A DNA stretch of 34,758 nt from a virus (lineage: Duplodnaviria > Caudoviricetes), in IMG/VR virus record IMGVR_UViG_3300027751_000967, positions 1 to 34,758 of that record. One strand, written 5' to 3'. Numbering within the stretch: the stretch's first letter is position 1; every line of letters begins with the position of its first letter. The translations under genes were made by a program, and so were the position numbers. The notes under the pieces were generated by a model. It did no database searches. It worked only from the letters and a program-made list of their open reading frames with translations, and was not told the origin of the DNA. Below are positions 1-34,758 of this stretch, one piece after another.

Positions 1-83
1 AAACCGCTACAACTATTCTTCAAGGATTTAATCAAGGTAGCGGAATGGGATATTGCCCAGTGCCAGGATTACTTGGTACCTAA
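1..83 (+). CDS. Possible 3' end of a gene entering from the left edge (...TATTILQGFNQGSGMGYCPVPGLLGT*)
   Basis: Open frame from base 3 to TAA at 81-83; too short to assign. Confidence 0.3.
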   Translation, partial: TATTILQGFNQGSGMGYCPVPGLLGT

Positions 84-85
84 TT

Positions 86-116
86 AAAAAAAGGGAGCCC
101 GAAGGCCCCCAAAAAA
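86..116 (-). terminator. Rho-independent terminator with a T4-style C(UUCG)G tetraloop
   Basis: Minus strand GGGGGCC-TTCG-GGCTCCC followed by T7, just downstream of the peroxiredoxin stop. Confidence 0.9.
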
Positions 117-146
117 GGTAGATTAGAAAAGCTTCCCGCTTTCCCT

Positions 147-665
147 CTACTCTTGTAATAAAAACTTTAAAACATTTTCAGGATTTGTCTCAACGTATGG
201 ATCTGAATCACAGTCATCAGACATTCCAGCTTCAACAAACATCTTTTCAATAACACCATCGTTTACAACCATAGCGTATCTCCAAGACCTTGCACCAAAT
301 CCTAAATTGTCTTTGCGTACAAGCATATCCATTTTTTCAGTAAAATCACACGAACCGTCAGGTAAGAACTCAATGTTAGGAGCTCTTTGATCTTGAGCCC
401 ACGCATTCATCACAAAAGCATCGTTACAAGAAATACAATACACTTTATCAATACCAGCTTCAATAAAGTCCATCGACCTGGCTTGATAGCTAGGTACTTG
501 AAAGTTAGAACATGTTGGTGTGAAGGCTCCAGGTAATGAGAAAGCAACGACTCTTTTACCAGTAAATAAATCACTGGTAGTTAATTCTTTCCATTCAAAT
601 TCACCAGATTCTACGTCTCGTGCACGCGTTTTAAAGATCGCGTCAGGTACTCTTTTGTTTTCCAT
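147..665 (-). CDS. Peroxiredoxin (Prx5/redoxin family)
   Basis: PGAFTPTCS active-site motif, NDAFVMNAW, RSWRYAM; start placed at ATG 665 (MENKRV) because AAGGA precedes it. Confidence 0.92.
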   Translation of the reverse strand: MENKRVPDAIFKTRARDVESGEFEWKELTTSDLFTGKRVVAFSLPGAFTPTCSNFQVPSYQARSMDFIEAGIDKVYCISCNDAFVMNAWAQDQRAPNIEFLPDGSCDFTEKMDMLVRKDNLGFGARSWRYAMVVNDGVIEKMFVEAGMSDDCDSDPYVETNPENVLKFLLQE

Positions 666-683
666 AATAAATTCCTTATAGGT

Positions 684-702
684 GGAGGGCATTGCGCCCT
701 CC
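684..702 (-). other. GC-rich intergenic hairpin between hsp20 and peroxiredoxin
   Basis: GGAGGGC-5 nt loop-GCCCTCC perfect 7-bp stem with no U-tract. Confidence 0.55.
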
Positions 703-713
703 GTTCAATGTAG

Positions 714-1169
714 TTATTCGACTAAAAATTCTTTCTTATTGTCGATTTTAATTTTCTGAGGTCTTTTTGACTCAGGAATAATACGCTCAAGGCCAATGGT
801 TAAAAGACCATTCTTGAAACTTGCTCCTTTAACGATAATGTCATCTGCAAGGTCAAAGTTACGCGTAAATTTTCTTTTAGAAATTCCCTTATGAATAAAT
901 TTATCATCAGCAGTTTCGCCAGTTTCGTACGTCGACTTAATTGCTAATTGATTTTCTTTTACTTCAATATCAACATCAGATTCATCAAGGCCAGCAAGTG
1001 CAAGTTCGATAGTGAACTTATCTTCGGCTTTATTGATTCTGATATTATAGGGTGGAAAACCTTGTGATCCATGCTGTGCAGGGTGGTTCTCAATTTCTAC
1101 TAAACGATCGAAGATTCGATCAAATCCCACGGTGAACGGGGAAAGGTTGTGTATATTTAATCCAGTCAT
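714..1169 (-). CDS. hsp20: Small heat shock protein (Hsp20/IbpA-like)
   Basis: GFDRIFD, FPPYNI, IELALAG, HKGISKRKFTRNF, NGLLTIGLER alpha-crystallin motifs; SD AAGGAG. Confidence 0.95.
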   Translation of the reverse strand: MTGLNIHNLSPFTVGFDRIFDRLVEIENHPAQHGSQGFPPYNIRINKAEDKFTIELALAGLDESDVDIEVKENQLAIKSTYETGETADDKFIHKGISKRKFTRNFDLADDIIVKGASFKNGLLTIGLERIIPESKRPQKIKIDNKKEFLVE

Positions 1170-1256
1170 TTTTATCTCCTTTTATGCAAGATATAGTTAT
1201 ACTATGGTGGCTGTTAGCACACCGGTTATTGTAAGCCGATTATTCGTACCTACAAA
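1170..1256 (-). promoter_or_regulatory. Structured hsp20 5' UTR, ROSE-like RNA thermometer candidate
   Basis: Three hairpins (1229-1255, 1206-1223, 1173-1193); the last pairs UAUCUUGC with GGAGAUA and sequesters the SD with a bulged G. Confidence 0.6.
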
Positions 1257-1258
1257 TC

Positions 1259-1265
1259 TATTTAT
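1259..1265 (-). promoter_or_regulatory. Candidate gp55-dependent late promoter (ATAAATA) for hsp20
   Basis: ATAAATA immediately upstream of the structured leader; short motif in AT-rich DNA. Confidence 0.45.
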
Positions 1266-1411
1266 TCAGTTTCTCTGTGCGCCTTTATAAATTGTTTAAT
1301 ATAATTTCGCAGTTCTCTTGATGCTGTTGTATCATCATCTTTACAGAGCTGAATGAATTCTTTTTTCTGCTCTTTATTTACTTTAATAAGCAGTGTATCA
1401 TCTTTTATCAT
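1262..1411 (-). CDS. 49-aa ribbon-helix-helix (CopG-like) DNA-binding protein, absent from the ORF track
   Basis: MIKDDTLLIKVNKEQKKEFIQLCKDDDTTASRELRNYIKQFIKAHRETE; beta-strand LLIKV plus two helices; SD AGGTGA. Confidence 0.7.
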   Translation of the reverse strand: MIKDDTLLIKVNKEQKKEFIQLCKDDDTTASRELRNYIKQFIKAHRETE

Positions 1412-1450
1412 AATTTGTCACCTTTTTGTCACGTACTTGTAACATGTTTG

Positions 1451-1458
1451 TATAAATA
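1451..1458 (+). promoter_or_regulatory. T4 late promoter consensus TATAAATA
   Basis: Exact TATAAATA about 35 nt upstream of an SD and ATG small ORF. Confidence 0.5.
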
Positions 1459-1492
1459 TACTGTATATACAAAATATTAATAAGGAGAATAT

Positions 1493-1570
1493 ATGGCAAT
1501 ATTATATAAAAAATTCGATAAAATGATGAAATCAGGTGGTTTAATCCGAGTCATCAACAAAACTTTCTAA
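1493..1570 (+). CDS. 25-aa basic peptide MAILYKKFDKMMKSGGLIRVINKTF, absent from the ORF track
   Basis: Strong SD TAAGGAG at 1481-1487, ATG 1493, TAA overlapping the dUTPase stop. Confidence 0.55.
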   Translation: MAILYKKFDKMMKSGGLIRVINKTF

Positions 1571-2073
1571 CTACCAGTACTTCCTATTCCACCGTCCCTA
1601 TCAGTTTTCTGCTTAGGGCGTTCGTTAATCATTATTAATTGCGTTTGGTCCATTTTCTCGACCATGCATTGAGCTAATCTTTCACCGTGGATCACTCGTG
1701 TTAAACTATCAGATATGTTATGAACAAGAATATGTGTTTCATCAACATAATCAGAATCTATAATACCTACACCGTTACTTAATGTTAAACCCTTTTTAGC
1801 AGCAGCGCTGCTACGAATATACATTTTCATTACGTGATTTTCTGGTATATCAAATATTAGACCAGTTGGAATCATTACTCTTTGGCCTGGGTGTATTAAG
1901 AAAGCAGGCTGACCTTCGATCTCTTTAACGAGAACTTCTATTTTTCTATTAACAGAATTATAGGCTATAATCTTATCACCTTTATCAAACGCAGCATGAA
2001 TGTCAAAGCAAGCACTGCCTTGAGTCGCGTATTTAGGGATTATTGCGCTGTCTTTTGTTTTATAAACATTCAT
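1567..2073 (-). CDS. dut: Trimeric dUTPase
   Basis: GSACFD, RSS, GIIDSDY, RLAQ, RDGGIGSTG motifs. Confidence 0.95.
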   Translation of the reverse strand: MNVYKTKDSAIIPKYATQGSACFDIHAAFDKGDKIIAYNSVNRKIEVLVKEIEGQPAFLIHPGQRVMIPTGLIFDIPENHVMKMYIRSSAAAKKGLTLSNGVGIIDSDYVDETHILVHNISDSLTRVIHGERLAQCMVEKMDQTQLIMINERPKQKTDRDGGIGSTGS

Positions 2074-2085
2074 TATATATTCACC

Positions 2086-2114
2086 ATTATATCATAAAAT
2101 TAAATTTTTGTCAA
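2086..2114 (-). promoter_or_regulatory. Sigma70-type early promoter for dut
   Basis: TTGACA-17-TATAAT. Confidence 0.8.
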
Positions 2115-2525
2115 CTACTTTTTTCCGTTACCTATATTGTATTTGACAGTTAATTCCCAATCATCTTTTTCTTTAAAAGAAATGATCTTAATTTGATTTA
2201 GGGAAGCAACTGGATCCTTTGTTTTATTTGGATCTACAATCTTTACTAGTTCCCATTCTTCAAGTAGGTTTACAATAGTGTTTCGTCTAGCATGATCTTC
2301 ATCAGTAAACGTGTTGTGCTTGCCGTCGAGTATAAACAATTCTTTAAAATGAAGAATTGAGTATCTACCCTTTTTATGCAAGATGTGACAGGATTGAAAC
2401 AACTTCTTATCTTTGCGAGAAGAAATCCCTATCCTTGTTAAAGTTTCCTTGATCTTAAGAAAACTGTCGGGTGTAGGAAGCACTACTTCGATGCCCACAC
2501 CTCTAAAAATATCTTCTTGTTCCAT
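2115..2525 (-). CDS. regA: Translational repressor RegA
   Basis: FLKIKETLTRIGI, LFQSCHILHKKGRYSILHFKELF; follows g62. Confidence 0.96.
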   Translation of the reverse strand: MEQEDIFRGVGIEVVLPTPDSFLKIKETLTRIGISSRKDKKLFQSCHILHKKGRYSILHFKELFILDGKHNTFTDEDHARRNTIVNLLEEWELVKIVDPNKTKDPVASLNQIKIISFKEKDDWELTVKYNIGNGKK

Positions 2526-2600
2526 GATACATATTCACCTGTTTAATTATTAGTGGCCACGGTATATAACCATATAAGCTTATTTATTTTTTTCATAAAC

Positions 2601-2999
2601 TCAGCCACCTGTAATGAGGCGATCGTGCACAGATTGTAGTTGCTCTTTGTTCAATACCTTGAAGTATTGCTTTGCTACTGTTCTGTTGCATTGATAAACT
2701 TCTTGGATCGCGTCGAGATCTACGTCTTTAGTAGCCTTAGGCCATTTAGAGAATCTCTTACGCTTTCTTAATACTGCACGGTAGTAATCAAATTGTGCAC
2801 CAGGAAACAGCTCGTGTCTCTGATTCATTTCATTAGCATGTAGTATTGTATCTTCGAAATTTGTAAAACCTCGGTTTACAATATAAGCGTTATATTGCTT
2901 TTCGATTATTTCTGGATTGTCTCCATCTTTTATGAGATCTACTTTACTAAAAGAAGCAGCATTCATAAAATCAAATGGATTTAAGTCACCTTTAGCCAT
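2601..2999 (-). CDS. g62: Clamp loader small subunit gp62
   Basis: YNAYIVNRGF, HANEMN, RKRKRFSKW; g44-g62-regA synteny. Confidence 0.9.
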   Translation of the reverse strand: MAKGDLNPFDFMNAASFSKVDLIKDGDNPEIIEKQYNAYIVNRGFTNFEDTILHANEMNQRHELFPGAQFDYYRAVLRKRKRFSKWPKATKDVDLDAIQEVYQCNRTVAKQYFKVLNKEQLQSVHDRLITGG

Positions 3000-3186
3000 T
3001 TTGTATCTCCTCGATTCCTATGAGTATCTCATTAAATTCTTTTGCGCAGTTAGCACACATCTTGACTTCCGCTTCTCCATCTGCTGCTTGGTACTTTAGA
3101 GTGTATTCTTCACCTCCTTCAATACGCTCACTACAGTTAAAGCATTCGATAGTTTTGCGGAAATCAATCTTAAATGGATTAGACAT
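2992..3186 (-). CDS. Small CxxC...CxxC zinc-binding protein between g44 and g62
   Basis: CFNC and CANC; overlaps both neighbours; start at 3186 or 3198. Confidence 0.6.
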   Translation of the reverse strand: MSNPFKIDFRKTIECFNCSERIEGGEEYTLKYQAADGEAEVKMCANCAKEFNEILIGIEEIQNG

Positions 3187-4126
3187 ACTCGGATTCAATC
3201 ATAACTTCAGTTAAGAATGCAACCATGTTAATCTCTTGGTCTGCAACGAAATTACTCTTGTACATATAATCAGCTAGAGTGACTACAAATCCAGGTTGAG
3301 TCTTAAACTCTACACGAGCTTGCATCATGTCATAGACACGTCTGAACATTTCATTCATATCTTGATCTGAATTAGTAGCAACCCACTTTCTCATCTCAGT
3401 AAAGTTTTTAGCTTTAAGTAGGTTGAATAACTCATCCATACTCTCTTGCTTTAGATTTACAAAGATACCTTCGTCGATTTTACCTGAAGCTGCATATGAT
3501 TGTAGTTCGGTTAGTACACGACGGAAGTCTGGGAAATGCTTTTCAATAACTTTGGCAACTACTGCTTTATCGTAATCAACATTCTCGTTATTGAGAATAC
3601 TAATAACACGTTTAAAGAATTGCATTGCTAGTTGAGGTCGTTCAGTTTGTTCAATAGAGAAGTCAACTTCAGAGAGTCGAGATCTTAATGGACCAATAAT
3701 TCTATTCTTGAAATTACAAGTAAAGATAAACCCACAGTTAGCAGAATATTCTTCAATAAAGTTACGTAAAGCTGGTTGAACAGAAGTTGCATTTAGATAG
3801 TCTGCTTCGTCAAAGATAACATATTTACGACCACCTGTAAGAGATACAGAGGATGCATATGTAGAGATTTCATATCGAAGAGTGTCGATATTCACATTAA
3901 GGGAACCGTTTTTAACGATATAGTCACAGCCCATTTCATCGAGCATGGCTTTAGCGATCGTAGTTTTACCTACTCCTGGTCCACCGGTTAGTAATAAGTT
4001 TGGTACGTTTTTGTCATTTACAAATTTGCGAAACGTATTTTTCATTGTCTCGGGTAAGATAGTGTCTTCGATACTTTGAGGACGGTATTTTTCTACCCAT
4101 AGAACTTCATTTGATTTGTGTTGCAT
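3179..4126 (-). CDS. g44: Clamp loader AAA+ subunit gp44
   Basis: LWVEKYRP, GPGVGKTT Walker A, IFDEAD, PLRSRL, FPDFRR. Confidence 0.97.
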   Translation of the reverse strand: MQHKSNEVLWVEKYRPQSIEDTILPETMKNTFRKFVNDKNVPNLLLTGGPGVGKTTIAKAMLDEMGCDYIVKNGSLNVNIDTLRYEISTYASSVSLTGGRKYVIFDEADYLNATSVQPALRNFIEEYSANCGFIFTCNFKNRIIGPLRSRLSEVDFSIEQTERPQLAMQFFKRVISILNNENVDYDKAVVAKVIEKHFPDFRRVLTELQSYAASGKIDEGIFVNLKQESMDELFNLLKAKNFTEMRKWVATNSDQDMNEMFRRVYDMMQARVEFKTQPGFVVTLADYMYKSNFVADQEINMVAFLTEVMIESEYV

Positions 4127-4166
4127 AGATCACCTTGTGCATAATATAATATAAAAATTGAGGGGC

Positions 4167-4190
4167 GGGGACCAGTCGGAACTGATCCCC
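4167..4190 (-). other. Strong intergenic hairpin upstream of g44
   Basis: GGGGAUCAGU-UCCG-ACUGGUCCCC, 10-bp stem with one G-U pair on the minus strand. Confidence 0.6.
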
Positions 4191-4216
4191 TATTCTCGAG
4201 AAAGGTTGGTAATCTT

Positions 4217-4486
4217 TTAGTCAATTACCTTATCAGCCAGTTCACCAGCTTCTACACCAACAGCGGTGTCCCCATCGGGACCTTGTTGTTGAGGTGCATT
4301 CTGTCTTAGATAAGCTTCAAGCTTATTCCTTAACATTCCTACACCAGCTAGTTCTTGACCTTGGAACCCGCCTCTTGTTGACACTACGTCAATAAGTTGC
4401 AAGATTGTAGAGAGGTCGTTCAAGTTAATGACTACTGTCTCTTCTTGTTGTTGGCCACCGAAGTTGCCATTTTGTACATTATCCAT
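4217..4486 (-). CDS. Hypothetical protein
   Basis: 89-aa ORF with SD AAGGA, in the g45 operon. Confidence 0.75.
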   Translation of the reverse strand: MDNVQNGNFGGQQQEETVVINLNDLSTILQLIDVVSTRGGFQGQELAGVGMLRNKLEAYLRQNAPQQQGPDGDTAVGVEAGELADKVID

Positions 4487-4491
4487 ATCAA

Positions 4492-5154
4492 TTATCCTTT
4501 ATTATAAGTCGACTTTGAATCTATCGCCACAAAGTATGTGACACCGGTGCCTTTGAATTCAGAGATACCCTTTGAACAAATGGTAACTTTGTAATCCATT
4601 GGCATGAGCTTTAAGTTATCAGTTTTAATGATTACCTTAAACTCATCGGCAGTTTCCCCGATTTCAACGCCAAAGTCATCTGCGTTATCGTTTGCACTGT
4701 CGATTGCTTTCAGATAACACTTGCCGCTTTCGCCAACAAATGCGATTTCTGAAAATTGTAGAACACCTGCTGCTTTCAGTACTGAAGAAAGATCACTTTC
4801 TGTTACCTCTACAACAACGTCTTCCGACGGTATATTTATATCTTTTTCAGGCGGTGTATGAATCATTGATATATCTGCGTAGATATATTTGGTTCGTCTC
4901 TTGCCTTCTGAGATAATAAAATACTTATCACCAAACTCTACGTCTGGATCTGTATATAAGCTTAGGATTGACAAGAATCTAGAAAGATCGTAGATACAAG
5001 CTTCTGCTGGTATCGTGTCTTGGATTTCTGCAATCGCAATAAGCGTCTTTTCGGGAGTAATCGTCTTAATAGTACTACCGGGCTTTAGCAAAACTGATTT
5101 GTTAATTGCGGTAAAACTTTTTAAGACACTCAAGGTTTCGTTAGAAAATTTCAT
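4492..5154 (-). CDS. g45: Sliding clamp gp45
   Basis: MKFSNETLSVLKSFTAINKS, IYDLSRFLSILSL; synteny with g44. Confidence 0.95.
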   Translation of the reverse strand: MKFSNETLSVLKSFTAINKSVLLKPGSTIKTITPEKTLIAIAEIQDTIPAEACIYDLSRFLSILSLYTDPDVEFGDKYFIISEGKRRTKYIYADISMIHTPPEKDINIPSEDVVVEVTESDLSSVLKAAGVLQFSEIAFVGESGKCYLKAIDSANDNADDFGVEIGETADEFKVIIKTDNLKLMPMDYKVTICSKGISEFKGTGVTYFVAIDSKSTYNKG

Positions 5155-5185
5155 TATATATATTTCTCCTAGTTAATGAATGTAT

Positions 5186-5214
5186 ATTATAACACACTTT
5201 CATCTATTTGTCAA
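5186..5214 (-). promoter_or_regulatory. Sigma70-type promoter for g45; -35 lies in the last codons of the upstream gene
   Basis: TTGACA-17-TATAAT. Confidence 0.8.
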
Positions 5215-6067
5215 CTGTTTTGTAAGACTTTTTATTAGAAGTCGAGTCAGCAGTTGCGGTTACACCAAGCTCTGCTATAGAGCCCATTCCACCATTAAAT
5301 ACGTGGGTACCAACATGGTTGAGATGCATCCAAGGACACATCCAAACCTTTAGGCCAGCATCACGTGCTTTATGACAGAAGAAGTAATCTTCTGATAAGT
5401 AGCGCTTGGATTCGGGATCGATAACACAATCGAAAAATGCTGTAATTTCTCTTGTACCATCAAATTGTTCTGTTCGTGCGTGGTCAGGTAGGTATGCTAA
5501 CTCAGGGTAAGCTTCTTTGTACTTCATTAGTACATCCCTTGGTATTAACATAAATCCTGTACCAGCTTCTTGTACTTCAACTGGTTCTGATAATTTGAAT
5601 TGCTTCATTCCTTTAACGGGGTTGAACACAAAGTCAGATGTGAACCTAGATAATTCAAATGGATTATCATCTGCTTTACCCATTTGAGCTGCTTTAGCAA
5701 CCTTTTCCCAAGCAATTGTTTTCTTAGGATATGGGCCAGTTACGATCTGATACTTGTCTGGATCTTGTAGATGTACACCAAGTAAAGCAAGAGCATCTTT
5801 GGGATTAAACGCAATATCAGCGTCAATAAACAATAAGTGAGTACAGTCAGATCTTAAGAACTCATCTACAATGTAGTTACGTGCTCTTTGTACTAGACTC
5901 TCATTAAATAAGAAATAGTACTTTAACGGAATACCGTGTGTGGAGCATAACATACTCAAGTCATTAGTTGCTTTGGTATACATACCACTAGCTTGGCCAC
6001 CATACATTGGTGTACCAACGAAGATGCTATACTTTCTTAGCTCTTCGGTTTTAATTTCAATTTTCAT
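5204..6067 (-). CDS. GT-A fold (GT2-like) glycosyltransferase
   Basis: FVGTPMYGG, RARN, LLFIDAD (DxD), GTGFMLI, LSEDYFFC, C-terminal LNHVG. Confidence 0.75.
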   Translation of the reverse strand: MKIEIKTEELRKYSIFVGTPMYGGQASGMYTKATNDLSMLCSTHGIPLKYYFLFNESLVQRARNYIVDEFLRSDCTHLLFIDADIAFNPKDALALLGVHLQDPDKYQIVTGPYPKKTIAWEKVAKAAQMGKADDNPFELSRFTSDFVFNPVKGMKQFKLSEPVEVQEAGTGFMLIPRDVLMKYKEAYPELAYLPDHARTEQFDGTREITAFFDCVIDPESKRYLSEDYFFCHKARDAGLKVWMCPWMHLNHVGTHVFNGGMGSIAELGVTATADSTSNKKSYKTVDK

Positions 6068-6693
6068 TAGATTTGCTCCATATCATTTTCAGCTCTAGCG
6101 ATCGCTTGTAGTCTAAGCACATCTGCTAATACGTCCCAAGAACTATCATGTTGTTTAAATGCTCTTTCCCATAGTTTATCATCAGCGATCGGGCAGAAAC
6201 CGTTTTTTGTGTCAAAATTAAATTTGGCATCAATATAAGTCCGCATGTCACGAACCATATAATATTTTAGATAAGTATTAAGATGGTTGCCTCTTTTTTG
6301 GCTATCAAAAAGTCTTGTCAAGATTACAGGATCAAAAGCATTACCTCTTGTCCACCAGTGACCAATATTCTCATCAACAACTAGATTATGAAAGTTAGAT
6401 ACAAACTCTTTAACAGTCAAGTCTTGCTGTGTTGGTTTGACACGAGCACGTACTTCTTTATCTTGCTTAGACCAAAATTCTAAAACAGAATCTTCGATCT
6501 TATATCCATAATCTTTTACTTGCTCTTGAACATTCAATTTAAATCTACGAGTCTTACTGATATCTTTCAGACCATAAGGGTTTTGTGTAAACTCATCCCA
6601 ATCGAAAATCATAATTGAACAGTCAACGACTGCACACGTAGTTGGGTCAACACCCATTGTTTCAAAGTCAAGTACTAGGTTTTTCTTTTTCAT
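6067..6693 (-). CDS. dexA: DexA-like 3'-5' exonuclease (DEDDh)
   Basis: LDFETMG, WTRGNAFD, RDMRTYI, HDSSWD; resembles T4 DexA. Confidence 0.85.
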   Translation of the reverse strand: MKKKNLVLDFETMGVDPTTCAVVDCSIMIFDWDEFTQNPYGLKDISKTRRFKLNVQEQVKDYGYKIEDSVLEFWSKQDKEVRARVKPTQQDLTVKEFVSNFHNLVVDENIGHWWTRGNAFDPVILTRLFDSQKRGNHLNTYLKYYMVRDMRTYIDAKFNFDTKNGFCPIADDKLWERAFKQHDSSWDVLADVLRLQAIARAENDMEQI

Positions 6694-7934
6694 TATGTCA
6701 TAAACTCTGTAATATCAACTGTTGATGTGGTCTCACGTATTCTTTGAGACATATTGTCTTGGTACATGAATGAAGCATCTTCCATAGGAAGTTTGCGCTC
6801 GATCGCTGCTTTGACTTGAGTAGCCATATCTCTAGCAGTATTGAACGGAACATTTTGACAAATGTGATTGACGCTTTTCTCAGGATCAAGTAATTCATAA
6901 TCTTGTGGAAGACCCATGATGGTCATGGCTTCTCTATAGTTTATATATCTATCTTCTACAGGGTGAGTCAGAACGTGAGGCATATGTACAACGAATGCAC
7001 CAATATGTTTGACAGGAATAATTGTTCCTCGCCACATTACACCTTTACCTGACTTAAGCTTTTCGTATCGTCTTAAACACTTTGCAGCTTCTCTTTCAAG
7101 GCCTTGAGCAGCCATATATTCAGATAACTCTTTGTAGTTGCATTGTCCTTTATAATCACCAAGGATCATTTCACTTTCAACATTAAAAGAAGGCTTTGTG
7201 AAAGTTTCATCTTCTCTTAACTCTTTTGCAAACTCTGCGTGAGTCATTCCGCCTTTGATTTCTTCTAAGAAGTACTTATAGTAAGGATCATCAACAGATG
7301 GAATCTTAGAGTTAATTGTTTCTGTTTGGAAATTACTTTTATTCTCCATCAATAATTGAGCGATCGTTGGATGTTCTTTTTTGAAGTAATCAAATACAGG
7401 AACTTTATTCTTAAAGTAATCTCTTTTCCAAAAGAAGTAGAATGATCGTCTTCGTATCTGCGGAGTACCATGTAATAATGTCTTCGTAGTATAGATGGTC
7501 ATATTATAACCAGCTTCGTTGGCAGTTTTAAGAAGTTTCTTTCTCATAAATGCGCCAACATTGGTTGCCAAAGCAGGAGCATTCTCACCCCATAATACTT
7601 TAGGACCAATCTCGTTCAATACAAACTTAGTTGATTTTTCCATCCATTGGTTATTTGGATTGTCTTCACCGTAAGAACTGTGATAACTACTTAAGCCTGC
7701 ACAAGGACATACTGATGAAACAACATCAACTTTCTTGTAACGCTTAGGTGCATTATCTCCATCAATAATATGGTAAGGTACGTCGACACCTTGTTGTGCA
7801 TAATGATTTCTTAGATGTTTCTCATTACCTTCAAATCCGCTATAAGTCATCATATATTCTGGAGTGACTCCGTAAGCATCATCTGAAGCTAATACCTCAC
7901 CACCGATCAGTGGTATAATTGCTGCGTGTTTCAT
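6693..7934 (-). CDS. C5-cytosine DNA methyltransferase homolog with atypical SAM-binding motifs
   Basis: Motif IV CPCAGLS, VI GENAP, VIII PQIRRR, IX REAMTIMGLP present; motif I reads IIPLIGGE and motif X reads ICQNVP. Confidence 0.8.
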   Translation of the reverse strand: MKHAAIIPLIGGEVLASDDAYGVTPEYMMTYSGFEGNEKHLRNHYAQQGVDVPYHIIDGDNAPKRYKKVDVVSSVCPCAGLSSYHSSYGEDNPNNQWMEKSTKFVLNEIGPKVLWGENAPALATNVGAFMRKKLLKTANEAGYNMTIYTTKTLLHGTPQIRRRSFYFFWKRDYFKNKVPVFDYFKKEHPTIAQLLMENKSNFQTETINSKIPSVDDPYYKYFLEEIKGGMTHAEFAKELREDETFTKPSFNVESEMILGDYKGQCNYKELSEYMAAQGLEREAAKCLRRYEKLKSGKGVMWRGTIIPVKHIGAFVVHMPHVLTHPVEDRYINYREAMTIMGLPQDYELLDPEKSVNHICQNVPFNTARDMATQVKAAIERKLPMEDASFMYQDNMSQRIRETTSTVDITEFMT

Positions 7935-9055
7935 TGTACTATTGCCTCTAATTCTTGTTGTTGTGCTCTTTTATCGAGTGGGTGATTATCGTACAGACAT
8001 TCTTTTTGAGCTTTACCCAACCGTGTTTTTTCTTCGATAGTCATAGCTTCAACACTCGCAAGAGTATTACCAACATATGCTTCCCCGTATATTGAACCTT
8101 CTTTATCTGAACATACAAGTATAGACTCTACATCTGCTACTTGTTGAACACGAGATCTCCACCAACCTGAACCAGCATGATAATACTCTGGCATCATACA
8201 ACCCCAGTTTTCATTATAGATTCTACACATATCAGGTTCTTTAACACGGAAGGTTTGGATACCAGCAGTGAGTTTGGTTTCTCGTCTTGGGCCAAAATTC
8301 AATACGTCCCAAGTAGGTTTTTGTTTGTTGAACCATGGCATGGTTTTACTTTGAACGATAGATGAGAATACCCATTGTAATTTCTTTTCTTCGGGTGGAA
8401 GAATAATTGGCTCATCATCAAAGAAACTTAGAATACCTGGATCTTCTCCATAGTTATTCTCAGGCCTACGATTTAGGTTGTAAGGATTTGGATTGTAATT
8501 AACAATGTCACCTTTATAGTCAAGCTTAAAGGCGTTGTTGTCACCCCCGTCAAAAGAACAGAGAAGCAATGTATTTGTTTTTCTGTTTACAATTTCACAA
8601 CCTTCAATGAATGTATCAATATGATCACCAAGCTTTTCAAGTTTAGTATCACCTTTATAGAGGTCAGCCAAGTATTTGTTTGTTCCATACTCTAGGAACG
8701 GTTTACCTGTTTCTTTCCACTCTTTAAGATTCTCTTGGTATAGTTTAAACGATACAAATACTTCACGTACTTGCCAATCGTCGTTTCCGAGAATAGCGTC
8801 AGGCCTTGCTTTGAGTACATACAGTGCATCAAAAGCATGGTGACTAAAGGATTTTACAGATGATAGATACACGATTACTTTGTCGTAGGCAGTTATATTC
8901 TCACCAATACTCACAGTTCTTTGGTCGACCTCGTGTCCCATATCTTCAAGACAGCGAATCAACGAATAGTGTGAGTTTAGGATTTTGAGTTCTTTACCTA
9001 GAAAATAATCACGTGTACATTGCTCTTTATTAAAGCCAGTGATTAAGATTTTCAT
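7931..9055 (-). CDS. GT-B glycosyltransferase resembling T4 DNA beta-glucosyltransferase
   Basis: Colinear blocks match remembered T4 BGT: LEDMGHEVD, YDKVIVYLSS, VLNFGPRRE, RVQQVADVESILV. Confidence 0.6.
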   Translation of the reverse strand: MKILITGFNKEQCTRDYFLGKELKILNSHYSLIRCLEDMGHEVDQRTVSIGENITAYDKVIVYLSSVKSFSHHAFDALYVLKARPDAILGNDDWQVREVFVSFKLYQENLKEWKETGKPFLEYGTNKYLADLYKGDTKLEKLGDHIDTFIEGCEIVNRKTNTLLLCSFDGGDNNAFKLDYKGDIVNYNPNPYNLNRRPENNYGEDPGILSFFDDEPIILPPEEKKLQWVFSSIVQSKTMPWFNKQKPTWDVLNFGPRRETKLTAGIQTFRVKEPDMCRIYNENWGCMMPEYYHAGSGWWRSRVQQVADVESILVCSDKEGSIYGEAYVGNTLASVEAMTIEEKTRLGKAQKECLYDNHPLDKRAQQQELEAIVQ

Positions 9056-9073
9056 TCAATTTCTCCATAATTA

Positions 9074-10159
9074 TCAAAAGAAGCTACTTAGAGAAGCTTC
9101 TGCATTATTATTATCTATTATAACACATTCTATAGTTTTGTCAACTACTTTTTCAATATTTTTTTGCCATGCCTTAAGAGAGTGTTTTTCTTTAGTCATT
9201 TCAGAGATTTCAAGTCTCTGTTCAAAAGTAGTTTTGTTTAGCGATCGTACGATATCGGCAAGGTCGTTACCTTTTACTGACGTTCGTACTTTCGTTATAT
9301 GTTTATTTATGACCGGTATCTGCTCGGATGCATGGGTATCAGTTGAGTTAGTTACTAGTACAGTTGGCAAACCGTGGGCTAATGCTTCAAGAGCAGTAAT
9401 ACCCCAAGTCTCTACAGGACAAGTTGAAATATAACATCCAGCTTGTGCCATATAAGCCATAGTGTCTTTATAAGACAAACCACGAATAACTTCATTTGGT
9501 TTTTCCCAAGCTAAGTTGTCTTCGTGATATTTAAGATGGTCACCGTACAGTAATTCAGCTACGTGAGAAGTCAGTACAACATTATGTAATCCTGAGCCGT
9601 TTAGTTTCTTAGGCATCCAAAATGGATTCTTTGTCTTATCAGTACGGCCTACAGTAACTGCATCGTAAGTACATTCAAGCACCTTCTCATCGCCCATACT
9701 AAAAGCAGAATCAATAAAATCTACGATCGGTAGTGGTTTACCTTCAACCCTTTGGCTAAGTTTATCCATACCAATATGTTGATGTCTAGATACAAATGCA
9801 ACTACTCCACCATTTGCTTGAAACTCATGCATCTGTTGCATGTGACCAATTTTAGAAATACCACCAGCAGCAGTATGACTAATCCACAATATAGGTGTAT
9901 TAGTTTTTGCTTGTAATCTAGTAGTAAGTGGTGCGTTATCATAATTAACAATAACAACATCTGGTTGGTAAGTATCAATAGCAGCAGTGATTTTATCAGT
10001 CACTCTACGCTTCTTTCGATCTTCATCTGTAAAATGTACAGGGATTACATCGTCAAAGTTTTGATAGATTAATTGAGCAAATCTCTCAATTCCACCGATA
10101 ACAACAGAGTCTGTAATCTCAATATTGTTTCTTGTAAAGTATGGTAGAAGTATTCTCAT
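9074..10159 (-). CDS. GT-B glycosyltransferase (GT4-like, retaining)
   Basis: N-terminal GGIERF, VGRTDKTKN, ETWGITALEALAHGLP (E-x7-E). Confidence 0.85.
   Translation of the reverse strand: MRILLPYFTRNNIEITDSVVIGGIERFAQLIYQNFDDVIPVHFTDEDRKKRRVTDKITAAIDTYQPDVVIVNYDNAPLTTRLQAKTNTPILWISHTAAGGISKIGHMQQMHEFQANGGVVAFVSRHQHIGMDKLSQRVEGKPLPIVDFIDSAFSMGDEKVLECTYDAVTVGRTDKTKNPFWMPKKLNGSGLHNVVLTSHVAELLYGDHLKYHEDNLAWEKPNEVIRGLSYKDTMAYMAQAGCYISTCPVETWGITALEALAHGLPTVLVTNSTDTHASEQIPVINKHITKVRTSVKGNDLADIVRSLNKTTFEQRLEISEMTKEKHSLKAWQKNIEKVVDKTIECVIIDNNNAEASLSSFF
9117..9144 (-). promoter_or_regulatory. Promoter embedded in the GT4 3' end, driving the BGT-like/MTase-like/dexA/GT-A genes
   Basis: TTGACA-16-TATAAT with the GTTGACAAA and TGTGTTATAAT flanks seen at the other promoters. 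Confidence 0.6.
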
Positions 10160-10210
10160 TGTTCAGGTAGTTCTCACTGGTACATTATAAAGGTGTGTTT
10201 ATATATTATA

Positions 10211-10681
10211 TTATTTATGAAGTTCTAACACCGTAGGTCCTTGTAGGAACTCTGTGTCGACTCCAGCTTCAACAAATAGATTAAGGGATTTAGAAAATGA
10301 AGCAACCCATTTTTCAGGAATGTTTCCATCAGTTGCCATAACAACTCTTTTAACACCAACTTGAATGATACCTCTTGCACAGTCGTTGCAGGTCGGTAGC
10401 CCCCAAACATAAATGGTAGAATCTTTTAAAGATGTACCACTGTATGTAGCGTTATAGATTGCATTCATTTCAGCGTGAATTACTGTTTCGTATTTCACTT
10501 CTTTATCTTCGTAACGTTCAGGAGTATCGGCTATTCCCTTAGGAAAGCCATTGTAACCTGTAGCTAATACTCTACGTTCGTCGTTTACAATTACTGCACC
10601 AATTTGTGTACTTGGATCTTTTGACCAAGTAGCTACTTCTCGGGCTAGTCTTGCAAATCTTGCATCCCATTTATCAGCCAT
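10211..10681 (-). CDS. cd: dCMP deaminase
   Basis: SKDPSTQIGAVIV, TGYNG, HAEMNAI, PTCNDC. Confidence 0.93.
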   Translation of the reverse strand: MADKWDARFARLAREVATWSKDPSTQIGAVIVNDERRVLATGYNGFPKGIADTPERYEDKEVKYETVIHAEMNAIYNATYSGTSLKDSTIYVWGLPTCNDCARGIIQVGVKRVVMATDGNIPEKWVASFSKSLNLFVEAGVDTEFLQGPTVLELHK

Positions 10682-11336
10682 TCATTAATTCCTCAATGAA
10701 ATTAAAGTGTCTTTCGTACACATGGAAGTTAGAAGCTGTCCAGATTAGATTACCAGGCTCTACACCGAGAGCAAAGGCAAGATCATTTTGAACATACTTA
10801 GCCCAAGCATAATCATTATTATAGCCGAATACAGCATCGTTGGATCTCATCAAATAGTGAGATTCAAGTTTACCATCACGAATATAAAATGTATTTGCAT
10901 ATGTACACATAAAGTCGTTCATACCATCACGTGACATGTCAACGTGCATCGATGGACGATTGTAGATCATAGTAGCTCTACGGCTGTTTGGATTATTCTT
11001 TAACTCACGTAGAACATGCTGATATTGGCTACCATTCTCTTTTGAGTAGATACACCAACCATAATTTGAATTAATCATACCTTCAGTAGAAGCAATTGAT
11101 TTCCAAATCTGTGGTGTCTCACCAGGTATATCATTAACGTTTAACGATTGTGATTTGTACCACTCAAGTTCACGTTCAATATACTTGTAAGCTGGTTTAC
11201 GAATAACATAATCTTGATCAGCGATAAATGTAGCGCCAATCATTTCAATAGTCTTGGCGCCAGTTCTGTCGATAACAAAATCTTTAGCTAGATATTTGAA
11301 AGATAACTCTTTTCTTATATTAGCGACAGTCAACAT
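10674..11336 (-). CDS. g42: dCMP hydroxymethylase (T4 gp42-like, thymidylate synthase fold)
   Basis: RELEWYKS, DIPGETPQIW, INSNYGW, SRR, DFMCT (catalytic Cys), MRSNDAVFGYNND (Asp at the dCMP-specificity position), HVYERHF. Confidence 0.9.
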   Translation of the reverse strand: MLTVANIRKELSFKYLAKDFVIDRTGAKTIEMIGATFIADQDYVIRKPAYKYIERELEWYKSQSLNVNDIPGETPQIWKSIASTEGMINSNYGWCIYSKENGSQYQHVLRELKNNPNSRRATMIYNRPSMHVDMSRDGMNDFMCTYANTFYIRDGKLESHYLMRSNDAVFGYNNDYAWAKYVQNDLAFALGVEPGNLIWTASNFHVYERHFNFIEELMNG

Positions 11337-11590
11337 TAGATGATCTCCAACAACGCTTCCATATCTTCAGCTTCGGTTACAACTGAACTGATGTTTTGCC
11401 TATGAAAAACTCTTGCAGCTTTTCTAAGGGTTGCTTTAGGAATATCAACGTCTTCTGCAAGACTTTCAATTGCTTCTTTCTGAAAAGCTCTTTCTGATTC
11501 CTGTCTTAGGAAAGAATTGCTGATCTCGTCAAAGCAGCCACGAATGCGTTTTTTGTCTTCGTCGCTCGAAGGTAAAATAATATTACTCAT
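11336..11590 (-). CDS. dsbA: dsDNA-binding protein DsbA-like
   Basis: 84-aa helical protein, EISNS...KEAIESLAE...LRKAARVFHRQN. Confidence 0.75.
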   Translation of the reverse strand: MSNIILPSSDEDKKRIRGCFDEISNSFLRQESERAFQKEAIESLAEDVDIPKATLRKAARVFHRQNISSVVTEAEDMEALLEII

Positions 11591-11934
11591 AATTTAGTAC
11601 TCCTGTTAAATACATCTTTAGTTGAATCTTGACCTGTAATACCTTGACGACAATAAGAGACAAAGAAACTTGAATAGTTAATTAAGTCTTTTGCTGAATC
11701 TTCAAGGGACTCAAAGTTAGGATCATAATCATCTGACTGCATCGCTTCCATAACTGATTTCATACGTAGCATTTTTGCGTGCATGATATCATGTATAGTC
11801 GTGATTCCGTTAGGATAGTAGTCAGCTTGTTGAACAGTCGAGTTTGGATTTTGATAATCTCTCGACTTTTTCAATTGTAAGTCAACGCACTCTTGTAGTA
11901 CATCAACTGAAACTGGGTTAACCTGTTTGGTCAT
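11587..11934 (-). CDS. DUF1599/nucleotide-modification-associated all-alpha (MazG-like) protein
   Basis: KKSRDY, KMLR, ESLEDSAKDLINY pattern. Confidence 0.65.
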   Translation of the reverse strand: MTKQVNPVSVDVLQECVDLQLKKSRDYQNPNSTVQQADYYPNGITTIHDIMHAKMLRMKSVMEAMQSDDYDPNFESLEDSAKDLINYSSFFVSYCRQGITGQDSTKDVFNRSTKL

Positions 11935-11957
11935 TGTTTACTCCATAATAAAAGTAT

Positions 11958-11986
11958 ATTATAACACATCTAAATGTATTTGTCAA
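11958..11986 (-). promoter_or_regulatory. Sigma70-type promoter for the DUF1599-dsbA-g42-cd operon
   Basis: TTGACA-17-TATAAT. Confidence 0.8.
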
Positions 11987-11993
11987 CCCTTTT

Positions 11994-12221
11994 TTAAACA
12001 ACTTTAGGTGGGATTGGTGCAGCAAATGATCCAATAGTGTTTCTCTTATCTTCTGCTTCTGCAAGTTTTCCAATTTCGCCGTCTAGCGTTTCAATGATGC
12101 CAGGATGTTCAGCCACCCCAACTACGTTTTGGAGCAATATAGCTATGTTTGCTGTATGCTCTGCAATCTGCGCGTCGTATTTCATAATAAGCGCGTTGAT
12201 TATTGTTTCTTTCATTTCCAT
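11994..12221 (-). CDS. Small hypothetical protein of a type seen in marine T4-like phages
   Basis: N..VGVAEHPGIIET pattern; SD AGGAG. Confidence 0.7.
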   Translation of the reverse strand: MEMKETIINALIMKYDAQIAEHTANIAILLQNVVGVAEHPGIIETLDGEIGKLAEAEDKRNTIGSFAAPIPPKVV

Positions 12222-12233
12222 GATCTCTATCTC

Positions 12234-12635
12234 CTATAGATCTTTAAATTTACCGTGATTTCCTTCATGAGAAGGCGGATACCAGGACTCTGGTTTAATT
12301 AGGTCAGGTACTCCGAGTGGATTCGGTCTTGATGGTTTTTCTCCAACCTCTTTGTTCATATTTGCTAATAACACTTCGTCCCAAGCTTTATAGGGATTAA
12401 CACCGAAGGCGTCAAGTGTACCGATAGCAACAACACACAGATCAATCAAGCCATCTACAATTTCTTCTGCGTCGTTCTCAGCTACTGCTTTACGTGTTTC
12501 TTCCAACTCTTCGTTTAGAAACTCAACACGAAACTTTAGAAACTCTAATAGTTTCTCTGGATTAGCTTCAACCCATTGTCTTGTAAGATATTTACCTTGC
12601 ATTAAGTGTATATCTTCTACCCAATTTTTACTCAT
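12234..12635 (-). CDS. MazG-like NTP pyrophosphohydrolase (candidate dCTPase)
   Basis: EELEE...EIVDGLIDL acidic motif, ANMNK, DLIKPESW. Confidence 0.75.
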   Translation of the reverse strand: MSKNWVEDIHLMQGKYLTRQWVEANPEKLLEFLKFRVEFLNEELEETRKAVAENDAEEIVDGLIDLCVVAIGTLDAFGVNPYKAWDEVLLANMNKEVGEKPSRPNPLGVPDLIKPESWYPPSHEGNHGKFKDL

Positions 12636-12847
12636 ACTAATTCTCTCAATTCAGTAAATCCACCAATTGCTTCACCATCCATAGTAATCTGTGGGAAGGT
12701 TCTTGCAGTTGGAAACTTTTCAAAAAAATCATCTTGTTTGTAATCAACATCCAAGGATTTATATACAAAGTCCAATCCTTTGGACTCACATAACTGTTTA
12801 GCCATATTACAATAGCCACAGTTCTCTTTTCCGTATATTTCTATCAT
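12632..12847 (-). CDS. nrdC: Glutaredoxin (NrdC-like)
   Basis: CGYC, RTFPQI, IGGFTEL. Confidence 0.92.
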   Translation of the reverse strand: MIEIYGKENCGYCNMAKQLCESKGLDFVYKSLDVDYKQDDFFEKFPTARTFPQITMDGEAIGGFTELRELV

Positions 12848-13140
12848 ACGAGTTGTAGACCACCGTCACCGGGTCCGCCTGGCATGATTAGTCCTGTTGT
12901 TGCTTCAATTACTTGCTTCTTCAACTCAGGTGCAGGTTCTACTGTAAACATTACGTGTGCTTCACCGATAACAACTGGTTCACGAGTAGCATAAGGTACG
13001 AATGGAACCATTCCAATTTTACCTTCTCCTGCCGGTACTAATAGGATCGCGTCTGTTAACGTGTAAAATCCTTTATCATAGACTACTTTAGCAACAACTT
13101 CTTCACCTGTTGATAGCCTTACTATTTGAATATCTTTCAT
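12844..13140 (-). CDS. Conserved T4-like hypothetical protein (possible Sm-like fold)
   Basis: IVRLSTGEEVVAKV pattern; GGAG SD supports ATG 13140. Confidence 0.7.
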   Translation of the reverse strand: MKDIQIVRLSTGEEVVAKVVYDKGFYTLTDAILLVPAGEGKIGMVPFVPYATREPVVIGEAHVMFTVEPAPELKKQVIEATTGLIMPGGPGDGGLQLV

Positions 13141-13163
13141 ATTTTTCTCCAATGTAGGGGTAT

Positions 13164-13192
13164 ATTATAACACATTTAGAACCATTTGTCAA
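13164..13192 (-). promoter_or_regulatory. Sigma70-type promoter overlapping the g43 stop
   Basis: TTGACA-17-TATAAT. Confidence 0.8.
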
Positions 13193-15732
13193 CCGAAAAA
13201 TGAGTCTAATGTATCTTGTTTCTCTCCAGTCCAGCCAAGAGGCGATATGATGTTTTCAATAGGACTGAGGAATACTTTGTTAAATTGAGTTTCGTAGTCA
13301 ATGTATTTCTCTAAGCCAAACTCTTTTGGTAAAGCGCTTGGAAATGAGATTACATTCTCACGAATAGGGTTTGGTACTTTAAGATAAACGTATTTGATCT
13401 TATCGCCACCTTTAACAGGCTCGAATCGCTTAGTAAGCTTTTTCTCTGCGAGTTGGTGGTTAAATAAGATACAGCCACGAACATGGATAGGACAACCTTT
13501 ATTATAAAGAGTTGTTCTGTTTTCATATTTCTGTATGTTATCAGTACCAGAGTTTCTAGCAACTTCTTCAGCAGGTAGTTTATAGAACTCTTGTCTGAAG
13601 TTTTCAATGAAGTCTTGAGTTTGTTCTTCACCTTCGTTTAGAATAACACTGAAGATCTCACGCATTTTATCACGGCAGACTTCAGGTGTGCTTGATCGTA
13701 CAGACTCAAGACCTGTTACACTGATCTTTGGCTTTTCGTAATGAACACCTTCTGAGTTGAGAGTATTTAGTATGTAACGTTTCTTAGCAATAAAGATTGC
13801 TCGATCGTTAATCTTCTCTCGTTTCATTACCATAGCATTACGATAGGCACCCATGTCAGATGCAAGACGTTCGTAGCCTTGTTCAATGACCTCTTCGATC
13901 TTAGTCTGGCAGACTTTATCTAGGAACTCTTCTCCTGTCTTACGATCAATGTCTGTAGTACCATAGACTTTTTCGATCAGTGAAGCGAAGTCAACATAGA
14001 TTGAGTCAGTGTCAATATAGATGATATAGTCATGGTCTTTTGTTTTGAGTACCTTGTTGAGATATTCATTTACAGACTTTTGAGCATATCGAATCGAGAG
14101 TTGACCAGACGTTGTAATAGCTTCTGCCATTTCTCCAATATAATATAAGAAGTAGATGTTTGCTGTAGCTCCGTAGAGTGAGTTCATCGAAATCTTAATA
14201 GACATTTGAGAATTATGTAATTGGTTAGCTTCTGTCTTCAGTCGTTTCTTTTCTCTTGGGTCAGTTTCAACCTCAAGTTGTTGTTCAACTGCAAGCATCT
14301 GCTGTTTGATAAGAGCACGTTCATCGTAGTACTCTTGAATGATGCCTGGGATAATACCGACTTTTTCATTACTGAAACATACACCATTAGCGCCAACCGA
14401 CATACCATTCTTGTTTTTGAATTGACCATTAAGTACCATGTCTTGAGTTACATACTCACGTTCGTCTGGCATATAAGTTTCAGGCGACATATTGTATTGT
14501 AACATTAAGTGAGGATACAGTGAGTTCAAGTCAAACGATACAACCCATGGATACATACCAGGTACTGGATCTTTAACATAGCCACCAACAAGATCTGCAC
14601 CACGACGGCCAGGTGACTCTTTGATAGGTGGAACGATTTTGTCTTTCATTAATCGTCTGTAGATAATAGATTCCCATATACCAACAGTACCGAAAGCGTC
14701 TTGGTAGTTTACACCACCACCATAAGCAACTGTCATAACAAGAGCAAGTAGAGATGTTTCTTCTTCCATTCTTACAATGAGCTGTGTGTCTTTAAGGTTG
14801 TAGTCAAGATATAGTTGTGGGTTCTTCTCGTATAAGTCGTTTAGATTACCATACTCAGAGTAGTCAAGTTTCTTCTCACCAAGAATAACGTGAGCAATAT
14901 GGTCAAGTTTAAATGATTCTTGAGGACCATACTTGTAACCGAACTTCTTGAAACAATCCATATAGTCAATAACAGAAACACCTGAGATGTTGTAAGAAGA
15001 TTGCATCTTACCAAAGAACTCTCGATTGTATTTGTTAACGTTTTTCCAAGGACTGAGTCGAGCTGCAACGTCTTCACCCATCAAGCTCATAATACGAGTT
15101 ACGAGGTATTGAATATCAAAGTATTGAACGTTCCAACCTGTTACAATATCAGGATAGTCTGCTACCCATAATTCTACGAACCTTCGTAGTAGTTGCATTT
15201 CATTATCAAATTTAATAAAGACAATGTCGTCTGGATCAATACCAGTAACAGTTTGTGTCTTATCGTAGTCTTTGCGACCAAGTAGGAAGTACTTATCACT
15301 TTTAGAAGACTTGTAAGCGATCGATGTGATCTCTTTATCTGCTATTTCAACGTTAGGATAGCCATCAGCGATATCAACCTCAATATCAAAAGATACTATA
15401 TTAACATCTTTGAAATCATATTTGATATCGTCAGGATAGTTTTCTTGTATGAACTGTGTAATGTAATTTGTATTACCAAAGATCTTCATGTTGGAAACAC
15501 CTTTGTATTCCTCGATGAAGTCTTTGCTTTCAGCCATAGAACCAAATTGGTGTGGACTGATTTTGTAATTACCTTTGAGGGGCGTATAGCCCTCTTCGCC
15601 TGCTTTGGCGCTGCTTAGGTAGAGTGTTGGTTTATACGGTACTTTGTACGAGAAACGTTTACCGTTCTCATAACCGCGCCATAGAATGTTTTTGCCATAT
15701 CGCTCGACTGAGGTGTAGAATGCTGTCATCAT
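13189..15732 (-). CDS. g43: Family B DNA polymerase gp43
   Basis: FDIEV, TGWNVQYFD, SFDLNSLYP, KISMNSLYG, YIDTDS, KKRY; C-terminal clamp-binding TLDSFF. Confidence 0.98.
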   Translation of the reverse strand: MMTAFYTSVERYGKNILWRGYENGKRFSYKVPYKPTLYLSSAKAGEEGYTPLKGNYKISPHQFGSMAESKDFIEEYKGVSNMKIFGNTNYITQFIQENYPDDIKYDFKDVNIVSFDIEVDIADGYPNVEIADKEITSIAYKSSKSDKYFLLGRKDYDKTQTVTGIDPDDIVFIKFDNEMQLLRRFVELWVADYPDIVTGWNVQYFDIQYLVTRIMSLMGEDVAARLSPWKNVNKYNREFFGKMQSSYNISGVSVIDYMDCFKKFGYKYGPQESFKLDHIAHVILGEKKLDYSEYGNLNDLYEKNPQLYLDYNLKDTQLIVRMEEETSLLALVMTVAYGGGVNYQDAFGTVGIWESIIYRRLMKDKIVPPIKESPGRRGADLVGGYVKDPVPGMYPWVVSFDLNSLYPHLMLQYNMSPETYMPDEREYVTQDMVLNGQFKNKNGMSVGANGVCFSNEKVGIIPGIIQEYYDERALIKQQMLAVEQQLEVETDPREKKRLKTEANQLHNSQMSIKISMNSLYGATANIYFLYYIGEMAEAITTSGQLSIRYAQKSVNEYLNKVLKTKDHDYIIYIDTDSIYVDFASLIEKVYGTTDIDRKTGEEFLDKVCQTKIEEVIEQGYERLASDMGAYRNAMVMKREKINDRAIFIAKKRYILNTLNSEGVHYEKPKISVTGLESVRSSTPEVCRDKMREIFSVILNEGEEQTQDFIENFRQEFYKLPAEEVARNSGTDNIQKYENRTTLYNKGCPIHVRGCILFNHQLAEKKLTKRFEPVKGGDKIKYVYLKVPNPIRENVISFPSALPKEFGLEKYIDYETQFNKVFLSPIENIISPLGWTGEKQDTLDSFFG

Positions 15733-15755
15733 AGGTTTCCATATTGTAAGAGTAT

Positions 15756-15784
15756 ATTATATCACAGTTGTAGGTGTTTGTCAA
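15756..15784 (-). promoter_or_regulatory. Sigma70-type promoter for g43
   Basis: TTGACA-17-TATAAT. Confidence 0.8.
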
Positions 15785-15789
15785 CCTTT

Positions 15790-17499
15790 TTATGCAATCT
15801 CACTGAAGTTTTTTACCTTCGTAAATGTGATAGAAGTATCAAACTTCTCAGCGAACTGATCGCCTCTGTGTGATATAACAAATACGTTATCATCAGCATT
15901 CAGACTGTGTAACGTTTCAATTAGACTTTCGATACCTACACTATCAAGTGCACCATCCAAAGTCTCGTCAAGTATCAGAAGGTTAGTAGATACTGAATTA
16001 CGTAGCTTAGCAACTGATCGCCATGTTAGCATAATTGCAAGTGTGATACGTAGTTTCTCACCTTCTGAGAAAGAAGCATAAGAGAACTTATCACGGAAAC
16101 GAGATTTGATTACCTCATTAAAGTTCTCATCAAGTTGAAAGTCAACAAAGAGATCAAACGCTGCTAGATACTTATTGATCAGCTTGTTCATAACAGGGAT
16201 ATACTGACTGATGATTCTTGCTTTGATACCACCATCTTGTAGTATTGTTTTCACTACATTCAATATCTCTCGTTCTTCGAGAAGATCTGTTCTCTCTTGA
16301 TGTTTCTTTACTAGTGCTTCTTCTAATTTCTGCAGCTTAGACGTATCGACTTCTTCAACTTCTTTCTGAGCGTTATCTAATTCTCTCTTCATAGAAGATA
16401 GAGCATTCTTAGACATTTTGATTTCAGCACGATATTCTGATATCTTAAAATTAACAGACTGAATTTGATCTTCGATTTTAGATATTGAGTTGAGCCTTTG
16501 CTGATGTTCTTTGATAGTTTCTGCTACAGTTACAAGACCACTTTCAATGTCTGCTTTCAGTGTGTTCTTTTCTGATATTTGTTCTGCTTTAAAATCATGA
16601 GCAATACCTTGTTTACATGTTGGGCAGTCGTCGTTGTGTTCGTAGAACGATAACTCTTTTTCAAATGCAATACGGTTACGCTCTAGTTCAGCACGTTTTT
16701 CTGTAGCAGTTTGGAATTTCTTTTTCTCATCAGGCTTATCTGAGATGTCGTCATATAATACTTTAAGTATATCGTCTTGTGCATCAATGAGATCATTCTT
16801 TCCTTCAACAATATCAATCTCACCAACCATTCTCTCTTTAATCTTATTGACTTCAGTAGTTTTAATCTTACGAATCTCTTCGTCATGCTCTTTAGCACTT
16901 TCGATCTTAGTATCGTTGAGTTCAATCTGATAAGCGTTTTCGTTAATCTCATCCCGATTATCACTTAATGTATTTTTAGCAAGTACTCCCATAGTACTAA
17001 AGACTTGGATATCAAGTAAGTCTTCGATAATAATACGTCGCTGACCTGCATTGAGTTCCATAAAAGGAATATAGGTAGCTGAGCCTAATACAACGATTTG
17101 ATTGAATGATCTATAATTAATCCCAAGAATAGATTGCTCTAAGAATTGTTGGTAATCTTTCTTAGCAGCGTCTTGGTTAATCATCAAGCCGTCTTGCCAT
17201 ATTTCAAATACAGCTGGTCTCATACCTCGTCTAATCATATAGTTCTTACCACCGGCAGCAAAGTATAACTCTACCAATAGTTCTTTCGTGTTGATCGTAT
17301 TAATCAACTGTACTTTATTGACTTTACGAAAAGGTCTATCGTATAAGCCATAAACGACAGCATCAAGCAGTGTGCTTTTTCCTGCGCCATTAGCGCCACT
17401 AACAAGAGTGGTCGGTTTTGCATCAAAATCGATGGTTGTAAATGTGTTACCCGTTGATAAAATATTCTTATACTTTATCTTTTTGAATGTAATTCTCAT
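15790..17499 (-). CDS. g46: Recombination ATPase gp46 (Rad50/SbcC-like)
   Basis: GANGAGKST, CPTC zinc hook, FSEGEK, LILDE, VISH. Confidence 0.97.
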   Translation of the reverse strand: MRITFKKIKYKNILSTGNTFTTIDFDAKPTTLVSGANGAGKSTLLDAVVYGLYDRPFRKVNKVQLINTINTKELLVELYFAAGGKNYMIRRGMRPAVFEIWQDGLMINQDAAKKDYQQFLEQSILGINYRSFNQIVVLGSATYIPFMELNAGQRRIIIEDLLDIQVFSTMGVLAKNTLSDNRDEINENAYQIELNDTKIESAKEHDEEIRKIKTTEVNKIKERMVGEIDIVEGKNDLIDAQDDILKVLYDDISDKPDEKKKFQTATEKRAELERNRIAFEKELSFYEHNDDCPTCKQGIAHDFKAEQISEKNTLKADIESGLVTVAETIKEHQQRLNSISKIEDQIQSVNFKISEYRAEIKMSKNALSSMKRELDNAQKEVEEVDTSKLQKLEEALVKKHQERTDLLEEREILNVVKTILQDGGIKARIISQYIPVMNKLINKYLAAFDLFVDFQLDENFNEVIKSRFRDKFSYASFSEGEKLRITLAIMLTWRSVAKLRNSVSTNLLILDETLDGALDSVGIESLIETLHSLNADDNVFVISHRGDQFAEKFDTSITFTKVKNFSEIA

Positions 17500-18560
17500 T
17501 ATAGATTAATGGCCTCATGATATAAGTCATCAATTACTTGCTTGACTCGTCCTTTGTCAACTTGTGTCTCAATACTATCAATGTACTGATGCAATATTTC
17601 ACCAGTATCTTTTGTTTCATCTAGTATCTCGTCTACACCAGCACTTTCCAAATTTAGACTATCGTCGATTGCTTTCACATCGACTGCACCACATTCACTC
17701 ATACGACTCATAAAGAGATCATACAAATAAGCGTTGGTACGGTTTTTAACAATAACTTTTACAAAAGTATCTTTATAGATATCGACATCGTAGTTAGCAA
17801 CATCATCAACTGTCCAATCAGAATCATCATAATCTATTTTGTAAAAGACACGGTTAGGATTTTCGATCTTAGTCATGCTTCGATCTTCAGTATCAAATAC
17901 GTGGAAACCACGACTACCATTATAATCAGACCAAGTCATTTCGTAAGGTGCGCCAAGGTATTCAATGTTTCCATACCTAGATGGATGGTGGAAATGACCA
18001 GAGTAAACATTTTCAAAATTAGTAAACACATTCATTTCAGTACCATGAGTACATGGAACACCTTTAAGCATCTCAAAGCCTTTCACTTCAAGGTGGCCCA
18101 TTACAACATCTGCTGTACTTTCGGCTAACATCTTATGGTTATATTCTGCATTCTCTTTATTGATCCAAGGAAGCATTAGGAAAGTAGTATTTCCAATTGT
18201 AAGATGTTCTGCTTTATCTTCATACAAATTAAATTGTTTGAAATCATTTGTTAATAGATTCATGCTATTAACTTCATTGGTATTCGTATAGTAGATATCA
18301 TGATTACCAATTAAACAATGGAAGTCTATATCACGGTCTGCTAAGTGTTGGAAGAAGAAACTTCGGCAACGCTGTAAGCTTACATAGTTGATATACTTTC
18401 TGCGATCAAAGGTATCACCAAGATCGAATACTGTTGTAATATTATGTTCGTCCACATAAGGAAAGAATACTTCCTCAAAGAATTTTCGTTGTACTTCATG
18501 GAATACACGGCTGTCTCCTCTTGCACCGAAATGTAGATCAGTGACGATTGCAATTTTCAT
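17499..18560 (-). CDS. g47: Recombination nuclease gp47 (Mre11/SbcD-like)
   Basis: TDLHFG, LGDTFD, GNHD, GHLE, SGHFH. Confidence 0.97.
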   Translation of the reverse strand: MKIAIVTDLHFGARGDSRVFHEVQRKFFEEVFFPYVDEHNITTVFDLGDTFDRRKYINYVSLQRCRSFFFQHLADRDIDFHCLIGNHDIYYTNTNEVNSMNLLTNDFKQFNLYEDKAEHLTIGNTTFLMLPWINKENAEYNHKMLAESTADVVMGHLEVKGFEMLKGVPCTHGTEMNVFTNFENVYSGHFHHPSRYGNIEYLGAPYEMTWSDYNGSRGFHVFDTEDRSMTKIENPNRVFYKIDYDDSDWTVDDVANYDVDIYKDTFVKVIVKNRTNAYLYDLFMSRMSECGAVDVKAIDDSLNLESAGVDEILDETKDTGEILHQYIDSIETQVDKGRVKQVIDDLYHEAINL

Positions 18561-18561
18561 A

Positions 18562-19176
18562 TTAGTCCTCGCTTGTACTTAAGTCAAGCTTGTTATTTTT
18601 GGCTGTTTCAATCATCTGCTCTTCTCTAAGTTTATTAACGTTGTCAACCCACTGCATAGTAGCTAACATTTTGTTGCGCTGTTTTGTAATTTTTGCTTTC
18701 TTTGTAAGAGCACGATCGTACTTCATTCTTGAAACATGGTCTTTATATACTACACCGTTGAGATGGTCTAACTCATGCATAAAGCATCGAGCACCATAAC
18801 CTTCGAGTAGTCCACTTTGTTTTTCGCCATTCTCATCTAACCATTCTGCCTGAACAGTTTTTGGTCGTTTAACGTGGAGGAATACATCTGGGAAACTCAA
18901 GCAACCTTCAACTTCAAGTTCAGTATCGTTGTCGAACTCTAAAACTTTAGGATTGATTACCATAATAGCAGTATCTTTTGATTCTCCCATAACAAAGCAT
19001 CTCATATCTAAACCAACTTGACAAGCAGATAAGCCGATACCTTTGCGCTTCACCATCATATCAACCATTTGTGATTTTAGATCTGCAGCATCTTCAAATA
19101 TTTGCTTGACCTCTTCAAAATCAAAATCCTTTAGCTCTTTGTTAAGAATAGGATCGGGGTAGTATACTAACTTCAT
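18562..19176 (-). CDS. def: Peptide deformylase
   Basis: GIGLSACQVG, EGCLS, HELDHLNG. Confidence 0.95.
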   Translation of the reverse strand: MKLVYYPDPILNKELKDFDFEEVKQIFEDAADLKSQMVDMMVKRKGIGLSACQVGLDMRCFVMGESKDTAIMVINPKVLEFDNDTELEVEGCLSFPDVFLHVKRPKTVQAEWLDENGEKQSGLLEGYGARCFMHELDHLNGVVYKDHVSRMKYDRALTKKAKITKQRNKMLATMQWVDNVNKLREEQMIETAKNNKLDLSTSED

Positions 19177-19598
19177 AATTTACCTTCTTCTCTCATTTGT
19201 GCACGAATAGATGTTGCAGATATCTTATGGATATCTTCGCCAAGGTCATGTTCTGTAAATGTGTAACCTACTCCACGACCAAAGCTAATGTCAACAATAT
19301 TCGGCACCTCTATAATTAAGTACTCACGGCCATTTTCATAACCATGTTCTCTTAGTCCATTTTCAATACCTTCAATAGTTTGTATCATACCAAACGGATT
19401 ATCGTCCTGTTTGGCTGTACGCCCTGCTCCAGCATCACCTTCATATTTAAAAACGTCTCGTACCATTATAACAACTTGTCCCGTGATTGTCAAGGCTTTT
19501 TTAAATAATTGTGTGTGGCCATCATGCCAAGGCTGCCATCTGCCTAGCATCTGAACCGTTGGCTTTTTATAATCAAAGAATTCTTCTGGATTAATCAT
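19173..19598 (-). CDS. HIGH-family (cytidyltransferase-like) nucleotidyltransferase
   Basis: GRWQPWHDGH, DNPF, ISATSIR. Confidence 0.8.
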   Translation of the reverse strand: MINPEEFFDYKKPTVQMLGRWQPWHDGHTQLFKKALTITGQVVIMVRDVFKYEGDAGAGRTAKQDDNPFGMIQTIEGIENGLREHGYENGREYLIIEVPNIVDISFGRGVGYTFTEHDLGEDIHKISATSIRAQMREEGKL

Positions 19599-19812
19599 TT
19601 CCCTTTACTCCAAATTTAATATGATTATACCATAGCCTTTCGTGGCCGTAGTATAATACAAACTTAATAACTATATCAGCAAGAAATACTGCACCGACTG
19701 CCTTAGTTGGTAATCCAAAGTATAAGGCTATTAAGGCTGTTGTAATACTTGCTATAAATCTCCATGTCACTGCTTTCGCTAAGTGTCTCGCTTTTGTTAC
19801 TCTCTCACTCAT
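19591..19812 (-). CDS. DUF2061-like small membrane protein
   Basis: KAVTWR...LYYGHERLW with two hydrophobic helices. Confidence 0.8.
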   Translation of the reverse strand: MSERVTKARHLAKAVTWRFIASITTALIALYFGLPTKAVGAVFLADIVIKFVLYYGHERLWYNHIKFGVKGND

Positions 19813-20243
19813 TAATCTTCCGTGTCTAACTTAAAAGTAGCTCTAATAATTGCAGCCGTAGTAACATGCACATCAGGTCTAAATGTATGTACAATGTGAT
19901 CTACTGAAGTTGGCTTCTCAAAGATCTTATTAGTATCTTCAAAACGACCTTCTTTAATTGTATCCATCCAAACTGAATAGTCTGGTGCAAAATCAACACG
20001 AGCTTTCTCAAACGGACAAACAAAGTCTGTAATAGCAAACTTACCAGCTCGAACTACACCTTCCGATAGGAACTTCATTCTCAATGCTTGTCTCATACGA
20101 CCTTCATCACTAAAATCCCAGTCGTCATATTGTTCTCTTACCTGGTCAGCGTTTATCCAAACACCTCCAAGCTCTTTTGCCAATGGTTCAGCAAGATAAC
20201 TCTTACCAGATCCTGGCAGACCAAAAATCAAAATCTTCTTCAT
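19812..20243 (-). CDS. Adenylylsulfate-kinase (CysC)-like P-loop kinase
   Basis: GLPGSGKS, NADQVR, DFSDEGR, DFVCP, FEKP. Confidence 0.75.
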   Translation of the reverse strand: MKKILIFGLPGSGKSYLAEPLAKELGGVWINADQVREQYDDWDFSDEGRMRQALRMKFLSEGVVRAGKFAITDFVCPFEKARVDFAPDYSVWMDTIKEGRFEDTNKIFEKPTSVDHIVHTFRPDVHVTTAAIIRATFKLDTED

Positions 20244-20758
20244 TACTTTTCTTCCGGTTTTGTCTCGGATGGTGGTTGCTTCTTAAATTTCTTTTCAAAG
20301 TCATCTATAAATCTGCTTATATACTCAGGCGGTTCGTTCATTGTGATAGTAGGGCCTTCGCCAGTATCAGCAAGGATGCTTTGAGTTAGCATGTTTTGTG
20401 ATGCTTTAAACTTGATATAGGTTTGCTTCTTCTCTTTTTGTATTCGTCTTAGAAATGCAAACCAAATAATCTGTGTAAAATATGCAAATGGGTTTTGGGA
20501 TTTCTCAGGATCAAAATTGTGAAGGTACTGTAAGCAATTCTCAATTCCGTCTGATATCATTTCTTCTTTATATGAGTAGCCTGAAAAGTTTGGTTTGGTT
20601 GCTAGCCTTGTGCCAATCAATAGAATGCACTTTCCAATGTATTCAGGTACTTGTGGGGCTTTTTCTCCTGAAGCTTCAGCGTCGTTACATAGTGTTCTGT
20701 ATGCTACTAATGCTGCAAGCAAATCAGGATTGTTCACGTAGTTGCGTTTTCTCGCCAT
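20243..20758 (-). CDS. g55: Late-transcription sigma factor gp55
   Basis: YVNN, PNFSGYSYKEEMISDGIENC, NPFAYFTQI, AFLRRIQKEK. Confidence 0.96.
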   Translation of the reverse strand: MARKRNYVNNPDLLAALVAYRTLCNDAEASGEKAPQVPEYIGKCILLIGTRLATKPNFSGYSYKEEMISDGIENCLQYLHNFDPEKSQNPFAYFTQIIWFAFLRRIQKEKKQTYIKFKASQNMLTQSILADTGEGPTITMNEPPEYISRFIDDFEKKFKKQPPSETKPEEK

Positions 20759-20835
20759 TATTGAATCCTTTTAATGTTTATTCTATAAAGGTATAAGCTC
20801 TATAGGGTTATGTTTCTCAATTCTTTAAAGGTATA

Positions 20836-20864
20836 ATTATAACACACTTTTGAGGGTTTGTCAA
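20836..20864 (-). promoter_or_regulatory. Sigma70-type promoter for the g55 operon
   Basis: TTGACA-17-TATAAT. Confidence 0.8.
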
Positions 20865-20912
20865 CACTTATTTTATCTTGTTAAATTAAATGAAAATAAA
20901 TGAAAAAAACAG

Positions 20913-20941
20913 TTGACAAATGGTACGAAGTATGGTATAAT
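20913..20941 (+). promoter_or_regulatory. Orphan sigma70-type promoter pointing antisense into uvsW
   Basis: TTGACA-17-TATAAT with extended TG and an A-rich upstream element. Confidence 0.7.
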
Positions 20942-20980
20942 AAGGTTATCAACCTTTAAGGCACATAATAGTTGTACTAA

Positions 20981-22471
20981 TCAAACCTCTATAGTATAAA
21001 TCTTGTATGCAAATTGTTCTGTTCCGTAGATTTCAATTCGCTTCTTAAAATGCTTCAACGTGTAGTTCTCGAAAGAGCCGACCGATAGGTCGTCCGTTAT
21101 ATCATATAGAGTAGCTTGCTCCGAGTCCTCAGCCTTCCTTAAAGTTCTACCAATTGATTGTAGCACCTTAATTTCAGATTTTGAGCCAGTAGCAAATATC
21201 ACATTATCCAATCTTTTCAAATTAACACCCGTAGAGAATACTCCGTAGGAAGCAAGTATGTCATGTCGCTTCTCTGGGTCATTTTCTATTAAGTGTCTAA
21301 TTTCTTCTCGTTCGGTGCCTTTAGTACCACCGTAGATAAAATGTAGTACACGACCTTCCTTGCGAAGCATCGGTTCAAGCACCTTACCATGTTTTTCAAC
21401 TAAATCAAACAGAACTAGGTTGTTCTGTCCCTTTAGAGACCATAACAAATTTCTTATAAAAAGATTTCTCTTTTCATTATTAACAATAAACTCTCGTTCA
21501 GCTGGCCATTTCTTTGTGCCATCTAAATTCTTGAGCGCATCTTTAAACTTCTTGCGGGTTTCGACACTATGGGATAGTACGATCGCCTTCACTTTAAAAT
21601 CAGCAACGGTTCCTTTATCCATGAGTTCTTTTGTATTCACAAATCGTTTGACTTCGCCAAAGCAACCTTCTAATACAAGCCGATGTGTTTTACTTTCAGC
21701 TGATTTCAGTGTACCAGTAAATCCATGACGATACTCACAGTCTGTTAACTTTTCCATAATAGTAGTTAAACTTTTAGATTGAAACGTATGTGCTTCATCT
21801 CCAAGTACAACTGCAAATTGGTCGAACCAATCTTTTCCTAATTTTACTAGTGACTGCCATGTTGAGATAACAATCGGTGAGCTTGTGTTTTTATCAACAC
21901 CACCTTGAATAGTATAGATATCGTTTTCGTCACAACCATAATCTACAAAGTCACCTTTCATTTGATGTACTAATGAGATAGTTGGAACGATAATTAATGT
22001 ACGATGGCCAAAAGCTTGGAAGTAGTGTTGTTGAATCAAATAGATTATTAAAGACTTACCAGATGATGTCGGTGATAGAGATAAAGATCTACGCTTACGC
22101 AAAGCGTTAAGGACATAGTCGTTTTGATAGTCTCTTGGTAGAAATTTACAATTGATTTCTTTAGCGAGTTGTACAGGGTAGTCATCATCAAAATCCTCGT
22201 CTAATCCTATATGATCTGGAGCAGATAAGAAATATCCACGATCGTCACAGAATTTTTTAATGTGTGGGTAAAGGCCAACGTAGATAGTTGGTCTCATAGG
22301 TTGGAATAGTCTAATAATACCATCCCACATTCTATTCTTATAAGCAGGAACGAATTGATAACCTTCAGGCCTAAAACTAAAGTGCTCAGATAATTCCATG
22401 AGTGTGCCACTGTCTGCGACAATTTTCATATGAACCGAATTAATTGGCTCGATCGTTATCTGTTCGCTCAT
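20981..22471 (-). CDS. uvsW: SF2 helicase UvsW
   Basis: PRDYQ, SPTSSGKS, DEAH, GFTGT, QSIGRTLR. Confidence 0.95.
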   Translation of the reverse strand: MSEQITIEPINSVHMKIVADSGTLMELSEHFSFRPEGYQFVPAYKNRMWDGIIRLFQPMRPTIYVGLYPHIKKFCDDRGYFLSAPDHIGLDEDFDDDYPVQLAKEINCKFLPRDYQNDYVLNALRKRRSLSLSPTSSGKSLIIYLIQQHYFQAFGHRTLIIVPTISLVHQMKGDFVDYGCDENDIYTIQGGVDKNTSSPIVISTWQSLVKLGKDWFDQFAVVLGDEAHTFQSKSLTTIMEKLTDCEYRHGFTGTLKSAESKTHRLVLEGCFGEVKRFVNTKELMDKGTVADFKVKAIVLSHSVETRKKFKDALKNLDGTKKWPAEREFIVNNEKRNLFIRNLLWSLKGQNNLVLFDLVEKHGKVLEPMLRKEGRVLHFIYGGTKGTEREEIRHLIENDPEKRHDILASYGVFSTGVNLKRLDNVIFATGSKSEIKVLQSIGRTLRKAEDSEQATLYDITDDLSVGSFENYTLKHFKKRIEIYGTEQFAYKIYTIEV

Positions 22472-22770
22472 TATAGTTTAACCGCCAATATTACAAGTAT
22501 TGCAGTTAGTAGAATATTTGTGAAAAAGATGCCGATCGCTAATATAGTATGATACCATATCCATCTTGTTTTGTATGCGTTTTCGATAGTAACTTCGTTT
22601 GGGTCTGTATCATCAGCCATTACATCAATGACCTTTGGTTCTGCTTCTGCAGCACGGTCAAGAGCTTGTTCAGTAAGGGTAGCTTGTGTATCTTCCCACT
22701 GACGGTTAGACTCTAGTTTCCAGCCCCATTCTAAAAGTTTATCCCACACTGATCGTTCACCTTTATTCAT
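22471..22770 (-). CDS. Hypothetical protein with a C-terminal transmembrane helix
   Basis: ENAYKTRWIWYHTILAIGIFFTNILLTAILVILAVKL. Confidence 0.7.
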   Translation of the reverse strand: MNKGERSVWDKLLEWGWKLESNRQWEDTQATLTEQALDRAAEAEPKVIDVMADDTDPNEVTIENAYKTRWIWYHTILAIGIFFTNILLTAILVILAVKL

Positions 22771-22786
22771 TGTATATTCCTATTTA

Positions 22787-23224
22787 TTAATAGTCTCCTG
22801 ATTGGAATTTAAGCATATCAATCATGTTCTTAATGATAAAATTACGGCTGTGGATTGTTCTAATAATATCTTCAAGATAATTTGAATTTGCTGAGTGGTA
22901 ATCAATCGTTAAACTAAGCTTAATAATATCTTTGTCTGATTGAATATATTTGTCTACATCTTGACGTAATACTTTTAAACGAAAAGGCTTCCAACCATTA
23001 TCTTTTAAATCTTCTTCAGCCATACTTCCGTCATAGTATTCACGCTTAAGACGCTCAAGCTCTTTATATTCGGCTTTTAATTTTTTAACACGTAGCACTT
23101 CCCTATAGAAAAGGTTGTAGTACTTGCTGTGTAATTGAGGAATTCTTTTAGATTCACCAACTAGATTTGTTTCGTCTATTGCTGAATCAGCTGCCCATAG
23201 AGAGGCAATATCATTTGTGTCCAT
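22787..23224 (-). CDS. uvsY: Recombination mediator UvsY
   Basis: IPQLHSKY, REYYDG, RNFIIKNMID; g3-uvsY-uvsW synteny. Confidence 0.9.
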   Translation of the reverse strand: MDTNDIASLWAADSAIDETNLVGESKRIPQLHSKYYNLFYREVLRVKKLKAEYKELERLKREYYDGSMAEEDLKDNGWKPFRLKVLRQDVDKYIQSDKDIIKLSLTIDYHSANSNYLEDIIRTIHSRNFIIKNMIDMLKFQSGDY

Positions 23225-23254
23225 TATATACTCGCTTGTTATCTATAAAGGTTA

Positions 23255-23283
23255 ATTATATCACGTTTTGTGGTATTTGTCAA
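23255..23283 (-). promoter_or_regulatory. Sigma70-type promoter for uvsY
   Basis: TTGACA-17-TATAAT. Confidence 0.8.
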
Positions 23284-23288
23284 CCCCT

Positions 23289-23777
23289 TTATGATAATTG
23301 CTTAATATCAAATTGGTCGTATCGTATGGTTACTGTTGCTTCAACATAACTAACGTCAGCATTACTTAAGTCTAAACTTACTGGTGTAATACCAACAGGG
23401 AAACAATTTGTGAACGTAGCTTCAATATTTGGATTTTTCTGTGAGTTTAGAATTACGACAGAGATATCTGAAGTCAGACCATCAATACTTTTATTTAGTT
23501 TATCATATGACTCTAAAGTTTCTGGAGTACCAAAGGCTCTTAACCAACTATAGATTTCAATATAGTTGCTCATGTTCTCGTCTACGATGAAAGTCAAATC
23601 TAAATCAGCATAAGAAATGTGATCACCGACACTATAAAAAGAACGCAGTGGCGTCTCGCTCTTAACAGCGTTTGTAGTTACTGAAGGTAATAGAACCTTA
23701 TTAGAAAAGAATTCTACGTGGGGCAACCTTTTGACTTGGATTTTAAAGCCACCAGCAGATAAATAGTTATTAATCAT
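23289..23777 (-). CDS. g3: Tail completion/sheath stabilizer gp3 (tail-tube-like fold)
   Basis: NYLS..GF, LTFIVDENMSNYIEIYSWL, FTNCFP; synteny; ATAAATA upstream at 23808-23814. Confidence 0.8.
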   Translation of the reverse strand: MINNYLSAGGFKIQVKRLPHVEFFSNKVLLPSVTTNAVKSETPLRSFYSVGDHISYADLDLTFIVDENMSNYIEIYSWLRAFGTPETLESYDKLNKSIDGLTSDISVVILNSQKNPNIEATFTNCFPVGITPVSLDLSNADVSYVEATVTIRYDQFDIKQLS

Positions 23778-23832
23778 AATGTATACCTTTAATTTGATGT
23801 ATACGCTTATTTATTAAAAAGGTGACTATAAC

Positions 23833-24531
23833 ATGTTTAATCCCAAATCTTTCAACTTTGAAGTCGACACTGCAGACCTCTCAATCAATGAAGTAACTAA
23901 TCTTCATAACATATTTTTCGTCTCTAAAGATTACGACTGGTGGTACGAGGTTTTACCTGATGATGTCGTAGTTGACATTGGCGCTAGTGTAGGAATGTTC
24001 TCAGCTAAAGCTTTAGACGCTGGTGCTAAGAAAGTTTATATGATCGAACCAAGTAAGAAGCTTTTAAAAACTGCGGTCAAGAATGTGTCCGATTATATTA
24101 TAGGTAACAACGAATTACCAAGAGTCGTTCCAATCAACGCAGCAGTCGGCCGTACTGATATTGATCTATCCAACGTATATGGTAATAATGAAGTAAAGCT
24201 AATGAGCTTATTAGAATTCTGTGTAGATTTTGATGTCGAACAAATTGACTTCTTAAAAATTAACGCAGCTGGTGCAGAATACAATATCTTACACAGAGAT
24301 ATGTTTGATTTTCTAGGAACTAAGGTTCGCCATATAGCAGTACGTTGCCATTTAGATGCTCAGTATGGTAGTATAGATAAATTCAGAGAGTGGCGAGATA
24401 CTGTGTTAAATCCAATGATTGCACTCGGTAGAGTTTATGTTCAAAACGATACGTATATTGAAAAGATTCAAAGCGATCAGTTCGCCGAACTAATGCCAAA
24501 AAGCTTTATGTTGTATATTAAGAATTGGTAG
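23833..24531 (+). CDS. FkbM-family SAM-dependent methyltransferase
   Basis: VVVDIGASVG, MIEP, INAAVG, IDFLKINAAGAEY (canonical KiDvEGaE altered). Confidence 0.75.
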   Translation: MFNPKSFNFEVDTADLSINEVTNLHNIFFVSKDYDWWYEVLPDDVVVDIGASVGMFSAKALDAGAKKVYMIEPSKKLLKTAVKNVSDYIIGNNELPRVVPINAAVGRTDIDLSNVYGNNEVKLMSLLEFCVDFDVEQIDFLKINAAGAEYNILHRDMFDFLGTKVRHIAVRCHLDAQYGSIDKFREWRDTVLNPMIALGRVYVQNDTYIEKIQSDQFAELMPKSFMLYIKNW

Positions 24532-24533
24532 AA

Positions 24534-24692
24534 TTACCAGTTGTGTATGTTACCAGCTATAATAAAGAAGCAGGTGATAAAATTAACAAGAACAATAACA
24601 GTTCGTATTAATGCTATCATATCTGCTTCTTTATCAGATGAGCCTTCTTTTTCGCCAATAGCTTTTGCCCAAAGTCTCCAGTATTTCTTCAT
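24534..24692 (-). CDS. 52-aa membrane peptide, absent from the ORF track
   Basis: MKKYWRLWAKAIGEKEGSSDKEADMIALIRTVIVLVNFITCFFIIAGNIHNW; ATG overlaps the upstream stop (TAATG). Confidence 0.7.
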   Translation of the reverse strand: MKKYWRLWAKAIGEKEGSSDKEADMIALIRTVIVLVNFITCFFIIAGNIHNW

Positions 24693-25423
24693 TAGAATGC
24701 TGCAGCTTCTACGTAATAATCTTTAGCATCTTCAGCAGACTCAAAATTAGTTATCATGTATTCGCCTTGAGCAGCTGAAGCTTCAATGTGCTGATCTTTA
24801 TTTTGTTTGGCCCATAATTCAAAGAGTTCTGCTTGCTCTTTCCCTTTGTATTTCTTACTGAAGTTTACTTTAACGTGAGCATCAGCAGAGTCAACACCGT
24901 AGGTAACACAAAGCTTATACTCTGTACCTTCAATACGTCTTGTTGAGAACTCAGTGCCTTCACTATTTGATTTGGTACCAGTAGTAACTGACCTAAGCTC
25001 TGGATACTTTTCATAGAACTTAAATCCTTCTGCTACAGGATCAATTTCTCCAAGCTGCCATTCGTTAAATATTTCAGTTATTGGTTGGAGTACCATTAGT
25101 TCGCCATAACGACCTTTGACTTTATTGTCTTTTGGATTCGTTAAAGCGATCGTAAGTGCCTCAATCGCAAAGGATGCAATTTCGTGCACCTTTGTTGTCT
25201 CGGCGTATTTCTCTAAACTGTGAGCAATGATAAACAAATTGTCTGGATCATAATCTTTACCACCCATACTTTCTTCTTTAGTATGGTCTAAGCATCTGTT
25301 CTTAACACCTACACCACTATAGTGTACTGTGTTATTAAGTATAGATTCTCGTAAATCACCTTCAGCACTATATGCATAAACATATTGGCCAAGGCTTTTC
25401 ATAAACTCAGATTTGTATTTCAT
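24692..25423 (-). CDS. Divergent GIY-YIG (LEM-3-like) nuclease-domain protein
   Basis: YVYAY...YSGVG..NRCLDH...IEALTI...NKVKG retains Y/G/R/E/N; SD GGAG. Confidence 0.55.
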   Translation of the reverse strand: MKYKSEFMKSLGQYVYAYSAEGDLRESILNNTVHYSGVGVKNRCLDHTKEESMGGKDYDPDNLFIIAHSLEKYAETTKVHEIASFAIEALTIALTNPKDNKVKGRYGELMVLQPITEIFNEWQLGEIDPVAEGFKFYEKYPELRSVTTGTKSNSEGTEFSTRRIEGTEYKLCVTYGVDSADAHVKVNFSKKYKGKEQAELFELWAKQNKDQHIEASAAQGEYMITNFESAEDAKDYYVEAAAF

Positions 25424-25435
25424 TTTATTGCTCCA

Positions 25436-26782
25436 TTATATAATTTTTAAATCACTTAAGAACTGTTTCTTAGAGGTTGTTTTCTCCCAGAAAGTCAGAT
25501 CCTTTTCAGCTTGAGCGATTTGCTTCTCAAGATTTGCAATCTCTTCTGTAGTTAGATTAGAAAACGGTATACCAAGTAAACGGTTACAGTGTTCTTGAGT
25601 TGCTTCAGTATTACTTAAAATTTGTTCGCTGATATTTTTCTTGTTCTTACCCTTAAAGACAATCTTATCATTAAGTACTGCATTAATAAATTGCATCTTA
25701 ATCTTAAGCCAAGTCAGTTCAGAGTTATAGTTCTCAATGTTTCTATTGATTCGTTGGTCAAGTACACCGTAACGATAATCACAGAAGTCAGCAATGAGAT
25801 TACGAACATCATCATATTCTCTTAGCTTTCCGTCTTGATCGATCACAGTACAGTTTTGACTAAGTACTCTTGTTAGCTTAAACTTAGCAAGTATTTGTTT
25901 GTGATTCCATTTGGCTGAAGATGCAAGCTTGAGTTTTACGTGGAAGTTAAAGCCACTCTTATCACAACAATCTTCATAAGATACTATATCTCCGTCGTCC
26001 TCGAGTTTATCTAGTACCTTCACGTACCCTTCTCTGTCTAGCCCATAAGGTACTTCGGTAATATTTAAAGTAGTCTTAGAAGGCTTCTGATAAACACCAA
26101 TAACAGTGTATCGCTTAGGCTCGATAGGATCTTTTTCTACAGTACCTTTAAACTCAGGGAATTTAATGTCGATATTGTTTTTAATTTTCTTAGTTCGTAT
26201 GTATTCTTCACAAGCTTCAGCAATGCTGTTAGGACAATGTGGAAGAATATTAGTAGCGAAACCAGTAGCAATACCTTTAGTACCATTAACAAGAACCAAT
26301 GGAATTACTGGTAAGTAAAACGCAGGTGGCTCATGCTCTGGATCTTCATGTACAGGACTCAAGTCTACGTCTTTAATATACTTTTCAAAATTAGATGAGA
26401 GTTTACTGTAAACATAACGAGGAGCACCAGCATCTTGAATAAGTCGAGTACCAAATGATCCTCTACCTTCAACAAGACAAATGTTGTTATTCCACGTTGC
26501 TGCCATAAGCTGACCTGAACCAGCTGCTGAACCTTCACCGTGATTATATCCGTAGTCAGAAATAATACCAGATACTGCTGATACTTTCTTAAAATCACGT
26601 TTAGTATTTTGAATGCTTGAGTAGAGGTAGAACCTTTGTACAGGTTTAAGACCGTCGATCATATTTGGGATCGCTCGATTTTCAACGGTGTACATAGCAA
26701 AGCTCTTCCATTCTCTACCAGCAACATCGGACAAAGGATAGTACCTATTGTCGTCAGATATGTAAGATGTTAAGTCGCTCAT
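25436..26782 (-). CDS. g52: Type II topoisomerase subunit gp52 (GyrA-like)
   Basis: RAIPNMIDGLKPVQR, YNHGE, APRY catalytic Tyr, NGTKGIATGF. Confidence 0.96.
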   Translation of the reverse strand: MSDLTSYISDDNRYYPLSDVAGREWKSFAMYTVENRAIPNMIDGLKPVQRFYLYSSIQNTKRDFKKVSAVSGIISDYGYNHGEGSAAGSGQLMAATWNNNICLVEGRGSFGTRLIQDAGAPRYVYSKLSSNFEKYIKDVDLSPVHEDPEHEPPAFYLPVIPLVLVNGTKGIATGFATNILPHCPNSIAEACEEYIRTKKIKNNIDIKFPEFKGTVEKDPIEPKRYTVIGVYQKPSKTTLNITEVPYGLDREGYVKVLDKLEDDGDIVSYEDCCDKSGFNFHVKLKLASSAKWNHKQILAKFKLTRVLSQNCTVIDQDGKLREYDDVRNLIADFCDYRYGVLDQRINRNIENYNSELTWLKIKMQFINAVLNDKIVFKGKNKKNISEQILSNTEATQEHCNRLLGIPFSNLTTEEIANLEKQIAQAEKDLTFWEKTTSKKQFLSDLKII

Positions 26783-26799
26783 AAATTTATTTTTTTCCA

Positions 26800-26855
26800 G
26801 TTAAAAGTATATTATATCAAATCAAAAGGTATTTGTCAACCCCTTTGTTCATTTA
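26800..26855 (-). repeat. Promoter-containing repeat, copy 1 (promoter for g52)
   Basis: TTGACA-17-TATAAT at 26811-26839; near-identical to 27115-27170. Confidence 0.8.
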
Positions 26856-27104
26856 ATTTAACAACTCTGCAAAATGATCGAACACGCCAGGGTTATCTTT
26901 AATTACTCTTTCGAAGTTTCGTTTCATTGTTTCTAGACCCTTCTTATTTCCTTTTTCTTTCATGTCCGCTACTCTTGCTTTAATTTTATCGTAGTCAAAC
27001 TTGTCAGCCGGATATATAGTGGGTTTCCATACTACAGTAGAATCCTTTGGCATTCCATAGTATCTTCCGTCGTCAGTGTATTTGAATTGTACAGTCATAA
27101 TCAT
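26853..27104 (-). CDS. Hypothetical protein between the topoisomerase genes
   Basis: 83-aa ORF with its own promoter and SD. Confidence 0.7.
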   Translation of the reverse strand: MIMTVQFKYTDDGRYYGMPKDSTVVWKPTIYPADKFDYDKIKARVADMKEKGNKKGLETMKRNFERVIKDNPGVFDHFAELLN

Positions 27105-27114
27105 TCCTTATTAA

Positions 27115-27170
27115 GTTAAAAGTATATTATATCAAATCAAACGGTGTTTGTCAACTGTTTTGTTCATTTA
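27115..27170 (-). repeat. Promoter-containing repeat, copy 2
   Basis: TTGACA-17-TATAAT at 27126-27154. Confidence 0.8.
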
Positions 27171-27172
27171 TT

Positions 27173-29005
27173 TTAGGCGAACATGAAGTCTTTACGTAAC
27201 TGAGCATCTCTACCAAACATCATTTGGAAAAGACCAGCGTCGTCTACAGAAACAGTATCATACTTTGGTTGATTAATAATTACGTCGTACTCATCTTCTG
27301 TGAGTGAGCCAAGGCCTTTGATATAACGATGCTTCCAATTTGTGTTTGTTTTCTTAAACTCAGAAGCGTCTTCGTATGTATAGAACCACTCTACTTTATC
27401 TTTAAAGGTAGATATCATAATCGGAGTACGAGTAATTCGTACACGATGTTCAGTTAAAAGTCGTGGCCAAAACTTGTAGAAGAAAGCGATCAGCAGAGGA
27501 CTAATGTGTCCAATACCATCATGGTCAGCATCAGTCAATGTTGCAATGTGTTTATAAGTTGCATTATCTACACTGTCTGGATCATTAATGTCCAAGCCAA
27601 GAACAGCAACCAATTCACTAAGTTCTTTATTTTTCAGAACATCGGCTGGTTTCATATCCCACGTGTTCATAATAACCCCTCTCAACGGAAAGGCGCCGAC
27701 CTTATTGGGATCTCTTACCTTTAAAAGAAAGCCCATAGCCGAATCCCCTTCGACGATCTTAAGAGTAGCATCATCTTTATTGGCAGCAATATGCTTTGCA
27801 ACTTTGATTTTGCGTATTTTCTTTTGAGCTAGAGTTGCGGCTCTTTTATCTGCTGCCATTTTCTTAGCAAGTTGAGCTTCAATGATAGGATCAATAATGT
27901 CTGGTGTGTTTAGAATCTTTCGAGCCAATACTGAGAAGTCTTTAATCTCTGCTTGCTCTAAGTGAACACGAATGTCTTGTAGTGGATTAGTTAATCGCTC
28001 TTTTGTTTGAGAATCAAATTTAGGATTCACAAAGTTTCGAGCAAACATTACAAAGGTCAAGCCACTCTTAATAGTCGTTTTAACAACTTCAATTTTGTGT
28101 TTACGCTTTACCATAGTAACAAGTTCATCGACTACATTATTAACAATGTGTTCTACGTATGCACCACCCTGTCTGGTATTCACTCCGTTTACATAAGAGG
28201 TTGTTCTGAAGCCGTCTTCTGATGGAGCAAAGAATAAAGAAAGGTTTTCGCTTTTTTCGATGATTGTTGTTTCACCAAATTGTGCAGCGTATTTCTTTAA
28301 GTCATTAATTAGTATTCTTTTGTTGTTAAGCGTAAAACGAATTTCCGGAAACGACATCGATAAACTAATAAGTCTATCTTGAAGGAGAGCCAGCGTACTA
28401 AGATCTCCAAGCGAATCTGCCTCAAATAGCTCAAAGTCTGGGACGAAAGAAACTTCCGTTCCAGAACCCGCTCTTTTCTTTTCTTTAACATTTATTGTAT
28501 TACCCCCGTCAGTACATGTTACTTCAAGTAGATTCCCATCTGACCACGTCCTACCTTGGAATGATTTAGATAAAAAGTTAGTTGCTGCTGAACCAACACC
28601 GTTTGTTCCAATGGTTACACGTTCGTCGTCAAAGGAAGTACCAGCATTAACTCGTGTCCAAGCTGCAACTGGTCGTTTGATTTTCTTACCAGATTCTTCG
28701 TCGTGTATTTCATCATGTGGAATACCTCGTCCGTTATCTGATACAACGATCGTGTTGGTCGCTTCATTAATTGAAACATTAATTTTATTAGCTTTCTTAA
28801 AATTTGTACGAATAGCTTCGTCGATAGCATTATCCAAAATCTCATCAATCATTTTACTGAGAGCAGGAACATAATCAACTGACTTCCATTCGCCAAGTAC
28901 AAATCGCTCGATAGACTCTTTTGCAGCTGAGCCCATGTACATACCAATACGTTCTCTAACGTGTTGGCGTGCTGTTAAAATTCTAAATTCTTCTTGTTTC
29001 TTCAT
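27173..29005 (-). CDS. g39: Type II topoisomerase large subunit gp39+60 (GyrB-like)
   Basis: EILDNAIDE, DNGRGIP, GTNGVG, EGDSA, PLRG, TDADHDG, YIKGLGS. Confidence 0.96.
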   Translation of the reverse strand: MKKQEEFRILTARQHVRERIGMYMGSAAKESIERFVLGEWKSVDYVPALSKMIDEILDNAIDEAIRTNFKKANKINVSINEATNTIVVSDNGRGIPHDEIHDEESGKKIKRPVAAWTRVNAGTSFDDERVTIGTNGVGSAATNFLSKSFQGRTWSDGNLLEVTCTDGGNTINVKEKKRAGSGTEVSFVPDFELFEADSLGDLSTLALLQDRLISLSMSFPEIRFTLNNKRILINDLKKYAAQFGETTIIEKSENLSLFFAPSEDGFRTTSYVNGVNTRQGGAYVEHIVNNVVDELVTMVKRKHKIEVVKTTIKSGLTFVMFARNFVNPKFDSQTKERLTNPLQDIRVHLEQAEIKDFSVLARKILNTPDIIDPIIEAQLAKKMAADKRAATLAQKKIRKIKVAKHIAANKDDATLKIVEGDSAMGFLLKVRDPNKVGAFPLRGVIMNTWDMKPADVLKNKELSELVAVLGLDINDPDSVDNATYKHIATLTDADHDGIGHISPLLIAFFYKFWPRLLTEHRVRITRTPIMISTFKDKVEWFYTYEDASEFKKTNTNWKHRYIKGLGSLTEDEYDVIINQPKYDTVSVDDAGLFQMMFGRDAQLRKDFMFA

Positions 29006-29008
29006 ATA

Positions 29009-29449
29009 TTAAGCCACCTGCTCAAATTGTTTATAAGTTGCATCAAGGTACTTTTGTGTAGGTGTTTGTTTCCAAGTACGCTCAGCAACTATATCTCCTG
29101 ATTCATCTCTAAGAGATTTTTGCTGTTTAACACAATGTAGATTGCCATCAACTACAGTAGCATTACACACTGTTTCCCAGTGTTCGATATGCTTAGACTC
29201 AACATAGTCTCTGTCGTCGATGAGCTCATCAGAAATTATATATTCCTGCTGGTATTCGTCACTACTCTCAATGCAGGAGTAAAGGTGATCCCAAAAGCCT
29301 GGAACGGCTACTTGCTCTGTGGTTAGGTCGTGGACAACGATGGTTTCGCCACCCTTAAATTTCCAATAGTCTTCACTAACACCAGCGACGTAATCGTCGT
29401 CGTGGGCAGCATAGTTCTCTTTGTATTGAGTTTGGATTACTAGTTTCAT
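29009..29449 (-). CDS. Hypothetical phage protein
   Basis: TQYKENYAAHD...YWKFKGG; SD GGAG; promoter at 29496-29524. Confidence 0.75.
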   Translation of the reverse strand: MKLVIQTQYKENYAAHDDDYVAGVSEDYWKFKGGETIVVHDLTTEQVAVPGFWDHLYSCIESSDEYQQEYIISDELIDDRDYVESKHIEHWETVCNATVVDGNLHCVKQQKSLRDESGDIVAERTWKQTPTQKYLDATYKQFEQVA

Positions 29450-29495
29450 ATATTTCTCCGATGTATTTGCGATGTATTTCGTTATGTAAAAGTAT

Positions 29496-29524
29496 ATTAT
29501 ATCATATCAAAAGGTATTTGTCAA
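29496..29524 (-). promoter_or_regulatory. Sigma70-type early promoter
   Basis: TTGACA-17-TATAAT. Confidence 0.8.
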
Positions 29525-29559
29525 CCCCTAAAGTGATTTATTTTCACTTTTTTTACCCT

Positions 29560-29872
29560 CTCACGTGTATACGTTATAAAAGGTACCTATGCGAGGTACG
29601 TGTCGTTACGCTTTAAGAACCACCGTTCGAGTGTATCTTCACCAGTAAGAATGTATGCCACGGTCTTCTTAACCTTAGCAAATCTAAACCCTTGGTCTCC
29701 GATACTTCCAACCCATACAATGTGGGGATATTCCGGAAACATACCAGTCTCGTTTAGACTGTACTCGAAGTTGTTACCGCATTCCTTCTCAACGAAGTTA
29801 CCGACCTGCTTCTCTGCGTGGTTGTAATATGCCATATTCTACTGCCTCACATGTATACGTTATAAAAGGTAC
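29560..29872. repeat. 27-bp direct repeats (29560-29586 and 29846-29872) flanking one ORF
   Basis: CTCAC(G/A)TGTATACGTTATAAAAGGTAC, one mismatch. Confidence 0.85.
29587..29835 (-). CDS. Hypothetical protein
   Basis: 82-aa ORF with GAGG SD, downstream of promoter 29898-29926. Confidence 0.7.
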   Translation of the reverse strand: MAYYNHAEKQVGNFVEKECGNNFEYSLNETGMFPEYPHIVWVGSIGDQGFRFAKVKKTVAYILTGEDTLERWFLKRNDTYLA

Positions 29873-29897
29873 ATACAAATTCATATTTGATGGGTAT

Positions 29898-30021
29898 ATT
29901 ATATCAAATCAAATGGCCTTTGTCAACCCCTCTCTTATATCATTTTGGAATATACATATAACTAATCGTTCTATATAAAACGACAATAACAGTTGACAAA
30001 TGGATCAAACTGTGTTAGAAT
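29898..30021. promoter_or_regulatory. Back-to-back divergent early promoters at the strand switch
   Basis: Minus TTGACA-17-TATAAT (29898-29926); plus TTGACA-17-TAGAAT (29993-30021). Confidence 0.75.
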
Positions 30022-30057
30022 ACACTTATCAACCTTTAAATAATAATAGGATTTCTT

Positions 30058-30732
30058 ATGAATGTAAAAATGATCTCATACTCTCAAGCTCCAGATGCTA
30101 ACGCATCAGAGAGTGCACTCGATTTAGTAGCTTATTGTGCTAGAGTATCAAACCCATCTAATCAAAATAATACAGAGACGAATGAGAAGCTCGTCAAGTA
30201 TCTAATGAAACACAAGCATTGGTCTCCATTAGAGATGGTGTCTCTCTGCTTAGAAGTTGAAACAACTCGTGATATCGCTAGACAAATCTTACGACATCGC
30301 TCATTCTCGTTCCAAGAGTTTAGCCAACGATATGCAGACCCTACTGCTGATCTAAACTTTGAGATCAGAGAAGCAAGACTACAAGACACAAAGAATCGTC
30401 AGAACAGTATTCCAATTGATATTACAGACGATAAACAACGAAGAATAGCAGAAGATTGGCGAATGAAGCAAATGGAATACATCCGTCAGTCTCAAAAGCT
30501 ATACACTTGGGCGATCGAGAATGGTATCGCTAAGGAGCAAGCACGTGCAGTACTTCCAGAAGGAAACACCGTATCTCGTATGTATATTAATGGTACCCTT
30601 CGTTCTTGGGTTCATTTTATTGAACTTAGGAGTGGCAACGGTACACAAGCTGAGCACATGGATATTGCGAAGGCAGTAGCTCAATGTATATCAGAAGTCT
30701 TTCCAATGGCAGGTGATTTTGTATCAGAGTGA
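30058..30732 (+). CDS. thyX: Flavin-dependent thymidylate synthase
   Basis: HWSPLE, RQILRHRSFSFQEFSQRY, KEQARAVLP, TQAEH. Confidence 0.96.
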   Translation: MNVKMISYSQAPDANASESALDLVAYCARVSNPSNQNNTETNEKLVKYLMKHKHWSPLEMVSLCLEVETTRDIARQILRHRSFSFQEFSQRYADPTADLNFEIREARLQDTKNRQNSIPIDITDDKQRRIAEDWRMKQMEYIRQSQKLYTWAIENGIAKEQARAVLPEGNTVSRMYINGTLRSWVHFIELRSGNGTQAEHMDIAKAVAQCISEVFPMAGDFVSE

Positions 30733-30752
30733 AAATAAATGAAAATAATTGT

Positions 30753-30810
30753 CAAAAACAGTTGACAAACACCATTTGATTTGATATAATATACTCATAA
30801 ATTAAATAAA
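30753..30810 (+). repeat. 58-bp exact promoter repeat, copy 1
   Basis: Contains TTGACA-17-TATAAT; identical to 31592-31649. Confidence 0.9.
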
Positions 30811-30824
30811 ACAAGGCGAAACAG

Positions 30825-31157
30825 ATGAGAAATGATATGATAGAAACTGGTGATAGTGTTACATACAAGTATCCAGATGGCAAATGTGTAAGAGCATTTA
30901 TCAATGAGCTTGGAGAAGACTACATGGTAGTAAGACCCACGACTATTGATTGGGAATACGCTGGTGGTCAACCTTACGGTGACGTACGTTACTCAGAGGA
31001 AAAACTGACTGTTGATATGTTTGACGACATTGATCTAGAAATCTGGTCTGACGGTAGAGGTGGTGACAACTCTGCAATCGGAGTATCAGGCTGTCATGAA
31101 CCGTGGACATCTGTTTGGCTTATTGTTGAAGACGGCAGAGTATTACACGCTGCATAG
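30825..31157 (+). CDS. Hypothetical early protein
   Basis: 110-aa ORF after a promoter. Confidence 0.7.
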   Translation: MRNDMIETGDSVTYKYPDGKCVRAFINELGEDYMVVRPTTIDWEYAGGQPYGDVRYSEEKLTVDMFDDIDLEIWSDGRGGDNSAIGVSGCHEPWTSVWLIVEDGRVLHAA

Positions 31158-31165
31158 GAGAAAAT

Positions 31166-31366
31166 ATGGTAATAAATCAACAACAACTTGATAATTGGGA
31201 TCTCTTAGCGAAAGCTTCAGTAAGAGATGGAGAACAAAGATATACAGAAGCACAGATCAGATCGTTGGTCGGTGCTCCAAGTATTGAAGAAAGTAACACC
31301 TGTACGTGCGGTGCTAATATAAATGAATGTGATGACACGTACTCACATATGACACACGGAGTTTAA
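31166..31366 (+). CDS. Hypothetical protein with Cys/His-rich C-terminus
   Basis: SD AGGAG; CTCG...C...H..H. Confidence 0.7.
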   Translation: MVINQQQLDNWDLLAKASVRDGEQRYTEAQIRSLVGAPSIEESNTCTCGANINECDDTYSHMTHGV

Positions 31367-31582
31367 ATGAAAACTAAACTATATAATGCAGCCAAAGATT
31401 TTGGCTTTGGAATTGCCACTGTAGCGGCAATAATTGGAATCATTTCAGCCCTTATCGGCATTGGAGAAATGGTTGGTGCAGCAGACGATACAATAAGACT
31501 CGCTCTTGCTACTCCGTTCTTCCTGTATTTCATCTACATCTTCGGTGGATTGACCAGATCAATCTACTTTAAAAAAGATTAA
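31367..31582 (+). CDS. Small two-helix membrane protein
   Basis: SD GGAG; two hydrophobic segments. Confidence 0.7.
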   Translation: MKTKLYNAAKDFGFGIATVAAIIGIISALIGIGEMVGAADDTIRLALATPFFLYFIYIFGGLTRSIYFKKD

Positions 31583-31591
31583 AATAATCGA

Positions 31592-31649
31592 CAAAAACAG
31601 TTGACAAACACCATTTGATTTGATATAATATACTCATAAATTAAATAAA
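31592..31649 (+). repeat. 58-bp exact promoter repeat, copy 2
   Basis: Identical to 30753-30810. Confidence 0.9.
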
Positions 31650-31658
31650 GGAAACATT

Positions 31659-31985
31659 ATGAATTACACAATTGAAGAAAGAGCGGCGTTTGTATCAACA
31701 TCACTGCAAGGCTACATCACAGCATCTTACGAAGACTTAGTTAAAGTCTTTGGTGAGCCGCAATATGATACACCTTCTGGTGACGGTAAAGTCGATGTTG
31801 AGTGGGAAATGAATATCCTCGACGAAGATCATAATGCAATACGTCCCTTTACCATTTATAACTGGAAAGACTACGACGCTGGTCGAACAGCTAGATCTAC
31901 TCCAAATTATAGGTGGCACATTGGCGGTACCTCTGGTGTCGTCTCCATGTTTGTTAATGAATATTTTGAAAAGAAGGTAGCGTAA
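31659..31985 (+). CDS. Hypothetical phage protein
   Basis: TSLQGYI...LVKVFGEP...DGKVDVEW...TIYNWK...WHIGG. Confidence 0.75.
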   Translation: MNYTIEERAAFVSTSLQGYITASYEDLVKVFGEPQYDTPSGDGKVDVEWEMNILDEDHNAIRPFTIYNWKDYDAGRTARSTPNYRWHIGGTSGVVSMFVNEYFEKKVA

Positions 31986-31986
31986 T

Positions 31987-32217
31987 ATGAGTAAGAAATC
32001 TTTTAATATGGTAATGCGTGAACTTAAGAAAATTAAGAAGCAAATGGATAGAGAAGCTTCTCACGAAAAGTTCAACGCTATGAAAGCACAAGCAAAGAAC
32101 GAACGTGCAGCTAACAAGCTAGCCAAATCAAACAAGAAATTTGACATCTATTCTGATGATAAGTTTGATGTGTCGGAGCTTGGCATTAATGAAGTAGCAT
32201 TACAAGTTAACTACTAA
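31987..32217 (+). CDS. Hypothetical basic protein
   Basis: 76-aa ORF in operon. Confidence 0.65.
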   Translation: MSKKSFNMVMRELKKIKKQMDREASHEKFNAMKAQAKNERAANKLAKSNKKFDIYSDDKFDVSELGINEVALQVNY

Positions 32218-32357
32218 TGACTGAAATAGTCTATCTTTTAGCACTCGCCTTTGCAATGGTGTTTGCAGTAAAGCTGGTTATCAAGTCGCTTGAGTTCATG
32301 TATGCATACGCATTTACGATAGCAATACTTTTAGTTATAATGGTTATATTCTTATAA
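32217..32357 (+). CDS. 46-aa very hydrophobic peptide, absent from the ORF track
   Basis: MTEIVYLLALAFAMVFAVKLVIKSLEFMYAYAFTIAILLVIMVIFL; TAATG coupling to the upstream gene. Confidence 0.6.
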   Translation: MTEIVYLLALAFAMVFAVKLVIKSLEFMYAYAFTIAILLVIMVIFL

Positions 32358-32388
32358 CAAAAAGATCTAAGAGAAACGACAATAGTTG

Positions 32389-32417
32389 TTGACAAAATGA
32401 TCTTGTTGTGTTACAAT
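32389..32417 (+). promoter_or_regulatory. Sigma70-type early promoter
   Basis: TTGACA-17-TACAAT. Confidence 0.7.
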
Positions 32418-32448
32418 ATACCCATCAAATATGAAAAGGTAAATAGAA

Positions 32449-32709
32449 ATGAGTACTGATTTGAGAAACGTCCCAACAACAGACATCATGCAGACACGCT
32501 TCTTTGGTGGTCAAGACCGAGGAACATGCATCCAATTAACTCCACCATGGAGAGATCAAGGCCACATCCAATTAACTCGTGAACAAGCTGCAATATTGGC
32601 TGCTGAGTTAATGCTGTTTGCAGAAGGCGAAGAAGTTACTGAACAACTTCACCAACTATTGGAAGGCGACGATGGGGCAGAAGCACTTTGTGAGGCACTC
32701 TGCTCATGA
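32449..32709 (+). CDS. Hypothetical protein
   Basis: TRFFGGQDRGTCIQLT; SD AAGGT. Confidence 0.7.
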   Translation: MSTDLRNVPTTDIMQTRFFGGQDRGTCIQLTPPWRDQGHIQLTREQAAILAAELMLFAEGEEVTEQLHQLLEGDDGAEALCEALCS

Positions 32710-33125
32710 TGGTTGAAATGACAGGCCCACGTGGTGGGAAGCTAAACATAGATTTACAATCCATGACGCTAGTAGCGATGAATAGCTTTGCAAGACAACT
32801 AGGAATTAGTCGACTTAAGACTAACATTCATGTTAAGTTCCACCACAAGCTCTTTGTAGAGAATACATCTGAGGGTTTGTGTGAGTCGGTTGACGATCGT
32901 AACTTTATAATTGACGTTGGTCTATATGGCAATTGGTTATCAACTCTTGCTCATGAAATGGTACATGTCAAACAATTTGCTCGTGCCGAACTATCACCTT
33001 CTCTACAACATTGGAAAGGTCGTGACCATTCTGACACAGATTACTGGGATCAACCTTGGGAAAAAGAAGCTCGAAGGCTTCAGAATAAAATGGTACTTCA
33101 ATTTGAAAAGGATTTAGCAAGCTAA
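32706..33125 (+). CDS. HExxH zinc metallopeptidase-like protein
   Basis: TLAHEMVHVKQ, YWDQPWEKEAR. Confidence 0.75.
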   Translation: MMVEMTGPRGGKLNIDLQSMTLVAMNSFARQLGISRLKTNIHVKFHHKLFVENTSEGLCESVDDRNFIIDVGLYGNWLSTLAHEMVHVKQFARAELSPSLQHWKGRDHSDTDYWDQPWEKEARRLQNKMVLQFEKDLAS

Positions 33126-33355
33126 TGGCACCAGCAGAATTTTTTAAATTATTAGAGACGCACGACTGGTATTTTCAGTATAGTGACGATCATCGTGCAT
33201 GGACTAAAGGACAAGCAGAGGCTAGTCGAATACAATCGATCGCTCAAGAAGTTCCTTTATTCTTAGATATGTATAGAGACTACTCTAATTTTATGTTTGC
33301 ACCTAAAGATGAGTTCGGAAGAGATAGGCCGCAATTGATAGACTACTTAAGTTAG
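33125..33355 (+). CDS. Hypothetical protein
   Basis: HDWYFQYSDDHRAW; TAATG coupling. Confidence 0.7.
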   Translation: MAPAEFFKLLETHDWYFQYSDDHRAWTKGQAEASRIQSIAQEVPLFLDMYRDYSNFMFAPKDEFGRDRPQLIDYLS

Positions 33356-33367
33356 TTAATAAATTAT

Positions 33368-33444
33368 GCGCCCTTAGCTCAGCTGGATAGAGCAACGGCC
33401 TTCTAAGCCGTAGGTCAGTGGTTCGAATCCACTAGGGCGCGCCA
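33368..33444 (+). tRNA. tRNA-Arg (anticodon UCU)
   Basis: GCGCCCT/AGGGCGC acceptor stem, D-arm AGCTCAGCTGGATAGAGC, anticodon arm ACGGC-CTTCTAA-GCCGT, GTTCGAATC, encoded CCA. Confidence 0.97.
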
Positions 33445-33454
33445 AATTAATAAA

Positions 33455-33658
33455 GTGGAGAAAAAAGTGAGTAATATAATTGAATTCCCGATGGACAGGG
33501 TCCGAATTAGCCCAGATGCGGCTGACTATTTTATAGATAGTGTTCGAGTACAGCTAAATCAGCAAGAATGTGATTTAGAAGCGATGAGTTTAGATCTCTT
33601 AGAACAAGCTAGAGCAATTGAAGCTCAAAGCGAAAGACTCTTAGAGATGTTTGATTAG
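33455..33658 (+). CDS. Hypothetical protein (start possibly GTG 33467)
   Basis: SNIIEFP; GGAG upstream of the second GTG. Confidence 0.6.
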   Translation: MEKKVSNIIEFPMDRVRISPDAADYFIDSVRVQLNQQECDLEAMSLDLLEQARAIEAQSERLLEMFD

Positions 33659-33670
33659 AGGAGTTCTACA

Positions 33671-33946
33671 ATGCACGGCAAGAATTGTCCAAGTTGTAAT
33701 ACTGATTGGGAAGAAGAAGAAACAATCACACAGTACTTCGAGAGTCAAGGTTACTCTCACAAGAAGGCAGTACAAACCGCAGCGATGTATGGATGTACTC
33801 CTAAGTCACCAAAACATTTTGGCAAGGACGTAAGAGGTATAGAAATACAAGGACATTACGATGGCATATTATATTGGGAATGCCTAGTATGTAATGTTAT
33901 GTTCGATCGTTTTACAATGGAAGTTGTAGAACCTTTTAAAAGTTAA
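33671..33946 (+). CDS. Zinc-ribbon protein
   Basis: CPSC...CLVC; SD GAGGAG. Confidence 0.7.
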   Translation: MHGKNCPSCNTDWEEEETITQYFESQGYSHKKAVQTAAMYGCTPKSPKHFGKDVRGIEIQGHYDGILYWECLVCNVMFDRFTMEVVEPFKS

Positions 33947-34041
33947 TGCAAGGAAGATGTTCGGCGTATCAAGTGGTACGCTCTGCAATTAGTGGGTAGG
34001 AAGCCACCCTCGGAAGTACTTAGTAATAAGGACAGAAGGCT

Positions 34042-34227
34042 ATGAAGTATATACTATTCGTATTAACCTTTTTTGTAATGGGCTGTAGTTCAGTCGGCAG
34101 TGTTGTTGATGGAACTACTGGTATTGTGAGCGGTGTAATCAAAGACGTATCTGATGTAACAACATATACTCTTGATGCAGCTAGCGGAGCCGTTAAGGCT
34201 GCCACCCCAGGTTCAGAAACTAAGTAA
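34042..34227 (+). CDS. Small lipoprotein (entericidin-like architecture)
   Basis: Signal peptide MKYILFVLTFFVMG-C followed by an amphipathic helix. Confidence 0.7.
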   Translation: MKYILFVLTFFVMGCSSVGSVVDGTTGIVSGVIKDVSDVTTYTLDAASGAVKAATPGSETK

Positions 34228-34271
34228 TAGGAGTTAGCTAGCCAAGGATGGCACTTATTTAGGATTATATT

Positions 34272-34601
34272 ATGAACGAATACAGCCCAGACAATTGGGT
34301 AGTCTTAAAGATCAAGCCAGGCAAAGGGATGTTCCCTATCTATAAAGTATTGGCAGGATGGAATGGAAGTTATACAGAAGGTAGCTCTTGGAGGATTAAT
34401 AGTGGTATTACTCTCGTGTTTGATCGTGAAGACGAAATTCATTTCCATGGTGAAAGTGGGTCAATCTACAGATGTCCCAAAGGAGCTTACGGACTAAAAA
34501 TTAACAATGTGCGAGTCTATAACCAGCTGATTGACAATCAACAGTTCAAAGGACAAGTACAGATGATGGATGAAGATACAGATTGGAGTAAACTAGCGTG
34601 A
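34272..34601 (+). CDS. Hypothetical phage protein
   Basis: YSPDNWVVLKI...YKVLAGW...SWRINSGI...GESGSIYRC; SD AGGA. Confidence 0.75.
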   Translation: MNEYSPDNWVVLKIKPGKGMFPIYKVLAGWNGSYTEGSSWRINSGITLVFDREDEIHFHGESGSIYRCPKGAYGLKINNVRVYNQLIDNQQFKGQVQMMDEDTDWSKLA

Positions 34602-34758
34602 CTAACAACGAGTTTTTTGAACGAACATCAATGAATAGTATTAATAGGCTTGAAGTTATAGATAAAACTGGTCGCGCCTATACTCACTACTTTAGTGGTA
34701 ACGAAAAAGTACGTTATAGTTTACAAGATAATAATCGTACACTTAAAATATTCATTGA
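34598..34758 (+). CDS. Partial hypothetical protein running off the window
   Basis: GTGA overlap with the upstream stop; ...RLEVIDKTGRAY...SLQDNNRTLKIFI. Confidence 0.6.
   Translation, partial: MTNNEFFERTSMNSINRLEVIDKTGRAYTHYFSGNEKVRYSLQDNNRTLKIFI

Follow-up and report, generated by a model that had tools for sequence, protein, structure and literature searches.

In an uncultured marine T4-like phage, a block of genes lying between g43 and g45 is predicted to replace cytosine with hydroxymethylcytosine (hmC), to decorate the hmC by means of two clamp-riding glycosyltransferases (GTs), and to act on it further with a clamp-riding C5-cytosine-methyltransferase-fold enzyme (hereafter the methylase) that works without SAM; we put the probability of this full model at roughly 0.6. 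What is novel is the methylase-fold enzyme; glycosyl-hmC is already known, as a disguise that guards phage DNA from host nucleases. The window analysed is the whole stretch of 34,758 nucleotides of IMG/VR record IMGVR_UViG_3300027751_000967, a record only 19% complete. The block, flanked by g43 (13189-15732) and g45 (4492-5154), has the following features:

13192-13164, minus strand: sigma70-type promoter, TTGACA-N16/17-TATAAT
12234..12635, minus strand: MazG-like dNTP pyrophosphohydrolase (PF01503)
11994..12221, minus strand: 75-aa ORF, phrog_1811, function not assigned
11986-11958, minus strand: sigma70-type early promoter, perfect TTGACA-N17-TATAAT, upstream of the genes from the DUF1599-like protein through DsbA-like, g42 and dCMP deaminase to GT4
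11587..11934, minus strand: DUF1599-like protein (neighbourhood and weak DUF1599 match)
11336..11590, minus strand: small DsbA-like DNA-binding protein (phrog_639)
10674..11336, minus strand: g42, predicted gp42-type dCMP hydroxymethylase (sequence signature)
10211..10681, minus strand: dCMP deaminase (PF00383, E 9e-22; phrog_174)
9074..10159, minus strand: GT4, a GT4-type GT-B glycosyltransferase (PF00534, E 8.8e-7)
9144-9117, minus strand: sigma70-type promoter, TTGACA-N16-TATAAT, in the 3' end of GT4, upstream of BGT-like, methylase, DexA and GT-A
7931..9055, minus strand: BGT-like, a GT of the T4 beta-glucosyltransferase fold (structure model)
6693..7934, minus strand: methylase, C5-cytosine-methyltransferase fold (PF00145, E 7.8e-18, and structure model)
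6067..6693, minus strand: DexA-like 3'-5' exonuclease, nucleotide salvage (PF16473, phrog_255)
5204..6067, minus strand: GT-A-like protein (DAD motif, Atlas cluster neighbours)
5214-5186, minus strand: sigma70-type promoter, TTGACA-N16/17-TATAAT

The original prediction of a contiguous co-directional block holds, with all the named ORFs on the minus strand between g43 and g45 and the last four genes overlapping or abutting (BGT-like/methylase by 4 nt, methylase/DexA and DexA/GT-A by 1 nt each). Further overlaps occur at the DUF1599-like/DsbA-like (4 nt), DsbA-like/g42 (1 nt) and g42/deaminase (8 nt) junctions. A glutaredoxin gene and a 102-aa ORF separate g43 from the MazG-like gene, and the 75-aa ORF inside the block is kept in some relatives only. 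A single contig from DNA run X3 spans 4400-11628 with 6 differences and 0 gaps, and the block is therefore no assembly artefact. Judged by promoter consensus, it would yield more than one transcript, because perfect sigma70-type sites stand at four places; the whole window holds 16 perfect TTGACA/TATAAT sites. Short pieces across the block are also present in RNA runs X15-X17, as assembled contigs that may be DNA-derived.

The g42 product aligns with T4 gp42 (1b49) at 247 bits (E 1.2e-72), as against 59 bits for the thymidylate-synthase entries 9iqu/9iqc. It has the thymidylate-synthase fold with catalytic Cys144, Asp175 at the position of E. coli N177, Asp167, and Asp141 as the acidic residue at the L143 position, a feature of hydroxymethyl- rather than methyl-product enzymes. 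By signature criteria taken from PMC13326640, D/D/D is found in 120/122 g42 records from IMG/VR loci. The catalytic Cys and dCMP-specifying Asp named earlier are thus confirmed as Cys144 and Asp175, and this signature marks g42 as a T4-type dCMP hydroxymethylase, the predicted maker of hmdCMP, which supports the proposed replacement of C by hmC. The alternative of a 5hodCMP synthase, a hydroxylase leading to 5hoC, was ruled out by Asp167, which lies in RSND and is not the Asn169 (D169N) of such enzymes.

Two MazG-fold proteins had been proposed; one is firm (PF01503, E 9.5e-11; phrog_671/18404, with a weak match to DR2231), and the second matches DUF1599 weakly (E 0.025; DUF1599 on 48% of the members of its Atlas cluster). 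The former, with homologues in Pootjesviridae and Xp12-like phages among the best 40 of 159 matches, is likely a dCTPase that clears normal dCTP, its presumed substrate; no gp56-named family was found among the 139 ORFs scanned of the 262 in the complete relative G001. The DUF1599-like protein is a regular partner of dCMP-modifying synthases, its gene adjoining g42 in Serratia phages PS2, Muldoon and SP1 (63-65% identity) and occurring also in the Xp12/PaMx74 module. A gp1-type dNMP kinase (phrog_139) is encoded in G001; the window has none. Other members of the block are less constant: the dCMP deaminase gene is missing from many relatives, a DUF3310 gene takes the DexA slot in many, and the DsbA-like gene, named from a phrog_639 'transcriptional regulator' match, is confined to close relatives and is probably a passenger. 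We regard DexA and DsbA as neighbours outside the pathway.

The BGT-like protein gives a confident structure model (pLDDT 94.6) with a GT-B fold closest to T4 BGT: its best Foldseek matches are all T4 BGT (E 5e-7), and in the VIA comparison 1c3j (Z 17.9, rmsd 3.4, 292 aligned) is followed by T4 AGT (Z 16.6). The invariant D92/D93 fall at a place similar to T4 BGT D100, a likeness of place rather than of superposed residues. UDP-galactopyranose mutase (UGM) adjoins the BGT-like gene in 3/3 cultured phages checked (29 records matched) and is present in 11/80 BGT-like IMG/VR loci; it was not found in the other 69, nor in the window or its relatives, the complete G001 and three partial genomes, in a search that matched 1/5 genomes. 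The model thus points to a DNA GT that likely adds the first sugar. Because its family is linked to UGM, we consider it about an even bet that this sugar is galactofuranose or another non-glucose hexose, drawn here from the host pool; the absence of UGM from the window, G001 and most BGT-like loci means that it may instead be plain glucose.

GT4 is 28% identical to a Pootjesviridae GT that is itself 60% identical to RL38J1 gp237, described in PMC13326640 as a predicted later glucosyltransferase. In relatives it is swapped for a GT8 gene or missing, and four loci (L102, L103, L104 and L106) carry it without the BGT-like gene, so that it appears independent of the latter; it is likely a swappable second GT acting on DNA. 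BGT-like relatives in Aeromonas and Erwinia phages and in C48C1 lack the methylase, as judged by a search run without a positive control, which suggests that the methylase is dispensable for glycosylation. A decoration beyond a single glucose, as originally proposed, is likely given a BGT-fold GT of a UGM-linked family and a second GT. The occurrence of GT4 without BGT-like, the solved folds nearest to BGT-like (T4 BGT and AGT) and the lack of sugar-activation genes in the block and of UGM in G001 would also suit a simple T4-like glucosyl-hmC, made by two alternative primary glucosyltransferases with the methylase as a non-catalytic base-flipping helper. We hold this to be quite improbable, however, in view of the 11-14% identity of BGT-like to T4 BGT, its failure to match the BGT Pfam family at a threshold of E 0.01, the UGM linkage and a methylase catalytic Cys invariant in 98/98 sequences.

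Three GTs acting jointly, as had been suggested, are not supported. The GT-A-like protein has a DAD motif, Atlas neighbours annotated Anp1/GT2 on 32-33% of members and no TAGT Pfam match. Homologues 49-56% identical to it precede g45 in Cr30, DLP6 and phiM12, which have only an Asn177 thymidylate synthase or none, and no dCMP-type synthase. A three-step hmC decoration including GT-A would find support in its translational coupling to DexA inside the BGT-like/methylase promoter unit, in its presence within the locus in 46/56 methylase loci with enough downstream DNA, and in the GT-A folds that glycosylate hmC in other phages according to Pyle et al. (bioRxiv 10.1101/2023.12.21.572611). Yet the gene stays constant across relatives whose sugar cassette varies, and the protein has a Lys-rich tail and a clamp-type peptide (see below) in 0/62 cases, leaving this reading highly doubtful. 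Since GT-A is kept without a dCMP-type synthase and without the clamp peptide, we count two GTs, not three, and regard it as probably a g45-linked lineage gene outside the hmC pathway.

The most constant partner of g42 is the methylase, which had been given too little weight. In the co-occurrence search, g42 lies upstream of it in 39/39 methylase-picked IMG/VR loci with at least 7 kb upstream, and in all 47 distinct loci the two enclose one or more GT or candidate hypermodification genes, in a cassette that varies among AGT, TAGT, BGT-like or inositol genes. The gene combination, earlier deemed unfamiliar, is not unique: a large uncultured lineage of T4-like phages has it as its standard arrangement. 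Nor is multi-sugar decoration new, such decorations of hmC/hoC being already in print. The family also occurs with an Asp177 (dCMP-type) synthase and GT genes in XG4, S-TIM54 (which also carries ThyX) and Bacillus phage G, and in every genome examined a dCMP-type synthase accompanies it. All the IMG/VR loci, some of them duplicate contigs, belong to a single lineage, and the independent lineages total only four. A search of viral_contigs with the XG4 methylase gave no relatives. Methylase-g42 distances correlate (r 0.59) no better than those with GT-A (0.64) or between g42 and g45 (0.60), and do not single out g42 as the partner. A TET-fed pathway was ruled out, as the complete relative G001, S-TIM54, XG4 and phage G gave 0 TET/JBP oxygenase matches, with the positive control C48C1 matched.

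The methylase model (pLDDT 93.4) resembles M.MpeI (Z 25.0) and M.HhaI (Z 24.4). Like the canonical C5-MTases (M.HhaI, M.MpeI, M.HaeIII; PF00145), it has motifs IV, VI, VIII and IX, with P77-C78 (IV), E117-N118 (VI) and Q159/R161/R163 (VIII, QxRxR) invariant in 98/98 sequences; equally invariant are P8-L9-I10-G11-G12, Y31 and C359-Q360-N361. It differs from them in its clamp-type tail, in a genome expected to be low in unmodified C, and in motifs I, II and X, which are invariantly altered. Whereas motif I of C5-MTases is FxGxG, here it reads I/V-P-L-I-G-G, with the first Gly replaced by Leu in 98/98. By sequence and secondary structure, S/T30-Y31 stands where an acidic residue would bind ribose after strand 2, and Gln360 occupies the position of M.HhaI Asn304 (reference residues from PMC12783734). 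The gene is under purifying selection (pN/pS 0.08-0.20). On these motifs, from which the SAM pocket is read, the protein appears as a C5-MTase fold with intact catalytic motifs and rebuilt SAM motifs. The same fold is repurposed at the Asn304 position in CmoX, the C5-carboxymethyltransferase of phage S-B43 (PMC12783734; PDB 8yf3, Z 23.7 to our model). CmoX has SPPC, Arg350 and a ribose-binding Glu and its gene accompanies CmoA, whereas here we find VCPC, Gln, no acidic residue and a gene accompanying gp42; a CmoX-type carboxymethyltransferase was ruled out on VCPC and on Gln in place of Arg at position 350.

Because the cytosine-attacking residues are kept and the SAM motifs invariantly changed, we tentatively favour action on hmC without SAM, at somewhat less than even odds. 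That the methylase is a normal C5-MTase, using SAM in a pocket that has merely diverged, and methylates stray unmodified C in new DNA against the C-specific nucleases of host and phage, is rather unlikely: this reading accords with the complete fold and catalytic set, with the 'DNA methylase' annotation of the gene in S-TIM phages, with a clamp peptide suited to a mop-up role and with S-TIM5 DNA, reportedly methylated at all purine-C sites, but not with the invariant Leu in motif I, the S/T for the ribose acid, the Gln for Asn304 or the constant company of a dCMP-type synthase. Improbable, too, is that the methylase hydroxymethylates stray C after replication without SAM, from formaldehyde or folate one-carbon units, to complete the hmC substrate of the GTs. 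This would account for its tie to GTs and the missing TET, and bisulfite cannot tell hmC from 5mC; free formaldehyde is, however, scarce in cells, and the activity would be redundant with gp42. A title cited within PMC8829811 has C5-MTases adding aldehydes to DNA in vitro. A role other than these three is just as improbable. The window bears no dinucleotide trace of a methylase target (GC 1.01, AC 1.00; small samples), and G001 shows no strong 4-mer avoidance, in contrast to GGCC at 0.00-0.09 in DLP6 and phiM12 stretches (small samples). Literature queries worded for other subjects, and covering main texts without supplements, returned no C5-MTase tied to gp42.

Clamp-type peptides occur at the C-terminus of the methylase (ITEFM; 69/80 in the family) and of GT4 (SLSSFF; 11/13 homologues) and inside BGT-like (ILSFF; 45/46, vs 66/696 background windows); a polymerase-like clamp peptide is present in 19/19 g43 proteins and in 42/535 other ORFs, the pattern having been picked after the C-termini had been viewed. 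No clamp-type tail was found in the XG4, S-TIM and phage G methylases. Predicted pairing of the methylase tail with gp45 scored 0.47 vs 0.02 for the best control (contact agreement of 54% or more and a partner pLDDT of 38 or more); the pairing mark is reached by 116/157 solved and 2/215 mismatched pairs, though at scores of 0.60 or less by only 18/157 solved pairs and by both mismatched ones. The model thus lends weak support to binding of gp45 by the tail. T4 alpha-GT co-purifies with gp45, according to PMC13216743.

In the favoured model, by analogy with T4, gp42 would make hmdCMP, the MazG-like enzyme would destroy dCTP, the deaminase and ThyX would supply dTMP, and a gp1-type kinase encoded elsewhere would phosphorylate hmdCMP. 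Riding the gp45 sliding clamp, the GTs would add sugars to the hmC of new DNA; the BGT-fold enzyme would place the first on the hydroxymethyl group, and GT4 would extend it or glycosylate sites that the former missed. In the manner of C5-MTases, the methylase would flip the base and attack C6 via Cys78. As the enzyme would have bound no methyl donor, the hmC so activated might lose formaldehyde, making the enzyme a site-selective eraser, or might swap its hydroxyl for a thiol or amine that the rebuilt pocket holds. In vitro, C5-MTases can remove 5-substituents without SAM or derivatise them with thiols, as described in PMC8829811.

The system shares with T4/T-even glucosyl-hmC (gp42, gp56, gp1, cd, alpha-GT, beta-GT) a gp42-type synthase, a deaminase, a BGT-fold GT, a clamp-associated GT and the g43-g45 location; it differs in a MazG/PRA-PH-type hydrolase with no recognisable gp56, ThyX for ThyA, GTs outside the AGT/BGT Pfam families, a swappable cassette and the extra C5-MTase-fold gene. 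With the galactosyl-glucosyl-5-hydroxycytosine system of RL38J1/Pootjesviridae, as far as the available text of Lee et al. 2026 (PMC13326640) goes, it has in common several GT-B enzymes, the UGM link, a gp237-related GT4 and a related MazG; the synthases there are Asn169 hydroxylases yielding 5hoC, whereas Asp167 here predicts hmC, and that text reports no methylase-fold gene. Clusters of C5-MT, TET/5mYOX and GT (Burke et al. 2021; Pyle et al.) likewise place a C5-MT beside DNA GTs and feature diverse hmC sugars, BGT-like GT-B enzymes and, as in our relatives, a GT8-like second GT. There the MT makes 5mC for TET, whereas here hmC would come from gp42, without TET and with the MT motifs rebuilt.

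With its sugars, the system brings a known strategy against restriction to an aquatic T4-like lineage that is widespread, and its plug-and-play cassette offers new GTs for hmC labelling. The puzzle is a cytosine-attacking enzyme under purifying selection where plain cytosine should be scarce. A possible though speculative answer is that the natural function of the PLIGG/CQNV family, in at least four phage lineages, is to edit hmC without SAM: clamp-tethered in T4-like members, it would strip or exchange the hydroxymethyl at chosen sequences. If so, the purine-C pattern said to mark S-TIM5, which fits plain methylation equally well, would be an hmC-based modification left after pyrimidine-C erasure. 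As the family is present in cultured XG4, the S-TIM5 group and Bacillus phage G, this can be put to a direct test. For MTases, hmC removal and thiol coupling without SAM are known only as side reactions in vitro. An enzyme that served either purpose in nature would represent chemistry new to DNA and provide a tool for epigenomics; no DNA dehydroxymethylase or hmC-nucleophile ligase dedicated to the task would have preceded it.

The window record, 34.8 kb long and 19% complete, belongs to a T4-like phage and carries g43, g45, g44, g62, regA, g46/47, g55, uvsW, topoisomerase, thyX, hsp20, def and dUTPase. Near-identical DNA was recovered from 14 marine metagenome runs at at least 0.90 of words (two are possibly the source), and positions 4400-11628 are spanned by a single contig of sequencing run X3 with 6 differences. 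All ORFs named in the original prediction were found between g43 and g45, co-directional on the minus strand, and the tight packing it described for the last four was seen as overlaps of 4, 1 and 1 bases; the block further contains a 75-aa ORF that had gone unnamed. It is split by perfect sigma70 consensus promoters, listed here with further examples from the window:

13192, minus strand: promoter ahead of o102-Grx-MazG
11986, minus strand: promoter ahead of the DUF1599-like gene through GT4
9144, minus strand: promoter inside the end of GT4, ahead of the BGT-like, methylase-fold, DexA and GT-A genes
5214, minus strand: promoter ahead of g45
29524-29496, minus strand: promoter example
27154-27126, minus strand: promoter example
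26839-26811, minus strand: promoter example
30762-30790, plus strand: promoter example
31601-31629, plus strand: promoter example

Across the window there are 16 near-identical extended sigma70 promoters (GTTGACAAA...TGATATAATATAC), two of which sit in coding ends and are translated there as VDK, at the C-termini of GT4 and GT-A. The block also occurs in the nearest complete relative, G001 (194.6 kb), whose genome further encodes a gp1-type kinase and ThyX. At 19173-20243 in the window, two ORFs each match one half of phrog_10255 (kinase; cytidylyltransferase-like); a 73-aa ORF stands between them, and this stretch has an internal promoter. Their G001 counterparts are adjacent and lie elsewhere in the genome. 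An FkbM-family methyltransferase gene at 23833-24531 is on the plus strand, outside the block, and the close relatives L019-L043 have a small cytochrome c gene between glutaredoxin and MazG that the window lacks.

The gp42-type ORF (10674-11336) scores 247 bits against T4 gp42 in the PDB vs about 60 against everything else. Lee et al. 2026 (PMC13326640) distinguish these enzymes by three positions of E. coli ThyA: Asp at 177 goes with dCMP, an acidic residue at 143 with a product other than a methyl one, and Asn at 169 marks hydroxylases. Because the window protein has Asp175, Asp141 and Asp167 at these positions, its activity is likely hmdCMP synthesis, and the earlier assignment as a gp42 hydroxymethylase stands as a predicted activity. 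The same Asp/Asp/Asp signature is present in 120 of 122 g42 records from the loci compared. Among the matches listed, MazG and DUF1599-like genes repeatedly adjoin dCMP-type synthases, both in T4-like phages of Serratia and in the Xp12/PaMx74 group, and contigs with modified cytosine are described as enriched in deaminase-plus-synthase pairs (bioRxiv 10.1101/2024.12.05.627091).

The co-occurrence search proposed in the original prediction, run on loci picked by their methylase, placed g42 upstream of the methylase in 39/39 with at least 7 kb of upstream DNA, the BGT-like gene being present in 8 of these and GT4 in 4. Between g42 and the methylase lies an exchangeable cassette, empty in none of 47 loci with distinct methylases, which form one lineage with some duplicate contigs and are not independent events: BGT-like genes occur in 18, phrog_13881 in 9, HMUDK-like, inositol-phosphate synthase and AGT genes in 8 each, TAGT in 7, GT4 in 6, GT8 in 5, another GT4 in 4 and another GT-B in 1. 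L102-L106, L112, L115-L117, L131 and L140-L144 fill the slot with genes for inositol-1-phosphate synthase and a HAD phosphatase plus HMUDK-like and phrog_13881 genes, the last two ending in clamp-type tails (see below); this set is a candidate for a non-sugar or inositol decoration of hmC. In L132-L134, L147, L149 and L153-L154, genes of the heptose-type kinase/isomerase, cytidylyltransferase or NTP-transferase kind precede an AGT-like or other GT-B gene in the slot. The cassettes of L062-L093, L132 and L149 include a small UDG-superfamily gene with a pyrimidine-dimer glycosylase immediately upstream, possibly for repair of deaminated hmC. An extra phrog_799 DNA-methyltransferase-like gene often follows the deaminase (L049/L050, L096, L102-L106, L118, L142, L153), and in L135, a TAGT-type relative, GCGC occurs at 0.14 of its expected frequency, a strong depletion despite the hmC cassette.

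The BGT-like protein (7931-9055) has no Pfam match; its model (pLDDT 94.6) is closest to T4 BGT by both Foldseek and VIA-align (Z 17.9, rmsd 3.4 over 292 residues; 16.6 for T4 AGT). UDP-galactopyranose mutase directly adjoins the BGT-like gene in Aeromonas 25, Erwinia FBB1 and C48C1 (all three checked, of 29 cultured records matched), so galactofuranose is a reasonable, tentative candidate for the sugar of this family; the mutase is present in 11/80 IMG/VR loci and absent from the window and G001. In C48C1 (L009:10586-14033), which is without a PF00303 synthase, a TET-like gene ending in a clamp-type peptide, the BGT-like gene and the mutase stand in a row. GT4 (9074-10159) shares 28% identity with a Pootjesviridae GT, itself 60% identical to RL38J1 gp237, which Lee et al. 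(PMC13326640) propose to be a later glucosyltransferase. Its position is taken in close relatives by a GT8 gene or by nothing, and four loci have GT4 without a BGT-like gene. The third glycosyltransferase originally counted in the system, GT-A (5204-6067), probably drops out, leaving two: homologues with 49-56% identity lie directly ahead of g45 in Cr30, DLP6 and phiM12, of which Cr30 and phiM12 each encode a single thymidylate synthase (both Asn177) and DLP6 none, and its position stays constant while the sugar cassette changes among loci. The best reading of GT-A is that of a lineage gene whose enzyme acts on another acceptor.

A C-terminal peptide sorts the block along similar lines. The pattern [LIV]xxF[FLMIA], defined after the tails had been viewed and akin to the gp45-binding peptide of T4, ends 19/19 polymerases, 69/80 methylases and 11/13 GT4s, vs 0/62 GT-A, 0/30 DexA, 0/74 g42 and 42/535 other ORFs; in BGT-like proteins it occupies an internal loop (45/46, vs 66/696 background windows). 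It separates the DNA-acting enzymes (BGT-like, GT4, methylase) from the rest. Co-folding of the methylase tail with gp45 scored 0.47 vs 0.02 for the best control (with contact agreement of 54% or more and a partner pLDDT of 38 or more), where the co-folding mark was reached by 116/157 solved and 2/215 mismatched pairs, and at 0.60 or lower by 18 of the solved pairs and both mismatches; this weakly suggests that the tail may bind gp45. T4 alpha-GT co-purifies with gp45 (PMC13216743).

The methylase-fold protein (6693-7934), whose family counts at least 2426 members in the database, is modelled as a C5-MTase fold (Z 25.0 to M.MpeI) and evolves under purifying selection (pN/pS 0.08-0.20). Invariant in 98/98 homologues are PC, EN and QxRxR, as well as P-L-I-G-G where FxGxG, the usual C5-MTase motif I, is expected. 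Equally invariant are Y31/F34/N37/H40, at the site expected to carry an acidic residue that binds the ribose, and C-Q-N at the M.HhaI Asn304 position (reference residues from PMC12783734).

Among cultured phages, XG4 and members of the S-TIM5 group carry the family at about 30%, and gp301 of Bacillus phage G is a more distant member. XG4 has gp42, HAD, NTP-transferase/kinase and two GT genes directly upstream of the methylase. The sole ThyA-family gene of S-TIM54 (L011:5114-5956), 2 kb from the methylase, has Asp177 and Cys at 143, and this phage also encodes a distinct ThyX and an AGT-like protein; in phage G, an Asp177 synthase gene and a pair of AGT-like genes lie within 13 kb. None of the three has a TET. 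From these contexts of dCMP-type synthase and GTs without TET, the methylase family appears to require cytosine that already carries a C5 modification. In TIM5-like cyanophages (L011, L173-L180) the gene annotated ThyA encodes Asp at the N177 position; ThyX and AGT-like genes are present as well, and a 560-850 aa ORF lies between the ThyA-annotated gene and the methylase. The phage G cluster (L187, L192; about 219-234 kb) comprises the Asp177 synthase, a deaminase, a kinase-UDG fusion, two AGT-like genes, sugar-nucleotide enzymes and gp301.

S-TIM5 reportedly carries methylated purine-C sites, which would fit SAM-dependent methylation of stray C, a reading to which we give a lower probability than to the next one; SAM-free hydroxymethylation is less probable still. 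Judged from its motifs, the enzyme may instead act on hmC without SAM, to which we give a tentative probability of about 0.4. In vitro, C5-MTases lacking SAM can remove substituents from C5 or attach thiols to hmC (PMC8829811), and CmoX is a phage repurposing of this fold (PMC12783734). Two points count against action on hmC: the pattern reported for S-TIM5, and the fact that the BGT-like family works in other phages without the methylase.

Decorations of cytosine with several sugars have been published both for TET-fed hmC (Pyle et al., bioRxiv 10.1101/2023.12.21.572611) and for 5hoC (Lee et al., PMC13326640), and Pyle et al. count many neighbourhoods that combine GT plus ThyS with methyltransferases. 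A literature search limited to main articles found no account of the methylase family as a gp42 partner. The block is a real and intact predicted glycosyl-hmC armour with two GTs, differing in detail from known ones; the rebuilt methylase is its interesting piece, and can be addressed in cultured phages.

Follow-up and report, generated by a model that had tools for sequence, protein, structure and literature searches.

A phage family of C5-methyltransferase-fold proteins with a conserved, rebuilt cofactor pocket as possible editors of 5-hydroxymethylcytosine

A 413-aa protein encoded at 6693..7934 (−) of a viral sequence of 34,758 nucleotides (IMGVR_UViG_3300027751_000967, analysed at full length and hereafter called the window) was assigned, by ORF calling, its PF00145 match and an AlphaFold model, to the C5-methyltransferase (C5-MTase) fold, with a rebuilt cofactor pocket. 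Judged by its sequence, the protein is C5-MTase-like up to the covalent adduct, lacks three features by which such enzymes bind S-adenosylmethionine (SAM), and is not a CmoX. We give a slightly better than even chance to the reading that it represents a widespread phage family of natural, SAM-independent and replication-coupled editors of 5-hydroxymethylcytosine (hmC), either dehydroxymethylases or hmC-substituting enzymes. More specifically, and held tentatively at clearly less than even confidence, it may be a SAM-free, clamp-riding editor of the phage's own hmC that would most likely erase hmC left unglycosylated.

The ORF overlaps both of its neighbours, with its start codon at the TGA of the gene upstream (ATGA) and with its TAA at the ATG of the exonuclease gene downstream. 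The PF00145 match (E 7.8e-18) covers only residues 62–374 of the 413. The AlphaFold model (pLDDT 93.4) adopts the C5-MTase fold, and the comparison with M.HhaI that the preliminary description had called for gave Z 25.8 and an rmsd of 3.3 over 301 aligned residues. The motifs were located by alignment of homologs (all on the minus strand). Motif IV reads C76-P-C78-A-G-L-S82 (7689..7709), with the catalytic Cys kept and the following Gln replaced by Ala; motif VI is E117-N118 (7581..7586), motif VIII Q159-x-R161-x-R163 (7446..7460), and the Asp of motif III is retained as D58 (7761..7763). I7-P-L-I-G-G12 (7899..7916) stands in place of the FxGxGG of motif I. The motif II region, T30-Y-S-G-F-E-G-N-E38 (7821..7847), was placed by alignment and secondary-structure register and has Ser/Thr instead of the ribose-binding Glu, while motif X, aligned to CmoX, reads C359-Q360-N361-V362 (6849..6860). 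Both the intact motifs (P77-C78, E117-N118, Q159-I-R161-R-R163) and the altered ones (I7PLIGG12, Y27MMTYSGF34, C359QNV362) were found in the sequence as first described.

Conservation was assessed in 134 full-length proteins (340–480 aa) taken from the window protein and the 150 matches listed. Among these diverse homologs, C78 is present in 133/134 and E117, R161 and R163 in 134/134 each, which upholds the early claim of intact catalytic machinery. The Phe of motif I occurs in 0/134 and its first Gly in 1/134, and all 120 of 120 close homologs of the window protein carry PLIGG. The motif II slot is acidic (E/D) in 1/134 and Ser/Thr in 127/134, in a register inferred from strand position in the model, since hhalign is unreliable there and no residue-level superposition backs it; F34, N37 and D/E38 are family-specific residues of this region. 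In motif X, Gly is found in 5/134, and the slot of M.HhaI N304 holds Asn in 0/134, Gln in 131/134 and Arg or Lys in 2/134, so the Arg typical of CmoX is missing as well. By hhalign, Q360 aligns with CmoX R350, and the residue after the catalytic Cys is Ala, Ser or Gly in 132/134 and Gln in 0/134. The adenine side is retained, with an aromatic residue (Y/F/W) at position 31 in 125/134 and D/E at 58 in 107/134. In canonical C5-MTases the Asp of motif III contacts the adenine N6. PMC12783734 equates M.HhaI N304 with CmoX R350, states that it touches the transferred group, and gives the role of CmoX D69, which parallels D58 here.

Against two relatives of 83% identity, synonymous codon differences outnumbered non-synonymous ones (131 vs 70 and 109 vs 71). 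Near-invariant catalytic residues together with conserved replacement residues indicate a pocket rebuilt under selection and not decayed; as read from the alignments, the SAM pocket is reshaped in a conserved manner that is neither chance nor decay. The remodelling proposed from the single protein thus extends to a large phage family, in which the canonical contacts are replaced alike across the 134-member set. Retention of the adenine-side contacts (Y31, D58) and of the GG turn suggests that a nucleotide ligand is still bound, which favours substitution or alkylation.

The family is large and viral, with 2426 proteins and, at E ≤ 1e-30, 378 clusters at 50% identity. Fifteen matches were obtained in GTDB, of which 14 were mappable, and all 14 lie in phage gene context. 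The databases label the family as an ordinary methylase, and the ESM Atlas likewise gives ordinary-methylase names only. Neither a description of the family nor a natural enzyme dedicated to SAM-free hmC reactions was found in a literature search that covered few subscription papers. Tandem paralogs, 29–45% identical, were seen in seven loci; both members have intact motifs in L030/L118, L085/L128, L120, L126, L127 and L131, which suggests different sequence contexts or substrates for the two copies.

The window, a fragment of 35 kb with 19% completeness, comes from an uncultured marine T4-like phage and also encodes a polymerase, a clamp and its loader, gp46/47, UvsW, a topoisomerase and ThyX (30058..30732 (+), profile match); ThyX supplies dTMP, which would free the ThyA homolog for cytosine modification. 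The gene of interest lies in a tight run of genes for a MazG-like pyrophosphatase, a gp42-type synthase, a dCMP deaminase, two GT-B glycosyltransferases (GTs), the C5-MTase-like protein, an exonuclease, a GT-A-like protein and the clamp, all on the minus strand where coordinates are given here. The pyrophosphohydrolase (12234..12635, profile match) is a candidate dCTPase. The putative dCMP hydroxymethylase (10674..11336), 51.6% identical to T4 gp42, has the D143/D169/D177 signature, in the stretch NDFMCT...RSNDAVFGYNND, and so combines the acidic residue 143, Asp169 and Asp177 of the residue rules given in PMC13326640. Between these two, 11587..11934 matches nucleotide-modification-associated domain 1 (PF07659) weakly and below the cut-off (E 0.025). 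The deaminase (10211..10681) was assigned by profile match, and the GT-B protein at 9074..10159, assigned by profile match and tail scan, ends in a clamp-type tail, SLSSFF. The other GT-B gene (7931..9055), whose stop overlaps the start of the C5-MTase-like gene, encodes a protein with T4 beta- and alpha-glucosyltransferase as its closest folds; against T4 BGT it gave Z 17.9 and an rmsd of 3.5 over 292 aligned residues, so that it is BGT-like by fold, not by sequence. The clamp gene (4492..5154), located before gp44/gp62, encodes what we take to be a gp45-type sliding clamp. The GT-A-like gene (5204-6067 (−), 287 aa, phrog_1574) has no clamp tail and lies just before the clamp in 73/84 loci, which makes it steadier than the GT-B genes. 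Elsewhere in the window, small cytidylyltransferase-like and APS-kinase-like genes and an opposite-strand FkbM-type methyltransferase gene were noted (19173-20243 (−) and 23833-24531 (+)), as was a peptide deformylase gene (18562-19176 (−)), a common auxiliary gene in marine phages.

Across the family, a dCMP-type thymidylate synthase (TS) was in view in 90/137 loci, in 64/66 of those with at least 6 kb of upstream sequence and in 46/47 of those with at least 9 kb. These loci are redundant, and clustering them at 90% identity gave 55 clusters, 44/55 of which carry the dCMP-type TS. Of the 11 clusters without it, nine end within 4.5 kb upstream, L133 breaks off just downstream, in the stretch that holds the TS in its relatives, and phage G has its TS 13 kb away. 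D143/D169/D177 is complete in 87/90 TS from family loci, and Asp169 is kept in 89/89 readable ones, the window TS included; a 5-hydroxycytosine pathway (RB69-type 5-hydroxy-dCMP synthase, D169N) was dropped on this ground. PF00303 was matched in 18/25 whole records, each with a D177 copy; the seven records without a match are 22–39% complete, with a TS visible in the locus of one. A D177-type TS is present in 5/5 complete genomes, which represent three or more unrelated groups of phages, and homologs in phages that lack gene 42, against which the preliminary description had set its proposal, were accordingly not encountered among these five. The proposed confinement to phages with gene 42 therefore largely stood, for 46/47 loci with at least 9 kb upstream and for the complete genomes; in the clade L132, L242 and L243, all of them fragments, no TS is in view. 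A gp56-like dCTPase is encoded near the C5-MTase-like gene in L120 and in L242, the latter also having a dTDP-sugar epimerase. The link is one-way: the window TS matches 993 phage records, the C5-MTase-like protein only 6, and neither T4 nor S-PM2 has a family member in its genome. DHFR was found in 2/5 complete genomes, beside a canonical ThyA in both, and is absent from S-TIM5, a weak hint that the S-TIM5 TS does not oxidise folate.

Translational coupling to the BGT-like gene, an early argument for a shared function, is real in the window (ATGA overlap), but it is no conserved partnership. A BGT-fold gene was found in only 26/84 loci, and AGT-like, other GT-B or inositol-synthase cassettes stand in its place at others; a dedicated partnership was dropped for this reason. 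In L026, L034, L036, L039 and L048, genes for inositol-1-phosphate synthase and for a 5-hmdU-kinase-helical-domain protein replace the upstream GTs. The pocket remains constant while the GT partners change from locus to locus.

The protein ends in VDITEFMT (6696..6719 (−)), a tail of sliding-clamp-binding type recognised by tail scan and by a weak complex prediction. Such tails occur in 41/65 distinct family tails vs 51/487 background tails, the latter mostly from polymerases and GTs. For the tail and the window clamp, its predicted docking partner, the predicted complex scored 0.45, with the best control at 0.00. This mark was reached by 116/157 solved and 2/215 mismatched pairs, scores up to 0.60 comprising only 18 solved pairs and both mismatches; runs agreed in at least 47% of contacts, with a partner pLDDT of at least 41. 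A similar clamp-tail complex is already known. The prediction lends weak support to docking and, together with the tail type, suggests action on the phage's own nascent DNA.

Members were identified in three cultured phages, all among the five complete genomes and each with a D177-type TS and DNA GT homologs in its genome; they are annotated as DNA methylases or left without annotation. In Pseudoalteromonas phage XG4 (PP712099.1:5363-6580; 30% identity, IPLIGG, Gln at the N304 slot) the gene sits between GTs and a gp56 dCTPase homolog (40% to T4 gp56, E 9e-48) located ~440 bp downstream. With gp56-like dCTPases near the gene in XG4, L120 and L242, plain C should be scarce. S-TIM5 gp080 (YP_007006143.1; 29% identity, IPLVGG, Gln at the N304 slot) recurs in TIM5-like cyanophages and is the only PF00145 match in its genome, which also encodes ThyX, an AGT homolog and a TS (D177/C143) that is annotated as ThyA. 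In this TS, gp076 (L001:6766-7602), annotated as thymidylate synthase, Asp takes the N177 position and residue 143 is Cys; with these residues, and in a genome that also carries ThyX and the AGT homolog, it probably modifies dCMP. With Cys and not Asp at 143 it may be a dCMP methylase, whose product would not be erasable by the chemistry proposed here. The cytosines of S-TIM5 that follow purines are reportedly all 'methylated', other cytosines not; passages on methylation in papers that cite S-TIM5 do not state the pattern. Phage G gp301 (YP_009015604.1) is a distant member (22% identity, IFGG, Gln at the N304 slot, different motif II) and the best viral fold match (TM 0.74; hhalign E 2e-30). 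Two AGTs and a TS with D143/D169/D177 are found in its vicinity; the TS homolog of phage G with this signature, the second in the genome (L140:1468-2511, near 233.5 kb), is beside two alpha-glucosyltransferase homologs. By these genes glycosylated hmC is probable in phage G and could account for its anomalous gel mobility; modified DNA is reported in the phage G preprint, in passages that do not give its chemistry.

Genome composition gave a mixed picture. Palindromic hexamers in which C follows pyrimidines only showed stronger depletion in the window (p 0.037) and in G001 (p 0.006), uncorrected for 22 tests; the same depletion was absent in S-TIM5 (p 0.35) and six other carriers, so that 2/9 carriers and neither of the two controls fell below 0.05. 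At neutral codon sites, purine-C vs pyrimidine-C was 0.31 vs 0.19 in S-TIM5 and 0.26 vs 0.21 in T4, the contexts thus resembling those of T4. Separately, G015 (L193-L201) avoids A/T-only palindromes (TTATAA 0.03, ATTAAT 0.23 and AATATT 0.37 of expected), as though restriction sites that lack cytosine were where it is still vulnerable, and in G002 (L212-L216) GATC is essentially missing over 100 kb (0.00 of expected).

Genes for an alternative cofactor were searched for in the five complete genomes. CmoA (TIGR00740) was found in 0/5, with the control matched, and host CmoA could substitute for a phage-encoded one; SpeD was found in 2/5, and PF12851 (TET/JBP) matched 0/5, in a search in which no control matched either. 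A Cx-SAM cofactor of CmoX type is disfavoured by the lack of Arg at the R350 slot and by the CmoA result, and dcSAM was dropped because SpeD is in only 2/5 genomes. Neither in these searches nor in the gene maps does any cofactor- or co-substrate-synthesis gene travel with the family.

Under the erasure reading, the gp42-type synthase and the dCTPase would, by their sequence signatures, place hmC in new DNA, and the neighbouring, interchangeable GTs would sugar-coat the hmC within reach. Bare hmC would then be flipped out and held by E117, R161 and R163 while C78 attacks C6, as is expected from the family. In the rebuilt SAM site, where Q360 would adjoin the substituent at C5, the adduct could shed formaldehyde to give cytosine, as in the SAM-free in vitro reaction. 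The DNA would then hold sugar-hmC and plain C but only a little bare hmC, which modification-dependent restriction prefers as its target. Where C is replaced by hmC, a methylase would be without substrate, yet the C6 adduct could still form. PMC8829811 cites in vitro reactions of C5-MTases in the absence of SAM, namely thiol coupling to hmC and removal of 5-substituents. Erasure is favoured as a reaction that does without a co-substrate, in keeping with a family that no co-substrate gene accompanies, and because it suits a pocket that stays constant beside changing GTs; since a nucleotide-level synthase alone cannot give context specificity, it could also explain the pattern reported for S-TIM5. 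On the other hand, making hmC only to remove it is a wasteful route that opens sites to type II enzymes again, the adenine contacts Y31 and D58 and the GG turn are retained, and the site-avoidance signal is inconsistent, with two of nine carriers positive. The possible dCMP methylase of S-TIM5, the fragmentary clade without a TS in view, and the many gp42 phages, T4 among them, that manage without the family also weigh against it. The same genomic evidence would serve an enzyme that substitutes, in which the C6 adduct expels the hmC hydroxyl and the exocyclic methylene is captured by a pocket-held co-substrate (a thiol, an amine, or hydride from an adenine nucleotide) to yield a new base or 5mC. 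P8, L9, S/T30, F34, N37, D/E38, Q360 and N361 are conserved in a way that would fit a site moulded to a ligand, the adenine contacts are kept, and the SAM-free thiol coupling to hmC (PMC8829811) is a precedent in vitro. We nevertheless regard substitution as unlikely, as no co-substrate gene accompanies the family and the reaction leaves no unprotected cytosines, so that the reported S-TIM5 pattern stays unexplained.

A writer acting on plain C, which would use SAM or an analogue in the rebuilt site to methylate or alkylate cytosines, for example after purines, and so mop up those escaping hmC substitution, has a modest chance of being correct. The reported S-TIM5 methylation after purines fits it directly, gp080 being the only PF00145 match there, and Y31, D58, G11-G12 and S82 are retained. 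CmoX demonstrates that a change at the N304 slot alters the transferred group (PMC12783734), and the Gln after the Cys and the N304-slot Asn, which our alignment maps to A79 and Q360, are the two residues engineered for bigger donors (PMC8829811). This is countered by the loss of the Phe, the first Gly and the ribose Glu in 134, 133 and 133 of the 134 homologs, whereas CmoX keeps F25 and E47, and by the dCTPase adjoining the gene in XG4. A plain methylase would moreover have no reason to be confined to hmC phages, an analogue synthase does not co-occur (CmoA, SpeD), and the neutral codon sites of S-TIM5 show no deamination-type loss of purine-C, which is weak evidence. An installer, hydroxymethylating leftover C in DNA with formaldehyde or a folate carrier as donor and a GT to trap the product, would run the same chemistry in reverse (the title of a reference in PMC8829811) and would provide the hmC that the S-TIM5 AGT homolog needs; being redundant with the gp42-type synthase and dCTPase of the same operon, and with removal likely to be favoured at cellular formaldehyde levels, it is very improbable. 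Least credible is a non-catalytic reader or a decaying methylase: the canonical SAM motifs are lost, but the near-invariant C78, E117, R161 and R163, the excess of synonymous differences and the spread over 378 clusters contradict it.

Compared with canonical C5-MTases (M.HhaI, M.HaeIII, Dcm; PF00145), the protein shares the fold, motifs IV, VI and VIII, the motif III Asp and the motif order, and differs in FxGxGG to IPLIGG, ribose Glu to Ser/Thr, PCQ to PCA and GN[AS]V to CQNV, as well as in its clamp-type tail and its tie to hmC synthesis. CmoX of Synechococcus phage S-B43 (PDB 8YF3; PMC12783734) is also a phage C5-MTase fold repurposed through the N304 slot and has also lost the Gln after the catalytic Cys (PCS). 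It keeps F25/E47/F48/D69, however, and has Arg350, where the 413-aa protein has Gln360 and neither the Phe nor the Glu; CmoX acts on plain C, and the present carriers have no CmoA in any of the five complete genomes. The SAM-free reactions cited in PMC8829811 share the covalent Cys-C6 chemistry proposed here and are laboratory side reactions of ordinary or engineered enzymes. With the T4 glucosyl-hmC system (gp42, gp56, cd, alpha/beta-GT) the window shares the gp42 ortholog, the deaminase, a BGT-fold GT and the location of the cluster near gene 43-45; T4, unlike the window, has no C5-MTase-like family member. In phage clusters of C5-MT, TET (5mYOX) and GT genes (10.1101/2023.12.21.572611) a C5-MTase homolog likewise stands beside DNA glycosyltransferases, but there the MTase makes 5mC for TET, whereas here hmC would come from a thymidylate-synthase homolog.

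Enzymatic removal or substitution of the hmC hydroxymethyl group in DNA is known as an in vitro side reaction, and a dedicated natural enzyme would settle whether it also occurs in cells. The cultured phages S-TIM5, XG4 and phage G, newly identified here as carriers, offer test systems. If either hmC-editing reading is correct, which we judge a little likelier than its opposite, the chemistry would be categorically new and could supply a single-enzyme tool for sequencing or labelling hmC; as a writer, too, the protein would differ from other methylases in having a non-canonical cofactor site. For phage anti-restriction chemistry an hmC editor would mean an additional step: what methyltransferases do as a side reaction in the test tube would have been turned into a replication-coupled 'glycosylate-or-erase' step, and the 'methylation' of S-TIM5 would be sugar-hmC carved out by erasure.
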